Source: Armatimonadota bacterium
Lineage (GTDB): Bacteria > Armatimonadota > SYMT01
NCBI GenBank assembly: GCA_046292385.1
Contig: JBKBRF010000024.1
Location: 38,819 to 102,818 of the forward strand
DNA length: 64,000 nucleotides
Reading direction: 5' to 3'
A program made the translations under genes and the position numbers. The notes below the pieces were generated by a model, which ran no database searches, was not told where the DNA came from, and saw nothing but the letters and a program-made list of their open reading frames with translations. The first letter of the stretch is position 1, and every line of letters starts with the position of its first letter. Positions 1 through 64,000 of the stretch are shown here, one piece after another.

Positions 1-415
1 TCACGGAGAAGGAGACGAAGCGGACCAGCCGGCCCAGCCGCAAGAACCCGAAGAGGGCCAGGAACACCCCGATCAACACCGTGAGCAGGAAGAGCGCCGG
101 CTCCCGCTGGGCCGGCGGGTAGCTCTGCAGCACCTGCCCCGCCGCCAGGGCCGAAGCGCTGGTGGTGGAGACCTGCATGAGTTGGGCGCTCACCAGCAGA
201 CTGCCCCCGATCGGCGCCGCGATGCTGGTGTAGAGACCGTAGACCGGGTTCACACCGGCCAGCGCCGCCGAGGCGAGCCCGTCCGGAACGCTGACTACGG
301 CGTTGATCAGTCCCGCCAGCACGTCGCGCCGCAGGCCCGATCGCGGCCGTCCCGCGCGAGACTGCCGGCCGGGCTCCGAGGTCCGGGGGCCGGACGCAGC
401 ACCGCGCGCCGTCAT
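1..415 (-). CDS. SulP-family anion transporter, N-terminal part (runs off window start)
   Basis: Not in ORF track. Manual translation from ATG 415: MTARGAASG...RRDVLAGLINAVVSVPDGLASAALAGVNPVYGLY...LGRLVRFVSFSV, a paralog of 412-2205; ATGA overlap with its stop. Confidence 0.9.
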   Translation of the reverse strand, partial: MTARGAASGPRTSEPGRQSRAGRPRSGLRRDVLAGLINAVVSVPDGLASAALAGVNPVYGLYTSIAAPIGGSLLVSAQLMQVSTTSASALAAGQVLQSYPPAQREPALFLLTVLIGVFLALFGFLRLGRLVRFVSFSV

Positions 416-2205
416 CGGGGCGGCCTTTCGCCCGAAGCGCTCTCCGGAGCCTCCTCCCGCTCGACCACGCTCGTCAGCCAGTCCTCTGCCTCGGCAATCG
501 CCGCGCGCGTCGCGTCGCCGCGCACGGGAGTCGCCCCGTAGGCGCGCACGGTTCCCGCCTCCTGCAGCTTTCCGGCGTGGATCACCTGCTCATACATCGG
601 ATAGCTGAGACCGGTGAGATAGAGCCGGCCCTCCGCCGCTTCCACCCGCTCCGCGTAGGTGGTGAGCACGTCGATCAGGGTAGCGCCGAAGCTGCCGCGG
701 CCCCGTAGGCGCAGGATCACCGCGGGATGGTGGGACCCTTCCGGTCGCGGCAGCAGCCGCTCCAACGTGTACGCGCCCGCGTAGAACAGATGACCGTAGA
801 CGTCGAGCACCGTCACCCGGGCGGAAGGCAGCTCCCGCGGCGCGCGCCGCTCCTCGACTCGCCCGTCCGGATGCGTCACCAGTTCCACCACCGAAACGTC
901 CGTCGACGATTCATAGAGGTAGAGCAGGGCGGACAGCGCCACCCCGATGCCGACCGCCGCCTGGATCGGGAGGAAGAGCATCGCCAGGAAGGTGGTCATG
1001 CCGGCCACCCGGGAGGGCCAGCCGGCACGCCAGCTCGACTGCAGCGCCGACAGGCGGATGCTGCTCGCCCCGGCGAGGATCAGCAGCGCTCCCAGCGCGG
1101 GCATCGCCGTGTAGGCCACCAGACCTGGGATCGCGAGCACCACCACTGCCATCCACACGCCGGCCAGGACCACGGACCAGCGGCTGCGGCCCCCATAGAG
1201 CCGGTTCAGCGCCGTAGCGCTGACGGAGCCTCCCACCGGCAGTCCCTGGCACAGGCCGGAGGCGACATTCGCGGCCCCCTCCGCCACGAAGTCCCGGGAA
1301 AGATCGCTGCGGGAGCCATCCGGGTTGGAGACGATCTGGCTGACCCCCGCTCCCTGCACCAGGATGATGGTGGCCACCGCCAGGGCGCCGGTAAGCAGGT
1401 CGGGCGACAGCAGGGCGAGCGAGGGGAAGGCGGGCAGCGGCAGCCCGCGCGGGACCTCTCCCACGTCCGCCACGGTCTGCACGCCGCCCATCCCGATGAC
1501 GGCTATCAGGACGGAGGGAACGATCACCGCCACCAGCCGTCCGAGGTTGCCGATCCGAGTCTTCGGCAGGTAGAGCGCGAGCCCCAGCGTCAGGATGCCG
1601 GCCGCCAGCGACGGCAGGCTCACCTGCGGGAGGTTCGACAGCAGATCGAGCGCCTCCAGGAGCCGGTTGCTGCCGGAAGCGGCATACCCGGTGACGGTGC
1701 TGAGCTGGCTCAGGATCAGCAGCACGGAGACGCCGGTCAGGAAGCCGGTCATCACGGAGAACGAGACGAAGCGGATGAGCCGGCCCATCCCCAGCCACCC
1801 GAACAGCACCTGGAACGCCCCGGCCAGCAGCACGACCAGGAACAAGGCCTCCGCACGGGCTTCTCCTGTCCGCTCGGCCAGCGCCTGCCCGGTGGCCAGG
1901 GACGCCGCCGCGGTGGTGGTGATCATCATCAGCTGGGTGCTGGAGAAGAGCCCGCCTACGCCCGGTCCCAGCATCGCCGCGTACAGCCCGTACGCGGGGC
2001 TGACGCCCACCACCACCGCGTTCGCCATGCCGTCCGGCACGTTGCTGATGGCGCTGTTCAGCCCGGCGACGCCGTCGCGAGACAGCGTCCCGGAGCTCGG
2101 CAGCCGCGCTCGGAGCCGGTCGAGCACGCTTCGCTCCTCACCCTGGTCCGACGGTTCCGACGGGGCAGCCTCGGCTGCCCCGTCGGAGGGCTGAGACGGA
2201 TCCAT
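412..2205 (-). CDS. SulP-family inorganic anion transporter with C-terminal STAS domain
   Basis: DGVAGL..AI..VPDGMA...GV.P.YGLY, RFVSFSVMTGF, C-terminal LDVYGHLFYA STAS-like segment. Confidence 0.92.
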   Translation of the reverse strand: MDPSQPSDGAAEAAPSEPSDQGEERSVLDRLRARLPSSGTLSRDGVAGLNSAISNVPDGMANAVVVGVSPAYGLYAAMLGPGVGGLFSSTQLMMITTTAAASLATGQALAERTGEARAEALFLVVLLAGAFQVLFGWLGMGRLIRFVSFSVMTGFLTGVSVLLILSQLSTVTGYAASGSNRLLEALDLLSNLPQVSLPSLAAGILTLGLALYLPKTRIGNLGRLVAVIVPSVLIAVIGMGGVQTVADVGEVPRGLPLPAFPSLALLSPDLLTGALAVATIILVQGAGVSQIVSNPDGSRSDLSRDFVAEGAANVASGLCQGLPVGGSVSATALNRLYGGRSRWSVVLAGVWMAVVVLAIPGLVAYTAMPALGALLILAGASSIRLSALQSSWRAGWPSRVAGMTTFLAMLFLPIQAAVGIGVALSALLYLYESSTDVSVVELVTHPDGRVEERRAPRELPSARVTVLDVYGHLFYAGAYTLERLLPRPEGSHHPAVILRLRGRGSFGATLIDVLTTYAERVEAAEGRLYLTGLSYPMYEQVIHAGKLQEAGTVRAYGATPVRGDATRAAIAEAEDWLTSVVEREEAPESASGERPPR

Positions 2206-2232
2206 GCCACCCTCCGTTCCGGAGCCCGCGGC

Positions 2233-3933
2233 TCAGGCGGCGAAGCGCTGCTCGCCCCGGCGGTACTTCACCTCGCGGGTGCCGAACAGCTCCAGGTCGA
2301 ACGGCGCCGTGTCCTCGCCGATCTCCTCCCGCACCAGGGCGTGGAGCTTGGCGAGCATCCGCTCCACCAGCGCCGGATCGTGGGCGGGATGCTCCGGGTG
2401 CGCCAGGTTCTCCAGCTCGCCCGGGTCCCGCTGGAGGTCGTGCAGGGAGACGTCGCCCCCGGCGTAGAGCTCCTCCAGGGTAGCGGGGTTCCCGTACTCT
2501 TCCGGGCTGAACCAGCGGACGAGCTTGTACTGCCCGTCTACGACGGCACGGAAGAAGGTGCGCTTGCTGAAGTCCGGAGCGCCGTACTGCTCGCCGACCG
2601 CGTAGAGGCGGGAGCGGCGGTGCGCCTCCCGGTGGACCTCGGGCTCCGCTTCCTGAAGACTCAGGTCCGTCAGCTCCGGGAGCGCCCCGGTCACCGCCCA
2701 CTCGGCATCCAGGGCGTGCAGCCCGTCCCAGCAGATCAGCGCGCCGTCACCCGGCGCGGCGGCGCTGCCCCGGGGGCCGTCGCTCTCCGGGTCCAGAATG
2801 ACGCTCCGGAGGCTGCGCCCCTTCAGGTGAGGATACCGGGCGGAGATCTCCGCCGGGCTCAGGCCGGCGAGCTCCAGCAGCGTCGGGGCGAGATCGAGGT
2901 GGGACCCCACGGCCGCGGTGCGCCGCCCCTGCGGCCCGCCGGGCGCGCAGACCGTCAGGTTCACGACCGCCGCCTCGTCGAAGTAAATCGCTCCCTTCTG
3001 GGTCAGCCGGTGCGCCCCGTTCATCTCCCCGTGGTCGCCCGTGAAGATCACGACCGTGTTCCGCCACAGGTCGAGGCGATCGAGAGCGGCGAGGATCTGC
3101 TGGAACTGCGCGTCGACGAGCCGCATGCAGTTGATCAGGTAGTTCCGGTGCTTGAGCCAGAGGTCGGTCCGCTCGTCCGGGATCGGTCCGAAGTGCAGGT
3201 CGACGTAGTCCTTGAACTGCCGGACCCCGGGCGCCTGGAGCCGGTAGTCGTCGGCGAAGTTCTCCGGCAGCGTCACCTCCCACTCCTGCTGGAACCAGCC
3301 GAGCTGCTGGACGGTCGAGTGGAGGCCGGCGATCATGCCGTTCGGATGCGGCTCCTGGACCGGATCGGTCTGGAGGAACATCACGTCGTGCGGGTTGATC
3401 AGGCTGCAGACCAGCAGCCACGGCTGGTCGAGGTCTCCCGCCCGGTGCTCCAGCCAGTCGACCGTCTCGAACGCGGCGACGCCGTCGAGCTGCTCCCCCT
3501 GGAGCGGCGCCCCGAACATCTCGCCCCACTGCTGGAAATCGGCGAAGCCGTACTCCTCCAGGGCGTCCTCCCGGCGCGCCACGCTGGAGAGATGCCACTT
3601 ACCTTTAAAGGCGGTGTAGTAACCCTGCTCCCGCAGCATCTGGCCGATGGTGGGGAACTCGTGCGAAAGCTCGTCGATCCAGGTGTAGTTGGTGTTGTCC
3701 CAGAGGCCGGTATGCCGGGCGTGGACTCCGGTCCACATGGCGGCCCGGGAGGGGGTGCAGATCGGCACGGTGCAGTACTGCCGGTCGAAGGTGACCCCCT
3801 GCGCCTCCAGGCGCTCCATCGCCGGGAAGCGCACCGCCTCCGGCACCTGCATGTGGGTGTCCCACTGGTCCATGCACAGGATCAGGATATTCGGCCGCTC
3901 CGCGGGCGGTACCGCGCTCTCTTGGCTCGCCAT
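2233..3933 (-). CDS. Sulfatase (Cys-type, formylglycine-dependent)
   Basis: RPNILIL..DQ, CTPSR signature, GYYTAFKGKWHL, FTGDHGE. Confidence 0.93.
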   Translation of the reverse strand: MASQESAVPPAERPNILILCMDQWDTHMQVPEAVRFPAMERLEAQGVTFDRQYCTVPICTPSRAAMWTGVHARHTGLWDNTNYTWIDELSHEFPTIGQMLREQGYYTAFKGKWHLSSVARREDALEEYGFADFQQWGEMFGAPLQGEQLDGVAAFETVDWLEHRAGDLDQPWLLVCSLINPHDVMFLQTDPVQEPHPNGMIAGLHSTVQQLGWFQQEWEVTLPENFADDYRLQAPGVRQFKDYVDLHFGPIPDERTDLWLKHRNYLINCMRLVDAQFQQILAALDRLDLWRNTVVIFTGDHGEMNGAHRLTQKGAIYFDEAAVVNLTVCAPGGPQGRRTAAVGSHLDLAPTLLELAGLSPAEISARYPHLKGRSLRSVILDPESDGPRGSAAAPGDGALICWDGLHALDAEWAVTGALPELTDLSLQEAEPEVHREAHRRSRLYAVGEQYGAPDFSKRTFFRAVVDGQYKLVRWFSPEEYGNPATLEELYAGGDVSLHDLQRDPGELENLAHPEHPAHDPALVERMLAKLHALVREEIGEDTAPFDLELFGTREVKYRRGEQRFAA

Positions 3934-4002
3934 CTGGTCCTCCCGAGCTCTCGAATTGCCTTCCGGATCAATCCGTCCCCGTCACCCCGCCGCGGGCTCC
4001 GC

Positions 4003-4932
4003 TCAAGAAGCGGCCCGCCTTCGGCCCGGCGGCGCGTTCCGCCCGCTCTCCTCCCCGGGGGCGTCGGAGGCGGCGCCGGCGCTCTCCGCGCTGCTCCGTT
4101 CGACGTGGCGGCCCATCGCGCGCGCGATCGGGAACAGCAGGAGCATCGACACGACCGACACCACCACTACCATCACCAGCACTTCTTCGTCCGCGAAGCT
4201 CTGCGCCACCACCAGCGCCGCGGCGAAGTTCCGCTGGGAGGTGACCAGGGCCATCTCGTCCCGGGTGTCCGGCCGGAAGCCGCCGAGCAGGTACCCGCTG
4301 GCGAGGGCGCCGCCGAGCACCAGCAGCGCCGCGAGGATGGCGCCGGTGCCGAATACGCCCACGATCGCTCGCACGTTCACCACCACCGTCAGGATGACGA
4401 GCAGCACGAGTGAGACGTTGGCCGTCTTCGCCGCCAGCGGCTGGAGACGGGCCCCCCAGGACGGGGCGAGCCCTCTGAGCGCGACTCCCAGCCCCAGCGG
4501 CAGAAGCATCGTCAGCAGCAGCGGCCGGGCGATGGCACCCGCCCCGATCGTGACGTCCGGCACCGCCAGGGGCACTACCACCGGCATGTAGACGATCGTC
4601 GCCAGGAGCATCAACACCAGCAGCCCGGCCGTGAACGGCACGTCGCCCCGGGCGATCTCCACCAGCTTGACTGCGAACGGAGCGCCCGCCGCCAGCGCGA
4701 TCAGGACCAGGCCCAGCTCCAGCGAGCGGTCGAGCGTGAGCAGGCGCGAGATGGCGTAGGCGAGCAGCGGGACGACGACAAAGTTCGCCGCCAGGGCGAG
4801 CGCCACTCCCCGCACGTGGCGAAGCGGCTCGAGGATCTGCTTCGGCGTGTAGCTGAGCCCGACCGACAGCATGCTCGCCACGGCGAAGACCGGCACCGCC
4901 AGGCCCAACAGGCGTGAGAGTAACTCGACCAT
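4003..4932 (-). CDS. Bile acid:sodium symporter (BASS) family transporter
   Basis: Hydrophobic; MLSVGL, ALAANFVVVPLLAY, AAGAPF, SQRNFAAAL. Start ATG 4932 overlaps the upstream stop (TGATG). Confidence 0.85.
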   Translation of the reverse strand: MVELLSRLLGLAVPVFAVASMLSVGLSYTPKQILEPLRHVRGVALALAANFVVVPLLAYAISRLLTLDRSLELGLVLIALAAGAPFAVKLVEIARGDVPFTAGLLVLMLLATIVYMPVVVPLAVPDVTIGAGAIARPLLLTMLLPLGLGVALRGLAPSWGARLQPLAAKTANVSLVLLVILTVVVNVRAIVGVFGTGAILAALLVLGGALASGYLLGGFRPDTRDEMALVTSQRNFAAALVVAQSFADEEVLVMVVVVSVVSMLLLFPIARAMGRHVERSSAESAGAASDAPGEESGRNAPPGRRRAAS

Positions 4933-5885
4933 CAGCGTCCTTCCACGGCACGCGGGTGCCCGGTATCGACCTTTTCCCGCCGCAGCACGCAGCGGAAACC
5001 CAGGTGACAGGCCGAAGTATCGACCGCCTCCCCCTGCCGCGCCGCCGGCCGGTAGCGCAGGCAGTAGTTGGGGGCACAGAGATGGGAGCCGCCCTTCAGT
5101 ACCCGGCGCGGGATGGAGCTGGCGGCTGCCTCCGCGGAGGAGACGCGCGGGTTCCGCGGGATACAGCACGGCTTGTCGGCCGCGGGAGGGTGGCGGGGTC
5201 GGAAGAAGTCGCTCGTCCACTCCCAGACGTTGCCCGCCATGTCGTAGAGCCCGTAGCCGTTCGGGGGGAAGGCGCCGACGGGTGAGGTGCCCTCATAACC
5301 GTCGGCCCGCAGGTTCTGCCAGGGGAACTCGCCCTGCCAGGTGTTGGCGAGCACCCTCCCCTCCGGCGCGTGCTCGTTGCCCCAGGCGAAGTCGGCGCCC
5401 TCCAGCCCGCCGCGGGCGGCGAGCTCCCACTCCGCCTCCGTCGGCAGCTCCTTACCTGCCCAGGCGGCGTACGCCTCCGCATCCTCATAGGCGACGTGGG
5501 TCACCGGGTGGAGCTCCCGGCCGGCGAGGGTGCTGCCCGGGCCTTCGGGGTGCCGCCAGCACGCCCCGGGCACGTACGCCCACCACGCGCGGAAGTCGCG
5601 CAGGCTCACGCGGCGCGGAGGCTTCCGGAAGACGAGCGAGCCGGCCACCACCAGGCGGGGGTCCGCTCCGGGATAGTCGGCCGGGTCCGGCGGGCGCTCG
5701 GCCACCGTCACGTATCCGGTCGCCTCCACGAACCGGGAAAACTCCGCGTTCGTGACCGGATACGGGTCGATCCAGAACCCCTCGACGAAGACGGAGTGGA
5801 CCGGCCGCTCTTCCGGATAGAAGTCGTTCGACCCCATCGCGAAGGTGGCGTCCGGGATCCGGACCATCGCGTCGCCGGGTGTCAT
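4932..5885 (-). CDS. Formylglycine-generating enzyme (sulfatase-modifying factor)
   Basis: FAMGS, PVTNAEF, LPTEAEWE, NGYGLYDMAGNVWEW, KGGSHLCAPNYC..YRPAAR, HLGFRC. Start ATG 5885 by ATGA overlap. Confidence 0.93.
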   Translation of the reverse strand: MTPGDAMVRIPDATFAMGSNDFYPEERPVHSVFVEGFWIDPYPVTNAEFSRFVEATGYVTVAERPPDPADYPGADPRLVVAGSLVFRKPPRRVSLRDFRAWWAYVPGACWRHPEGPGSTLAGRELHPVTHVAYEDAEAYAAWAGKELPTEAEWELAARGGLEGADFAWGNEHAPEGRVLANTWQGEFPWQNLRADGYEGTSPVGAFPPNGYGLYDMAGNVWEWTSDFFRPRHPPAADKPCCIPRNPRVSSAEAAASSIPRRVLKGGSHLCAPNYCLRYRPAARQGEAVDTSACHLGFRCVLRREKVDTGHPRAVEGR

Positions 5886-6439
5886 GCGAGGTCCCGAGGT
5901 CCCAACCCCGCTTCCGACACACTCTTCCCGGCAGCCGTCCCCTCCGTCTCTGCCAGCAACCGGCCCAGGTCGAGCGGCCTCGTGTACATCTCGATCGTGC
6001 CGTCGGCGGCGCGCGGCCACTCCTCGCGGGGCCGGTCCCAGTAGAGCTCGATGCCGTTCCCGTCCGGATCCTGCAGGTAGAGCGCTTCGCTCACGCCGTG
6101 GTCGCTCGCTCCCTGCAGCGGGATGCCGGCCTCCACCAGCCGGCGCAGCGCGTCTGCCAGCTCCGCCCGCGTGGGGTAGAGGATTGCCAGGTGATAGAGC
6201 CCGGTCGTGCCCGCCGGCGGCGGGCCGCCGCCCCGGCTTTCCCAGGTGTTGAGGCCGAGGTGGTGGTGGTACCCGCCGGCGGAGAGAAACGCGGCCTGCG
6301 AGCCGTACCGCTGCGTCAGCTCGAAGCCGAGGACGCCGCGGTAGAAGGCGAGGGCCCGCTCCAGGTCGGCCACCTTGAGATGGACGTGTCCGATCCGGAC
6401 CCCGGGCCCGATCGGCCGCGCAGACGCAGACTCACTCAT
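5882..6439 (-). CDS. VOC/glyoxalase family protein (CatE/YfiE-like)
   Basis: IGHVHLKVADL, GGYHHHLGLNTW, GLYHLAIL, DHGVSEALYLQDPDGNGIELY. Confidence 0.9.
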   Translation of the reverse strand: MSESASARPIGPGVRIGHVHLKVADLERALAFYRGVLGFELTQRYGSQAAFLSAGGYHHHLGLNTWESRGGGPPPAGTTGLYHLAILYPTRAELADALRRLVEAGIPLQGASDHGVSEALYLQDPDGNGIELYWDRPREEWPRAADGTIEMYTRPLDLGRLLAETEGTAAGKSVSEAGLGPRDLA

Positions 6440-6470
6440 GGCGTTCCCCCGAGCTCCCGCGAGCTCTTCG

Positions 6471-7034
6471 TCAGGCGGCGGCGCGCCGCCGCGGCTCCTC
6501 CGGGCGGAGCGCCCGCAGCCGGAAGGCGAGGACGAGCATCCCGATTCCGAAGATCAGCGCGTACGCCGCCAGCAGCCACACCCAGGCGAGCAGGCCGGCC
6601 CGCGGCATCAGCGCGATCAGGATGCCGAGACCGATCGACAGCACCCCGCCGAGCGCCAGAACCCACTCGCCCTCGATCTCCTCGCGCAGCCGCACGGCGG
6701 CGGCGATGCCCAGGATGCCGGTGACGATCGCCCAGGCCGCGATCAGGTAGATCAGCGCGAGCGCGGTAATCCCCGGCCAGACGAAGGCGATGATGCCCGC
6801 GAGGATGCCGACGATGCCCGCCAGCAGCAGCATGCCCCAGGGCCGCTGCCGCTCCGCGGAGCGGATGGCGGCGAGGATGGTGAAGATCCCGTCGGCCAGC
6901 GCATAGGCGCCCCACAGCCAGACGAGCGTCAGCAGCGTGATTCCCGGCCAGGCGAAAGCGAGGAGGGCGAAGAGGATCGCGAGCACACCCCGCAGCGCGA
7001 CTACCCACCAGTTGCGAGCCAACTGCTCTCGCAT
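6471..7034 (-). CDS. HdeD/DUF308 family membrane protein
   Basis: RNWWVVALRGVLAILF, repeated AFxWPGIT segments; GGGAGG SD before ATG 7034. Confidence 0.88.
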   Translation of the reverse strand: MREQLARNWWVVALRGVLAILFALLAFAWPGITLLTLVWLWGAYALADGIFTILAAIRSAERQRPWGMLLLAGIVGILAGIIAFVWPGITALALIYLIAAWAIVTGILGIAAAVRLREEIEGEWVLALGGVLSIGLGILIALMPRAGLLAWVWLLAAYALIFGIGMLVLAFRLRALRPEEPRRRAAA

Positions 7035-7220
7035 ACGTGCCTCCCTCTGCCCGCCCACAGCACTCCGGAGTTCACCGCTGTGGGCGGGTCTTTAGCGAGA
7101 TACCCACCGGCCAGTTCTCCTGAAGCACAGCCCCTCGGCATTCCCAAACAGGGTGTCAAGAGGCCCACCCCCGGTGCGGTCCGTGGTGCCGAGCCTCGCC
7201 GCGCCGGGGGTTTCCTCGCC

Positions 7221-7418
7221 TTACGACGCCGAGTCCGGCGCGCCGGTCTGGCTCATCCGGATGATCGGCTTCACCGTGACGCCTTTCTCGCTGTCCGCCG
7301 CGGCCTCGTTGATCTGGTCGAGGGGGTACGACTTCACGAGCCGGTCGTAGGGGAAGCGTCCCTGCAGGTGCAGCTCGATGAGCTGGGGAATGAAGACATC
7401 CGGGACGCTCTCGCCCTG
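7221..7418 (-). pseudogene. C-terminal remnant of a Zn-dependent aryl/benzyl alcohol dehydrogenase
   Basis: Manual translation [55 protein letters not shown]...*; in-frame stop shortly upstream and no start codon. Confidence 0.75.
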
Positions 7419-8195
7419 CCTTAGGTCGTGAGATTGACCGGCACTTTCAGGGGCGCCGGATCACGCGAGAGCAGACGGCGCGCGGCGGGGGTGGGGCGGC
7501 TGACCTTGAATGGTGGGAAGATGCGACACCCCGGCTTACCAAAGGTCAACTTATCGGAGCGTCGGTTCTGGCTCAGGTCGGATATACTGCTACTAAGACC
7601 GCAAGTTTTTTTGCGAAGCCCCCTATTTTAGCTATGCCGCAGCACCGAACGATCGTCGTCGCAGCGCCGCTCATCCGAAATCGGGTGACGCCGCACCTGC
7701 TCTTCCGGGCCAATCAGGCCGGGCAGGTCGCCGACGTACGCCAGCTCCTGCGGAAGGTGGTAGAAAGAGGATTTCCGGGCTAAAGCAAGACTACAGCTTG
7801 CAGCATTTTGACCCGGAGATCCTTCACGATCTCCGGGTCTTTTGTTACGTGCCGGGAGGCAGCGGGGGGCCCCGGCTGCCGTGGGACGAGGATGGTATGC
7901 GTTCGCAGGGACTGATGAGAACAGGTTTTCCTATCTCCGGGCCGCCGATGAATGACGGGGCGGTCGGTACCCGCCGCCGCAGCTTCGCTGCGACGGAAGC
8001 GTGCGCGCTCGTCCGCATTTCATCCGAGGTAACAGGCACCTATTCCGGACGCAGCGGTGACTCGCTGCACCTCTGGACGCACGCCCCTCACTTACCGGGA
8101 TCTTGCAAATAACCTGAATCACAGCAGGTAAACGCAAAGATCCCGAGGCGCAGGCCGCGGGATCTTTTTACGTACCTGCCGCAGGGGCGAGCTGC

Positions 8196-8960
8196 ATGAA
8201 AACGGAGTGCTGGATGAGGAAAGTGGAGCGCCGTGCCTGGCTGCTGGTGACGGTGACTTGCGTCGCGGCGGCGCTGCTCTCTTTTGCCGGCACGGGCAGT
8301 TGGAATCACGAAGACCGGGTCTTATTCTCGCTGTTTCGATTGCCGGAGTCGCTCCGTTTCTTGTTGATACTGCTGGCGGGGAGCACCTGTGCCCTCTGCG
8401 TGGCAGTGATGTTGACCGCCGTTATTGTGGAAGTCCGCCGGGCGCAGGTTCTGTGTCACAGCCCCGGCGGAGGAGTGGCCCCGTTCTCTCCTGGTCCGCC
8501 AGAGAAGAGCGGGTGGGATTCGGGGAGCTGGCGCGCCGCGTCAGGCTCCGAGCTTTCCGTGGAGGAAGCGCCAGTAACGACGCGTGCCGGGGAGGCCCTA
8601 ACGGGCTCATCCCTGCGCCGCCTGACCGAAGAAATCGAAGGAGACAGATCGATGATCAGCCCATCACAGTCCAGCCGCAATCCCACCGGATACGTACCCC
8701 AGGCCGTGATCTCCGGGAGCCAGGTACGGCTTCAGGTCCTCGGCGAGTCCGAGGAGTGGGTGGTAACCGTGGTTAGTAGCCACCTGGCCGACCCGGACGC
8801 GGATCGCATCTCCGAAGAGTGCCCGATCGGGGAGGCGCTCCTGGGACGCCGCGCGGGAGACGTCATCGCGGTGGAAGTTCCCGTCGGACGCGTGCAGTAT
8901 CGCGTGCTCTCGGTGTCCCCCCCGGATCCCCAAGACGAGCTCGGAAGCGCCGAGGCTTAG
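8196..8960 (+). CDS. Protein with GreA/GreB-type C-terminal domain and hydrophobic N-terminus
   Basis: C-terminal GSQVRL...ADPDADRISEECPIGEALLGRRAGDVIAVEVPVG...YRVLSV; two hydrophobic N-terminal segments; start uncertain. Confidence 0.65.
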   Translation: MKTECWMRKVERRAWLLVTVTCVAAALLSFAGTGSWNHEDRVLFSLFRLPESLRFLLILLAGSTCALCVAVMLTAVIVEVRRAQVLCHSPGGGVAPFSPGPPEKSGWDSGSWRAASGSELSVEEAPVTTRAGEALTGSSLRRLTEEIEGDRSMISPSQSSRNPTGYVPQAVISGSQVRLQVLGESEEWVVTVVSSHLADPDADRISEECPIGEALLGRRAGDVIAVEVPVGRVQYRVLSVSPPDPQDELGSAEA

Positions 8961-9003
8961 TCGCGGGCGGGTGCGGGGCGGGCGGGTGGAAGGAGGAGAC
9001 GAA

Positions 9004-9693
9004 TTGAAGGAGGCGGAGTCAATCCGGGTCCGGTACGACCACCGGGAAACGGGCTGGGCGGTGGCCCTGGGCGAGGGCCTCGCGATGATCGACAACGTGC
9101 CCCTGAGCCCCCGCTGCAATCTGGGGGACGTGGTCCGGCTGGCGCCGTCCGGTCCGGACGGCCTGCCCGGGGTAGCCGACGTGGTGCACCAGCGGTTCAC
9201 CGCCAAGACCGTGCTCTACTACTACGGCGCCGAGGAGCGGCAGCTCCTCTTCAGCCTGCTCACGGTGCTCGGCTGCGCGATCGAAGACGCCCGGAAGCCG
9301 CTCGATTTCACGCCCGGGCTGCTCCTGGTGGCGCACGACCGGCGGATCTGTCCGGACCTGCTGGCACGAGCCGCCGGGGTCCCGCAGCCGGCCGGTACTC
9401 CGAGCCGCGTCGCCCTGGAGGGCGGCACGCTGGTGGCGGATGCGGGCCACCTGCGTGTCGAGCGCCCGGACGGCTCGGAGGTGGCGAGCTGGGAGCAATC
9501 CGAGTGGACCGCCCGCCCGGAGGTGGCGGTAGAGGTACTCGACACCCTCCACCGCTGCCTCTGCCGTGGGGCAGGCGCGGCGCGGCAGGGCCTTTCCGAA
9601 GGCGAGAACGGCCCGAGGTCCGAAGGCCGGGGGCCGGCGCTGAGAGAGCGGCCACTCCACGCGCGGTTCCGGCGCTGGCGCAGTCTTGGCTAG
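9004..9693 (+). CDS. Hypothetical protein
   Basis: AGGAGG SD before TTG 9004; protein-like composition; co-oriented with neighbours. Confidence 0.55.
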   Translation: MKEAESIRVRYDHRETGWAVALGEGLAMIDNVPLSPRCNLGDVVRLAPSGPDGLPGVADVVHQRFTAKTVLYYYGAEERQLLFSLLTVLGCAIEDARKPLDFTPGLLLVAHDRRICPDLLARAAGVPQPAGTPSRVALEGGTLVADAGHLRVERPDGSEVASWEQSEWTARPEVAVEVLDTLHRCLCRGAGAARQGLSEGENGPRSEGRGPALRERPLHARFRRWRSLG

Positions 9694-9765
9694 AAAACGC
9701 CCGCGCTCCCTCGGAGGGGAGCCGGCGCGTGGCTTCAGGGTCTTGAAAGCAGGGGGAGTGAATCG

Positions 9766-11205
9766 ATGACTATCCTGGGGGAGTGTGATTCGGAGCGACG
9801 CGAGTTGGTCGAGTGCTTCCGGCTGCGCTTCGACGCCGCCATCGAGGGCAGTGACGGGCCGGTCGGAAGCCTGGATCAGATCCTGGTCGATCCGGGAACC
9901 GGACGGGTGCGGGGTCTCATCGCCCGCACCGGCTTCCTTTCGTGGCGAAAGGTGCAGCTTCCCTGGCGGGCGGTGGTCGACGCCTCCGAAGAGACGCTCG
10001 AGCTCTCCCTCTCCACCCGGGACGTCTGGGAGCTGCGCGAGCGGCAGCCGAAGCGCGGCGGACCCGAGTTGGCAGCTGCCGCTTCTCCGGTCGCCCTGCG
10101 CAGCGCCCTGCCGGTCGCGGCGCTGGACGGTCCGGCGGGACACCTCCGCCAGCTCCGCGTCGACGCGGTGACCGGAGAGCTGGTGGAGCTGGTGATCGAG
10201 TCGGGGCTCTTCTGCCGCCAGAGCCGGCGGATTCCCGCCGCCTGGATCGGGCGGATCACGAGCTCCGGGATCGAGCTGGACGCGCTCCTCTCCGCGGTGG
10301 CGGGCCAGCCGCACTACCGCAGCGACCGCGAGCTGCGGGCGGAGATTCTGGAGGCCTGGTTCTACGACGACCTGCTCCGGCCGATCCTCCTGCGCACCTC
10401 CCTTGACGCGAAGGTCCGGGAGGGCGTGGCGACGCTGGAAGGCTACGTCTGGTCCTCGGATCGCCGGTGGCGCCTCATCGACCGCGCCCGCTCGGTGTCC
10501 GGGGTGGTGGAAGTCCGCTGCGAGGTGGTCACCGACGAAGAGCTGATCCACCAGGTCGCGACCGCCCTGAGCGCCGACTCGCGCACCTGGTCGCTCTACC
10601 CGCAGATCCACAGCTCCCTCGGCGTCGTCTCGCTCGACGGCCGGGCTCCGGACGAGGCGACGCGGGAGGCCGCTTCGGAGGTGGCGGCGACGGTGCCGCG
10701 GGCCAAGGCGATCCACAACCGGCTGCGCGTGGGGGGAGGGGATGGCTCCCCGGAGACCCTCCGGGCGCACTCCCCGCGTCTCGGACAGCGAGTCTTCAGC
10801 CAGGACGGGCCGTACGGGCGGGTGAGCCAGGTGGTGCTCCACGCGTCGACCCGCTTGCTCTCGGGCCTCGTGGTCCGAGAGGAGCGTCCGGCGCCGACGA
10901 CGGTCGCCGACGCGCGCCCGGAGCGGGCCGCGGCGTTGCGGAGGGTCGTCGTCCCGGCGGACTGGATCAGCACCCTCGCCGGCGAGATTCTGCTGCGGGT
11001 CGGCCGTCGGGAGCTGGCGCAGCTGCCGGAGCTCCGACCCGGGGACTATCGCACGCCGCCTCCCGGCTGGGTGCCCCCTTTCCCGTACGAGTGCTCCCAC
11101 GTCTTACTTAGCGGGAAGGAACGCGGGCGGACGAGCGACCGCGAGCGCTCCGCGGAGGGCGAGCCTGCCAGGGGCCGCGGCGAGGAATGGCCCCTGGCGG
11201 CCTGA
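9766..11205 (+). CDS. PRC-barrel and BON domain protein
   Basis: Three PRC-like units (DGPVG.L.Q...D..TG.V..L) flanking two BON-like units (GVATLEGYV...VSGVVEV; GVVSLDG...IHNRLRV). Confidence 0.8.
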   Translation: MTILGECDSERRELVECFRLRFDAAIEGSDGPVGSLDQILVDPGTGRVRGLIARTGFLSWRKVQLPWRAVVDASEETLELSLSTRDVWELRERQPKRGGPELAAAASPVALRSALPVAALDGPAGHLRQLRVDAVTGELVELVIESGLFCRQSRRIPAAWIGRITSSGIELDALLSAVAGQPHYRSDRELRAEILEAWFYDDLLRPILLRTSLDAKVREGVATLEGYVWSSDRRWRLIDRARSVSGVVEVRCEVVTDEELIHQVATALSADSRTWSLYPQIHSSLGVVSLDGRAPDEATREAASEVAATVPRAKAIHNRLRVGGGDGSPETLRAHSPRLGQRVFSQDGPYGRVSQVVLHASTRLLSGLVVREERPAPTTVADARPERAAALRRVVVPADWISTLAGEILLRVGRRELAQLPELRPGDYRTPPPGWVPPFPYECSHVLLSGKERGRTSDRERSAEGEPARGRGEEWPLAA

Positions 11206-11509
11206 GGCAGGGTGCAGCTCGCGCCGGGAAATCGAGGCCCAACCCCACGGGACGATTGATTCTGGAAAACCGGGGTATCAGGCTAATGGATGGCTGGAAA
11301 CCCGGTGACCTGGACCGGTGACCTGGAGAGGTAGACCCTGGTGAAGTCGAGCAGCGCACATCCGCAGAACGGCGGAGCCCCGCAGGGAGCGGAGGCGCGA
11401 CTCTTCTCGACGTTCTTCGGGCGGAACGGCGATCTGACGCCGCGCCGCGCGGTCGCGTCTCGATCCAGGTCTCCAGGGTAAAGCCCTCCCCGTTCGTAAA
11501 GCTCACGAC

Positions 11510-11543
11510 AGCCCGGAGACCGAGATCGGTCTCCGGGCTTTTT
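11510..11543 (+). terminator. Intrinsic terminator
   Basis: 13-bp perfect stem AGCCCGGAGACCG-agat-CGGTCTCCGGGCT followed by a T tract. Confidence 0.85.
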
Positions 11544-11699
11544 CATCGGCAGCTCCCTAAAAGGCGGGAGATGGAGAGGCGAGAGAGGGGGAGGGAGCGC
11601 GGCCTGCGAGCCGGTGAAAGCTCCCTTCCCGGAGAGCACGTGCGATCCTGAGTAATCCGGCAGCGCGACCGGAGAAACGGACCTGAAAGGAGACCCACG

Positions 11700-11972
11700 A
11701 TGACCGAGATGCAGCTTGCGGAGCGAGAAGGTACGGAGCAGCTCAGCCTGGCCCCGGAGATCGAGACGCCGGTCCTGCCGCTGCGGGAGGTTCCGGATTG
11801 GGACGAGCAGCTCGGGCGAGCGCTGGAGGCCTGCCGGCTGATCGACCAGCACCTCGACTATGAAGCGCGGGGGCGGCTGCTGACGCAGCTCCTCGACTTC
11901 CGCCCGCAGCACCTCTGCCCCGAGCAGCGCGTGCAGATGGTGAGCGACCTCTACGGGGTCGCCGCCCGGTAG
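11700..11972 (+). CDS. Small hypothetical protein
   Basis: AAAGGAG SD before ATG; helical, protein-like sequence. Confidence 0.65.
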   Translation: MTEMQLAEREGTEQLSLAPEIETPVLPLREVPDWDEQLGRALEACRLIDQHLDYEARGRLLTQLLDFRPQHLCPEQRVQMVSDLYGVAAR

Positions 11973-12133
11973 CGCCATCCGCCCGCGCGAGGAGCGCTCC
12001 GAGCTCCGGAGCGCTCCTCGCGCGGGGATCCACTTTCATCCCTCCTCGTTCCCGGAGCGTTCTTTCCATGCGCGCCCGAGTGCCTCTTGGCGGTATAGAG
12101 TTGATATCTTCCCCGACGCTGGCGACGCACTCC

Positions 12134-13657
12134 ATGCCCCATAGATCCAACGAGACCGCGGCGAATGAGCTGCGCCTGCTCATCTCGGTCGTCTCCCGCC
12201 GCTGGCAGGAGCGGCTGAACGCAGAGCTCCCCACCGAGACCTCGGTCCAGCCGCGGCTCACGGCAGCGCTGCCCGGGCTGCTGGAGCGACTGGCGGGAAT
12301 GATTGCCGGCGGCTCCGTCGACGAGGAACAGCTCTACGAGCCGGTCGAGGCGGAGGTCCGCTCGCCCGAGCAGGCCGCCCCGTGCGTGGAAGGGCTGCTC
12401 CGGGAGTACCAGGCACTGCATGAAGTGGTGCTCGAGGTGCTGGAAGAGAGCGAGCCGCTCCCATCCGGCGTGCGCCGCCTGATCGCGGAGGCGTTCCACA
12501 CGGCAGAGCGCCGCGTGGCGCGCGAGGCGCTCGCCCGGCAGGCAGAGCAGGTCCGGAACCGGGAGCGACAGCTCCGCGCGCTGGTGGAGTCGAACATCCT
12601 CGGGGTGGTGGAAGCGAACCTGGACGGCCGGGTCTTCGCCGCCAACCAGGCGTTTCTGAAGATGATCGGGCATTCCCAGGACGACCTCTCCGCCGCCGGC
12701 GTCGACTGGCGGAAGCTCACCCCGCCCGAGTACCGCGAGGTCGACGAACGCGCTCTGGCTCAGGTCCGGGAGTCCGGCCGGTGCGACCTGTACGAGAAGG
12801 AGATCCTCCGGGAAGACGGCTCGCGGGTGACGGTGCTGGTCGGCCGGGCGCTCACGAACCCGGAGCGCGGCGACTGCATCACCTACGTGGTCGACCGGAC
12901 CCGCTTCAAAGAGCTGGAAGTGGCGCTGGAGCGGCACGCCGCGGAGCTGGAGCAGGCGAATGACCGGCTGAGCCAGTGGCTGGCGATGATCGCCCACGAG
13001 CTCCGGACCCCGCTCTCCACGATCAGCAACGCCCACTACATCCTGGAAAGTCTGCCGCTCTCGGACCGGGCCGCCCGGCAGGTGTCGGTCGCCGCGCGAC
13101 AGGCCCGGCACGCGGCGCGCCTGGTGAACGACCTGATGGATCTCTCCCGGATCGCCCGCGGCAAGATCGAGCTGCGCCGGGAGCCGGTCTCCCTGCGTCG
13201 CCTGGCCTCGGACGCCGTGGAGAGCGTTCGTCCGCTGATGGATTCGCACGGTCATCAGCTGACCACCGCCTGGACCTCCGAGTCGCTGGTGGTGAACGCG
13301 GACCCGCTCCGGATCGAGCAGATCGTCAATAACCTGCTCACCAACGCGGCGAAGTACACGGAGCCGGGCGGCCGGATCTCGGTCTCGCTGGCGCGAGAGG
13401 GAGACGACGCCGTGCTGCGCGTGCGGGATACCGGCATCGGCATCGAGCCGGAGAAGCTGCCGCTCATCTTCAACCTGTACGAGCAGTTCGGCCTCTCGGA
13501 GACCCGCTCGCACGGCGGGCTCGGGATCGGCCTGTCCCTCGTGCGCCGGCTCGTGGAGCTGCACGGCGGTACCGTCGTGGCGCGGAGTGAAGGCCGGGGA
13601 CACGGCAGCGAGTTCGAGGTCCGGCTCTCCCTGGTCGGCGAGAGCGCCGCGCCGTAG
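12134..13657 (+). CDS. PAS-domain sensor histidine kinase
   Basis: PAS (ANQAFLKMIG...YEKEILREDG), H-box AHELRTPL, N-box NLLTNAAKYT, DTGIGI, GGLGIGL; start could be 12068. Confidence 0.93.
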   Translation: MPHRSNETAANELRLLISVVSRRWQERLNAELPTETSVQPRLTAALPGLLERLAGMIAGGSVDEEQLYEPVEAEVRSPEQAAPCVEGLLREYQALHEVVLEVLEESEPLPSGVRRLIAEAFHTAERRVAREALARQAEQVRNRERQLRALVESNILGVVEANLDGRVFAANQAFLKMIGHSQDDLSAAGVDWRKLTPPEYREVDERALAQVRESGRCDLYEKEILREDGSRVTVLVGRALTNPERGDCITYVVDRTRFKELEVALERHAAELEQANDRLSQWLAMIAHELRTPLSTISNAHYILESLPLSDRAARQVSVAARQARHAARLVNDLMDLSRIARGKIELRREPVSLRRLASDAVESVRPLMDSHGHQLTTAWTSESLVVNADPLRIEQIVNNLLTNAAKYTEPGGRISVSLAREGDDAVLRVRDTGIGIEPEKLPLIFNLYEQFGLSETRSHGGLGIGLSLVRRLVELHGGTVVARSEGRGHGSEFEVRLSLVGESAAP

Positions 13658-14538
13658 TGAACGCGAAAGGGGATCGAGAGCGCAGGATGCACCTACTGCT
13701 AGGCACGGACGGCTCACCCGGCGCGGTGGACGCCGCCCGGTTCATCGCCGCGCTGCCGCTCCCGCCGGAGACGCGGGTCACGGTAGTGGCCGTGGTGCCG
13801 CGCGGCGCGAACCGCGCGGGAGAGGCGGAGCTGGCTCCCGTGGAAGAAGTGCTCGCCGGCTCCCCGGTGCGGCTGGTGCGGGAGGTCCGGGAAGGGATCC
13901 CGGCGGAAGAGCTTCTCAAGGCCGAGGAGCTGCTGGAGCCGGACCTGCTGGTGCTTGGCTCCGCCGGCCGCTCCGCCGTCGCGCGCTTCTGGATCGGGAG
14001 CGTGGCGGAGCGGGTGGCCGAGTACTCGCGCGGCCCGGTGCTCATCACCTGGCCCGGCCGCGTGGAGATCCGGCGGGTTCTGGTCGCCGTGGACCGGACC
14101 CCGCTGGCGGAGGCGATGATGCGGTGGCTGCGGCGGTTCCCGCTGCCGGCCCGTGCCGAGCTCCACCTCGGCACGGTCGTGACGCTCCTCGACCTGTTTG
14201 CGCGGTGGAAGCGCACCCTGCTGCCTCCCACCCGGCCGTTCCTGCGGATCCTGGAGCGCCAGGCGTGCCACGACGCTCGCCGGCACCTGCAGGCGCTGAC
14301 GTCGGACTTCCGCACGGCTGCGCCGATCCAGACGCACGTGCGGCTGGGCGACCCGTCCGAAGAATTGCTCCAGCTCGCGGAGGAGCTCTCCGCCGACCTC
14401 CTGGTGATCGGCTCGCGCGGCTTCGGTCTGCTGGGAGCCCTGCTCCTGGGGAGTGTCTCCGACCACCTGCTCGCGCGGCAGCCCTGTTCCCTGTTGATCC
14501 TCAAGCCGCGACCGCCCGGGGAGGGGCGGCCGGAATGA
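13657..14538 (+). CDS. Universal stress protein, tandem domains
   Basis: LLGTDGS, DLLVLGSAG...IGSVAERV, DLLVIGSRG...LLGSVSDHL. Confidence 0.9.
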   Translation: MNAKGDRERRMHLLLGTDGSPGAVDAARFIAALPLPPETRVTVVAVVPRGANRAGEAELAPVEEVLAGSPVRLVREVREGIPAEELLKAEELLEPDLLVLGSAGRSAVARFWIGSVAERVAEYSRGPVLITWPGRVEIRRVLVAVDRTPLAEAMMRWLRRFPLPARAELHLGTVVTLLDLFARWKRTLLPPTRPFLRILERQACHDARRHLQALTSDFRTAAPIQTHVRLGDPSEELLQLAEELSADLLVIGSRGFGLLGALLLGSVSDHLLARQPCSLLILKPRPPGEGRPE

Positions 14539-15425
14539 CGCACCCGAAGCCCTTTGCGGCCTTGCTGGCGACCGACGGCTCCGCCGCCGCCGGCGCGGCC
14601 GTGGAGCTGCTGCGAGCCTTGCCGCTGCCGCGCGGATCGGTGGTGCACGCCCTCTGCGCCGCCGAGGCCCCGGCCGTTCTCGGCGGCTCGCCCGCTCCCG
14701 GGGCAAGGGAGCTGGTCCGGTTCGAGCGAGCCGCGTGCGAGGAGGCCGTCGAGTCCGCGGCTTCCGCACTCGCCTCCGCCGGGCTCGAGATCAAGCGGCA
14801 CGTGGTGGAGGCGTCCGCCCTCTCCGCGATCCTGGACACTGCCCTGGGCCAGTCGGCAGACCTGATCGTGCTCGGCGCCAAACGCCGCGACGGCCTCACC
14901 GAGCTGTTACTGGGCAGCACCAGCCTGGCGGTGGCGCGCCGCTCCCCTCTCCCGGTCCTCAGCGCTCGGCCGATCAGCCAGGGGCTTCGCTCGGTGGTCC
15001 TCGCCACCGACGGATCTCCGCCTGCCCGGCGAGCGGGCGAGCTGCTCTCGCGGTTCCTGCTGCCGGAGACGACGGAGATCACCGTCGTCCAGGTGCTGTC
15101 GCCGGTAGAAGCGGAGGCGAGCCAGCTCGGGTATGGTACCGACGTGCTGGACCAGGCGGTCGCCGGGCTGCGCCGCGCCGGAGGAGGAGCCGGACCCCGG
15201 CCGGGAGAGGCCCCGGATGAATCCGGGAGATCGCCGCGCCTGATCCGTCCGGCGCTGCGGACCGGCGAGCCCGCGAGTGAGATCCTCCAGGTCGTGCAGG
15301 AGGTGAGCGCCGACCTGGTCGTGGCCGGAACGCGTAAGGTCTCTCTCGCGGAGAGCCTGCTCATCGGGAGCGTCGCGGACCGGCTGCTCAAGGAAGCGAG
15401 CTGTTCGGTGCTCCTCGTCCCATGA
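14535..15425 (+). CDS. Universal stress protein, tandem domains
   Basis: LLATDGS, DLIVLGA...LLGSTS, DLVVAGTR...IGSVADRLL..ASCSVL; ATGA overlap at 14535. Confidence 0.9.
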   Translation: MTHPKPFAALLATDGSAAAGAAVELLRALPLPRGSVVHALCAAEAPAVLGGSPAPGARELVRFERAACEEAVESAASALASAGLEIKRHVVEASALSAILDTALGQSADLIVLGAKRRDGLTELLLGSTSLAVARRSPLPVLSARPISQGLRSVVLATDGSPPARRAGELLSRFLLPETTEITVVQVLSPVEAEASQLGYGTDVLDQAVAGLRRAGGGAGPRPGEAPDESGRSPRLIRPALRTGEPASEILQVVQEVSADLVVAGTRKVSLAESLLIGSVADRLLKEASCSVLLVP

Positions 15426-15515
15426 GCGCGGAGCCGGAATGGGTAGACTAACTTATAGCCCGGCGGTCCGAACGAAAGGCCGGTGTCCCTTCCTGCGGCG
15501 TGGAGAGAAATAGAC

Positions 15516-15869
15516 ATGAAGACTGGAGACGGACGGGGACCAGCGCCGGCACTCTCCCCACCGCCTTCGGAAGGCGAGGCGGAAGCGACGGTTCCGGCAG
15601 AGCGCCCCGGCGGCCCAGCGCAGAGCCGGCCGGAGACGGAGGAGAGCGAGTCGATCGAGCCGACCCTCGTGGACGTGGCCTCCGACCTCTCCTTCCCGGC
15701 GAGCGATCCCCCTTGCTGGACGCTGGGAAGAGAGGCGGCCTCGGACACCCCGGAAGTCGCGCCTCCGCAGCCCGCCCTTCACACCGAGCGGGAGGTACAC
15801 GGCGATCCGGATCCCCAGGAGCTCTACGAGGACGAGGACGAAGAGCTTCCGGCGGCGGCGCGGAGTTGA
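15516..15869 (+). CDS. Small acidic protein with a conserved 'SFPASDPP-W' motif
   Basis: VDVASDLSFPASDPPCWT motif typical of small uncharacterised bacterial proteins; GGAGA SD. Confidence 0.65.
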   Translation: MKTGDGRGPAPALSPPPSEGEAEATVPAERPGGPAQSRPETEESESIEPTLVDVASDLSFPASDPPCWTLGREAASDTPEVAPPQPALHTEREVHGDPDPQELYEDEDEELPAAARS

Positions 15870-15920
15870 CTGCTCCGGCCCCACCGGACGAGCGCGCGCC
15901 CCCTGGGCAGCGCCAGAGGA

Positions 15921-16493
15921 TCAGGCTTCGCGCGGCAGTACGGTGAGCACGTGGGAGATGAAGGTATGGAACTCCTGCATGTAGTTGCGCAGGAACTCCT
16001 CCGTACTGGCGTTCGTGACCTCGCCTTCCTCGGTGATCAGGCCCGGCTTAAAGGTGATGTAGGCCTCCGGAGCGTTCATCTGCGGCGAGTTGAGGTAGCC
16101 CAGCACGCTGCGGAGACTCTGCTGGGCCACCGCCGTGCCGATGGCGCCGGGTGATGCTCCGATTACGGCCGAGGGCTTTCGGGCGAAGGAATTGGTTCCC
16201 CAGGGGCGGCTCGCCCAGTCGATGGCGTTCTTGAGCCCACCCGGGATGGAGCGGTTGTACTCCGGCGTCACGAACAGGACCGCGTCGACGCGGGCGATCG
16301 CCTCCTTGAGAGCTCGTCCTTCCGGCGGGTAGTCGTCGTCGTAGTCGTAGCTGTAGAGCGGAAGATCCTTGATCGGGATCTCCGTGAGCTCCAGCCCGGC
16401 GGGCGCCAGCCGGATCAGCGCCTTCGAGAGCGTGCGGTTGATCGATTCCTTGGCAATGCTCCCGATGAAGTAGCCGACCTGATACGTGGTCAT
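15921..16493 (-). CDS. NAD(P)H-dependent FMN reductase (ChrR-like)
   Basis: GSIAKESINR, FVTPEYNRSIPGGLKNAIDWASRP, GASPGAIGTAVAQ; AAGGAG SD. Confidence 0.93.
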   Translation of the reverse strand: MTTYQVGYFIGSIAKESINRTLSKALIRLAPAGLELTEIPIKDLPLYSYDYDDDYPPEGRALKEAIARVDAVLFVTPEYNRSIPGGLKNAIDWASRPWGTNSFARKPSAVIGASPGAIGTAVAQQSLRSVLGYLNSPQMNAPEAYITFKPGLITEEGEVTNASTEEFLRNYMQEFHTFISHVLTVLPREA

Positions 16494-16909
16494 CGGATCT
16501 CTCCTTCGCCGGGACCGGGCTGTGCCGACCACCGGTGGGCGCCTCTCCCTTGCGACTGATTCGCCAGGATCCGCTCGCAGGGCTTCGCTCCCGGCGGCTC
16601 CATGCCGGGACGGGAGCGGACCCGTCTTGACACACTACCCCGCCCCATGCCGCCCCGAAACGCGCCCCCAGCTCCCCCGGAGGAGCTGCCGCGCTCGAGA
16701 TCGGGGGCAGGCCCGGCCTGGCTTACAGCCCCGTAGATAACGACGTTACGGTGCGGGAAAGCCCCGGGAATACAGACCTGTGACCTCCAGCCGCCGCGGC
16801 TCCGGATCAGGTCGGCTGCTCGCTTGCACCGAGGGCCCACCGATCCGCGCCGAAGCACGGCAGCGCGGCGGATGAGCGGGGTGAGGCCGCCGCGCGGAGG
16901 GCGGCAGCG

Positions 16910-17710
16910 ATGGAGAAGCTACTCGTCACCATTTTCGAGAGCGAGCAACAGGCCCGCGACGGAACGCGCGTCCTCCAGCAGCTTCACGACGAAGGGATCC
17001 TCACGGTCTATGCCGCGGCTCGCGTGGTCAAGGCCGCGGATGGGAGCGTCTCGTACGAGTCGCTGACCGGCGAGGGCCCCCGGCCGCTGCTCCTGGGAGG
17101 GTTGATCGGCGCCCTCGTCGGCCTTCTCGGCGGGCCGTTGGGACTCCCGGTCGGGATTGCCGGCGGGGCGTTCGTCGCGACCATGTATGACTTCGTCCGG
17201 GCCGGCGGCCGGGAGGAATTCCTGAACCGGGTCGCGGAGCACCTCTTGCGGGAAAAGGCCGCCGTGGTAGCGCTGGTGGAGGAGACGCAGGTCCTCCCGG
17301 TCGACACCGCGCTCCAAGCCGTGGGCGGCCTCGTCTTCCGGCAGCCGGCGGCGGAAAACGCCTACCTGCTCCTGGAACAGGAGCTGGAGTCGCTCGGCGC
17401 GGAGATCGACGCGCTGGAGGCGGAGCACGCCGGTACTACGGGAGAGGCCCGCGCGCAGCTTCAGGTGAAGCTCGCCGCCCTCGAGGCCCGGCGGCTGGCG
17501 TTGATGGAGGAGGCGAGAGCCCTCCTCGAGGACGCCCAGCAGGTGGCGGAGTTCAAAGCCGCTTCGCTGGAAGCGCAGGCGGCCAGGGCGGCCGAGCCTC
17601 GTAGAGCGCTGCTCCTGGGCCGGGCCGCGCGGGTGCGCGCCGACTACGAGCGCAGCCGCGCCAGGCTGCAGCAGGCGTGTGACGAAGCCCGACAGCCGCT
17701 CGCGGCCTGA
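16910..17710 (+). CDS. DUF1269-like membrane protein with coiled-coil tail
   Basis: LLVTIFESE..A, GGLIGALVGLLGGPLG...G, KAAVVALVEE...PVD. Confidence 0.75.
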   Translation: MEKLLVTIFESEQQARDGTRVLQQLHDEGILTVYAAARVVKAADGSVSYESLTGEGPRPLLLGGLIGALVGLLGGPLGLPVGIAGGAFVATMYDFVRAGGREEFLNRVAEHLLREKAAVVALVEETQVLPVDTALQAVGGLVFRQPAAENAYLLLEQELESLGAEIDALEAEHAGTTGEARAQLQVKLAALEARRLALMEEARALLEDAQQVAEFKAASLEAQAARAAEPRRALLLGRAARVRADYERSRARLQQACDEARQPLAA

Positions 17711-17812
17711 CCTCACCAGCCACCGCGCAGGGTACAGCGCTTCGGGAGCGAAGGGCGGTCCGTGCCCGGTCGACTTCCATGCGGAAGCGCGCGGGCACGG
17801 ACCCCGTGCCGC

Positions 17813-20629
17813 TTACGGGCGCCGTCTCCGCACCGGTCGCACGGTCAGCGACGCCCCCCCGGCGCTCTCTGCCGGCCGGGAGGGCTCCAGCTCCGGATCC
17901 GGGGCGACCGGCTTCTCCGTCGGCTTCTCCGCCGGCGACGCCTCCGGCGGCAGCGGCTTCTCCGGCCGGAGGGCGGCCGCTCCCGCACCGCTCCGGTCGA
18001 GCAGCACCACCAGGGGGGTGGCGACGAACACGGAAGAGTACGTTCCCACCACCGTGCCGAAGAGCAGCGCCACGTTGAACAGCCGCAGCGTCTCACCCCC
18101 GAACGCGACCATCGCTCCGAGCGCCAGCATGATGGCAAACGAGGTGTTGACGGAGCGATCGAAGCTCTCCGTCATACTGCGGTCGCTGATCTCGGCAAAC
18201 GTCTCTCCCTTGCGCCGGCGCGCCAGGTTCTCCCGGATCCGGTCGTAGATCACGATGGTGTCGTTGACCGAGAAGCCGAGGAGCCCCAGGCAGGCCGTGA
18301 GGAAGAGGCTGTCCACCGTCCAGCCGGCCAGGTAGCCCATCAGCGCGAAGAGACCGACCGTGAGCAGGACGTCGTGGAACAACGCGATCACGGCTCCGGC
18401 TCCGAACTTGAGCCCGTTGACGAAGCCGCCGATGGCGAAGCGGACCGCGAGGAAGAGCAGCATCGCGAAGGAAGCGATGATCGCGGCGAAGATCCCGTTC
18501 CGCGTGACCTCGGCGGCCACCGAGGGGCCGATCGAGCTGATGCGGGACATCGGCTCCACCGTGCCCCCGCCGAGCTTGCCCAGCGCCTCTCGTACCTTCT
18601 GGAGCTGCGTGGGCGGCAGCTCCCGGGTGGCGATCTCCGCAACGGAGATCCCGCCGCTCGCGGCGTGGCTCTCCGGCTCGACCTTCACTGTCAACCCGGG
18701 AAGCGGCAGTCCCTGCAGCGCTCCCCGGACCTGCGCCTCGCTCACTTCGGCGGTATAGACCGCCTTCGCGTTGAACGGCTTATGGCCCTCTACCGCCTGG
18801 TAGGCGGCCGGGTCGAAGCTCTCCAGCCCGACCGTCTCGCTCAGGCGCTCGCGGATCCGAGCGACCGTGGGGACGTCGACCTCGGGGACCGTCAACTGCA
18901 CGCGCGTCCAGGGCTGGGTGGAGCGCCCGACCCGCACGGTCGCGTCTTCCAGCCCCTGCTCGGCCAGCACGTCCGCGATCTGCTCCCGGGTGACGGTGCT
19001 GTTTCGGAACGCCACTTCCACCACGCTCCCGCCGGTGAAGTCGATCCCCGGCTTGAGCCCGGCACCGAACGGGGTGAGCGCGATGAGGAGCACCGACAAC
19101 ACCGCCCCGGCGGCGCTGATGCCGAGGTAGATCCGACGCCGCGCGAAGATCTGCATCACCCCGCCGCGGCGCCAGGCGGGGAAGAACAGGTTCAGCCAGC
19201 TGTTGTGGATCGCGTAGAGCGCCGGGTTCCTCGCCCACTCAAACTGGGTGACCGCCTGCAGCACGGTCCGCGTCACGCTCACGGCGGTGAACATCGCCAC
19301 CGCGTTGCCGAGGGCCAGCGTGATCGCGAAGCCTTTCACCATCGGGGTGCCGAGCCAGATCAGGACGGCGCTGATGATCCAGACGGTGACGTTCGAGTCG
19401 ACGATCGCGGTAAAGGCGCGGTTGAAGCCGACGTCGATGGCGTGCTGGAACGACTTGCCGGCTCGGAGCTCCTCCTTGATCCGCTCGAAGATCAGGACGT
19501 TTCCGTCCACCGCCATGCCGATGGAGAGGATGAACCCGGTGATGCCGGGGAGATCCAGCACGATCGGCGGAAAGACGCCGAGGCCTTTGAAGAGGGAGAA
19601 GGTGAGGGCGGCGTAGCCGACCAGCGCGAAACAGGCCACGAGCCCCGGAAGCCAGTAGTAGCCGAGCATGAAGAGCAGCACGATGCCGAGGCCGGCCACG
19701 CCCGCGCGGATACTCTGATCGATCGACTCTTGCCCCAGCGTCGCTCCCACCGTCTGCGTCTCGACCGGGACCAGCGGGATCGGCAGGGCGCCGGAGTTCA
19801 GGAGGTTGGAGAGCACCCGGGCCTCCGACATGGTGCGGAAGCCGCCGGAGATCTGGCCCCGCCCGCCGGTGATCGCCTCGTTGATCACCGGCGCGGAAAT
19901 GATCTGGCCGTCCAGGATGATCGCCAGGATCTCTCCCACGTTCTCCGTGGTGAAGTCGGCGAAGGCCCGGGCGCCGTCCGGCTCCATCTCGAACGAGACG
20001 TACGGCTCTCCGGTGTTCGGGTCGATCTGGGGGTCCGAGTTGGGCTTGAGCGCGTCCCCTTTGAGGATCAGCTGCGAGCTCTCGAGCACCTCGGAGGCGG
20101 GTACCGGCTGGTTCGTCGCCGTATCCACGAAGCTATACCGCTCCGGCTCCCGCCCGTCCGGCGAGCCGGAGGTATGGGTCATCCGGTACCGGGCACCGGG
20201 GTTCCGGTTCGACTGCACCCCGACCAGGTGCCGGAACTCGAGCTGGGCGACGGTGACCAGTGCTTCCAGCGCATCCTGGGGCTTTCGCGCTCCCGGCAGG
20301 AGCACGAGGACCTGGTCTCCTCCCTTGAGGCGGACCTCGGTCCCGGAGAGACCGAACGAGTTCACCCGGTTCTCCAGCACGCTCCGGACGCGCTGCATCG
20401 TCTCGGCGTTGAGGGTGTTCCCGGCCAGCTTGTCGCGGTCCGGCGCCAGGGTCACCCGCATTCCGCCGCGGAGGTCCAGGCCCAGGGCCACGGGGAACTG
20501 GGGCGACAGGCTATACCAGATGGCGGCGGCGATCAGCGCCAGCACCGCCACGAATAGGACACGTGGTTTCAAGTTGCTCTCCCGATCTACGAAGGAGGGG
20601 ACCGCGCGCCGCGGGACCGGGGTCGACAT
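17813..20629 (-). CDS. secDF: Fused protein translocase subunit SecDF
   Basis: LGLDLRGG, RVNSFG, LNSGALP, IGMAVDGNVLIFERIKEEL (SecD); GIDFTGG, IGPSV, ALFHD, GFSVNDTIVIYDRIREN (SecF). Alternative start TTG 20572 after GGGAGAG. Confidence 0.96.
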   Translation of the reverse strand: MSTPVPRRAVPSFVDRESNLKPRVLFVAVLALIAAAIWYSLSPQFPVALGLDLRGGMRVTLAPDRDKLAGNTLNAETMQRVRSVLENRVNSFGLSGTEVRLKGGDQVLVLLPGARKPQDALEALVTVAQLEFRHLVGVQSNRNPGARYRMTHTSGSPDGREPERYSFVDTATNQPVPASEVLESSQLILKGDALKPNSDPQIDPNTGEPYVSFEMEPDGARAFADFTTENVGEILAIILDGQIISAPVINEAITGGRGQISGGFRTMSEARVLSNLLNSGALPIPLVPVETQTVGATLGQESIDQSIRAGVAGLGIVLLFMLGYYWLPGLVACFALVGYAALTFSLFKGLGVFPPIVLDLPGITGFILSIGMAVDGNVLIFERIKEELRAGKSFQHAIDVGFNRAFTAIVDSNVTVWIISAVLIWLGTPMVKGFAITLALGNAVAMFTAVSVTRTVLQAVTQFEWARNPALYAIHNSWLNLFFPAWRRGGVMQIFARRRIYLGISAAGAVLSVLLIALTPFGAGLKPGIDFTGGSVVEVAFRNSTVTREQIADVLAEQGLEDATVRVGRSTQPWTRVQLTVPEVDVPTVARIRERLSETVGLESFDPAAYQAVEGHKPFNAKAVYTAEVSEAQVRGALQGLPLPGLTVKVEPESHAASGGISVAEIATRELPPTQLQKVREALGKLGGGTVEPMSRISSIGPSVAAEVTRNGIFAAIIASFAMLLFLAVRFAIGGFVNGLKFGAGAVIALFHDVLLTVGLFALMGYLAGWTVDSLFLTACLGLLGFSVNDTIVIYDRIRENLARRRKGETFAEISDRSMTESFDRSVNTSFAIMLALGAMVAFGGETLRLFNVALLFGTVVGTYSSVFVATPLVVLLDRSGAGAAALRPEKPLPPEASPAEKPTEKPVAPDPELEPSRPAESAGGASLTVRPVRRRRP

Positions 20630-20776
20630 CGCGGCGGGGTCGGACGCAGCCGCAGGCGCTGGCGTGGCGTGCCGGGAGTCGACCGGCCGCCTGCCACTGC
20701 CCGGCGGGCAGGGTAGCTCCAGGCTCCGCCGCGCCGCAGCGCGAATTCGGCTTCAGCAGGGCGGGAGCGAAGTGGA

Positions 20777-21133
20777 TCAGGAGAGGCAGGGAGGCGCCCG
20801 AGGGGCCCTGCCGGTCCGGCGCAGCCGGAGCAGCGCCGCGGAGGCTTCGGCTCCGCGGTCTTCGCCGGTGAGCTGGACCGCGAGCGCGACGCGATCGCTG
20901 GAGAGGATCGGCCAGAAGCCGTCCGTCGTTCCCGCCGGCGCCCGCTGCGAGAGGCGCGTGAGCACCTCCGGCGGAATTCCCTGCGCCTGGCTGGTAAGGC
21001 CGCCCTGCTGCTGTTGAGCGAAGGAAGGGAGCTCGGCGGCGGCTGGCAGCGTTAGGCCGGTCGCAGGCGCTGCCCCCGCGGATCCGAGGACCAGCGTGAG
21101 GTAGAGCAGCCAGAACCAGGAACGTGGCAGCAT
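20777..21133 (-). CDS. Putative secretion-monitor arrest peptide upstream of secDF (signal peptide + C-terminal RAPP)
   Basis: MLPRSWFWLLYLTLVLGSAGAAPA signal-like N-terminus; C-terminus GRAPRAPPCLS*; directly upstream of and co-oriented with secDF. Confidence 0.7.
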   Translation of the reverse strand: MLPRSWFWLLYLTLVLGSAGAAPATGLTLPAAAELPSFAQQQQGGLTSQAQGIPPEVLTRLSQRAPAGTTDGFWPILSSDRVALAVQLTGEDRGAEASAALLRLRRTGRAPRAPPCLS

Positions 21134-21140
21134 TGGGGCC

Positions 21141-21149
21141 AGTATAGCA
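21141..21149 (-). promoter_or_regulatory. Extended -10 promoter giving a leaderless mRNA for the RAPP ORF
   Basis: TGcTATACT ends 7 nt before ATG 21133. Confidence 0.6.
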
Positions 21150-21208
21150 GTTCTCGCGGCCGCCATGCGGGAGGGGCGCGGAAGTGAGCCCCCTCCCGCA
21201 TGGCGGCG

Positions 21209-21592
21209 CTAAGGCTCTCCCGGTCGAGATCGCTCGGCAGCCGCGGCCGCGGGAGGAGCGGGAGCGCCCTCTTCGGGTGCGGACGTGATCTTCAGCCCCA
21301 CGATCCCGGCCGCGATCAGCCCGATACAGAGGAGCCGCGACGCATGGTGAGGCTCATCGAGCACGACGATCCCGAAGATCACCGTGCCGACGGCGCCGAT
21401 TCCCGTCCATACGGCGTAAGCGGTGCCGACCGGCAGCTCTCGGATGGCGAGCGCGAGCAGGTAGACGCTCGCGCCCATGCAGGCGAGGGTGCCGACCGTC
21501 GGCCAGAAGCGGGTGAAGCCGGCGGTGTACTTCAGACCCACCGCCCAGCCGATCTCGAGCAGCCCCGCCAAAACAAGAATGACCCACGCCAT
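21209..21592 (-). CDS. sugE: SMR-family guanidinium exporter Gdx (SugE)
   Basis: MAWVILVLAGLLEIGWAVGLKYTAGFTR...PVGTAYAVWTGIGAVG; riboswitch upstream. Confidence 0.95.
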   Translation of the reverse strand: MAWVILVLAGLLEIGWAVGLKYTAGFTRFWPTVGTLACMGASVYLLALAIRELPVGTAYAVWTGIGAVGTVIFGIVVLDEPHHASRLLCIGLIAAGIVGLKITSAPEEGAPAPPAAAAAERSRPGEP

Positions 21593-21610
21593 GCGCTGAT
21601 CCTCCGGAGT

Positions 21611-21660
21611 GAAGGGGTCGTCCCCTTCGAAAGAGCAGCACACGCTGGGTCGTCCCAACG
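21611..21660 (-). ncRNA. Guanidine-II (mini-ykkC) riboswitch
   Basis: Two hairpins with ACGA loops, CGTTGGG-ACGA-CCCAGCG and GAAGGGG-ACGA-CCCCTTC, just before the GGAGG SD of gdx. Confidence 0.93.
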
Positions 21661-21778
21661 GAGCCAAAAGGCTAACGGATGGTAGTTGCCGAGGTGGACG
21701 GTCTGCCTGCCTCTGCTCCGCGGAGGATAACCGCGCAGGAGCAGGACTGTCAAGCTCGCGCGCCCGGTACCGGTTCGA

Positions 21779-21807
21779 TTGACAGGCCGGAGCGGCTTCG
21801 ATATAGT
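21779..21807 (+). promoter_or_regulatory. Sigma70-type promoter of the tRNA locus
   Basis: TTGACA-N17-TATAGT. Confidence 0.85.
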
Positions 21808-21897
21808 AATCTACGGTTCTACCCCGCTTGGTTGAGGGGGGCGAGACCAGATTCTACCGTTGATGTCCAGGCACAAAAGCCCGGTAGAAGCTACCAC

Positions 21898-21932
21898 GCG
21901 GGAGTAGTTCAGTGGTAGAACGTCAGCTTCCC
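21898..21932 (+). tRNA. tRNA-Gly(CCC), 5' half only (disrupted gene / att junction)
   Basis: GCGGGAGTAGTTCAGTGGTAGAACGTCAGCTTCCC gives acceptor strand, D arm, anticodon stem and CCC; similarity then stops, with no T arm or 3' acceptor strand. Confidence 0.85.
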
Positions 21933-22083
21933 CGCAATATCGCCCGAGGGAAGGGCGGTAGTGTTGGCGAAAGCACGGCGAATGGGCGGTAGAGTCGCCC
22001 CTCCGGAACGGTCGAGATAACCCATAGATTCGGAAGAGAGGCCCTCTTCTCCATGGCGCAGAGCCCGGAGATGGAGGGCTATT

Positions 22084-23136
22084 GTGTTTCTCAGTGACGC
22101 CGTTCACGACTACCTGCTCTACCTGCAGCACGAGCAGAACGCTTCCCCGCAGACCGTTCGCTGCTACCGCAACGCGCTCGGCCGGTTCGCCGATTGGCTC
22201 CGGGAGAACGGTCATCCCGCTGCCACGCTCGCGGACATCACCCCGCCCCTGGCCCGGCGGTATCTCTACCACCTGAACGAGACGGGCCTCCGCCCCCGGA
22301 GCCGCCTGCGCCTCTGGACGCCGATCCGCTCGCTCTTCCGGATGCTGGTCGACCTCCAGGTCGTGGAGGACAGCCCCGTGGAAAAGATCGCACTGCCGAA
22401 GAAGGACCCGCCCCAGCGGCTGCTCGTCTCGGACGAGGAGCTCTTGCAGGTCCTGGAAGCCGCGGGCCGGCAGCGCACGGCCTGGAGAGCCGCCCGGGAC
22501 CAGGCGGTACTCGCGGTCCTGATCTACACCGGCATCCGCCGCACCGAGAGCCTCGATCTGCGGGTCCAGGACGTGGATCTGTCCCGTCGGACGCTCTACG
22601 TGGCGCACGGCAAGGGGGACAAGGCCCGGACCGTACCACTATGTCGCGAAGTGAAAGAGTACCTGGCCCGCTGGCTCGAGTTGCGTCCGCCCGCGGAGTG
22701 CGACTGGCTCTTCGTCTATGGACGCACCCGTCGCCTCAGCTCGAACGGGCTGGCCCAGCTCCTGGAACAGGCGAAGCTCGTGGCGGGGCTCGGCAACGCC
22801 CCGAACATTAAGCCGCACTCGATCCGGCACCGCGCGGCAACCCGCCTGCTTCAGAACGGAGCCGATCTCCGCTCGGTCCAGGCGTGGCTCGGACACAGTC
22901 ATCTCTCCACGACGGCGGTCTACCTGCACTGTGACGAGAAGCGGCTCCAGTCGATCGCTCACTACGCTTCCTTCCAGCCGTCTCCGCCGGAGCCGGAGCC
23001 AGAGCCGGCTCCGCGGCCGGGGCCGTCCGTAAGTCAGAGCCAGCCCGAGCGGGGGCGCCTGCCCCACGGCGGAACCCAGGGCCGGCGCTTCGTCTCCCGC
23101 TATGAGCGGTCGCAGGACCGGGGAGGAACCCGCTGA
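22084..23136 (+). CDS. Tyrosine recombinase/integrase (XerC/D-like), intact
   Basis: N-terminal SPQTVRCY; catalytic GIRRTE, GKGDK, HSIRH, LGH, TAVY; GGAGGG SD. Confidence 0.95.
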   Translation: MFLSDAVHDYLLYLQHEQNASPQTVRCYRNALGRFADWLRENGHPAATLADITPPLARRYLYHLNETGLRPRSRLRLWTPIRSLFRMLVDLQVVEDSPVEKIALPKKDPPQRLLVSDEELLQVLEAAGRQRTAWRAARDQAVLAVLIYTGIRRTESLDLRVQDVDLSRRTLYVAHGKGDKARTVPLCREVKEYLARWLELRPPAECDWLFVYGRTRRLSSNGLAQLLEQAKLVAGLGNAPNIKPHSIRHRAATRLLQNGADLRSVQAWLGHSHLSTTAVYLHCDEKRLQSIAHYASFQPSPPEPEPEPAPRPGPSVSQSQPERGRLPHGGTQGRRFVSRYERSQDRGGTR

Positions 23137-23519
23137 TGGTGATTGGCCGACACCTGCTACACGTCGCGCTGGCAATCGAGGTGACGGTCGGAGCGGTGAC
23201 TGGACCGGACCGGGACGCAGAGGCTGCGGCGGAAGAGCTCCTGCACGCCGTCCTGGCAGATCCGGCGGCCCGCTCCTTCTTCCTGAGGCAGGCGGCCGCG
23301 ATCCCGTTCGTCGACTGGCCCGGCGGCACAACCCCGCAGGGACTGGAGTGGCTGAGCGAAGAACCACAGCACCTCGCCCGGGTTTTCGCGCGGCTATCCC
23401 CGGAGACGCGGGCGGCGCTCCCGTCAGAGGATGAGCACCAGAGCGAGGACGAACTCGATGCCTTCTACGCCGCCTTTCGCGCCCGCTTCATGAGCATCGA
23501 GGTGACGATCATGGAGTAA
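23136..23519 (+). CDS. Integrase-coupled hypothetical protein (127 aa)
   Basis: TGATG overlap with the integrase stop; a decayed paralog follows the second integrase. Confidence 0.8.
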   Translation: MVIGRHLLHVALAIEVTVGAVTGPDRDAEAAAEELLHAVLADPAARSFFLRQAAAIPFVDWPGGTTPQGLEWLSEEPQHLARVFARLSPETRAALPSEDEHQSEDELDAFYAAFRARFMSIEVTIME

Positions 23520-23643
23520 GCCGGCTGGGGGTGGAGCCGGTCCGGATCAGTGTTCTCTCCCGATCGGCCCACCCCGACAGCACTGTGAGGTTACCGGTGC
23601 TACGTCGGTGCGTGACTGGTAGAGCTCGGGGACGGGCGCGGGC

Positions 23644-23760
23644 GCTCTAAGGAAGCCGAAAAACCCGTTTCGTATCACGAGGACCCCATGGGGATGGAAG
23701 AGGGGGACGGCTTCTAATTGAGCCCACCCCCCTCTGTTTCCAGGGTCAGCTCTGCGCGGC
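23644..23760. repeat. Dispersed conserved element, copy 1
   Basis: 23644-23730 aligns without gaps to 53176-53262 (77/87 identical, manual count); both end in TCAG.TCTGCGCGGC. Confidence 0.9.
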
Positions 23761-23765
23761 AGGAT

Positions 23766-24566
23766 CCGCTACGCACTCCGACACGACCTGATGGAGCGGG
23801 ATCCGTTCCTGCACGTCGAGTTGCCGCTGAAGCGCGAGGTCCAGCGTCCTCACCTGTGCGAAGATCAGTTGAACGCGTTGGTGGCGGCCTCTGCGCACCT
23901 GGAGAAGCCCATCACCGTCCCATGGCGTGGGCCCTGCTGCTGACCCAAGTCGCCATCGGCATCCGCGTGAGTGAGCTTCTGAAGCTGACGGTAGCTGATC
24001 TCAACTTCGAGCAGCGCGTGGTCAAGATCCGGCTCGGCAAGGGCGGCAAGAGCCGAGAGGTGCCCCTGGGCGAGCGCACGGTGACTGCGCTGCGAGAGTG
24101 GTTGCACGTGCGTGAGCTGTGGCTGGCAACCCGCAATGGAGATCGGCGCGTACGCAGCAGCGTGCCGCAAGGGCTGTGGCTCGCCGATCGGAGCCGAGGT
24201 CTTTCCGTAGCGGCTGTGTCGGGCCTGCTGGACGAGGTGTGTTTCCACGCACATGTCGAGGTGCGGATCCGCATCCACGACTTGCGGGCGCTCACCGCGC
24301 AACGCTGGAAGCGGGATGGCGTTCCGATGGAGGTGATCCAGACCTGGCTCGGCCACTCGGACCCGGGCACCACGAAGGTGTATGTGCGAAGCGCCTGTGC
24401 CGATACCCGGGAATGGGCACGGCGTTGTGACCTCCCGCTGACGCCCGAACAGGGTCGAGCTGCACCGAGCCGTCCTCCAGTCGGCCAGACCGAGGCCCCA
24501 CCGGCTGCGCCAGAGCCCAATCGTCCGGAGCGTCGCTGGAACCACTCGACCTGCTGGAGATGCTGA
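23766..24566 (+). pseudogene. Second tyrosine recombinase, 5'-truncated and frameshifted
   Basis: Catalytic part GIRVSE/GKGGK/HDLR/LGH/TKVY in one frame; linker RYALRHDLMERDPFLHVELPLKREVQRPHLCEDQLNALVAA in another frame, shifting near 23908; most of the N-terminal domain is absent. Confidence 0.85.
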
Positions 24567-24713
24567 CGGAGCTTCAACGGCTGGAGGAGCGTTATCCCCT
24601 GCTGCGACTGCTCCGGACGGGAAGTGTTCAGATCTCGACCCGAACGACCGCGACTTGACCAGCGCCGGTGCTTCCCAGTTGGACAACTCCCTCGTCGTCA
24701 CCATCGGCTGGTA

Positions 24714-24983
24714 GCGGTGTTCTCAGATCCAGGCGCTGGGAACCCCTTCATTCGGCAAGCTGCCTAAATCCGGTTCGTCGACGGGCCCGGCGGAGCTCGG
24801 CTCCACGGGCTGGAGTGGCTCTGAGACGAGCAGCAGCGCCTCGCCGGCGTTCTTGCTCGGCCGTTCCCAAGGCTCGAGCCGCACTCCGTCCCGTCGAAGA
24901 GTACGACAGCCACGGCGGACTCGATACCTTCTATTAGGCCTCTCGCGCTTCCTATGTCAACGTGGGGGGTATCCTTCGCCGAA
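24714..24983 (+). pseudogene. Decayed paralog of the 127-aa integrase-coupled ORF
   Basis: AVFSDPGAGNPFIRQAA*IRFVDGPGGARLHGLEWL*DEQQRLAGVLAR / RAAL...DTFY*ASRASY versus AVLADPAARSFFLRQAAAIPFVDWPGGTTPQGLEWLSEEPQHLARVFAR / RAAL...DAFYAAFRARF. Confidence 0.85.
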
Positions 24984-25028
24984 GGCACTCCGCTGTCTGG
25001 TGTTGGAGCCACGGGGAGCCACACCAGC

Positions 25029-25559
25029 CTAACCCGCCAGACCGCGATCCCGCGACCGTTGAAGGGCGGAAGCGGTATCCGTCGCACGCATGGCAGAGCG
25101 GATCAGTACGCCGCCGAGCAGGATCAGCAGCACGCTGACTCCCAGGTAGACGTAATCGTAGATCGACACTCCGAGCCGCTCCACCACGTGATGCAGGTGG
25201 AGGATGTGGTGGTCCAGGACCCCTTCTACCAGGTTAAAGACCCCCCAGCCCAACACAAGCGAGCCGACGAGGGCGCGGGTCGACAGTGGCACCTCCGGCC
25301 GCCGGACGGCGCACCAGAGCGTTCCCAGGCCGAGGGCCGTCGTGAGCCAGGTGAACGCGTGGAAGAGACCGTCCCAGAACATGTTGATCTCCACGTTCGT
25401 CACGGTGGTCTTTGGGCGCACGGCGGACATCATATTGTGAAGTTGGAGCAACTGGTGCAGCAGGATACCGTCCAGAAATCCGCCCAGTCCAGCGCCGAGC
25501 AGGGTGCCGGCGGCGACTAGCGGCCCGAAGTTTCGACCCCGAGGTGACGGTGCTGGCAT
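25029..25559 (-). CDS. DUF2243-family membrane protein
   Basis: GLGGFLDGILLHQLLQLHNM, WDGLFH, GWGVFNLVEGVLDHHILHLHHV. Confidence 0.88.
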   Translation of the reverse strand: MPAPSPRGRNFGPLVAAGTLLGAGLGGFLDGILLHQLLQLHNMMSAVRPKTTVTNVEINMFWDGLFHAFTWLTTALGLGTLWCAVRRPEVPLSTRALVGSLVLGWGVFNLVEGVLDHHILHLHHVVERLGVSIYDYVYLGVSVLLILLGGVLIRSAMRATDTASALQRSRDRGLAG

Positions 25560-25581
25560 TGGTGGTCCTTTAGAGATCGCT

Positions 25582-25839
25582 CTACGGGGGGGACGCCCGG
25601 ATCCCGTTTGCCGAAAGACCGTGGTAAAGCGTGACCGCCAGCCCGAGATAGACCGGGAACGGCAGCAGTAACAACAGCGCATTGCGCCAGAAACGCTCGT
25701 CGAAGATCCCCTGCCGGACCTGTATCCCGGTATCGGTGGCGCAGACTGGGCAGGCCGCGGCGGGAGCGGCGAACAGTACCGTGAGCGCCAGGAGCCCCAC
25801 CACTAGAGGCAGGAGCCGGCAACTGCGCTTTAGCTGCAT
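25582..25839 (-). CDS. Small exported/membrane protein with a CPVC motif
   Basis: Signal peptide, ACPVCATDTG, C-terminal hydrophobic helix; upstream of DUF2243. Confidence 0.7.
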   Translation of the reverse strand: MQLKRSCRLLPLVVGLLALTVLFAAPAAACPVCATDTGIQVRQGIFDERFWRNALLLLLPFPVYLGLAVTLYHGLSANGIRASPP

Positions 25840-27321
25840 CTCGCACTTTCTTTCTCGGGCTACCGACCTGTGCTCCCTTTACCCCTGAACAGTTGTTGCT
25901 ACGCAGCCATCCCCGCTCGGCATCCCCTACCTCCTGCTCCTCCGGGTTCGGACCGAAGAACCGCAGCCTGCCCGGGGCTCGGCTGAGTGGTGAACTCAGG
26001 TTTGGGGGCGGAGCCGTATGTCCCAGGCAGGGGACTCACGAAGCTCCGGACGCGTGTAGCGGCTTAGCAGCTGACGAGATGGAAGTAATGGTGACTGACA
26101 ACGCCCCGACGCGGGAGCGGCAGTGACGAACGACAACCAAATCTGAAGCCCGTATTGCCTCACCAGTTAATGTCACCCAACCAGACTGCCTGCCTCACGG
26201 GAAATGTTACCCGAGGACTCGCTCGCTAGCCCCGACGGCGACAGTCGAACCTCTCTGTCTTCGGCGGGCGCCGTCGGGGCGATCGGCGGAGCCGTGGTGG
26301 GGTCGGTGAGTATGACGGCAGGCAGCACGTCGGCGCTGCCGCCGGAGGGCTGACCGGTTAGAGCATCGGCATGACCGGCGGCTACGTGCTCGGCCTTGGG
26401 ACCGGCATGTTCCTCGCGATCGGGCTAATGAAGGCTCTGAGTTAACCTCACGGGCGGAAGGCTGCGGCTCAGGTTCGGCACACCCCCGGCCGAGTCCGCG
26501 TAACAGCAACACGGCAGTCACCTCAAGGCCACCCACCACCAGGCCGAACCCTGCTCTCAAGAGGCGGGACGGGGTATGGTCTCTGGCCCTGACGGGTCTG
26601 ATCCTCGTGGTCGCGGGCCTTGTAGGGCTCGCGATCGGCTCGGTGTTGCTTCTCCCGAGCCTCGGCCCCTCGGCCTGATCCAGGCGCACACGCCTAAACA
26701 CCCGTCGGCACGGCTTTACAGCGCCGTCGGGTCGTACCCCGGGGCGACGGCACGTGCGTTTCTTGCCGTGACCCTACTCGGGCTCGCGGGTACGCCATCG
26801 GTCTTTGAAGCGAAGAGCTCGAGTCCCAGCCGCTACCACCCCAGGGCACGTCCGGAACGATAGGTTGCGCGTGGTGGTGACGATCGTCACCTGCGTCGCC
26901 GCCGATCTGGTCCTGCGGGCGGGGCCTCAGCTTCAGGAGCGGGGCGATGAGTCAGGGAGCCACGACGCCAGATCACGTGCGGGAGACCGTCCTCGCAGCC
27001 TTCGCCCAGCGGTATGGAATGAACGGGCGGGCGAGGTGGCTCACATCCGAGCGGAGCGTTAGCCGGGCCGTACGGCGGACCGCCAATCGGCCGCAACTCG
27101 CCGATAACGGCTGCGTATGGGGCTTGTTTTGGGGGCGCACCAAGACTAGCACGAGCTCCTCGCTGACCCACCGGGTGGCGCTACCCACTGCTGCCCGCCA
27201 AGCGGACCCCAGCCACCTGCTCGCCAGAGGTGTTCGCTGAAACCATGGCCTACCTGGCGCGTGGCGCTCCTGGCGCTCTCCCGGGGTTTGCTCGGGGGGT
27301 GACTCGGCTCACACGCGCTGA

Positions 27322-27990
27322 TCACTCGGGAATGTCGTCTCGACGGGAGGCGCCAGAATCGCCTTCATGCTCCGCGGCCTCCCGCCGCTGCTGCGCTTCC
27401 TGCGCCTCCTGCCAGGCCGTCTGGGAGGTCTCCCATTCCACCTGCGACTGCTCGGAGGCATCGCTCGCCCGGTCATGGTCCACCACGGCAGCTTCCCAAT
27501 CGACGGCGGCCTTGCCATACGTATGCTCCGCCGTTTCCCAGGTCTGCTCCGCGGCGTCTCTCGTATGCTCCGCCGTCTCCCGAGTCTGCTGCGCGTCGTC
27601 TCGTGCAGCGTCGGCGTGTTCGAGGTTCGACACCCCCTGAACATGCGCGGCTTGCGCGTCGACCCAGGCTGCACGGGCGCGGTCCCAGCCGGTTTCACCA
27701 CAGTGGGGGCACTCCGGCGCCTCGAGGGCTAGAGGGAGGTTGCAGTGGGGGCAGAGGGGCCGAGCAGGTGATGATTCCAGAGGGGTCCGATTTACTGGCG
27801 CTCCTTTGCGGTCGCCTGCCTGGATCGCCTGCAAGTCCTGCCGGCTCCGGACAGCGTCCCGCTGCATCTCCCGTGCCCGCTCGGACATCGCTCGTGTCTG
27901 CTCCAGAACTACCGAGTCCCGCGGCTGCGAGCCGGGCTCGTCTGCGGCCGAGGACGGTTCCGGGATTTCGTCCTGATGCTCCCGTTTCAT
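27322..27990 (-). CDS. Hypothetical protein with a zinc ribbon and heptad repeats
   Basis: GAAGGAG SD before ATG 27990; CPHC-x9-CPHC; AQQTRET/AEHTRDA/AEQTWET/AEHTYGK repeats. Confidence 0.65.
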   Translation of the reverse strand: MKREHQDEIPEPSSAADEPGSQPRDSVVLEQTRAMSERAREMQRDAVRSRQDLQAIQAGDRKGAPVNRTPLESSPARPLCPHCNLPLALEAPECPHCGETGWDRARAAWVDAQAAHVQGVSNLEHADAARDDAQQTRETAEHTRDAAEQTWETAEHTYGKAAVDWEAAVVDHDRASDASEQSQVEWETSQTAWQEAQEAQQRREAAEHEGDSGASRRDDIPE

Positions 27991-28199
27991 CGAGGTGTCT
28001 CCTTCCGAGGCGGATAGCTCACAGCCACCGCGACAGAGTGATCGTACCCGTAGGTCCTGTCGTGGTACCGGCCTCGCCGTATCACCGTTCCCCCTCCTGT
28101 TTCGGGGACCACGACTTACACACCTGCGCACAGTGCCCGGTCCAGCTTCGGCTGTGGGACGCCCGAAGCTCACAGCGCTCCACTATACCGGCGGTATGC

Positions 28200-28585
28200 G
28201 AACGCTGCGCGGCCCCCGACAGCGCTACCAGAGAGACGAGGGCGCTCGTGATGCGGTTCAGCGGCAACACGAAGTCGGCGCACTCGGTGCGGATGGCAGC
28301 CCGGGCATCTGTGGGAGCAAGGCGGTGACCGGGTCCTGGCCGAGACCCGTCTCGGGAGCCTCTTTGATCTTCCGCAGTCAGGCTGCGCCATCATAGCCAG
28401 CGCCGGTCAGCACCAGCGCCAACGCCCGCTCGACCCAGGTGAGGGACACGGATGCGAACAAGACGTCGGCCGACGGAGTTGGCTCTCCCCAGGTCGGAGA
28501 GACAGACCACTCCGTCGCGCTCCGTCAGCAAATGCCGGGCCCCGCGGGATCACGTAAACTTGGCCCGGCCGCCAGGCGCTCGCCA
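28200..28585 (-). pseudogene. cheB: CheB-type methylesterase remnant
   Basis: Across frames: GQVYVIPRARHLL, SADVLFASV, ALVLTGAGYDGAA*LRKIKEA, QDPVTA...MP, AAIRTECADFVLPLNRI; internal stop and frameshifts; bounds approximate. Confidence 0.8.
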
Positions 28586-28881
28586 CCCTCTACGTAGCAT
28601 CTCGGGTAAAGCCGCCGGCGTCCGTTCCCGGGAGCATGGTTTCCGAGACCGCCGCAAGAGCAGGGGTGCGTAAGTTACATCTCGAAACACACCCGCACTA
28701 AATCCATTCCGTACAGTCTTGGACAGAAGGGCTCTGGCTAATGCTCACGAAGGAGTTCCGGGGGCAAGGCTTTCGCGGCGACTCCAGCGAACGGCCATCA
28801 CCTTGATCTTTTCCCCGCTGGAGCCAGTGACCGCCGAGAGTGACTTCCGGCGGTACCGGTGCAGAGCGAAGAAAAGCCCGA

Positions 28882-30384
28882 TTAGTGGCTGGCCGCCGGC
28901 TCGAGCGCTCCCGCCTTGTCGTGGATGGCGACCCGGTCTACCAGGCTCCGGCAGGCCGCCGGCACTCCGTCAAGTCGGGCGTTCACTCCGCGGCTACGAA
29001 AACCGAGGATGACTCGGTCCAGCACTGCGATAGCAGACCCATCCCACACGTGGGCTTCACTCAGGTCGATCACCACCTCCTGCACCGGCTCGCTCAGATC
29101 GAACCCCGGGGCCAATCGGTTGGCGGACACGAAGAACAACTCGCCCGTCACCGCGTAGGTCCGCACTCGCCCGTCATTGCTCAGCTCGGAACGGAGACCG
29201 GCGAACTTCGACACCTTGCGGGCGAAGAGGAGGGTGCTGAGGATTACGCCGACGATCACTCCCTTCGCGAGGTCGTGGGTCATCACCACCGTCACCACCG
29301 TCACTACCGTGGTGATCGTCTCCCCTCGCGGCTCGATCGACACCCGCTTCAGGCTGCTCCAGTCAAAGGTGCTGATCGAGACCATGATCATTACCGCGAC
29401 CAGAGCGGCCATCGGAATGATCTTCAGCAAGGGACTGAACGCCAGGATCAGCACGAGCAGGAAACAGCCCGCCACCAGGGATGAGAGGCGGCCCTTGCCG
29501 CCGGACTTCACGTTGATGACCGACTGGCCGATCATCGCACAGCCGGCCATTCCGCCGAGGACACCGGTCGCCACATTCGCGATGCCCTGCCCCACTGCCT
29601 CACGGTTCTTGTCGCTGGACGTATCGGTCAACTGATCCACGATCTGCGCCGTCAGCAGCGACTCCAGGATGCCCACGAGAGCCAGGGGGAGAGCAACCGG
29701 AAGAATGATCTGCAACGTCTGCAGGTTCAGCGGCACTCCCGGCACCTGAAAGGTCGGAAGTGTGGTGGGAAGCTGTCCCATATCCCCCACCGTCGGGAGC
29801 TTCCAACGGAACAGCAGCGTGAGCACCGTGACCACGGCGATTGCCACCAGAGGCGCGGGAACCGCACGGGTCAAGCGGGGGAGGAGGTAGATAACCGCAA
29901 GCCCGAGCGCCACCATCGCGTAGGTCTGCCAGCCAGCGCCGTGGAAGTGCGGCAACTGCGCGAGAAAGATCAGAATGGCCAGCGCATTGACGAAGCCGAG
30001 CATCACGCTGCGCGGCACGAAGCTCATGTAGCGCGACAGCCGGAGCCCTCCGAACGCCATCTGAATGATGCCCGTCAGGATCGTAGCGGCAAAGAGATAC
30101 GCCACGCCGTGAGAGTGTACGAGATGCCCCACCAGGAGCGCCATGGCCCCGGTGGCCCCGGAGATCATCCCCGCCCGGCCCCCGCAGAAGGCAGTGATTA
30201 CCCCGATCGTGAAGGAGGCGTACAGCCCGACCTTGGGGTCGACCCCGGCAACGATGGAGAACGCAATTGCTTCCGGGATGAGGGCCAGAGCTACGACGAT
30301 ACCGGCGATGAGATCGCCCGGGACGTTGCCGAACCACTGCTGGAGAGGGAGTGAGGCGGGACGGAGTTGCTTACTGAACTGCAT
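28882..30384 (-). CDS. SulP-family transporter (YbaR-like) with STAS
   Basis: [61 protein letters not shown]; start uncertain. Confidence 0.92.
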
Positions 30385-30744
30385 TACTACTATGTTGATC
30401 CGGATCAGGACAGTGCGAGAGCAGCCTCGGGAGTGACGCGCCAGTATGCACCAAGTCGGTTCACTCGTCAACGGAGGGATGGAGCCTCGAACGCTACCTC
30501 GTCCGGCACATTGGGCCTTCCTCAGCCGGGTCTCAACCGTGCCGACGCTCCCGAAAGACTCTGTTGGGTTGCGAGTCGGGCCGGTAGCTACGGATCCGGA
30601 TTCAGCTCGCGTTCGGAGTAACCTGTCAGAGATCCGCCTGCGTGGAGTGCTGAGCGAGGGACCAGCGCGGCTCCGGGAGTGGGCGGAATGACCGCCCGAC
30701 GGGACCGGAGCAGGCACTCGGGGCGCCGCTAGTTACGCCGCGCC

Positions 30745-31095
30745 TCAGACCATCGTCGCACCCCACCGACCGGGATCGAAACCGCTGGGCCAGCGGGTGT
30801 ACCGGTCATAGCGCGCCAGCGCGAGCTTGGCTCCGGACAGCCGGGCGTTCCGGAGGTCCGCCCCCAGCAGGTCAGCGCCGCGGAGATCCGCCTGGCGGAG
30901 GTCAGCTTCCCGCAGGTCCGCTTCGCAGAGATCTGCGAGACGGAGATCCGCCCGATGCAGATCGGCTCCGATCAGGCTCGCGCCTCGCAGCACGGCTCCT
31001 TCCAGATCGGCCCCGGCCAGGGGCACCTGCTTCAGGCTGTCACTCTCGACGCCGCACACGCACTCCCCCGTCCGCCGATGGTAGATCTCGATCAT
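30745..31095 (-). CDS. Pentapeptide repeat protein
   Basis: A(D)L(x)x repeats ADLHR-ADLRL-ADLCE-ADLRE-ADLRQ; C-terminal YDRYTRWPSGFDP; AGGAG SD. Confidence 0.88.
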   Translation of the reverse strand: MIEIYHRRTGECVCGVESDSLKQVPLAGADLEGAVLRGASLIGADLHRADLRLADLCEADLREADLRQADLRGADLLGADLRNARLSGAKLALARYDRYTRWPSGFDPGRWGATMV

Positions 31096-31159
31096 CTGGT
31101 TTCTCCTTCTCGTCGTCTTCTCTCTCGGCACCGCCAGCGGGTGGCCAGCGCCGGATCGC

Positions 31160-31663
31160 CTAACCCGATGGGGCGTCGCGCCGGACGCAGAAGATCTGGC
31201 CCCGCTCGATACACTCGAGGCTCGTAACGATCTCCCACGTGGAAGCGACGCGCTCCGCCAGGCAGGGCGGCCAGCCTTTCGCGACGACCAGGTAGTCTGC
31301 GACGGCTGCCGGGGAGCCGCACCCTTTCGCCTGGTCGAACAGCTCTTCGCAGAGGGCGGTGGCGAACTCCACCAGCCGCGCCGGCGAGGCGCCTGGCTCT
31401 GACGTGATGGCCAGATGCAGCGCATCCAGCCCCGCACGGACGCGAGGATCTAGCGCGTGGCGTCGCTCCTCTGTAAGTACATTCGCGTTCCTCTCGGGCA
31501 CGCCGTCGCGCTCCCCCACACGGCGATATAGGGTCGCCACAGAGGCCCCCTCGACCATCGCCACGGAGAGCAGCTTCCAGCCGCGCCGGTGATAGCTCCG
31601 CACCACCTGGTCCAGATACGCGTCCACGAAGGCACGTACCGTCAGGTACTCGCAGCCCTTCAT
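31160..31663 (-). CDS. Hypothetical protein
   Basis: AGGAG SD before ATG; co-oriented with the pentapeptide gene. Confidence 0.55.
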   Translation of the reverse strand: MKGCEYLTVRAFVDAYLDQVVRSYHRRGWKLLSVAMVEGASVATLYRRVGERDGVPERNANVLTEERRHALDPRVRAGLDALHLAITSEPGASPARLVEFATALCEELFDQAKGCGSPAAVADYLVVAKGWPPCLAERVASTWEIVTSLECIERGQIFCVRRDAPSG

Positions 31664-32286
31664 TCGGTTGGTACTCCTGGCACCCGGTGGGGTGCTGGCG
31701 AGGTGATCGGCTACTTCCGATCACCCTCGCGGCGGGTTCAATCCGCCGCCGGGCGCTCCGGTTATGCAGTTGTTCTCGATCCGGTTTGGGAGGTGAAGGA
31801 TCTGTCCGGGGGACGGCGCCCGTGTTGGGAGCAACCGGTGGCCAGATCTAGGGGTGGCATCCCGATCCCCGGTGGGGTGGGATAGTGGCAGCGCGGTCCG
31901 GGGGTGTCAGCCGGCATCGGAAGTCCGGTGGGGATACCGGACGGCCTGAAGAGCCAGGGTTCCTGCACGGCGCGAGGAGCCCGGAGGCGGCCAGTTTCCG
32001 AAGCGAAAGCTAATCACGCATGGTCAGTCGCTGTACTCGCGAGGAGAGGGTCCGACGTGCCGATGCACGCTCCGGCCACGGTCTTGAGACGAAGTTCCTC
32101 TCCCGTCTCTTCATTATAGCGGGCGCAGGCGCGATTATGTCTTACTGCTCACTGCCGAAGGTGCTGCCCGGCCGACGCGGTGGCGCTGCGAGCCGTCTCG
32201 AAAACTCCCGCAGGAGCCTTCAGTGCCGTTCAACGCCGTTCCGAAGCCCTGACGCCGCTCCCAGGCGGAGCACCGCAACAGACCCG

Positions 32287-33654
32287 ATGCGATACAATCC
32301 GGGCGGTCGGCAAGGCAGGAGCACGGCCGCACGACAGGAGGCTGTTACGGGACCGGCAAGCGCAGACGCAACACAGCTCGACACTCGGCGGAGCCGGGTC
32401 ATCGAAGCATCACCGGTGTACTACGGCTGGGTCATTCTGGCGGCAAGCACGCTCGGCGTCATGATGACCACCCCGGGCCAGACAGTTGGGGTATCCGCCT
32501 TCCTTGATGCGATCATCCGCGACCTTGGAATGAGTCGTTCGAGCGTATCGCTGATGTACAGCGTCGGCACGCTGGCGGGCTCGTTCGCGATGCCGTGGGT
32601 AGGACGCTGGATCGACCACAAGGGTCCGCGGCTGGCGGTGACGGTGATCGCCGTCCTTTTCGCCCTCGCCTGCGTCGGGATGAGCCGCGTCGAAGGGCCG
32701 ATCGGGCTTGCGCTCGGCTTCCTCGCCATTCGCAGCCTCGGCCAGGGTGCCCTGGGGCTGGTCAGTCTGCACGTGCTGAACCTCTGGTTCGTACGCCGCC
32801 GGGGTCTGGCAGTCGGGTTGAAAGGCGTTGGCATGGCGGCGGCGAGCGCCTGCTTCCCGATCGCAATCCACGCGCTGATCGCCGCTCACGGCTGGCGGAC
32901 CGCCTATGCCGTTCTCGGCTTGTTGATTGCCGCGACGATCCTGCCGGTAGGCGCTTTGCTCTTCCGCGAACGTCCGGAGCTATACGGGCTCTATCCGGAC
33001 GGGCACCAGGACGGCGATGACGCAGACCGCGTCGTCTTGGAAGAGGAATGGACGCTCGCAGACGCCCGCCGCACCGCGCTGTTCTGGCTGCTGGTGGTCG
33101 GCAGTCTCTTGCCCGCGGCGCTCTCGACCGGACTGGTCTTTCACCACTTCTCGATCATGCAGCGCAACGGCGTGGACCAGGCTGCCGCGGCGACGGTCTT
33201 CGTGCCGATGGCGGCCGTGGCCGCCACTACTAACCTGGTGTCCGGGATACTCCTGGACCGGATCCAGCCCCGCTTGCTGCTCTCGGTTGGTCAGGGGCTT
33301 CTCGCGGCCGCACTCCTCATGGCGACGCAAGTCCGTAGCGCGGAGGCGGCCTGGCTCTACGGCGCCCTGCTCGGCATGATGCAGGGGATGCAGGGGGCGA
33401 TCAGCGGAACGGCGTGGGCGCATTACTTCGGTCGAACCAACCACGGGGCAATCAAGGGCTTCGCCTTCACCGTGATGGTGGGGGGCTCCGCCTTCGGACC
33501 CCTCCCCTTTGCGTGGGGGCTGGAGCTGTTCGGCAGCTATGCTCCGGTGCTCGGCCTGGCAGCACTGCTTCCGCTGTCAGCGGCGGCCTGGGCACTCTTC
33601 GTCCGGCCGCCGAGCAGAAAGTCTTCGACGGTGCCGGGAGCCGAGCACCGGTAG
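32287..33654 (+). CDS. MFS transporter
   Basis: YYGWVIL, PGQT, GRWIDHKGPR, WFVRRRGLA, YFGRTNHGAI; about 12 hydrophobic segments; start uncertain. Confidence 0.9.
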   Translation: MRYNPGGRQGRSTAARQEAVTGPASADATQLDTRRSRVIEASPVYYGWVILAASTLGVMMTTPGQTVGVSAFLDAIIRDLGMSRSSVSLMYSVGTLAGSFAMPWVGRWIDHKGPRLAVTVIAVLFALACVGMSRVEGPIGLALGFLAIRSLGQGALGLVSLHVLNLWFVRRRGLAVGLKGVGMAAASACFPIAIHALIAAHGWRTAYAVLGLLIAATILPVGALLFRERPELYGLYPDGHQDGDDADRVVLEEEWTLADARRTALFWLLVVGSLLPAALSTGLVFHHFSIMQRNGVDQAAAATVFVPMAAVAATTNLVSGILLDRIQPRLLLSVGQGLLAAALLMATQVRSAEAAWLYGALLGMMQGMQGAISGTAWAHYFGRTNHGAIKGFAFTVMVGGSAFGPLPFAWGLELFGSYAPVLGLAALLPLSAAAWALFVRPPSRKSSTVPGAEHR

Positions 33655-33711
33655 GGGCGAGTCTCGGATGAGACCGCGAAGAGGAGCCCGTTTACTGGCG
33701 CAGGCCTTCAG

Positions 33712-34554
33712 TCAGACGCCAGAGCCGCAGAGTCTTTCTACCGGTGCATTTGGGGGGCTGAATCCGAGAGGTCCGACGGCGCTACGCTTCCGGAGGTGGA
33801 CCTGCACTTCCGTACAGAGCCCCGGAACCCGGGCTCCCAGCCAGCGGTTGAACCTCCACCACCAGCAGTGAAACTCCAGTGGCCGGAGCGGCCCTCCGGA
33901 TACGATCCGGAATCCTCTCTCCTCTACAACTTCCAAAGACTCAAGCTGGCTCAAATCCTGGCGGAGAGTCCGCAGCGAAAACTGCTGCACATGTCCTCTC
34001 CGCCTGAATCCAAAGATCATGTTCCCCAGTCGCACCACGTGCGGTCGCATCCGGTGAACACCATGTGGAAACGTGGGAACTCCAATGATCAGGAGCCCAC
34101 CCGGCTTCAGTACCCGTTCCAGATCCCGGAGTGTCGGCCAGTAATCCTGTAGATGCTCAAGTAGTTGTTCGCAGATGACGATGTCGTACCTGTCGCTCTC
34201 CAGGGTTGGCATGCCTTCAGAGACATCTAGCTGATGAAGCGTCCAATCCTTCCGACGGTAGACCCGACGCTTTCCACGGGGAAACAAATCTACACCGTGT
34301 AGACGGACATCAATCGGCGTCTCGCTCGTTCGGATTGCATCCAGGTATGGCTCCAGATAACGGAGCGTGATCCCACGCTGCATACCCACATCTAGAACAT
34401 CGACGCCCAGAACCTGACGTGTAATCGACTGCTGAAACTCGCGGTTGATCCGTTCGGCCAGATACTGGTAGCGAGATTGGCGCAGTTCATAGGGCGCTCT
34501 GCGGTTTGGTTCAACGCCGAACGCGACCTGGGTAGAAGGAGTACGGTGCTTCAC
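33712..34554 (-). CDS. Class I SAM-dependent methyltransferase
   Basis: VLDVG, YDIVICEQLLEHL, RVLKPGGLLIIGVP. Confidence 0.85.
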   Translation of the reverse strand: MKHRTPSTQVAFGVEPNRRAPYELRQSRYQYLAERINREFQQSITRQVLGVDVLDVGMQRGITLRYLEPYLDAIRTSETPIDVRLHGVDLFPRGKRRVYRRKDWTLHQLDVSEGMPTLESDRYDIVICEQLLEHLQDYWPTLRDLERVLKPGGLLIIGVPTFPHGVHRMRPHVVRLGNMIFGFRRRGHVQQFSLRTLRQDLSQLESLEVVEERGFRIVSGGPLRPLEFHCWWWRFNRWLGARVPGLCTEVQVHLRKRSAVGPLGFSPPNAPVERLCGSGV

Positions 34555-35010
34555 TGACTTCCTACTCGTGATGTCAAATGGCGGTGAAATGTGCCCTCAT
34601 GAGCAGTGAGAAAACGTTCTGGCACCCCGCGGTCAGGCAAGATTAACGCGCAGGGGATGCGCAGAGTGTCCCCATCCGGGAAGGATGTACAGCGCCCATC
34701 CGAGAGAAGGCCCTGTACATAGTAGCTGCCAGGAAGACTAGATCTCTTCCGCAAACTAGCGGCCGAGTCTTGATGTTACCCCCGTGCAATCGCGTCGGCA
34801 CCTGCGCTCCGTCCCATCAGAACGGCCCGGTGTAGGAGAGATAGTCTTATCAGTTGCTCCGTACGACACACTTGAGAAACCTGCGCCCAAACCGCAGAAA
34901 CGGGAGATCGGAGGCGAAGAGCGGCGAGAGGTGCCTTGTGCCACTACCTACTACGGGAGCACCTCGCCTGGTAGTGTGCGGTGGATCCGCACGCTACCAG
35001 GCGGTAAGCG

Positions 35011-35697
35011 TCATTCGCAACGGGACAGCGTCGCCCATACCCCGTGCCCCAGATTGTTGGCGGCACGGTGGCTGTGACGTGCCAGCCGTGCTGCCAACGG
35101 CCAAGTTCCGGGTCGAGAAAGAACCCGCAATGCAATCCGGGGTATATCCACAATATCGAAGCCACCCAGGATCGGAGACAAGTCGTCCTCGATGCCGTCA
35201 GACACGGCTTTCATCGCCAGACAGGGGATCCCTCGCTCGCGACAGAGTTGAGCTATGGTCTGGCTCTCCATATCCACCGCAATCGCGTTGCTCTGCGCAG
35301 CTAACTCGTGCCGGGCGGCGGGAGTTAGCACCGGCTGCGCAACGGTGACGAGCGGCCCTACGTGGTAGGGAATCCCACTCTGCTGCAGGGCTACTTCCGC
35401 ACGGCGGACCAATCCGGCGTCCTCCGACTGCACGATTAGCTCGCCGACCTTGATTTCCGGGCGCAGCGCCCCAGCCAGTCCGCTGCAAATCATGAGATCA
35501 AGCGGATGCTTCTCCAAGAAGCGATCTACCCGCTCTTTGGAGACGGACGGGATCATCCCGGAGAGGCACAGTCGAATGGTGTGCCCGTTGAGTTCCGCGC
35601 CCCACAACCCATCATTCGGATCAAGCGAGGATAGTTTCAGACGACGGCAGACCTCACGTACTTCCCAGTTCACCTCGGCTACCAGCCCGATTCTCAT
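35011..35697 (-). CDS. Nucleoside phosphorylase/MTA nucleosidase family (HpnG-like)
   Basis: ICSGLAGAL, AVDMES, KAVSD; ATGA-coupled to hpnA-like gene. Confidence 0.82.
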   Translation of the reverse strand: MRIGLVAEVNWEVREVCRRLKLSSLDPNDGLWGAELNGHTIRLCLSGMIPSVSKERVDRFLEKHPLDLMICSGLAGALRPEIKVGELIVQSEDAGLVRRAEVALQQSGIPYHVGPLVTVAQPVLTPAARHELAAQSNAIAVDMESQTIAQLCRERGIPCLAMKAVSDGIEDDLSPILGGFDIVDIPRIALRVLSRPGTWPLAARLARHSHRAANNLGHGVWATLSRCE

Positions 35698-36692
35698 CTG
35701 ACCTCCTTTGGGGGCGCGAGCCCCTCTGCTCGGAACCAAGCTACAGCATCGGCTATCGCGGTAGGGATGGGGGTCTGCGGTAAGCCGAGCTCGCGGATCG
35801 CTTTACCGCAATCGAATTGCATGGGCACACGGGCCATCCGCACACCGTCCCGGCTCGCGGCTGAAGCACGGCCGCTGATACGGCTCCAAACGTCGCCCAT
35901 CGCGCCCGCCGAATAGGCTGCGAAGTACGGAATCTTGACCCTAGGAGCAGGCAGCCCGCTCACCTCTGCGAGCATCATCAAGAACTGCTCGATTGACAGG
36001 TTCGCGTGACCGAGGATGTAGCGCTCGCCGATGCGGCCCCGACTTGCCGCCAGCCAGTGCCCGAGTGCAACATCATCCACCGCCACCCAGTTCAGTGCTG
36101 CGTCGAGAAACGCCGGAAGTCGTCGGTTGAGGAAATCCACCACCAGGCGCCCGGTCGGGGTAGGGCGCCGATCACCCGGGCCTATCGGCGTAGACGGGTT
36201 CACAATGACGACAGGAGCTCCCTCTCGGGCCAAGCGTCTGACCTCTCGTTCCGCGATGACCTTGGTAAGCTGATACGCACTCCGGCACTCCGGCGGCTTA
36301 ACAAAGCTGGTTTCAGTGCCTGGCTCTTCGGGCGCACTCCGCACGGTAACCGTACTTGACGTGTAAACCATGCGGGAGACACCCGCTGACCAGGCCGCTC
36401 GCAAGAGCGCGACAGTGCCTTCGACGTTCGTCTGGTGCATCCTGCTTGGGTCCGGAACCCAGAACCGGTAGTCGGCGGCGACGTGAAAGAGCAGATCGGC
36501 GCCCTTCACTGCGTCTGCGAGCGAGGCCGGATCATTGAGTGTGCCGACCCGAAACTCGACCGGTAGACGCTCCAGATGCCTCCGGTCGCTCTTAGGTCGA
36601 ACCAGAGCCCGCACCTCCACGCCCTGTTCCAGCAGCGTGCGTACCACGCGATTTCCGATGAATCCCGTCCCTCCGGTCACGAGAGCTCGCAT
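35694..36692 (-). CDS. hpnA: Hopanoid-associated NAD-dependent epimerase/dehydratase (HpnA-like)
   Basis: GGTGFIG, HVAADYRFW, YQLTK, VNPSTPIGPGDRRPTPTG. Confidence 0.85.
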   Translation of the reverse strand: MRALVTGGTGFIGNRVVRTLLEQGVEVRALVRPKSDRRHLERLPVEFRVGTLNDPASLADAVKGADLLFHVAADYRFWVPDPSRMHQTNVEGTVALLRAAWSAGVSRMVYTSSTVTVRSAPEEPGTETSFVKPPECRSAYQLTKVIAEREVRRLAREGAPVVIVNPSTPIGPGDRRPTPTGRLVVDFLNRRLPAFLDAALNWVAVDDVALGHWLAASRGRIGERYILGHANLSIEQFLMMLAEVSGLPAPRVKIPYFAAYSAGAMGDVWSRISGRASAASRDGVRMARVPMQFDCGKAIRELGLPQTPIPTAIADAVAWFRAEGLAPPKEVR

Positions 36693-36736
36693 GGGGTCCT
36701 CCCTCGTCGATTAGCTATCCAGCACGGCAGGCCGGG

Positions 36737-37549
36737 TCAAGTGAAGCTCTGCTCCAGCAACCGCAACTCTGCGTCAGTGAGGTCGCGCTCAGGGCCAACT
36801 GCGAGCAGTTCCGGATCGCTCTTCCAGGACCCATTCTTCTCCGAAGCACAACTCTTTAGAGACTTCGACTCCACCAGCGTGTAGCCACGAGATTGAAGTA
36901 GCGATCGACACTCTTCGTAGAGTTCTCGGCTATGGAGAGAAACCCAGATGAGGACATCGCCAGGTAAACAGCTCAATCCATCCCGAAGGATTTCGGCTTC
37001 ACTCCCCTCGGCATCGATCTTTAATACCGTCGGGAGGGGTAAGCTATCTTGCTCGACAAGCGCACGGATCGTTCGGGTCCTTGCCACCCCTGTGCCGTGA
37101 CCGATGCGATACGCAATGGATGAACCGGAACCACCGAACTGGGCTATACCGTCGGTGGATGAGACGGCGACCGGAATAATGCGGATGTTGTTGAAGCAGT
37201 TCCACACTACGTGGAGCCTGAGGAAGATGAGATTACTATCTGCCGGCTCAAAGGCGAAGACCTGACCTTCGGGCCCCAACTTTCGCGCAGCGGCTAGAGA
37301 CACATAGCCTTTGTGGGCTCCAATATCCCAGAACCGATCCCCCTGACGAAGGAGCCCGATGATCGCAGTCAGGCGCTGTGCTTCGAAGGTTCCGGAAGCA
37401 TAACCTCTGCCTGCGCTAACCACACTCCACTTGAGACCTGCATTTGGTCCTGACTTGATTCTTACTCGTGCGGAGCCAATGATCCGGGCCGCTGCTCCGG
37501 AGACAGCAGTTGGTAATCTTCCGGGCAGCGAGGTGCGCAGTCTGGGCAT
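36737..37549 (-). CDS. FkbM-family methyltransferase
   Basis: FWDIGAHKG, VFAFEP, LKIDAEGSE. Confidence 0.88.
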   Translation of the reverse strand: MPRLRTSLPGRLPTAVSGAAARIIGSARVRIKSGPNAGLKWSVVSAGRGYASGTFEAQRLTAIIGLLRQGDRFWDIGAHKGYVSLAAARKLGPEGQVFAFEPADSNLIFLRLHVVWNCFNNIRIIPVAVSSTDGIAQFGGSGSSIAYRIGHGTGVARTRTIRALVEQDSLPLPTVLKIDAEGSEAEILRDGLSCLPGDVLIWVSLHSRELYEECRSLLQSRGYTLVESKSLKSCASEKNGSWKSDPELLAVGPERDLTDAELRLLEQSFT

Positions 37550-38464
37550 GGTTGCCCTCCTCTGGAGATGGTTGCGTGGTGAGGCGTCTCACGGCGGGTC
37601 TTGCAGGACTGGCCTAACCGGCAGGCGCATTGCCTGGACCGAGATCTGTCCCCGCACATTCGCGCAGGATGCTGTCGGGCAGATCGAGCCTCTCAGGGGC
37701 CAGAACGCGATACATCCTGCTGCCTGGGTGGCGCGGAAACTCTGTGTGAAGATGGCTTCGATTGCGCCGCAGAGATAGGTCGAAACATAACCGTCTTCCT
37801 GCCGGGTGCCGTTGGAACGACTCCTTCTCGCGGGTGATGGTCACAGGCGCGATGCCGAACAGGACTGGCCATGTTTGCGCATCGACACTTCCTTGGAGCG
37901 GCTCCTGAGACGCCGGCACTGCAACGAGAGGCAGTCGGGAGCACCCGCCGCCGAAAAGGCGGTCGGAGCAGAAGAGCGGCAGAGGGAAGTCGGGGCCGCG
38001 GAGAGAGCGAACGAAGGAAGGCCTGAGTCGGCGAGAGCACCACACCTACACGGAAGCCCGGTCGGGAGACATCGGGCGGCCGGGGAGGTCCGTGTGCTGC
38101 CTTCGTAAGGAAGCGGACACCCGGACAACCACCGAAGTTCCGTGCTAAGTTAATCGTTCATGGGGTGGCGGCTGATGGCTAACCTGACTGCAACCGAAAG
38201 TGCGAAGCACCTGTGTCAGGTTACGTTTGCTATTATAGCGTCGCCAGCCAGGATTGGGTCAGCAATGTGAAGGAGCGCGTCAAGACGGCCCGGTTCTCCG
38301 CACGAGCACGGCCGTGAACACAGTGCTACGGGTGGATAGCCGGAGTCATCAGCCGGGGTGAGCTAATCGTGGGATAAGTCTGTCACACCCTCCTCGGCGC
38401 AACGTCTGAGGTTGCGGTTTGCACCGGCGGCGGCGTGGGAAGGCAGTAGCGGAACGGAGCTGCC

Positions 38465-39739
38465 ATGACCCGGGGAACCAACACCCTGCCCACGTCCGAC
38501 GAGGTTCTGCACTACCTGCGCCGCGAAGCCCCGGAGCCGGGAATGGTCCGGCCGGACTATCGCGGTTACGCCACCTGCAACGTTTCGCAGCTCATGCTGC
38601 GGAACTTCAACCTCCCGAACCGCTGCCCCGACGGTCTGGCGCCGCTACTGGATCGGCAATACCGGCGCATCGTGCTGCTGATTGTCGATGCGCTCGGTTG
38701 GAACCAGCTCCACGCGTGGGTCGACGAGCTGCCCCCGCTCTCGCGGCTCTACGACGGGGCCCGGGTCGTGCCGTTGACCTCCACCTTCCCCTCCACGACC
38801 ACGGTGGCCCTCAGTGCGCTCTACACAGGGATGACTCCGGCGGAACACTCCATCACCGGACATTACCTCTACCTGCGCGAGATCGGCGCCGTGATGGACG
38901 TGCTGCGATTCTCTCCCTACGGGGACCCGCGGCGGGAGGTCTATGCCGAGCGTGGAGTAGACGTCCACGCGCTCTTCCCGATGCAGACGCTTTTCCAGCC
39001 GTTCCAGCAGGCGGGTCTGCTCAGCCTCTCGGTGACACGCGGGATCTTCACCAACACCGCGCTCGGCTGGCTGCATCACGTCGGGGCGGAGGTGGTCGGC
39101 TACCTTACGGGCGCGGACATGTTCGTCCACGTCCGGCACGCTTTGCAGCGTCAGCAGGAGGGGGTAGTCTGCGTCTATTGGGACGTCGTGGACATGCTCT
39201 CCCACGAGTACGGCCCCCGCTCGGAGGAGGTGCGCTGCTCGGTGGAGCAGTGTTTCTACTCGCTGGAGCGGGAGATCCTGGAAGCGCTCTCGCCGGCTGA
39301 GCGATCCGAGACGCTGCTGTTGATCACCGCCGATCACGGCCAGTGCGACCTGAACCCGGAAGAGGCGGTGTTCCTGGCCGAGCATCCCCGCCTCGCGGAG
39401 CTGTTGATGCTTCCGCCGACTGGCCAGGGGAGGGCCGCCTATCTTTACGCCGACCGCGGGCAGGTCCCGGCGCTCGGCCGAGAGCTCGAGCGGTTCGAGG
39501 AGGCGCTGCGCGTCTACCCCTCCGAGGAGGCGCTCGCGACCGGCCTGTTCGGCCCCCCCGAGCTCGCCCGGCGCATCCGGGCTCGCGTCGGCGATTACGT
39601 GGCACTGAGTCGCGGCGGCGCCATCCTGCACGGGGCCGACGTCACTCGGGAGCAGTTCCGGCTCCGCGGCCACCACGGCCTCCTGTCGGAAGACGAGATG
39701 CTGGTGCCGCTGCTCGCCGTCCCTCTCGACCGTCTCTGA
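38465..39739 (+). CDS. Alkaline phosphatase superfamily (nucleotide pyrophosphatase/phosphodiesterase-like)
   Basis: IVDALG, TSTFPSTT, DMLSHEYG, TADHG, GHHG.L...EMLVPL. Confidence 0.88.
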   Translation: MTRGTNTLPTSDEVLHYLRREAPEPGMVRPDYRGYATCNVSQLMLRNFNLPNRCPDGLAPLLDRQYRRIVLLIVDALGWNQLHAWVDELPPLSRLYDGARVVPLTSTFPSTTTVALSALYTGMTPAEHSITGHYLYLREIGAVMDVLRFSPYGDPRREVYAERGVDVHALFPMQTLFQPFQQAGLLSLSVTRGIFTNTALGWLHHVGAEVVGYLTGADMFVHVRHALQRQQEGVVCVYWDVVDMLSHEYGPRSEEVRCSVEQCFYSLEREILEALSPAERSETLLLITADHGQCDLNPEEAVFLAEHPRLAELLMLPPTGQGRAAYLYADRGQVPALGRELERFEEALRVYPSEEALATGLFGPPELARRIRARVGDYVALSRGGAILHGADVTREQFRLRGHHGLLSEDEMLVPLLAVPLDRL

Positions 39740-39748
39740 AGCGGGCCG

Positions 39749-41395
<1,647 letters not shown>

Positions 41396-41417
41396 GATAA
41401 GTACACCTTCCAACAAG

Positions 41418-41849
41418 CTAGGCGGGTTCCAGACATCTCTCCAGTATTAGTCGAAAGCGCTCGTCAGCTCCCGCGACCCCGTACTTCCGTTTGAGCTCGT
41501 AGAGGTCGACGAACCCCTCCGCGCCGAGCGCCCGACAGGAGATCTCCAGGCTTTCCAGCAAGGCTGCGGCCAACTGACTGTTCAAGTCACGGAAGCAGAG
41601 GCACGGCGTTCCCCGCAGACGCTGGTCCGCCTGGATCGTGCGGAGCAGGTCGAACATTCGAGAGTCGTCAAAGTGGATGCCGCACACCACCAGGTCAACT
41701 TGGTGCCCCAGCAGGCTCTCAAGAGCGTCGCTGACGGTGCTAACAGTGATCAGCTCGGCCGTTTCCCCGAACACGTTCTCCAGGGTTCTAAACCCCTCGT
41801 CTACATCCGCGACGAGAACCAGCGGCTTCCGGGGAGCTACCGAGGACAC
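41418..41849 (-). CDS. Receiver-like domain protein (atypical)
   Basis: VLVAD...DLVVCGIHF..SRMFDLLRTI; Gly at the usual phospho-acceptor Asp position. Confidence 0.7.
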   Translation of the reverse strand: MSSVAPRKPLVLVADVDEGFRTLENVFGETAELITVSTVSDALESLLGHQVDLVVCGIHFDDSRMFDLLRTIQADQRLRGTPCLCFRDLNSQLAAALLESLEISCRALGAEGFVDLYELKRKYGVAGADERFRLILERCLEPA

Positions 41850-43156
41850 GGCGCACCTCCGGGTGTTGGACCCATCGGGTCGGACGGTGGCTCCGCACCC
41901 AACTCTTCGGACCCGGTCGCGCCCGGACGGGGACTTGCCGTCCTACTGCTGACCGCCTCCTGTAGGACCTCCAGTAGCGTCTCCGGAGGCAGCCCGAGGC
42001 GCATAGCTACTTCCTGCACGAGTTCTAGGTCGGCGTGCTGCCCTAGCCAGCTAAGAGTTTCGGCGGCGGCCTGCCACACCTGGCGGCGCCCCCGCGCCTC
42101 CATCTGGGCAGACTCGTAGGCCGCCACGGCCAGGAGCGATTGGTACCGAGCACCCAGCAAGTTCGCTCGCTTGAGGACCCCCGCCACCCGCTCGATCGGC
42201 ACCGACTGGAGACAGTCGTCTTCGACCACCACCATGTGCCCCGCCCGGCACGGATCCTGAATGTATCGGGCCGCCCCGACGCCCAGCTTTGCCGCATAGG
42301 CACGGTCGTAGCCGGTCGGCTCCGCGCAGCGCAGGAAGTAGCCGAGGTCGCTCGTGCGGATCTTGAACGGCAGGTTCTCCTCGCGGACGGCCTCCTGGAG
42401 GCGGACCGCGAGTTGCTCCGCAATGCCGCCGAGCCGCTCCTCCCGCATTACGTGTCCGTCGCCGAAGTGCGCCGACTCCGCCACCAGGATCACGCCCCAG
42501 TTCTGACCGGCGTGGAGCCGCGTCTTCATGAACCCGAGCAGATCCGGGAACTGGATGGGGCCTTCCTCCGGCACCAGTACGCGAGTACAGCCCGCGGCGA
42601 GGCCTGCTTCCAGGGCAAGATGCCCGGTGAACCGACCCATGATCTCCACTACGAACCACGATCCGGACGCCTCCGCATCCAACTTAATTGCGGTGAGCAT
42701 CCGTGTCGCCTCATATACGGCCGTGTCAAACCCGAACGACTGACTGACGCCGGCGATGTCGTTGTCGATCGTCTTCGGCACGTGAACGATCCGCACTCCG
42801 ATCCGTCGCAGGGTGTCAGCGAGTTGAAGGGTGCCTTCTCCTCCGATCGAAACCAACCCTTCCACCCCCTGTCGTTCCAGGTGAGCGAGGATCCGGGTTA
42901 GGTCCCCCGCCTCGGGCTGCAGTTGATGGCGGGACGTTCCCAGGATACTGCCGCCGAGAATCTGGATGTTCTCCACCCTTGCGCGGGTCAGATGCTCGAA
43001 CCGGCCGTGGACTAACCCGTGGGCTCCGTTGAGGAACCCGAGGACCCGAAGCCCCGAGTTCTCGGCTTCTTGCACGATGCCTTTGAGGACTCCGTTGATC
43101 CCGGCCGCGGGGCCGCCGGCTACGAAGACCCCGATCTTCTTCAACTGATGTTCCAT
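41837..43156 (-). CDS. pfkA: 6-phosphofructokinase
   Basis: GGPAAGIN, GGSILGTSR, IGGEGT, PKTIDND, GFDTA, EIMGR; extra C-terminal segment. Confidence 0.9.
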   Translation of the reverse strand: MEHQLKKIGVFVAGGPAAGINGVLKGIVQEAENSGLRVLGFLNGAHGLVHGRFEHLTRARVENIQILGGSILGTSRHQLQPEAGDLTRILAHLERQGVEGLVSIGGEGTLQLADTLRRIGVRIVHVPKTIDNDIAGVSQSFGFDTAVYEATRMLTAIKLDAEASGSWFVVEIMGRFTGHLALEAGLAAGCTRVLVPEEGPIQFPDLLGFMKTRLHAGQNWGVILVAESAHFGDGHVMREERLGGIAEQLAVRLQEAVREENLPFKIRTSDLGYFLRCAEPTGYDRAYAAKLGVGAARYIQDPCRAGHMVVVEDDCLQSVPIERVAGVLKRANLLGARYQSLLAVAAYESAQMEARGRRQVWQAAAETLSWLGQHADLELVQEVAMRLGLPPETLLEVLQEAVSSRTASPRPGATGSEELGAEPPSDPMGPTPGGAPCPR

Positions 43157-43235
43157 AGCATTTCCACTTCAGCGAGGGCGGGGAAGAGGGATTCCCCGCC
43201 CTCGTGCCGCGGCCTGGCGCCCGCCGCCCGCCAGC

Positions 43236-44882
43236 CTAGACCGCCAGAATCACCGGCACCACGAAAGGACGCCGCCCGGTGTGCTCCTTCAGCAGCCGGT
43301 TAACGATCAGCCGGATCTCGTGCTGCACGGTGCCCCAGTCAGGGGAGCCCTCTTCGGAGAGTCCCTCCAGATAGCGCAGCACCGCCTCACGGGCCGCCGC
43401 GGAAACGGCGCGGCTCTCGTGTTCGAGCAGCGAGCCGCGGGCGATGCAGTCGGGTCCGGCGAGGACGCGTCCGGTCCCCTCATCCACGCTGCATAGCACG
43501 ACGAAGATCCCGTTCTCCGCCAGGTGGCCGCGATCTCGCAGGACGACATCCTCCGGGCCGACGGTGCCGGTTCCATCCACCAGGGTGGTGCCCGAGACGA
43601 CCCGGCCCGACTTCCGTACGCCGGAGCTGTCCAGTTCAAGCACGTCGCCGTTCGTCGGCACAATGACGGGGCAGCCGAGCGGCGCGGCCAGACGGCGCCA
43701 GGCTTCCTGGTGGCGGAACTCACCGTGAACGGGAATCACGTTCTTGGGGCGCACGAGGTTAGCCATCAAGAGCAACTCCGTCTGAGCGCCGTGTCCGGAG
43801 ACATGGATGTCCGGGTGGATCGGAGGATAGCAGACCTCGGCGCCCCGTCGGACCAGGTTGTTGATGGTGCGCCAGACCAACGCCTCGTTGCCGGGGATCG
43901 GGGAAGCCGAAAAGATGACCGTATCGGGCTCTCGCACCTCGATCTGCGCGTGCTGCCCCATGGCGATCCGGGAGAGCGCGGCGAGCGGCTCTCCCTGGCT
44001 GCCCGTACAGAGGATAAGCAGCTCGTCATCCGCGCAGGAGTGGAGGCTGTCGAGCCGCACGAACAGCTCTTGCGGAAACTCGAAGTAGCCGAGCTCTCGC
44101 GCCACCGTGACGTTGCGCTGCATACTCCGACCGGCCAGCACCACCTGGCGACCGCAGTCCTGGGCGATCTCCAGCACCTGACGCACGCGCCAGAGATTCG
44201 ACGCGAAAGTGGTCAGGATCACTCGTCCCGGCGCGGCCCGAATGATCGGCGCGAGACCATCCGCGACTACCTGCTCGGATGGGGTGGCTCCCGGGCGGTC
44301 CGCGTTCGTGGAGTCGGTAACGAGCGCCAGCACGCCTTCGTCGCCGGCACGCGCCAGCGCTCCCATGTCGGTAACGCGCCCGTCAAGCGGCGTCTGGTCG
44401 AACTTGAAATCGCTCGTGTGGACCACCGTTCCCGCCGGAGTCCGGATGACCAGACTACAGGCGTCCGGGATGCTGTGGTTCACGTGGACGAACTCCACGT
44501 CGAACGACCCAACCGAGACGCGCTCCCCGGCCTCCGTCAGGTGCCATTCCGTATCGTGCCAGAGACCGTGCTCGTGCAGCTTTCGCTGGATCAGGCCCAG
44601 AGTCAGGCGCGTGGCCCACAACGGGCCGGGAAGCTGACGCAGGACGTAGGGGAGCGCCCCGATGTGGTCCTCGTGTCCGTGCGTCAGCACAAACCCGATA
44701 ATGCGGTGACGGTTCTCCAGGAGATAAGAAATGTCCGGCAGCAGGAGGTCGACTCCCGGCACCGTCTGATCGGGGAACATGACCCCGCAGTCGACTACGA
44801 GGATCTCCTCGCCGAGCCGGTACGCGGTCATGTTCTTGCCGATCTCGCCCGCTCCCCCGAGCGGGATAATCTGCAGCGTCAT
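43236..44882 (-). CDS. rnj: Ribonuclease J
   Basis: PLGGAGEIGKN, THGHEDHIG, NHSIPD, DSTNA, TGSQGEP, HVSGH, PVHGE. Confidence 0.95.
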   Translation of the reverse strand: MTLQIIPLGGAGEIGKNMTAYRLGEEILVVDCGVMFPDQTVPGVDLLLPDISYLLENRHRIIGFVLTHGHEDHIGALPYVLRQLPGPLWATRLTLGLIQRKLHEHGLWHDTEWHLTEAGERVSVGSFDVEFVHVNHSIPDACSLVIRTPAGTVVHTSDFKFDQTPLDGRVTDMGALARAGDEGVLALVTDSTNADRPGATPSEQVVADGLAPIIRAAPGRVILTTFASNLWRVRQVLEIAQDCGRQVVLAGRSMQRNVTVARELGYFEFPQELFVRLDSLHSCADDELLILCTGSQGEPLAALSRIAMGQHAQIEVREPDTVIFSASPIPGNEALVWRTINNLVRRGAEVCYPPIHPDIHVSGHGAQTELLLMANLVRPKNVIPVHGEFRHQEAWRRLAAPLGCPVIVPTNGDVLELDSSGVRKSGRVVSGTTLVDGTGTVGPEDVVLRDRGHLAENGIFVVLCSVDEGTGRVLAGPDCIARGSLLEHESRAVSAAAREAVLRYLEGLSEEGSPDWGTVQHEIRLIVNRLLKEHTGRRPFVVPVILAV

Positions 44883-45079
44883 TCTGTGGGTGGTCCTTCC
44901 TCGGCCCGGACACGCTTCTGCCGCAGCACCTGCTGAAGCCGCCACAGCGACTCGCGCATCCGGGCACTGTGCTTGCGGGCGTGCTCTAGCTGCGTTCCTT
45001 CCACCTGCAGCCGCCGCCGGATCGCCTCGATCTCTCGAGTGAGATCGTCCCCGGTCTCACGAAGCTCGTCGGATTTCAT
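44879..45079 (-). CDS. Small coiled-coil hypothetical protein
   Basis: Heptad-rich; ATGA overlap with the rnj start. Confidence 0.55.
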   Translation of the reverse strand: MKSDELRETGDDLTREIEAIRRRLQVEGTQLEHARKHSARMRESLWRLQQVLRQKRVRAEEGPPTE

Positions 45080-45121
45080 CGCTACTACTCGCCGGACACG
45101 GGGAAGCGGCGGCTCCCCGGT

Positions 45122-45499
45122 TCAATGGCTCTCCAGGCTGAACAGCGGATAGACCCGGCCGGTCTGTACCTGCCGCAGGGCGAAGATCGCCTCGCAGATC
45201 TGCGCCACGCGGTGGGCCGGCGTTCGCCGCCAGCCGTGCGTGGCCTGGAGATAGGCCGCTACCTCAAGTGGTGTCGGCGGGTGTACCTCCGAAAACAGGC
45301 GTTCCAGGAGCTCGACCGTCGCCTGCAGATCGGTCGGACCGCTGAGGTCCGGCGTCACCTTCGCGTGCAGCAGGTCCAGCAGCGAGCGAACGCGGGGGGA
45401 AAGGGGGCGCACCGGGTTTTGCACGGCTTCCATAACATCTCTCCGGACGGAGCGCGGCGGGATCGAGAGCGGCTGCCGCGCAAGCAAGGCGTCTGACAT
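45122..45499 (-). CDS. Small helical protein, possibly DUF1889-like (paralog of 52520-52810)
   Basis: PLEVAAYLQATHGW...AHRVAQICEAI resembles PTAISDYLQLRHAW...AERVGVTWEAV. Confidence 0.6.
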   Translation of the reverse strand: MSDALLARQPLSIPPRSVRRDVMEAVQNPVRPLSPRVRSLLDLLHAKVTPDLSGPTDLQATVELLERLFSEVHPPTPLEVAAYLQATHGWRRTPAHRVAQICEAIFALRQVQTGRVYPLFSLESH

Positions 45500-45583
45500 G
45501 CGTCGCGGCGGCGCGGGTAGCCGGGCCGAGCGCGAAGCGGACGACAGGACGGGTCCACGGGCGGAACCCGGTCCGCGGCGGCG

Positions 45584-47362
45584 CTACGTTGGACGGCCCG
45601 CCGTGGTGGGGAGAGGGGTGACGGCGCTCTCGGAGCGCAGGTCGAGGAGTGCCCCGGAGAGGCGCGGCTCCAGCCCCGTCTCCGCCAGGAAGGCCTCGTA
45701 GAGCGCGTCCGGCAGGAGCAGCAGGCGGGTCCACCGGGAGCAGGTGGCGCGTACCACGCCCCGAGCGCTCCCACAGAGCTCCGGAATCAGCACGGCGCCC
45801 GGACCCAGTCGGAACGAAAGGCTGCCGTCCTGAACGCACAGCTCCCCGGCGAGGGGAATGACGGCGCCGTGGGGGAGGTCTACCTCGCCTTCGGCGGGGG
45901 CGAGGATGTCACCGCCGTAGAGGAGCGCCAGGAGCCAGCGGTCCGAGACCTCCCGCAGCAGAGGCGAGCGGATCAAGCCCGACAGATCTTCCGGCACCCG
46001 CTCCGGCCGCGGGAGCAGCGAGATGGCAGTGCCCGGCTCCGCGGGAGGCAGCAACTGCCGCGCCGTTTCGGAGAGGTGCGTAAAGAGATAGCGAGTCTGA
46101 CCGCTACGCCCGAGCAGCGAGTGGATCTCTTCCGGATCCGGATGGATCGGCGGTCCGCCCGCGTCGGCGATGATCAGATCCGCCTCCCCGTAGCTCCGCT
46201 GGATCAGCCCAAAGCGGGCCGCGCTGAGGATCTCCTGCTCCAGCAGCGGATCGAGCTGGCGCCCCCAGAGCGTGTCGCCGGGGAGCCGGATCCGCTTGCC
46301 GGCGAGGGTGATCTCCACGCCGAGCGTCGGCACCGTATGGACACTGTACCAGGTGCGAAGCTCCGCTCCGAAGAAGTTCAGTGGCTCACCGGGCGCTTCG
46401 GTGCCCGGGTGCAGCGGGACCCAGCGGAGGCGCCGCATGATCTCCGCGGGAGCCGTCCCGAGGATCGCCGCCAGCCGGGGGACTAGCCCGGCCATCACCG
46501 GCCCGCTTGTAAGCAGCGTCACCGGGTGTTTCGAGAGCAAGGCCCCCAGAGCGTTGGCGTGATCCTCGTGGTTGTGAGTGATCAGATAGCCGAGCACCTG
46601 CTCCGCATCCAGGCCAAGTTGCCGGAGGTGTTCCTCCAGGTAGGGAGTACCGTCGATGACCAGTGGCTGACCCTGGATCCAAACGATAAAGCAAGAGCCC
46701 CACTCGGAGCCGCAGAACCCGCTGGCACCGCCAAGTACCTGCACGCCGAACCGTGGGCCTTCAAGGGGCCGGTCGAGCTCCGCGAACCGGAGCGGGAGCG
46801 TCGTGGGGCGCTGCGCCCGGCGCGGCACGCGGACCGTGTCGCTTCCGCTCCGGATCTCCACTTCTCCGGTGGGCAAGTCGAGCAGCGAGGTTCCGTCCGG
46901 TAACTGGGCACGTTCTCCCTGGAAGGGGAGCACCTGGGCAAGCTCTGCGAGTGGCCTGAGCGACGTCTCGCCGGAGACGAGGCGCATCTCGCGCAGTAAC
47001 TGCCGCCGCAGCGCCGGCGGGGTATCCCAGGCGATGAGCTCCGCTTCCGAGGGACCGCGCAGCATGTGCCGCACCAGGGTTTCCACGCGTGACAACTGCC
47101 CCCGATCGCAAACCACCGTGAACGGCCCACGAGGGCGGCGCCCGCCGGGACCGAACAGGTGATAGTAGAGCAGAAAGTCGAAGCTGGCTTGATTGATCCC
47201 GTAACAGAACAGCGGGTCGGGCGGCAGAACGACTGCCGAAGGTCGCGGGACGCCCCCCTGGATCAATAGCTTCAGGACTTCCGGCGGCGCCCCGACCAGG
47301 ATGGAGGTGCCCCCGGGCGTGATGACGGCGTGCGTCGAATCCAGGACCGGTACGACTTCCAT
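45584..47362 (-). CDS. MBL-fold metallo-hydrolase with degenerate cNMP-binding-like C-terminus
   Basis: THNHEDH (HxHxDH), HTVPT, GDT, PPIH, LFTH. Confidence 0.8.
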   Translation of the reverse strand: MEVVPVLDSTHAVITPGGTSILVGAPPEVLKLLIQGGVPRPSAVVLPPDPLFCYGINQASFDFLLYYHLFGPGGRRPRGPFTVVCDRGQLSRVETLVRHMLRGPSEAELIAWDTPPALRRQLLREMRLVSGETSLRPLAELAQVLPFQGERAQLPDGTSLLDLPTGEVEIRSGSDTVRVPRRAQRPTTLPLRFAELDRPLEGPRFGVQVLGGASGFCGSEWGSCFIVWIQGQPLVIDGTPYLEEHLRQLGLDAEQVLGYLITHNHEDHANALGALLSKHPVTLLTSGPVMAGLVPRLAAILGTAPAEIMRRLRWVPLHPGTEAPGEPLNFFGAELRTWYSVHTVPTLGVEITLAGKRIRLPGDTLWGRQLDPLLEQEILSAARFGLIQRSYGEADLIIADAGGPPIHPDPEEIHSLLGRSGQTRYLFTHLSETARQLLPPAEPGTAISLLPRPERVPEDLSGLIRSPLLREVSDRWLLALLYGGDILAPAEGEVDLPHGAVIPLAGELCVQDGSLSFRLGPGAVLIPELCGSARGVVRATCSRWTRLLLLPDALYEAFLAETGLEPRLSGALLDLRSESAVTPLPTTAGRPT

Positions 47363-47424
47363 GGCTCTGCGCGTCTCCTGCCGCCGCGGTAGCTGACGTG
47401 ACGGTTTCCGCTCTCGCCCGCGTT

Positions 47425-47631
47425 TCACTGTGTGACCGGTCGCCAGTCCACCTGCGGTGGGTCGAGCAGCGTCGCTTCTTCCACGCCACCCCGGAAGACC
47501 ACGGTCCACTCCTTACCTTCGCGGGTGCGGAAGGCAAGATACTTCTGCTGCGTGGGGGGATGCAGACCGGCCGCCCGCCGCAGGCCGTTCGCCGTCTCCC
47601 ACGCCAGATTCAGCGCCTCTTTCCGCGTCAT
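47425..47631 (-). CDS. Small hypothetical protein
   Basis: GGAGA SD before MTRKEAL. Confidence 0.5.
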   Translation of the reverse strand: MTRKEALNLAWETANGLRRAAGLHPPTQQKYLAFRTREGKEWTVVFRGGVEEATLLDPPQVDWRPVTQ

Positions 47632-47687
47632 GTCTCCGTCCTTTGCGGTCCGTCCCACCCGCCGGAAACGCCGGGCTCCACCTCGAG

Positions 47688-47725
47688 AAACAAAAAGAAG
47701 CCCAGACGCCTGCGGCGCCTGGGCT
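47688..47725 (-). terminator. Intrinsic terminator/attenuator
   Basis: Minus strand AGCCCAGGCGCC-gca-GGCGTCTGGGCT followed by TCTTTTTGTTT. Confidence 0.8.
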
Positions 47726-47995
47726 CCAGAAGATTGTCTAAATCGGTGAGGTCAGTCGTTTCGACGCATCCGGCAGCCACGGCGCAGCAACTCACCCGCC
47801 CGCGCTGCTGCCGCTGATCCGAAGACCGCGGGAAAGCGCCGAGCGGCAGTTGCTGCCTAGCTAATCCTGGATGATGAAAGAACCGAACTGCATCGTTCCC
47901 AGCCTATCACAACGTCCACCTATCCTACAAGCACGGCGCCGCGCCCCACACGTTCCGCCGGAAGGTGTCTGCTCGCCCGCCTCACGGAGCGTCGG

Positions 47996-49099
47996 TCAGC
48001 TTCTCGCGGCGGTGACCCGACCGTGGGGACGGGAAATCGCACCGGCGCGGGCGTAGGTGGCGAGCACGCCGGCGACCATCGCCTGCACGGTGAAGGTCTC
48101 CGCGACGAACCGCTTCGCCGACTGGCCCATCCGCTCCCGGAGCGCGGGGTCCGCCAGGAGACGGTCCAGGCACTCGGTCAGCGCCGGCACGTCGCCTACC
48201 GGGAAAGTGAACCCGGTCTCGCCTTCCCAGATGCACTCCGGGATCCCGCCCAGCCGCGAGCCGATCTGCGGCAGCCCCAGCAGCCCACCTTCCTGCAGTG
48301 CTCGCCCGAGCCCTTCCTTATCCGTGGAAGGAAGCACGACGACGTCCATGGCGGCGTAGTAGGGCAACACATCCGGCTGAAACCCGGCGAAGCTCACCCG
48401 GTCCGAGAGCCCAAGCTCTCGCACTCGGCTCTGCAGCGCCTCCCGCTCCGCCCCTTCTCCGACGAAGACCGCCCGCGCCTCCGGATAACGCCAGGTGGCC
48501 CGGCGGAACGCCTGGAGGAAGAGATCGTGCCCCTTCTTTGCCGTGAGGTGCGCGACCACTCCCACCAGCGGCCCTTCTTCCGGCAGCCCCAAACGGCGCC
48601 GGGCCTCCAGCCGCGGGCAGGGGAGGTAATAGCGGTCCGGGTCGATGCCGTTGTAGACGACGTCGATCCGCGCACCCGGAAGGCCCTGCGCCACGAGGTG
48701 CTCCTTGATCCCCCGGGAGATCGCGATCACCCGGGTGGCGCCCCGGTAACAGAAAGCGCTGTTGAGCGCCCGGACATGCGCCACCACCGGCAACCGCAGC
48801 AGCCGCCCGGCGAAAGCGCCGTGCCAGGCGGCGGTGCTGAGCTGCGTGTGGATGACCTCGGCTTTAACTTCCCGCGCCAGCGCCGCGATGCGGAAGGGAG
48901 CGAGCAGGTTCGCCTTGCCGGAGATGGCCACGGGGCGTGCGTCGAGACCGGCTTCCTGCATCACTGGGAGGAGGGGGCTGCCCTCTTTGCAGCCGACCAC
49001 CACGTGGTGCCCCGCCGCCTGCAGGTGCTCGCAAAGGCTGACGGTAGAGCGCTCCGCGCCGGAGATCCGGGAGGGCGTGATGAGCTGGAGGATGTTCAC
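47996..49099 (-). CDS. Glycosyltransferase family 4 (GT-B)
   Basis: GAER, VVYNGID, KKGHD, LPS...EGLG....E, GGIPE. Confidence 0.92.
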   Translation of the reverse strand: MNILQLITPSRISGAERSTVSLCEHLQAAGHHVVVGCKEGSPLLPVMQEAGLDARPVAISGKANLLAPFRIAALAREVKAEVIHTQLSTAAWHGAFAGRLLRLPVVAHVRALNSAFCYRGATRVIAISRGIKEHLVAQGLPGARIDVVYNGIDPDRYYLPCPRLEARRRLGLPEEGPLVGVVAHLTAKKGHDLFLQAFRRATWRYPEARAVFVGEGAEREALQSRVRELGLSDRVSFAGFQPDVLPYYAAMDVVVLPSTDKEGLGRALQEGGLLGLPQIGSRLGGIPECIWEGETGFTFPVGDVPALTECLDRLLADPALRERMGQSAKRFVAETFTVQAMVAGVLATYARAGAISRPHGRVTAARS

Positions 49100-50796
49100 T
49101 GGGGGTCTCCGAGAGAGGTCGAGGCCGCGCTCGCCACCGGGTCGGCACTCGGAGCCGGGAGCATATCCGACCGCGGCTGCCGGCAGGCTCGGAGCAGGCC
49201 GGTAAGGAGTGGATGCGGAGCCTCGAACCGGCTCCGGAACTCCGGCCGGAACTGAACCGCGACGAAGAACCGGTGCCGGGTGAGCTCAAGCGCCTCCAGG
49301 CGCGTCCCGGCGAAGGAGAGACCGGAAAAGACCACTCCGGCGGCTTGCCAGGCTTCCCGGTGCTTCCAGTTCACCGTCGTGCGGCAGCGCTGCCGCTCGG
49401 TGACGGTCGCCTCGCCGTAAAGGCGCTGGAGCAGCGTGCCGGGCACGAGCTGGACCTGGAAGTTGCCGACCTGGACCGGCCCCCCGAAGGCAGGCTGCAT
49501 CCCCACCGCCTCCAAGCCCTCGAGCGGCTGCACGACCGCCTCCGTTTCGTCGACCTCGCGATCCGAGGGGGTGCCGGAGCCTTTCCCCATGGCCCCCGGG
49601 GCGTTCCGCAGGAGCTCCTCCAGGGCCAGATCCATCCCGGTGCCGATCCCCAGAAACGGCAGTCCGGTTTCCCGGGCGAAGCGGATCGCCGCCAGCACGC
49701 CGCCTGTCTCCGTCTCCCCCCAGAGCGGCGGCACAATCAACCCGTCCAACTCCCGCAGCCGCTCTGTTGCGTCGTGCGGTGAGAGCGAGTCGGCGGAGAG
49801 CCACTCGACTTCCACCCGTCCGGAAGCGCTTCCTTCCGCGTGGCAGAGCGCCTCCAGCAGGCTGACGTACGCGTAGGCCGGGGGAGCATCTCCGCTCCCA
49901 TGCACGATCCCGATCCGCACGGCCGTCGCGTCGGAAATCACGAGGCGGTAGACCTGCCGCGCCCAGTTGAAGAGTTGGGGATGCGGCACCAGGGAGATCC
50001 CGAGCCGCCGGAGTAGCCGGGGGACGAAGCCAACGTCTTCCAGGTGGAGCGGCACCTCATAGACGGACCCAAAATCGGGCACGAGGATCACCTGGTCCGC
50101 CTCCAGGTTGGAGTTCTGACACAACGAAGAGAACCGCGGCGCGTCCACCGCCCGGGCAGAGCGTGCGATGACGAAGTCGGGCAGGATCCCGCACTCGTTC
50201 AGCTTGCGGATCGAGAGCTGGGCCGGCTTCGACTTCAGCTCCCCCAGGCTCTCCAGATACGGGAAGTAGGCCACGTGGAGGTGGATGGCCCGGCCCGGTG
50301 AGCGCTTGGTCAGGATGCGGCTTGCCTCCAGGAAGACTTCGCCCTGGTACTCGCCCACGGTGCCGCCGAGCTCCACAATCACGAACTCCGCGCCGGCGCC
50401 GGCCGCCTCGATCCGGCGGATGATCTCCTCCGGCATGTGCGGGACCACTTCCACGCACTTGCCTTCGTAGTCGAGCGTCCGCTCCCGCTCGATCACCGCG
50501 TCGTAGATCTGACCGGTGGTCATGTAGTTCTCCCGCGCCATGTTGACGTTCAAGAACCGCTCGTAATGACCCAGGCCGGGATCCGCCTGCAGACCGTCGG
50601 CGGTCACGAAGATCTCGCCCTTCTGCGGGTCGAGCGTGCCCGCGTCGAGGTTGATGTGCATGTCGCACTTGATTGGCGCGACGGCGAAGCCGCGAGCCTT
50701 CAGCAGCAGAGCCAGGGAAGCGGCGAAGATCCCCTTGCCGAGCCCGGAGACGACCCCTCCGGAGACGAAGATGTAACGGGTGCGGTCGGTGTTCAT
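49096..50796 (-). CDS. pyrG: CTP synthase homolog with an inactive-looking glutaminase domain
   Basis: YIFVSGGVVSGLGKGI, GHYERF, ELGGTVG, ELKSKPAQ; GICLG replaced by GIGTG and QFHPE by QFRPE. Confidence 0.85.
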   Translation of the reverse strand: MNTDRTRYIFVSGGVVSGLGKGIFAASLALLLKARGFAVAPIKCDMHINLDAGTLDPQKGEIFVTADGLQADPGLGHYERFLNVNMARENYMTTGQIYDAVIERERTLDYEGKCVEVVPHMPEEIIRRIEAAGAGAEFVIVELGGTVGEYQGEVFLEASRILTKRSPGRAIHLHVAYFPYLESLGELKSKPAQLSIRKLNECGILPDFVIARSARAVDAPRFSSLCQNSNLEADQVILVPDFGSVYEVPLHLEDVGFVPRLLRRLGISLVPHPQLFNWARQVYRLVISDATAVRIGIVHGSGDAPPAYAYVSLLEALCHAEGSASGRVEVEWLSADSLSPHDATERLRELDGLIVPPLWGETETGGVLAAIRFARETGLPFLGIGTGMDLALEELLRNAPGAMGKGSGTPSDREVDETEAVVQPLEGLEAVGMQPAFGGPVQVGNFQVQLVPGTLLQRLYGEATVTERQRCRTTVNWKHREAWQAAGVVFSGLSFAGTRLEALELTRHRFFVAVQFRPEFRSRFEAPHPLLTGLLRACRQPRSDMLPAPSADPVASAASTSLGDPQ

Positions 50797-52445
50797 AACT
50801 GTTGATTGGCGTAGGGGCTACCCGGCCGGGAGAGGCTCTCTGCCGGCTCTTCGCCGGCTACTACCCGGTTGCGTCCCAGGCGCTTTCCGGCGTACAGCCT
50901 CCGGTCTGCCACGCGCCGAAGACCCTCCGGGTCGGTCGCGTCCCGAGGGTACTCGGCCACGCCGACGCTGGCAGTGAGGCGCAGCTTCTGACCGTTGGGC
51001 AGCCGGAGCTCGGTGCGCTCGAGCTCGCTGCGAAGGCGCTCCGCGAGCTCGGCCGCCGCAGAGATCGGGGTGCTCGGAAGCACCAGCACGAACTCCTCCC
51101 CGCCGTAGCGGGCGGCGGCATCCGATCCGCGGCGCCCGTCCATCAGGAGCGTCGCCACATCCTGTAGCACGGTGTCACCCGCCTCATGACCGTGAGCGTC
51201 GTTTACCTGCTTAAAGTCGTCGAGGTCCAGGATGAGGTAGGAGCATGGCCGAGCCTCTCGTCGGGCCAGGGATAGCTGCTGGGGCAGGTACTCCTCGAGG
51301 AAGCGCCGATTGTGCAGCCCGGTGAGCGGGTCGCGCAGCGCCTCGCGGCGGGCGGAGGCGAGCAGACGCAGGTTGTGCAGCACGGGGGCAGTGACGGCGA
51401 GATACGCCTCAAGCGCCTCCATCTCCGTCAATGACCAGGGATAGCCGCGCCGGTGAGCGAGCCGCACCACTCCCAGCGTGTCGGTCCCCATCCGGAGCGG
51501 CGTGCAGAGATGACTGCCACCCGGAGGAAGCGGACCACAGCCGCTGCAGCCGCGATCGCATCCCGCTCCCGTCCCCATCACGGTCCGAGCACTGCTCCAC
51601 GCGAGACAGGAGCCGGGTTCGTCACCGCGAGTCTGATCCGCCTCGGGTGCTTCCGGCTCCGCTGCACCGAGGCAGGGTGTGACCCGCACGTCATCCGGCG
51701 CAAACCGGAGGCGCAGTTGCTCCCGCAGCAGCTCCGCCAACTCCGATGGGCTGGCGGCGAGCTGGGCCCGCACCGCGAAGAGGTGAAGCGCACGCTGCCC
51801 CTGGGCACGGGCCCGTTCCGTAGCCTGTCCGGCGACGGCGGCAAGCAAGGCCAGGCCAATCGCCAGCAGCCCGATCAGTTGGACCAGCGTCCGGAGCTCC
51901 CGCTGGCCGGCGAGAGTCCGCTGATGCACGGAGACGATCTCCGACGCCGCCCGCCCGGTGATCCCGGTGTGATGCCGGCGGAAGTCGTCCATGTCCGCCT
52001 TGGCCGCCTTCAGCCGCGAGAGCGCCGGCCCTCGCTCCCCGGCCTGCGCCTGCCGAATCAGCGCGTCCCACGTGCCGAGCAGAGAGCGGATGCGGGGCTG
52101 GAGCTCGGCCGATACGGCGGACGCATACCAGGGCTCTTGCCGCACCAGCGACTCCAGCTCCGTCAGCACCCGGGTGATCTGCCGGCGGCCGTAGTGGAAC
52201 GTCTGCAAGTGCTCCCGATCCCCCGTGGCCAGATACCCCCGCACGCCGGTCTCCTGGTTCAGGAGATGCGTGAGGAGATCGTCCAGCCGCCGGGAGATCG
52301 GCACGAGGGTCGCCGTCTGGCGCACCCCGGCGGCGGTCTCCGCACTGGTCTGAGCGGCTCGCCAGAAGCAGCCGACGGCGAGTGCGGCAACCAGCAGTAC
52401 GAGGGAGAAGCGCAAGGCACGGGCGGCGACGTTTCTCGTGTTCAC
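50793..52445 (-). CDS. Membrane diguanylate cyclase (CHASE3-GAF-GGDEF)
   Basis: NQETGVRGYL.TGD (CHASE3), DPLTGLHNRR, DLDDFK.VND..GH..GD, RGSD I-site, RYGGEEF. Confidence 0.93.
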   Translation of the reverse strand: MNTRNVAARALRFSLVLLVAALAVGCFWRAAQTSAETAAGVRQTATLVPISRRLDDLLTHLLNQETGVRGYLATGDREHLQTFHYGRRQITRVLTELESLVRQEPWYASAVSAELQPRIRSLLGTWDALIRQAQAGERGPALSRLKAAKADMDDFRRHHTGITGRAASEIVSVHQRTLAGQRELRTLVQLIGLLAIGLALLAAVAGQATERARAQGQRALHLFAVRAQLAASPSELAELLREQLRLRFAPDDVRVTPCLGAAEPEAPEADQTRGDEPGSCLAWSSARTVMGTGAGCDRGCSGCGPLPPGGSHLCTPLRMGTDTLGVVRLAHRRGYPWSLTEMEALEAYLAVTAPVLHNLRLLASARREALRDPLTGLHNRRFLEEYLPQQLSLARREARPCSYLILDLDDFKQVNDAHGHEAGDTVLQDVATLLMDGRRGSDAAARYGGEEFVLVLPSTPISAAAELAERLRSELERTELRLPNGQKLRLTASVGVAEYPRDATDPEGLRRVADRRLYAGKRLGRNRVVAGEEPAESLSRPGSPYANQQL

Positions 52446-52519
52446 GCTTGCACCTCCGGTCGGCGACGCTCGGGCAGGTCGCAAAGTGGCTCTCGTTCAC
52501 GGCGCGGGGCATGCCCGCG

Positions 52520-52810
52520 TCAGATGCGGTCCGGGAGCTGGTAGAGCTGCTCCCACCGGAGGCGGACCCCCATGGCGACCGCTTCCCAGGTCACTCCCAC
52601 GCGTTCCGCGGCCCCGCGCTCCCACGCGTGGCGGAGCTGGAGGTAATCGGAGATCGCCGTCGGATCGGCCCGGCTCCCCTCCTCCGCCAAGGTGGTAAAC
52701 AGCAGCACCGCCCGCCGCAGTACGCCGGGATCGGCGAGGCCGGTCACCGGGCTGGCCTCCGCTGCGAGCTCATCCAACGCCTCGCGAAATCCACTGCCAA
52801 GGCTCATCAT
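52520..52810 (-). CDS. Small helical protein, possibly DUF1889-like
   Basis: ALDEL......TGLADP....AV.LF..L...G...DP..I..Y.....W pattern; paralog at 45122. Confidence 0.6.
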   Translation of the reverse strand: MMSLGSGFREALDELAAEASPVTGLADPGVLRRAVLLFTTLAEEGSRADPTAISDYLQLRHAWERGAAERVGVTWEAVAMGVRLRWEQLYQLPDRI

Positions 52811-53175
52811 CCACACTCCGCCAACGCCACCCTCGTCCGCAGACGAAAACAGGCCAGGCGCCTGCTGCGCCTGGCCTGACAAAACGGTATGGGTCTCGCA
52901 CACCGGACGGCTTGAAGCGACAGCAACACTCTTCAGCCGCGGCTCGTTTCCGACGCCGCAGGCTGAATGGCTGCTGCCGATCTAGTCCTGGTGTACGAAG
53001 CTAATTGCGATCATCCGGCGGTAGCATAGCACAAGCTCGGACGGGCAGACAACGAAGTAACCGCCAGACGGACTTGGCGAGCGGGCCGGTTCCGCTCGGC
53101 GGTGATAGTCGGATAGGTCGGAGCGTGTTTCCGAACCTACTGGCAGCGCTTTATCCCCTACCCAGAAAACGGGTG

Positions 53176-53279
53176 GCTCTAAGAACGCCGAAAATCCCGT
53201 TTCGTATCGCGAGCACCACATGCGGATGGGAGAGGGGGGCGGCTTCTAAATGAGCCCACCCCGTTCAGTTCTGCGCGGC
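53176..53279. repeat. Dispersed conserved element, copy 2
   Basis: Direct-orientation homolog of 23644-23760. Confidence 0.9.
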
Positions 53280-53507
53280 GTGCTCGGGTTCACAGGTAGA
53301 GCTGGTAGCGGGACCGAGGAGAAGAACCGGCAGTGGTGTTGCCGCTCCCCCGCCCCCACCACCAAGTGCGGTAGCCGATCGGCCGTCGGTATCGTCCATA
53401 AGCTGCCGAGGGATCGCCCTCGTCGCTGCCGAAGCTGCCTTTACCCTACGCCGGACGTGGCGGGCGAGACTCACGGCTCGCTCGCCTGACTTGTCGAGGT
53501 CCAACTG

Positions 53508-55307
53508 ATGGAGAAGCCCCGAGACGCTGCGGTTCCAGAGCACCGTTCAGAGGGACCGTCACTACCCGACATTGGCACGAGCGAGCACACTCCACTCATC
53601 TCCGGTGTATCCGCAGATCGCGTGCTGGTCGAATCGGGCCACACGACTCCCGAGGAGGAGCAGACCACCCTCGACCTCCCCGGCCGGGAAGCCCTTCCCC
53701 CTCGGCGGCGGAAACGCCGCTCCGGCCGGCGCCACGGCAAGCCCGCGCCGCGCAAGCCGGAGTTCTCCCCCGAGCAGATCCTCGCCTGGGCCGACCACCA
53801 CTTCCAGGTCACGGGTCAGTGGCCGACTTCGCAATCCGGGCGAGTGGCGCTGGCGCCGAGCGAGACGTGGTGCGCCGTGGACCAGGCGCTCCGCGGCGGA
53901 CTGCGGGGGCTGTCCGGCGATCGCTCCCTGGCCCGGCTTCTGGCGGAGGAGCGCGGGGTCCGCAATCGCGCCAGCATCCCCCCGCTTACGGTCGAGCAGA
54001 TCCTGGCGTGGGCCGATGCCCATCACGCCCACACCGGGGAATGGCCGAAGGCCAACTCCGGCGCGATCCCCGAGGTCCCCGGCGAGACCTGGGCGAAGGT
54101 GAACGCCGCGCTCCTCAGCGGCTCGCGGGGACTGACGGGCGACTCCTCGCTGGCGCGGCTGCTACTCGAGAAACGGGATGTCGAGCATCATCTCGCCCGA
54201 CCGCGGCTGACGGTGGAGCAGATCCTCACGTGGATCGACGCCTTCTACGAACGGCATGGTCAGTGGCCGACCCACGCGTCCGGCGCGGTGGAAGACGCGC
54301 TCGGCGAGCGCTGGGACGCGCTGGATAACGCGCTTCGCGCCGGACTACGCGGCCTTCCGGGCGGCTCGTCGGTAGCGCGGCTACTGGCCGAGCATCGCGG
54401 CGTGCGGGTCGCCACCGGCATCCCACCACTCACCGAAGCCCAGATCCTCGCGTGGGCCGACGCCCACTTCGAGCGCCACGGCTGCTATCCCCGGGAAGAC
54501 TCCGGCCCGGTCGAGGACGCTTCGGGAGAGAACTGGAAGAACCTGGACGGGTCGCTCCGTATGGGACGGCGCGGGCTCGCAGGCGGCTCGTCTCTCCCGC
54601 TCCTGCTGACGGAGCACCGCAACTGTCCCTATCGTGCGCCCCGTCCGCCGCTGACGGAGGCGCAGATCCTGGCTTGGGCCGATGCGTTCCACGCCCGGCA
54701 CGGCCGGTGGCCTTCCCGGAACTCCGGGCCGATCGACGGGGCGCCCGGGGAGACCTGGGGCGGCGTGTGCCAGGCGCTCCGCAATGGACTACGGGGATTT
54801 CCCGGCGACTCGTCGCTGGCGAAGCTGTTACGTCGGAAGCGCGGTCACCGCCACTGCCACCTGCTACCGCGCCTGACCGAGGAGCAGGTCCTGGCCTGGG
54901 CCGATGCGTATCACGCAGAGCACGGGACATGGCCGCGGAGCGACTCGGGACCGATCGAGGGCGCTGGCGGCGACACCTGGCAGCAGGTCAACGCCGCCCT
55001 GCGGGTGGGGCTGCGCGGACTTCCCGGCGGCTCATCCCTCGCACAGCTTCTCCAGGAACGCCGGGGCGTTCGGAACCGGAAGCGTCTGCCGCCGTTCACG
55101 GAGGCGCAGATCCGGAAGTGGGCGCTGGCGCACCGGGCGCGGACCGGCAGATGGCCTACCTCGAGCTCTGGACCGGTCGTAGACGCCCCAGGGGAGACCT
55201 GGACTGCCGTGGAAGCCGCACTCCGGAACGGGCAGCGTGGCCTCGCCGGAGGGACTTCGCTCTCTCGTTTCGTGCGGGATCTGGACCGGCTGATTCCGGG
55301 AGACTGA
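53508..55307 (+). CDS. Tandem-repeat protein, 7 x 74 aa
   Basis: Consensus LTxxQILAWADAxxxxxGxWPxxxSGxxxxAPGETWxxVxxALRxGxRGLxGxSSLAxLLxExRG repeated seven times. Confidence 0.9.
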   Translation: MEKPRDAAVPEHRSEGPSLPDIGTSEHTPLISGVSADRVLVESGHTTPEEEQTTLDLPGREALPPRRRKRRSGRRHGKPAPRKPEFSPEQILAWADHHFQVTGQWPTSQSGRVALAPSETWCAVDQALRGGLRGLSGDRSLARLLAEERGVRNRASIPPLTVEQILAWADAHHAHTGEWPKANSGAIPEVPGETWAKVNAALLSGSRGLTGDSSLARLLLEKRDVEHHLARPRLTVEQILTWIDAFYERHGQWPTHASGAVEDALGERWDALDNALRAGLRGLPGGSSVARLLAEHRGVRVATGIPPLTEAQILAWADAHFERHGCYPREDSGPVEDASGENWKNLDGSLRMGRRGLAGGSSLPLLLTEHRNCPYRAPRPPLTEAQILAWADAFHARHGRWPSRNSGPIDGAPGETWGGVCQALRNGLRGFPGDSSLAKLLRRKRGHRHCHLLPRLTEEQVLAWADAYHAEHGTWPRSDSGPIEGAGGDTWQQVNAALRVGLRGLPGGSSLAQLLQERRGVRNRKRLPPFTEAQIRKWALAHRARTGRWPTSSSGPVVDAPGETWTAVEAALRNGQRGLAGGTSLSRFVRDLDRLIPGD

Positions 55308-55439
55308 GATCACCTGTGCGCATGTAGCACCGCTTCGTCGCGGAGAGGCGAGCGGCACAGGATTATCCACTATGGTCCCCGAACCATCCCTCGATCGCTC
55401 CACTAACATCAGCACGCCGCCGCCCCGATTCGGATTCTG

Positions 55440-58400
55440 ATGCTCGCCACACAGCCCTCCCTCACGCCACATCCCCACTACAACCGGCGCCTCTTCAGCG
55501 ACCACTATCTGGATCAGGTGCTCCCACGTACTCCCGAGTGGAAGCTGGGCAGGGACAGCGCCTCCGCGCTGCTGCCCCAGCTTCAGGCACTCTACATGGC
55601 GTTTGTTCCCAGCACCAACGAGGCTCAGACGGAACGAGAGCTCGTCCGTCCTGTTCTGGAGTTGCTGGGCCACCACTTCGAGGTTCAGCCCGCTCTCCAG
55701 ACCGCCGCCGGTACGAAGCGGCCCGACTACGTGCTGTACCGAGACGAGGAGGCGATTCGCGCTAATAAGAACGTGGTGCTCTCGGATACAGCCCTCCAGC
55801 ACGCCATAGCCGTGGCGGACGCTAAGCACTGGGACCGGCCTCTGGATCAGGCAATGCGGGTCGGGGTGGACCCGTTCACCAACAAGAACCCAGGCTACCA
55901 GATCACCTTCTACATGCAGCAGGGTGGTCTCCCCTGGGGCATCCTCACCAACGGGCGTGTCTGGCGCCTCTACCACCGCGATAGTGCCCATAAGCTGGAC
56001 GTCTTCTACGAGGTGGAACTCGCGGAGCTGCTGGAGCGCAATGACCCCGCGCAGCTGCAGTACTTCCTACGTTTTTTCGAGCGGCCCGCCTTTGAGGAAG
56101 GTCCGCTCTCACTACGGCGGCACCTTTCCGAGAGCGCCAGCTATGCCCGCAGCGTAGGCGAGGGGCTGCGCGAACAGGTGTATGAGGCGCTGCTCCATGT
56201 AGCCCAGGGCTTCCTAGACTTCCCCGACAACGCCCTCACGCCGGAGCCTGACACCCTCAAACGGATCTACGACAACGCGCTGATCCTGCTCTACCGGCTG
56301 CTCTTCGTCCTCTACGCCGAAGCCCGCGGCCTGTTGCCGCTAGAGGATAGCACCGCCTACCGCGACGACTACAGCCTGCATTCCATCAAGCGCTCGGTGG
56401 CGACATCCTTGAGGGTTGGGCGGCACCTGCTCCCCAGCACCCGTACGCTCTGGCCCAGGCTGACAGAGTTGTTCCGCATCATTGACGCCGGCAGCCCACC
56501 GCTCAAGGTCGCCACCTTCAACGGAGGGCTCTTCGACCCAAAGCGCCATGCCTTCCTAGAGCAGAACTCCGTCGGCGACGCGCACCTCCAGCAGGCGATC
56601 GACAAGCTTGCCCGAGTGGAAGGCGAGTTCATCGACTACCGTGACCTCTCGGAGCGACACCTGGGCAGTATCTACGAGGGGCTGCTTGAGTTTCACCTCC
56701 AACCTCTCGCGAGTGACATGTCGGAGGATCAGGCTGCAGCGAAGGAAGGCTGGACCGCCAAGCTCGTGACGGACAAAGGCGAGCGCAAAGCGACCGGCAG
56801 CTACTACACGCCGGGCTTCATCACCCGCTTCATGGTGGAGCAGGCCGTCGGTCCCGTCGTTGATGCGGCGCTGACGGAGGCGGCACCCAGAGGACCGGAC
56901 GCGCAGGCTCAGGCGGTCCTGAGCATCAACGTCCTGGACTGCTCCATGGGCAGTGGACATTTCCTCGTGGAGGCCGCGGACTACATTGCCCACCGGATGG
57001 TTGAAGCCGACCTCCTGCCGTCTGATGTACGTCATCCCGCCGGTAGCGGACTGAACGGGGGAGTGCCTACGCTCGACGAACTCGCCTACTGGAGACGACG
57101 GGTGGCCCAGAGTTGCATCTACGGGGTAGACCTAAACCCCCTCGCCGTGGATCTAGCGAAGCTCTCCATGTGGCTCGCCACGACCGCCAAGGATCGCCCC
57201 CTCTCCTTCCTTGACCACCACCTCCGTCCCGGTAACGCGCTGGTGGGCGCCCGCCTTTCGGAGCTGAGGGCCACGGGGAAAGCGGCGGCTAGAAAGGGCA
57301 GTACCGCCGCGCGGAAGGTCCAGAAGGCGGAAGAGGCCGGTCAGCTTAGCCTCGCTTCCGACAGCGCGTTCGTTCAGAGCATGAAACAGGCGGTCGACAA
57401 CCTCTGGCTCATCGAGGATAGCCCGGCTGAAACCATTGGTGACGTGAAAAGTCAGGAGGTCCTTTACGAAGAGGTCCGCAGAACCTTCGTCCAGCGCTAC
57501 ACGCAGATGCTGAATCTCGTCGCGGCACGCCCGTTCGGGCTGGAGGTGGATCAGGCGTTCTGGCGTACCCTATTGGACCATGCGGCGGGGCGGACGCTCG
57601 CACGGATGTCGAAGTTCGACACCTGGCTCAATCAGGCAGCGGCACTGGCGGAGAGACACCGCTTCTTCCACTGGGAGCTGGAGTTCCCGGAGGTCTTCTT
57701 CGACCGCTACGGCCGCCCCCTTGGCGACGAGGGCGGCTTCGACGTGGTGATCGGGAATCCACCCTACGTCCGTCAGGAGCGTCTCGCACCGCTCAAATCA
57801 TACTTGCAGGCGAAGTTCGCCTCCTTCCACGGGGTCGCCGACCTCTACCTCTACTTCTACGAGCAGGGGCTGAAGCTGCTCCGGGATGGCGGTCGGATGG
57901 CCTACATCTCATCCGGGACGTTCGCCAGGGCCAACTTCGCCGCGGCGTTCCGGAAGCAACTCCCCACCCTCGGCCGGGTTGAGGCGCTCGTGGACTTCGG
58001 CGAGAACCAGCCCTTTGAGGGGGCCGAGATGGTCCGGCCCTCTATCGTCGTACTGACACGGGGCGTGCAGGACGCGCCCTTTCGCAGCCTCTTCATCGCC
58101 GCAAAGGTGCCGGAGTCCCTCGACCAAGCCCTCGACCGAGAAGGAATCGACTGCGCCCCGGAGGCGCTGCAGCAACCCGAGTGGACCTTCCAGCCGGCTG
58201 GGAACACCCGTCTCCTCGCCAAGCTCCTGGCAGCGGGGCGGCCACTGGCCGACTCCGTGGGTGGTCGCATGTATCGCGGTCTTCTGACAGGTCTCACAGA
58301 AGCGTTTGTGCTGGATCAGGCGACGCGAGATCGGCTCATCACTCTCGACCCCGGCTGTAACGACCTAATCAAGCCCGCTCTGCGCGGAGAGGACCTGAGG

Positions 58401-59279
58401 CCCTGGTATCAGGAGAAGGAGGGCCGCTGGATGATCGTCGTCCCGTCGGGCTGGACTCGCAGGGCGTTTGGGGATGGTCTTGATGAACGCGACGCCTGGC
58501 AACGGGTGTCCAGCCGGTACCCGGGTCTCGCGGAACACCTCACCCCGTTCATCACCTCAGCTCGCAAGCGCCTAGATCAGGGGGAGTACTGGTGGGAGCT
58601 GCGTGCCTGTAGCTACTATGACGCCTTCGAGAGCCCGAAGATCCTCTGGCCGGACATCTCCAAGCTCCCGCGGCTCTCCTGGGATGACGACGGCCAGTAC
58701 ATCAATAACACCGGCTTCTTCCTGGTGCCGGATGGTCCCCACCTCCTGGGCCTGCTCCAATCGAGGGTGCTCTGGTTTGCGACCTCTCAGGTGTGCCAGC
58801 CTCTGCGTCTCCGAGCCGGACTCTGGCAGTACCGGCTCTTCACCCAGTTCATGGGGCGGCTCCCCATCCCCTCGGTATCCGGCGACGAGCGCGTCGCCAT
58901 TACGAATCTCACGACGCAGACCACGCAGCTTGCCCGCACGCGCTACGCGCTCCACCAGCAGGTGCGGCATCGCGTTCAGACTGATCTGGGCGAGCCGGAC
59001 AAGCCGCTGAACCAGAAGCTGACGGCGTGGTGGACGCTAACGTTCGGGGTCTTCAGGGCCGAGGTCCAGAAGGTCTACAAGCGGGACATCCCTCTCGCCG
59101 AACGCGGCGACTGGGAGACCTGGCTTGCCGATAGCCGCGCCGACCATGACCGGCTGACCGGAAAGATCGTCGCCCTGGAGACGGAACTCAACGAGCGCGT
59201 CTACCGCCTCTTCGACCTCACGGCGGACGAGATCCGGATCATCGAGGAAAGCACGAAGTATCCCTACGGCGGGGTATGA
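55440..59279 (+). CDS. Type IIG (Eco57I-like) restriction-modification enzyme
   Basis: N-terminal RPDY...ADAK nuclease, ILTNG..WRLY, FNGGLF, GSYYTP, LDCSMGSGHFL, GNPPY, TaqI-C-like TRD. Confidence 0.93.
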   Translation: MLATQPSLTPHPHYNRRLFSDHYLDQVLPRTPEWKLGRDSASALLPQLQALYMAFVPSTNEAQTERELVRPVLELLGHHFEVQPALQTAAGTKRPDYVLYRDEEAIRANKNVVLSDTALQHAIAVADAKHWDRPLDQAMRVGVDPFTNKNPGYQITFYMQQGGLPWGILTNGRVWRLYHRDSAHKLDVFYEVELAELLERNDPAQLQYFLRFFERPAFEEGPLSLRRHLSESASYARSVGEGLREQVYEALLHVAQGFLDFPDNALTPEPDTLKRIYDNALILLYRLLFVLYAEARGLLPLEDSTAYRDDYSLHSIKRSVATSLRVGRHLLPSTRTLWPRLTELFRIIDAGSPPLKVATFNGGLFDPKRHAFLEQNSVGDAHLQQAIDKLARVEGEFIDYRDLSERHLGSIYEGLLEFHLQPLASDMSEDQAAAKEGWTAKLVTDKGERKATGSYYTPGFITRFMVEQAVGPVVDAALTEAAPRGPDAQAQAVLSINVLDCSMGSGHFLVEAADYIAHRMVEADLLPSDVRHPAGSGLNGGVPTLDELAYWRRRVAQSCIYGVDLNPLAVDLAKLSMWLATTAKDRPLSFLDHHLRPGNALVGARLSELRATGKAAARKGSTAARKVQKAEEAGQLSLASDSAFVQSMKQAVDNLWLIEDSPAETIGDVKSQEVLYEEVRRTFVQRYTQMLNLVAARPFGLEVDQAFWRTLLDHAAGRTLARMSKFDTWLNQAAALAERHRFFHWELEFPEVFFDRYGRPLGDEGGFDVVIGNPPYVRQERLAPLKSYLQAKFASFHGVADLYLYFYEQGLKLLRDGGRMAYISSGTFARANFAAAFRKQLPTLGRVEALVDFGENQPFEGAEMVRPSIVVLTRGVQDAPFRSLFIAAKVPESLDQALDREGIDCAPEALQQPEWTFQPAGNTRLLAKLLAAGRPLADSVGGRMYRGLLTGLTEAFVLDQATRDRLITLDPGCNDLIKPALRGEDLRPWYQEKEGRWMIVVPSGWTRRAFGDGLDERDAWQRVSSRYPGLAEHLTPFITSARKRLDQGEYWWELRACSYYDAFESPKILWPDISKLPRLSWDDDGQYINNTGFFLVPDGPHLLGLLQSRVLWFATSQVCQPLRLRAGLWQYRLFTQFMGRLPIPSVSGDERVAITNLTTQTTQLARTRYALHQQVRHRVQTDLGEPDKPLNQKLTAWWTLTFGVFRAEVQKVYKRDIPLAERGDWETWLADSRADHDRLTGKIVALETELNERVYRLFDLTADEIRIIEESTKYPYGGV

Positions 59280-59625
59280 GGACGGGTGAGGCACCTCCGC
59301 CCCGCCCCGGGTATCGTGCCGACCAGCGTTTCTCCTGGAGCGGCGCGAGGGACACCGGCCTGGGCAGTTAAGAGTGTGCCCACCATCCCGAAGTCTGCCG
59401 CCCGCGCCCGTCACGACACCTGTGACGCCAGGTGCTAGACGCTAGACGCTTCGCCTGCCGTCACCGTCCCTCCGGCTACGGCGCCCTCTGTTAAGGGGCG
59501 CGTGTCCGTCCCGTTGCCGAACGGCTCCGTTCCCTACTGCCGGACATCGACCTGGACGATACTGTTCCCGACAGCGCTGCCGCTGCACGAGCGAAGCCCA
59601 TTTCGCCCTGCGGCAAATCCGCGGC

Positions 59626-60162
59626 CTACTCGTTGATCGACTGTTCCCACCAGGCATAAAGCAGATCAGCCCGGCGTGGGCGGTAGGTGGCTCGCGCTGC
59701 GATTCGCCGTAAAGCCTCCGCCACTTCCAGACCGGTAGGCTGTGCAGTGAGCTGCCACTCACGGAGTAGCTCCAACGTGCCACTCAATCGGGTCGCGGGG
59801 TGTCGCTCGGTTACAACACGGCGAGCTCGTCGGTCATCGGTGGCGAGGGTATAGCCGCGGCTCACCGCGAGGGCTGCTGCTTCTGCCTCCCCATCCGCTA
59901 GGCTCACGCCGAACTCGAGGAACAGTGCCTCCTCTGCCGAGCCCTCGAGCACCTCTTCAACCAGCACCCCGCGGTAGATTAGCGGCTCCAGGTCTACCAG
60001 TTCGCGCTCCTCGGAGTCAGGCACTGCGAGCCACTGCGCTTCGCCTCGGGCATGCGGAGCGACGGTAAAGTGTTGCGGGAGTTCCCGGAGGATCTCTTCG
60101 GCCCGGCCGGTGGCGGCGAGGTTCAGGGTACAGCACGCATCCAGGATTATGGTTTCGACCAT
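59626..60162 (-). CDS. PIN-domain protein (putative RNase toxin)
   Basis: IILDACC, LADGEAEAAALA, LATDDRRAR acidic PIN motifs. Confidence 0.85.
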   Translation of the reverse strand: MVETIILDACCTLNLAATGRAEEILRELPQHFTVAPHARGEAQWLAVPDSEERELVDLEPLIYRGVLVEEVLEGSAEEALFLEFGVSLADGEAEAAALAVSRGYTLATDDRRARRVVTERHPATRLSGTLELLREWQLTAQPTGLEVAEALRRIAARATYRPRRADLLYAWWEQSINE

Positions 60163-60181
60163 CTCTGCGGCATCTCCCGGA

Positions 60182-61411
60182 CTAGCTGACACCCCTCACC
60201 CCGTCGATGGGTTCCGCTAGGTCAAGCACCAGCTCCCCCGCTTCACCTTCTTCGGTTACCGCAGTCCGGGTGGTCTGTTCCTGCACGATGCGGCGGGCCT
60301 GCTGTCGGTCGGTGTGGAGGATTCCGACTAACTCCCCCTCGGTGAGCAGGCCGTCTTCGTAAGCGCGAGCTGCCAGACCCATGTAACGTCTCGGGAGCAT
60401 GGGCTCCTCGGACCCGGAACGTAGTCCGAGGATAGCCTGCGCCTCCTTCACCTGGAACTTGTTGTCCTTCAGGCCTCGCCACGTCCCGACCGGGATCAGG
60501 CGGAGGTCCTCAAGCCGCAACAGCAGGGCCTCGAATGAGACGCCATACAGATCCGCGAGGTTGATCAGGGCGGCTGGCGTGAGCTGGCCTACGGAGCGGA
60601 CGAGGTCGTAGAACCGCCGCCGGAGGCCCAGCGCGGGCATAAGGAACGCCTTCGCAAACGAGTCCGCAAACCGCTCCTTCCGCGAACTGCGGAGGTCGGT
60701 TCTCAGGATCGTGACCTCCGGCTCGTACCGGTGAACGAGGAAATGCGCGTACTCGTGACAGAGTGACCAGAGCCGGCGTCCGGCAGGGTGTTTCCGCTGG
60801 ATAGCGATGCAGCCACCCAGTTCTTCCGTATAGACGAACAGGCCGCTGATCCTGGACGGGAGTCCGATGTAGAAGATCCGTAGACCGACGTCGCCCTCGA
60901 GGAGGTCGCGAAGGTTGGTCACCGGACCATCCCCGAGGCCCAGCCGGTTGCGTTCCGCACTGGCAACCTCCTCTGCCGCTTCCACGGGATCACGACCGCT
61001 GATGTTGTAGAGAACGGGGTAGTTCCTCGGCAGGGGAGAACCACACTTCTCCTCCAGCTCCAAGTAGTCGTCGCTTAGGCGCTGGAGCAGCCGGGTAGCC
61101 TCCTCGAGTTCCGGATTGCTCTCGTATGCATCGACGGCAGCGCCCCGGAAGTGCGGGACGAAATCCCGGATCGGTGGACGGTGCCGGAGCAACTCGTGGA
61201 CATCGCGCCCGTAGAGCTGGGCCAGCCGGATCAGCTCGTGCGGCTGCACCGGGCGTTCGCCCTTCTCTATAGCGATGTAAGTAGGGCGGGACATGCCGAG
61301 CGCCGCCGCAGCATCCTGCTGCGTGAGCTTGCGGTCCTTCCGAGCCTCCTGGAGGCGCAGCCCGAGGACCCGCGGGTCGACGTCGGGATTCACGCGAAGA
61401 GGTTCGCTCAT
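60182..61411 (-). CDS. XRE HTH + ImmA/IrrE (COG2856) Zn-metallopeptidase fusion
   Basis: LQEARKDRKLTQQDAA...SRPTYIAIEKG; HEYAH; ERFADSFA.AFLMP. Confidence 0.93.
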   Translation of the reverse strand: MSEPLRVNPDVDPRVLGLRLQEARKDRKLTQQDAAAALGMSRPTYIAIEKGERPVQPHELIRLAQLYGRDVHELLRHRPPIRDFVPHFRGAAVDAYESNPELEEATRLLQRLSDDYLELEEKCGSPLPRNYPVLYNISGRDPVEAAEEVASAERNRLGLGDGPVTNLRDLLEGDVGLRIFYIGLPSRISGLFVYTEELGGCIAIQRKHPAGRRLWSLCHEYAHFLVHRYEPEVTILRTDLRSSRKERFADSFAKAFLMPALGLRRRFYDLVRSVGQLTPAALINLADLYGVSFEALLLRLEDLRLIPVGTWRGLKDNKFQVKEAQAILGLRSGSEEPMLPRRYMGLAARAYEDGLLTEGELVGILHTDRQQARRIVQEQTTRTAVTEEGEAGELVLDLAEPIDGVRGVS

Positions 61412-61414
61412 ATC

Positions 61415-62896
61415 TCAGACCGCCTGGCCGTTCGGGTCATAGAGCGGCAGCATCGGCATCTCGGGCACGTCGGGGCGCACCCGGCGTCGGTCACCGATCT
61501 CGGTAGCATCAGGAAACTCCGCGCACATCGGGAACAGGTTCCACTCCGCCACATATCTCCTGAGCAGTTCCAGCAGTTCGTTCTGGACGGCCGCTTCATC
61601 CCTACCTACCACCTTCGCGACGTAGCGCTTGGTCATCTCCAACCCTGGATAGCTCCGAGTCAATACCGACCAGGGGTGCCCCGAGGTCAGGGCCTTACGG
61701 ATGCGCTCCCGCTGGCTCAGCATGGCATCCAGCGCTTCTCGGCTCTCTCGGGGGATGGTGGTGTGTGGCACGGTCACGTCATAGCGATAGAGGTCGTTGT
61801 GATCAAAGGGGGCCAGCCCGGAGGCGTAGAGGGACTGACGGCGCAGGATGCAGGGCGCACACTTCCCGCACAGGGGAGTCAGCTGGACGCGCTGCGGGAA
61901 CCGATCGCAGGAAACGGTAGCACGGATCGACTGCTCCAGACCCGCCCGCTGGATCGAAGCACACATCTCCGCCTTCGACTTGAGGAGGTACGGGTTCCGG
62001 ATCTGGAACGGCTCGCCGAAGACCAGCGAGAGAAAGGCGCCCATGTTGTGTAGCAAGCTCGGATGCACCCCCTGGGGGGTTTCCCAAGGAAACGCACCAA
62101 CCCTTAGCGGGAGGCACAGGGAAGCGAGACCGTTCTCGCACTGGTAGAGTTCCATAGCGCCGTCCGCATGCGCGGCAATCGCGCCGAGCGTCTGGAACAC
62201 GAAGGAACGGCTGCGATGCAGTCCCGGCCCACGGATCGAGCGCGACAACTCCAGCCGTAGTTCCGTAGGGTGGATGCGCCCTCGGAACCGGCGCTCGAGC
62301 GCGGCACAGACCTCGTGCTGAATGCCGGCGACGCGGTCCGCGGTCACCACTGAGACCAGTCCGAACCGATCGGTGACGTTCTCCTGGGCCAAGTCACAAG
62401 TGCCGGCGAAGGAGTCCAGCCCGCCGCTCAGCAGAACGAACCGCGAAGGAGCAGTCCCCACCTCAAGAAGGCAACCCTGGGCACTCGGGCGAGCAGAAAC
62501 TGGATCCGTGCGGCGCGACCAGTGGAAGCACCACTCATCCGTGGTAAGCGAGCCGAGCAGCCCACTGAGTCGGTCCTGGACCCACGGCTCGCGCCAGAAG
62601 TCGAGGTCATAGACCGGCAGGTTGATGGCAAGGTGTCTCGACCAGCCGTAGCCGTCACGATCCGGGTGCCGGGGCGACAGGCGGTCGGCGGCATGAACCG
62701 CCTTGATGACCTGGAGGAGATCCAAGAGCCGGTGCCGCAGTCCAATCCAAGAGCCAGCGCCTCTGGTCACGTTGAACTGCACGCGAAACATCAGGCCTTC
62801 CTTCAGACCGTCGCGCGGTCCCAGTCGCATCCCATGGAGCAGGCCGTTAGGCGCGATGGTGAAGTTGTAGTGAAACACTCGCGCCTTCGTCGGCAT
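61415..62896 (-). CDS. QueC-family PP-loop protein of the QatC type
   Basis: DLL.....V.AADR...R...GWSR.L...LPV....FW N-terminal extension, LSGGLDS, RSRSF, ENG..SL.LPL, NPY..KSK.EM, TVSC...CGKCAPCILRR. Confidence 0.85.
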   Translation of the reverse strand: MPTKARVFHYNFTIAPNGLLHGMRLGPRDGLKEGLMFRVQFNVTRGAGSWIGLRHRLLDLLQVIKAVHAADRLSPRHPDRDGYGWSRHLAINLPVYDLDFWREPWVQDRLSGLLGSLTTDEWCFHWSRRTDPVSARPSAQGCLLEVGTAPSRFVLLSGGLDSFAGTCDLAQENVTDRFGLVSVVTADRVAGIQHEVCAALERRFRGRIHPTELRLELSRSIRGPGLHRSRSFVFQTLGAIAAHADGAMELYQCENGLASLCLPLRVGAFPWETPQGVHPSLLHNMGAFLSLVFGEPFQIRNPYLLKSKAEMCASIQRAGLEQSIRATVSCDRFPQRVQLTPLCGKCAPCILRRQSLYASGLAPFDHNDLYRYDVTVPHTTIPRESREALDAMLSQRERIRKALTSGHPWSVLTRSYPGLEMTKRYVAKVVGRDEAAVQNELLELLRRYVAEWNLFPMCAEFPDATEIGDRRRVRPDVPEMPMLPLYDPNGQAV

Positions 62897-63557
62897 TGTG
62901 ACCCTCCGGATCTACTTCAAGGCGCAGCACAGGGATCGGCACGTTCATCAACTCAGCGGTGGTAGCCGCTGACCGGGGAGGTCGTGCCCGCATAGAGCTA
63001 CCCGTCGGATCCCGACTGATGCTGGCGATCACATCAGCATCAGCGCCCTGGAGGCGTTCTCGCAGACCGTCTTCCAGGTGAAGGATCCGTTCCACCCGGT
63101 CTGCGGGGTCGCCGCACGGTAGCTTGGCCTCGATCCGACTGAGAAAGAGCGCGTTCACCTGCGCACTGCACCAGTCCACATACAGATCGTCCATGGTGCG
63201 AGGGGAAGCTCCATCCTGCTGGAGCCGCGCCCACTCCCGCACCACCACCTCGACTTCGGAGGCAGCGATCGGGTCCCTTCCCTCTCGTAGACCCTGGCGC
63301 CGGTGGTCTTGCAGAGCCAGTTCTAGCTCGTCCGGGGAGCAGGGCATCACGAGACGGCCCGCACCAGCACCGACTCCCGCCACTCGGGCGAGCTTAGCGA
63401 GGCCGACCGGTCCACCCCGTTGGCGGATCTGCTTGCGTAGACACCGCGTCATCCCGGGGACCAAGAACTGGTCGTCGGCTCCCCGTCTCGCCGGTTCCAC
63501 GAGATCGCCAAAAAGCCGGCCGGGGCCTTCGGTAAAGTACGTGTCCTCGTTTCCCAT
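62847..63557 (-). CDS. Hypothetical protein, QatB-like (Met-Gly N-terminus)
   Basis: First gene upstream of the QatC-like gene; begins MGNEDTYF; LRKQIRQRGG..G-rich segment then helical region; promoter position supports the 63557 start. Confidence 0.55.
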   Translation of the reverse strand: MGNEDTYFTEGPGRLFGDLVEPARRGADDQFLVPGMTRCLRKQIRQRGGPVGLAKLARVAGVGAGAGRLVMPCSPDELELALQDHRRQGLREGRDPIAASEVEVVVREWARLQQDGASPRTMDDLYVDWCSAQVNALFLSRIEAKLPCGDPADRVERILHLEDGLRERLQGADADVIASISRDPTGSSMRARPPRSAATTAELMNVPIPVLRLEVDPEGHNADEGASVSLQLHHRA

Positions 63558-63566
63558 GTTCAATCC

Positions 63567-63595
63567 ATTATGGCCGGCGCTCTTTACAACGTCAA
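63567..63595 (-). promoter_or_regulatory. Sigma70-type promoter for the four-gene operon
   Basis: TTGACG-N17-CATAAT ending 9 nt before ATG 63557. Confidence 0.75.
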
Positions 63596-63912
63596 CGCTT
63601 TTCTTGAAAAGCCTGCGAACTATGTAAAACTCACGCTGGGTATAGTTGTACCGGCTGCACGGGATGCGGACGTCAGATATGTGTGTCGAGCGGGGCCAGC
63701 ACGCCACGCCTAAAGCTGGGATCCCCCGACCGAGCCACTCAAGGTCGCGTGGACGACCGCCGAAACTAGTGGCACGAGCTTCTAACGAGGAGAGTAGAGG
63801 CGTTCGGTCGTTTTATGACCGACCGAACGGCCGGTTCGACGTCGAACTGCACTGAGCCACCGAAAGCCTGCTCTCGCGGGGAGCTACCATCAGAAGGTGT
63901 GTAAACGGTGAA

Positions 63913-63982
63913 GGCGGTGAACCTTCCTTCTAGAGACTAGAAGCAGCCGAGGGCCAACTCGGCAAAGGAAGGAAACACCGCC
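63913..63982 (+). promoter_or_regulatory. Structured 5' UTR occluding the SD of a gene starting at 63983
   Basis: GGCGGTG/CACCGCC and CCTTCCTT/AAGGAAGG pairings enclose internal hairpins; ATG follows immediately. Confidence 0.55.
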
Positions 63983-64000
63983 ATGAAAGAGATTACCGCG

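Follow-up and report, generated by a model that had tools for sequence, protein, structure and literature searches.

The array gene and its setting

The window, by which we mean the whole 64,000-nucleotide stretch of DNA analysed here, contains an open reading frame of 599 amino acids (53508..55307, plus strand) that encodes a repeat-array protein and forms a free-standing gene where a defence island ends. The representative of its database cluster uses a GTG start that corresponds to codon 39 of this frame, and is 561 amino acids long. Residues 1-84 form an N-terminal tail (53508..53759, plus strand; pI 9.95) that is predicted to be disordered, the pLDDT of residues 1-63 and 65-73 being under 50. 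A basic tract within this tail, RRRKRRSGRRHGKPAPRKP, lies immediately ahead of the first repeat and is weakly shared with proteins P0090 and P0097.

The remainder of the protein is made up of seven repeats, all encoded on the plus strand, whose residues at ten variable positions are given here as the variable patch of each unit. Repeat 1 (aa 85-158; 53760..53981) has the patch QTSQACQRGL and is followed by repeat 2 (aa 159-232; 53982..54203; EKANPAALSS), repeat 3 (aa 233-306; 54204..54425; QTHAEDNRAL) and repeat 4 (aa 307-380; 54426..54647; CREDEKGRMR). Repeat 5 (aa 381-454; 54648..54869; RSRNDGQRNL) has a basic core with a pI of 10.7, and the array ends with repeat 6 (aa 455-528; 54870..55091; TRSDEQARVL) and repeat 7 (aa 529-599; 55092..55304; RTSSVTARNQ), which is 71 amino acids long and has no trailing linker. 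A sequence-only reading of this DNA had described seven repeats of exactly 74 residues, and the glutamine of the motif QIL.W does recur at aa 90, 164, 238, 312, 386, 460 and 534, an exact 74-residue spacing. The scaffold motifs named in that reading are all present, and both the triplets after the W-P pair (columns 23-25) and the five-residue stretch that follows W37 (columns 38-42) agree exactly with those it gave. Its description of the linkers as basic holds for five of the six, which carry a net charge of +2 to +5, and fails for one, whose net charge is 0. The overall pI of 9.6 is owed to the tail and linkers; in five of the seven repeats the core is acidic, with a net charge between -2 and -4.

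No catalytic domain had been seen in the protein, in agreement with our domain searches, where the sole Pfam row was an HD domain scoring 18.7 bits against a cut-off of 22. We regard HD as spurious in this protein and its relatives, as the Pfam HD rows contained no passing stretch. The seven repeats share a mean pairwise identity of 51% at the protein level (42-62%) and 58% at the DNA level, and Tandem Repeats Finder reported no 222-nt period in the gene, so that the repeats are old rather than the product of recent duplication. When a profile built from the seven units was searched against the six-frame translation of the 7.04-Mb genome, the array frame was recovered at 5e-252 and no second copy was found. 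The GC content of the gene (0.71) is host-like.

The array gene had also been placed directly upstream of a Type IIG restriction-modification gene, and the next gene (55440..59279, plus strand), separated by a 132-nt spacer (55308..55439), indeed encodes a single-chain Type IIG-like restriction-methylase of 1279 amino acids (Pfam Eco57I, 4e-35, and N6_Mtase). Among PADLOC models it matches DrmMI at 1e-107, and REase_MTase_IIG models cover aa 15-421 and 739-1272; the enzyme appears complete because these models reach both its N-terminal part and its C-terminal end. Its GC content is 0.64. We found no terminator-like or sigma-70-like site in the spacer, which is compatible with a shared transcript as well as with separate ones.

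A repeat family with a variable patch and fused relatives

By sequence, the array protein is a member of a large, uncurated and mainly planctomycete repeat family. More than 2581 near-length homologues were found, and the family comprises at least 3505 clusters at 50% identity (E<=1e-3), mostly from Planctomycetota. No Pfam or NCBIfam model matched the repeat. Across 120 homologues, 725 of 999 inter-repeat spacings are 74 residues, and 113 of the 120 best near-length homologues are stand-alone forms, with fewer than 170 amino acids ahead of the first repeat. Occurrence is patchy, as for an accessory gene: the family was found in nine of 401 genomes of the phylum and in three of 39 in one family, with a single gene in the present genome. 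Stand-alone arrays are found in varied surroundings, many of which consist of plain metabolic or envelope genes. We found no description of the 74-residue repeat in the full-text literature, a search whose coverage leaves out most subscription journals. IMG/VR holds only two loci of the family, and on one of these contigs a fused copy adjoins a phage integrase; with so few viral loci we set aside a phage origin of the array. A diversity-generating retroelement is a less likely source of the variation: a Pfam scan of the six window ORFs detected no reverse transcriptase, and between relatives it is entire arrays that differ rather than single sites.

The sequence-only reading had pointed to variation concentrated on a constant scaffold and had suggested per-column entropy as a check. 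In a set of 360 proteins with 1586 in-register units, entropy is above 3.2 bits at core columns 20, 23, 24, 25, 30, 38, 42, 45, 46 and 48, and likewise at linker columns 70-72, so that the hypervariable positions are a property of the family and not a peculiarity of the array protein in the window. Among 1759 repeat pairs that are 70-95% identical, the ten patch columns differ in 61% of cases, versus 20% for the other core columns. Column entropy and repeat-pair divergence thus both bear out a modular array whose constant scaffold bears a hypervariable patch. Scaffold identity between units is about 62%, and W10, W21-P22, W37 and R49 are conserved. Family-wide, the net charge is +1.4 for the patch, -0.76 for the remaining core and +2.4 for the linker, and the patch is composed of 14% R, 8% K, 29% S/T/N/Q and 8% D plus E.

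Along with the stand-alone forms, we identified longer homologues in which the array is always C-terminal, with a median of 649 amino acids before it and 3 after it. By our count, 110 of the 120 longer homologues listed contain helicase domains (ResIII, DEAD or Helicase_C), and 66 additionally contain Mrr_cat_2. Neither a methylase (PF02384/N6_Mtase, PF07669/Eco57I or PF20473/MmeI_Mtase) nor a classical recognition domain is listed for any of these 120. The nuclease-motor part of one such protein, P0124, aligns over aa 10-612 with aa 24-665 of LlaBIII (4XQK) at 6e-87 and with LlaGI at 2e-64, and it is matched by positions 7-653 of the 1646-position PADLOC model REase_MTase_IIG (E 2e-141). In the Mrr-bearing forms the array thus replaces the methylase and recognition half. 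No Mrr-helicase body was found in the present genome at E<1e-5.

Comparison of the most similar fused proteins showed that arrays have been exchanged between near-identical nuclease-motor bodies, in the manner of specificity modules. In the 25 closest pairs the N-terminal parts are 90-97% identical by BLAST (83-97% in global alignment), whereas the arrays are just 41-60% identical in 22 pairs, often with a different number of repeats, and 82-86% identical in the remaining three. In the pair P0177 and P0231, identity collapses from the first repeat onward. Matching repeats irrespective of their order gave the same picture, with best-match identity below 0.70 in 24 of 30 pairs whose N-termini are at least 90% identical, against a background median of 0.55. 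There was no positional orthology among 13 seven-repeat proteins. As these are predicted proteins from metagenome assemblies, chimeric assembly at the conserved body may contribute to the pattern.

These fused relatives resemble the Type ISP enzymes LlaGI and LlaBIII both in their homologous Mrr nuclease and SF2 motor and in the pairing of near-identical bodies with unrelated C-terminal modules. LlaGI is reportedly a close relative of LlaBIII from which it is said to differ in recognition domain and target site. The fused relatives differ from both in having a repeat array instead of the methylase and recognition domain, and the array protein of the window has neither nuclease, motor, methylase nor recognition domain. 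In a published abstract, LlaBIII is described as more than 95% homologous to a relative over its first three domains (PMC3553950).

Predicted structure and comparison with known repeats

The repeats had been supposed to be helical, and AlphaFold2 accordingly returned three helices per unit, with a pLDDT of 87 when repeats 2-3 were modelled and 86.5 when the protein was modelled in full. The inter-repeat linker has a pLDDT below 50 in the two-repeat model versus 74-91 in the full model, pTM values are 0.50 and 0.56, respectively, and the models place successive repeats only tentatively relative to one another. Foldseek searches of the PDB with the two-repeat and full-length models gave no match at E<=0.001, the best values being 0.58 and 0.065; the latter was PPR10, with a TM of 0.11, and the full-length model also matched the TALE PthXo1 at E 1.1. 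Over 48,161 chains VIA-align gave only Z scores below 4, with SauUSI aa 616-668 best at 3.8, followed by the Slx4 CCD (Z 3.4-3.6) and AraC/TetR HTH domains; on the 143 chains returned by Foldseek its best Z was only 3.2. The best match among the viral predicted structures of BFVD, at E 0.07, was without significance, and a sequence-profile search of the PDB with the repeat returned no match at E<=10. By eye, the stretch L-P-G-G-S-S-L-A resembles the hairpin of the helix-hairpin-helix consensus. We rejected this candidate, as no HhH model is among the five other Pfam families seen at E<=1 for 87 family repeats.

The sequence-only reading had also likened the repeats loosely to helicase-associated (HA) and HNH-associated helical repeats. 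Membership in either family is not supported by our searches: none of 87 family repeats matches the HA or the HNH_repeat Pfam model at E<=1, and the seven repeats of the window match no Pfam family at E<=10, while the same Pfam library detects HA in P0191 (2.4e-13) and in the frame L090:3-659 (1.3e-53). An hhalign comparison of the 87 repeats with HA alignments gave probabilities of 0.2% (3 units) and 0.08% (12 units); as these alignments are small, the 74-residue repeats may still be very remotely related to HA. The architectural side of the likeness stands. Both the family unit and HA (PF03457) are about 65-75 amino acids long with three predicted helices, and both form tandem arrays C-terminal to SF2 helicases that carry Mrr or other nucleases. 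HA also occurs in stand-alone arrays, such as a 606-residue open frame with nine HA units in genome G401. The two repeats even adjoin one another: in P0191 a true HA domain lies immediately ahead of the first 74-residue repeat, and an ORF with three HA domains lies upstream of the fused gene in L090. The order of motifs is similar by eye (helix 1, G-x-aromatic-P, and G-x-x-W opening helix 2), but the period is 74 residues rather than about 68, and the conserved residues W10, W21-P22, W37 and R49 differ. For HA itself, DNA binding is indicated in the title of an NMR study that a preprint cites. The solved HA domain 2KTA, matched by the HA profile at 1.5e-8, does not appear in the rows listed for the two-repeat model by Foldseek or VIA-align, in which small helical domains score low anyway.

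HNH_repeat (PF18780), the homing-endonuclease-associated repeat, shares with the family short helical repeats whose arrays are attached to nucleases, and clusters bearing PF18780 are among the nearest structural neighbours of the array protein's ESM Atlas model. Their TM values of 0.43-0.54 lie under the bar for naming a family and make them no more than a lead; apart from the failed Pfam match, these values are low and come without alignment statistics that would support homology. With the code-bearing TALE, PPR and PUF repeats the family has in common fixed-length tandem helical units that vary at few positions of a conserved scaffold. It differs from them in having about ten variable columns per 74-residue unit versus one to three, in a scaffold with no more than about 62% identity between units, and in lacking a significant structural match. 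No HsdS-type specificity-subunit or recognition-domain model from Pfam, NCBIfam or PADLOC was found on the array protein.

A candidate target-recognition module

Taking these data together, we propose, with about even confidence, that the family array is an exchangeable and fast-diverging target-recognition module, present here in free-standing form, whose ligand is probably DNA. The array protein consists of seven predicted three-helix domains of about 64 amino acids joined by basic linkers of about 10, and many of its relatives carry the same kind of array fused C-terminal to an SF2 helicase motor, the Mrr-bearing bodies being of the Type ISP kind. Each domain may present its ten or so hypervariable and mostly basic or polar positions as a patch to which the loop behind W-P, one face of helix 2 and the turn G-x-R contribute. 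The architecture of the fused relatives and the make-up of the patch suggest that it binds nucleic acid, most likely DNA, to which the basic linkers and tail may add backbone affinity. In this genome the protein is probably a separate DNA-binding or specificity protein, and the array may have a role in defence. Several observations weigh against our proposal, namely the acidic cores of five of the seven repeats, the lack of a detectable sequence relation to HA or a significant match to a solved structure, the tentative geometry between repeats, the lack in this genome of an Mrr-helicase body as a partner for the array, and the heterogeneous, often metabolic neighbourhoods of stand-alone arrays.

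Immune sensors of the NLR and Avs type typically join hypervariable repeat arrays to a conserved effector body. The array could instead be a protein-binding sensor, comparable to the TPR, LRR or WD40 arrays of STAND/NLR proteins, whose patch recognises phage or other foreign proteins. The acidic nature of most repeat cores in the array protein would suit this role, as would the weak structural matches to the Slx4 CCD, which is a protein-docking helical domain. Some neighbourhoods point the same way: in L042 a STAND-like gene with BTAD, AAA and TPR is followed after 7 nt by the array gene, and genes with BTAD, which mostly have an AAA or NB-ARC domain as well, occur in four of 11 genome loci, three of them from one genome. 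We nevertheless consider a protein sensor unlikely, given that in the matching fused forms the array occupies the place of the DNA-recognition half of Type ISP enzymes, that the patch is enriched in R, K, S, T, N and Q, has few D and E residues and lies between basic linkers, and that true HA domains flank the arrays of P0191 and L090. The basic tail and linkers could also belong to a general DNA-binding, nucleoid-associated or regulatory protein outside defence, whose place by the island is coincidental. The host-like GC content, the numerous neighbourhoods of ordinary metabolic or envelope genes, and family genes that adjoin LexA in L047 and a ParB-like gene in L045 are in keeping with such a protein. 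Its patchy, single-copy occurrence is unlike that of a core chromatin protein, however, and conflict biology is indicated by the extreme divergence of the arrays and by their fusion to nuclease motors of the restriction type, which leaves a general role highly unlikely.

The adjacent Type IIG enzyme, with which the sequence-only reading had suggested that the array might act, offers a further possibility, in which the array would be, for example, a trans-acting DNA-targeting or regulatory subunit made from the same transcript. Besides the shared strand, the short spacer and the lack of a terminator-like site within it, an MmeI-type Type IIG gene in G010 is followed on the same strand, after about 210 nt, by an array gene, and a related MmeI-like fragment occurs in L122 at a distance of 2.8 kb. 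In total, the flanks of the stand-alone loci (about 397 kb) contain three Type IIG-like genes versus about 0.17 predicted from the three such loci in the 7.04-Mb genome. The adjacency itself is real, but the link is weak: such a gene flanks only three of 74 stand-alone loci, and the window case itself prompted the idea. A closely related gene is common to L039 and L122, leaving one or two independent cases beyond the window, the G010 array is broken by a stop codon, and both gene order and Type IIG family vary between cases. The window enzyme, moreover, matches Type IIG models to its C-terminal end and so should need no extra specificity subunit, the N6_Mtase, Eco57I and MmeI_Mtase families are absent from the fused homologues listed, and the two genes differ in GC content. 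We therefore hold this partnership to be quite unlikely. It is very unlikely, in our estimation, that the gene does little by itself here and is a spare cassette, kept as a donor for recombination into fused genes of other members of the population, or a leftover that has lost its enzyme. Exchange of arrays between bodies is clear, array genes are found in tandem or right after a fused gene in L052, L057, L090, L101, L102, L114 and L121, and the present genome has neither a fused gene nor a second copy. Yet the frame is intact over 599 amino acids with scaffold residues kept in all seven repeats, stand-alone arrays dominate the family, and a donor would have no local target in a genome that lacks a recipient gene. 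A decayed fusion was rejected, as no helicase relic lies upstream, where the best tblastn hit, in a 1.5-kb database, had an E value of 0.014 and was on the opposite strand.

The proposal that the array is a target-recognition module can be taken further, to a possible code per repeat. The 74-residue units might form a programmable system in which each reads a short DNA element or modification through its ten positions, arrays of seven or eight units retarget the methylase-less, Type ISP-like nuclease motors through cassette exchange, and free-standing arrays are the same readers acting in trans. Such a system is decidedly improbable on present evidence. If it were true, it would represent a bacterial class of modular DNA-reading repeats, comparable in principle to TALEs, and a new route by which restriction-type enzymes alter their specificity.

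If the array is a target-recognition module of the kind proposed here, a family of at least 3505 clusters would gain its first functional frame, and with it a class of restriction-like helicase-nucleases would come into view, in which a fast-changing repeat array has taken over from the methylase and recognition half known from Type ISP enzymes. This would raise the question of how such methylase-less fused enzymes distinguish foreign DNA from the cell's own. Fixed-length repeats whose variable patch is defined would also provide a scaffold from which recognition rules could be derived and, later, engineered.

Seven exact units and the spread of the family

The array gene (53508–55307, plus strand) encodes a protein of 599 aa in which the glutamine of a QIL.W motif recurs at residues 90, 164, 238, 312, 386, 460 and 534, giving seven units at a spacing of exactly 74 aa, the final one 71 aa long. 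We fully confirmed this repeat array, which had been noticed in the sequence-only reading, and found every scaffold motif and variable triplet quoted there; the observation extends to a family that is large and uncurated. Mean identity among the seven units is 51% in protein and 58% in DNA, and as Tandem Repeats Finder detected no 222-nt period in the gene, the array is old. Five of the six linkers are net basic, and residues 1–84 are predicted to be disordered, with a basic tract at the end of this segment. Pfam, NCBIfam and PADLOC assigned no family to the protein, the sole Pfam row being an HD match below the cut-off with 0 passing stretches, and the source genome holds no second copy of the array.

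A search for homologues of near-equal length returned at least 2581 matches, the best non-self ones 50–58% identical to the array protein, with Gemmataceae, Isosphaerales, Pirellulales, Phycisphaerae and one Verrucomicrobia record as the named sources. When a single-repeat profile was searched against 1.84 billion cluster representatives, 3505 clusters (50% identity) were recovered at E≤1e-3 and 2811 at E≤1e-10. Repeat number ranged from 6 to 13 in 120 homologues, and spacing was exactly 74 aa in 725 of 999 cases. Within the phylum the gene is sporadic, occurring in 9 of 401 sampled genomes (the source genome counted) and in 3 of 39 from one family; in most of the nine, the matches all fell within a single gene or a single stretch of contig. 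Viral contigs, 2.9 million in all, yielded only 2 loci. An IMG/VR contig (L138:504-10673) encodes a 1035-aa Mrr_cat_2-helicase-array protein, and a phage-type integrase and a DnaB-like helicase close by suggest that this fused gene is carried on an integrated mobile element.

A hypervariable patch and its predicted scaffold

Column statistics were compiled from 1586 in-register units of 360 proteins, in which G19, W21, G27 and G47 are each conserved in >90% of units; W10, P22, W37, L44 and R49, on which the register filter was based, are invariant for that reason. Entropy exceeded 3.2 bits at ten core columns (20, 23–25, 30, 38, 42, 45, 46 and 48), which we term the patch, and at linker columns 70–72; the variability after WP and after W37 first seen in the window's seven units therefore recurs family-wide. 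Among 1759 unit pairs at 70–95% identity, the patch columns differ in 61% of cases, compared with 20% for the remaining core columns. Columns 38, 42, 45 and 46 are spaced i, i+4, i+7, i+8 and probably form one face of helix 2. Across the family the patch has a basic, polar composition (net +1.4; R 14%, K 8%, D+E 8%), the linkers carry +2.4, and the core outside the patch is slightly acidic. We infer that the ligand of the array is most likely DNA; the main rival explanation is that the array is a protein-sensing module.

AlphaFold2 modelling of repeats 2–3 from a 126-sequence alignment (pLDDT 87, pTM 0.50, linker poorly defined) predicted three helices per unit, at unit residues 4–18, 37–46 and 57–64. 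In the full-length model (pLDDT 86.5, pTM 0.56), residues 1–73 are disordered and the linkers have pLDDT values of 74–91. Given the differing linker scores, successive repeats may either pack rigidly or be strung loosely like beads. Neither model had a significant structural match in the PDB or BFVD. HNH_repeat (PF18780) and helicase-associated (HA; PF03457) clusters occurred among the low-TM structural neighbours of the array protein in the ESM Atlas, and the solved HA domain 2KTA was absent from the listed fold matches of the repeat model.

The suggested likeness to HA and HNH-associated repeats held for architecture, in that arrays are C-terminal and HA domains occur beside them, but no homology was detected: Pfam reported no HA or HNH_repeat match for the window's repeats or for 87 family repeats, and hhalign gave family repeats a probability of <1% against HA alignments. 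In the homologue P0191, a true HA domain (2.4e-13) at residues 783–842 immediately precedes the first 74-aa repeat at residue 850. A metagenome locus (L090:3-7910) contains, in order, an ORF with three HA units cut by the contig end, a nine-repeat Mrr-helicase-array gene, a second array gene with four repeats and a 156-aa N-terminus without known family, an uncharacterised ORF and a BglII-like endonuclease gene. Stand-alone HA arrays exist too, as a 606-aa open frame in a Bacteroidota genome (L128; G401:C3:65963-67735) consists of nine canonical HA units. A preprint states, citing an NMR study, that DNA binding by helicase-associated domains has been shown previously.

Helicase and nuclease bodies with exchanged arrays

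Among the 120 longer homologues listed, by our own count, ResIII, DEAD or Helicase_C domains occur in 110, with Mrr_cat_2 as well in 66, and a methylase family in none. The array is C-terminal in all 120, preceded by a median of 649 aa and followed by 3 aa, and repeat number peaks sharply at 7 or 8 (88 of the 120). The N-terminal part of one fused protein, P0124, aligns with the Type ISP restriction enzymes LlaBIII (residues 10–612 against 4XQK residues 24–665, 6e-87) and LlaGI, and covers positions 7–653 of the 1646 in a PADLOC Type IIG/ISP model. The array of the Mrr-bearing fusions therefore occupies the place where Type ISP enzymes have a methylase and target-recognition domain. A second fused group, represented by P0133, has a helicase without the Mrr nuclease, and P0133 had no Type ISP-like match in PADLOC. 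A subfamily including P0126, P0128 and P0132 combines Mrr-helicase bodies with arrays of up to 14 repeats that keep strictly to a 73-aa period.

In 13 fused seven-repeat proteins whose helicase parts are 60–90% identical or more, we found no positional orthology of repeats: identity between repeats i and j was 0.51–0.58 throughout, and patch identity was 0.09–0.15 whether or not the indices matched. The 25 closest pairs, compared at the level of proteins predicted from assemblies, have N-terminal parts 90–97% identical by BLAST (83–97% by global alignment); their arrays are just 41–60% identical in 22 pairs, often with unequal repeat numbers, and 82–86% identical in the other 3. P0177 and P0231 align near-perfectly until just before repeat 1, within which the alignment collapses. 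Clean diagonals across the arrays of P0147/P0231 and P0126/P0132 show that inherited arrays exist too. Among 30 pairs whose N-termini share at least 90% identity, an order-free best-match measure fell below 0.70 in 24, against a background of 0.55. The single informative close pair among metagenome loci, L112/L116, is 96% identical over most of the array and differs at its 3' end.

Genomic neighbourhoods and the Type IIG gene

A 1279-aa Type IIG-like restriction-methylase is encoded 132 nt downstream of the array gene on the same strand, and the spacer contains no terminator-like site. GC content is 0.71 in the array gene, which is host-like (genome 0.689), 0.67–0.71 upstream, and 0.62–0.65 over the remainder of the contig, starting with the Type IIG gene; this fall, within 55000–64000 of the window, fits a horizontally acquired island that starts after the array gene. 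The low-GC stretch is a defence island. Beyond the Type IIG gene, the contig ends in a set of four overlapping genes on the minus strand (59626–63707): a 286-aa ORF without family, a QatC-like gene (NCBIfam 4e-47, below cut-off; PADLOC QatC 2e-40), an HTH_3 and Peptidase_M78 gene (RmrA/capP-like in PADLOC) and a 188-aa ORF with a weak PDC-S70 match. As no TatD-like QatD gene was found within the window, the set resembles a Qat-like defence operon that is either atypical or truncated. Between the array gene and a divergent GGDEF gene, roughly 1 kb (52485–53507) contains no convincing gene and gave no Rfam or tRNA match; its minus strand holds two strong terminator-like hairpins (52878–52850 and 52905–52885).

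No conserved partner gene emerged when we annotated the surroundings of 11 genome loci (84 + 79 ORFs) and of metagenome loci (133 of 173 neighbours; 40 ORFs <125 aa were left out). Gene calling followed a simple longest-ORF rule, and with DNA of high GC content some of the neighbours may have been called incorrectly. The neighbours comprised metabolic, envelope, PIN, HigB/Gp49, HicB, Cas4, NYN, transposase, IS1, LexA, ParB-like and BTAD-STAND genes. At 4 of the 11 genome loci (L040, L042, L043 and L044), three of which belong to one genome, G246, there are BTAD-bearing genes, the majority with AAA or NB-ARC domains as well; at L042:5760-10997 the array gene begins 7 nt past a BTAD-AAA_22-TPR STAND-like gene.

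The proposed cooperation with the co-oriented restriction-modification gene is consistent with their shared strand and close spacing, but Type IIG-like genes flank just 3 of 74 stand-alone loci, and we regard a functional partnership as quite unlikely. Besides the window, these are L039, in genome G010, where an MmeI-like gene lies directly upstream of a stop-interrupted array gene, and L122, where a close relative of the L039 gene lies 2.8 kb from the array. An in-frame TGA divides the L039 array (6174–7745, minus strand) into two ORFs, 340 and 159 aa long; the gene may have decayed into a pseudogene, or the stop may be a sequencing error. Three such flanking genes compare with ~0.17 expected from their density in the source genome, an enrichment that is suggestive at best; the question was itself prompted by the window. 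We give roughly even chances to the reading that arrays of this family are exchangeable recognition modules with DNA as the most likely ligand, and that they would act in cis when fused to Type ISP-like nuclease motors and in trans when free-standing, like the protein encoded here.
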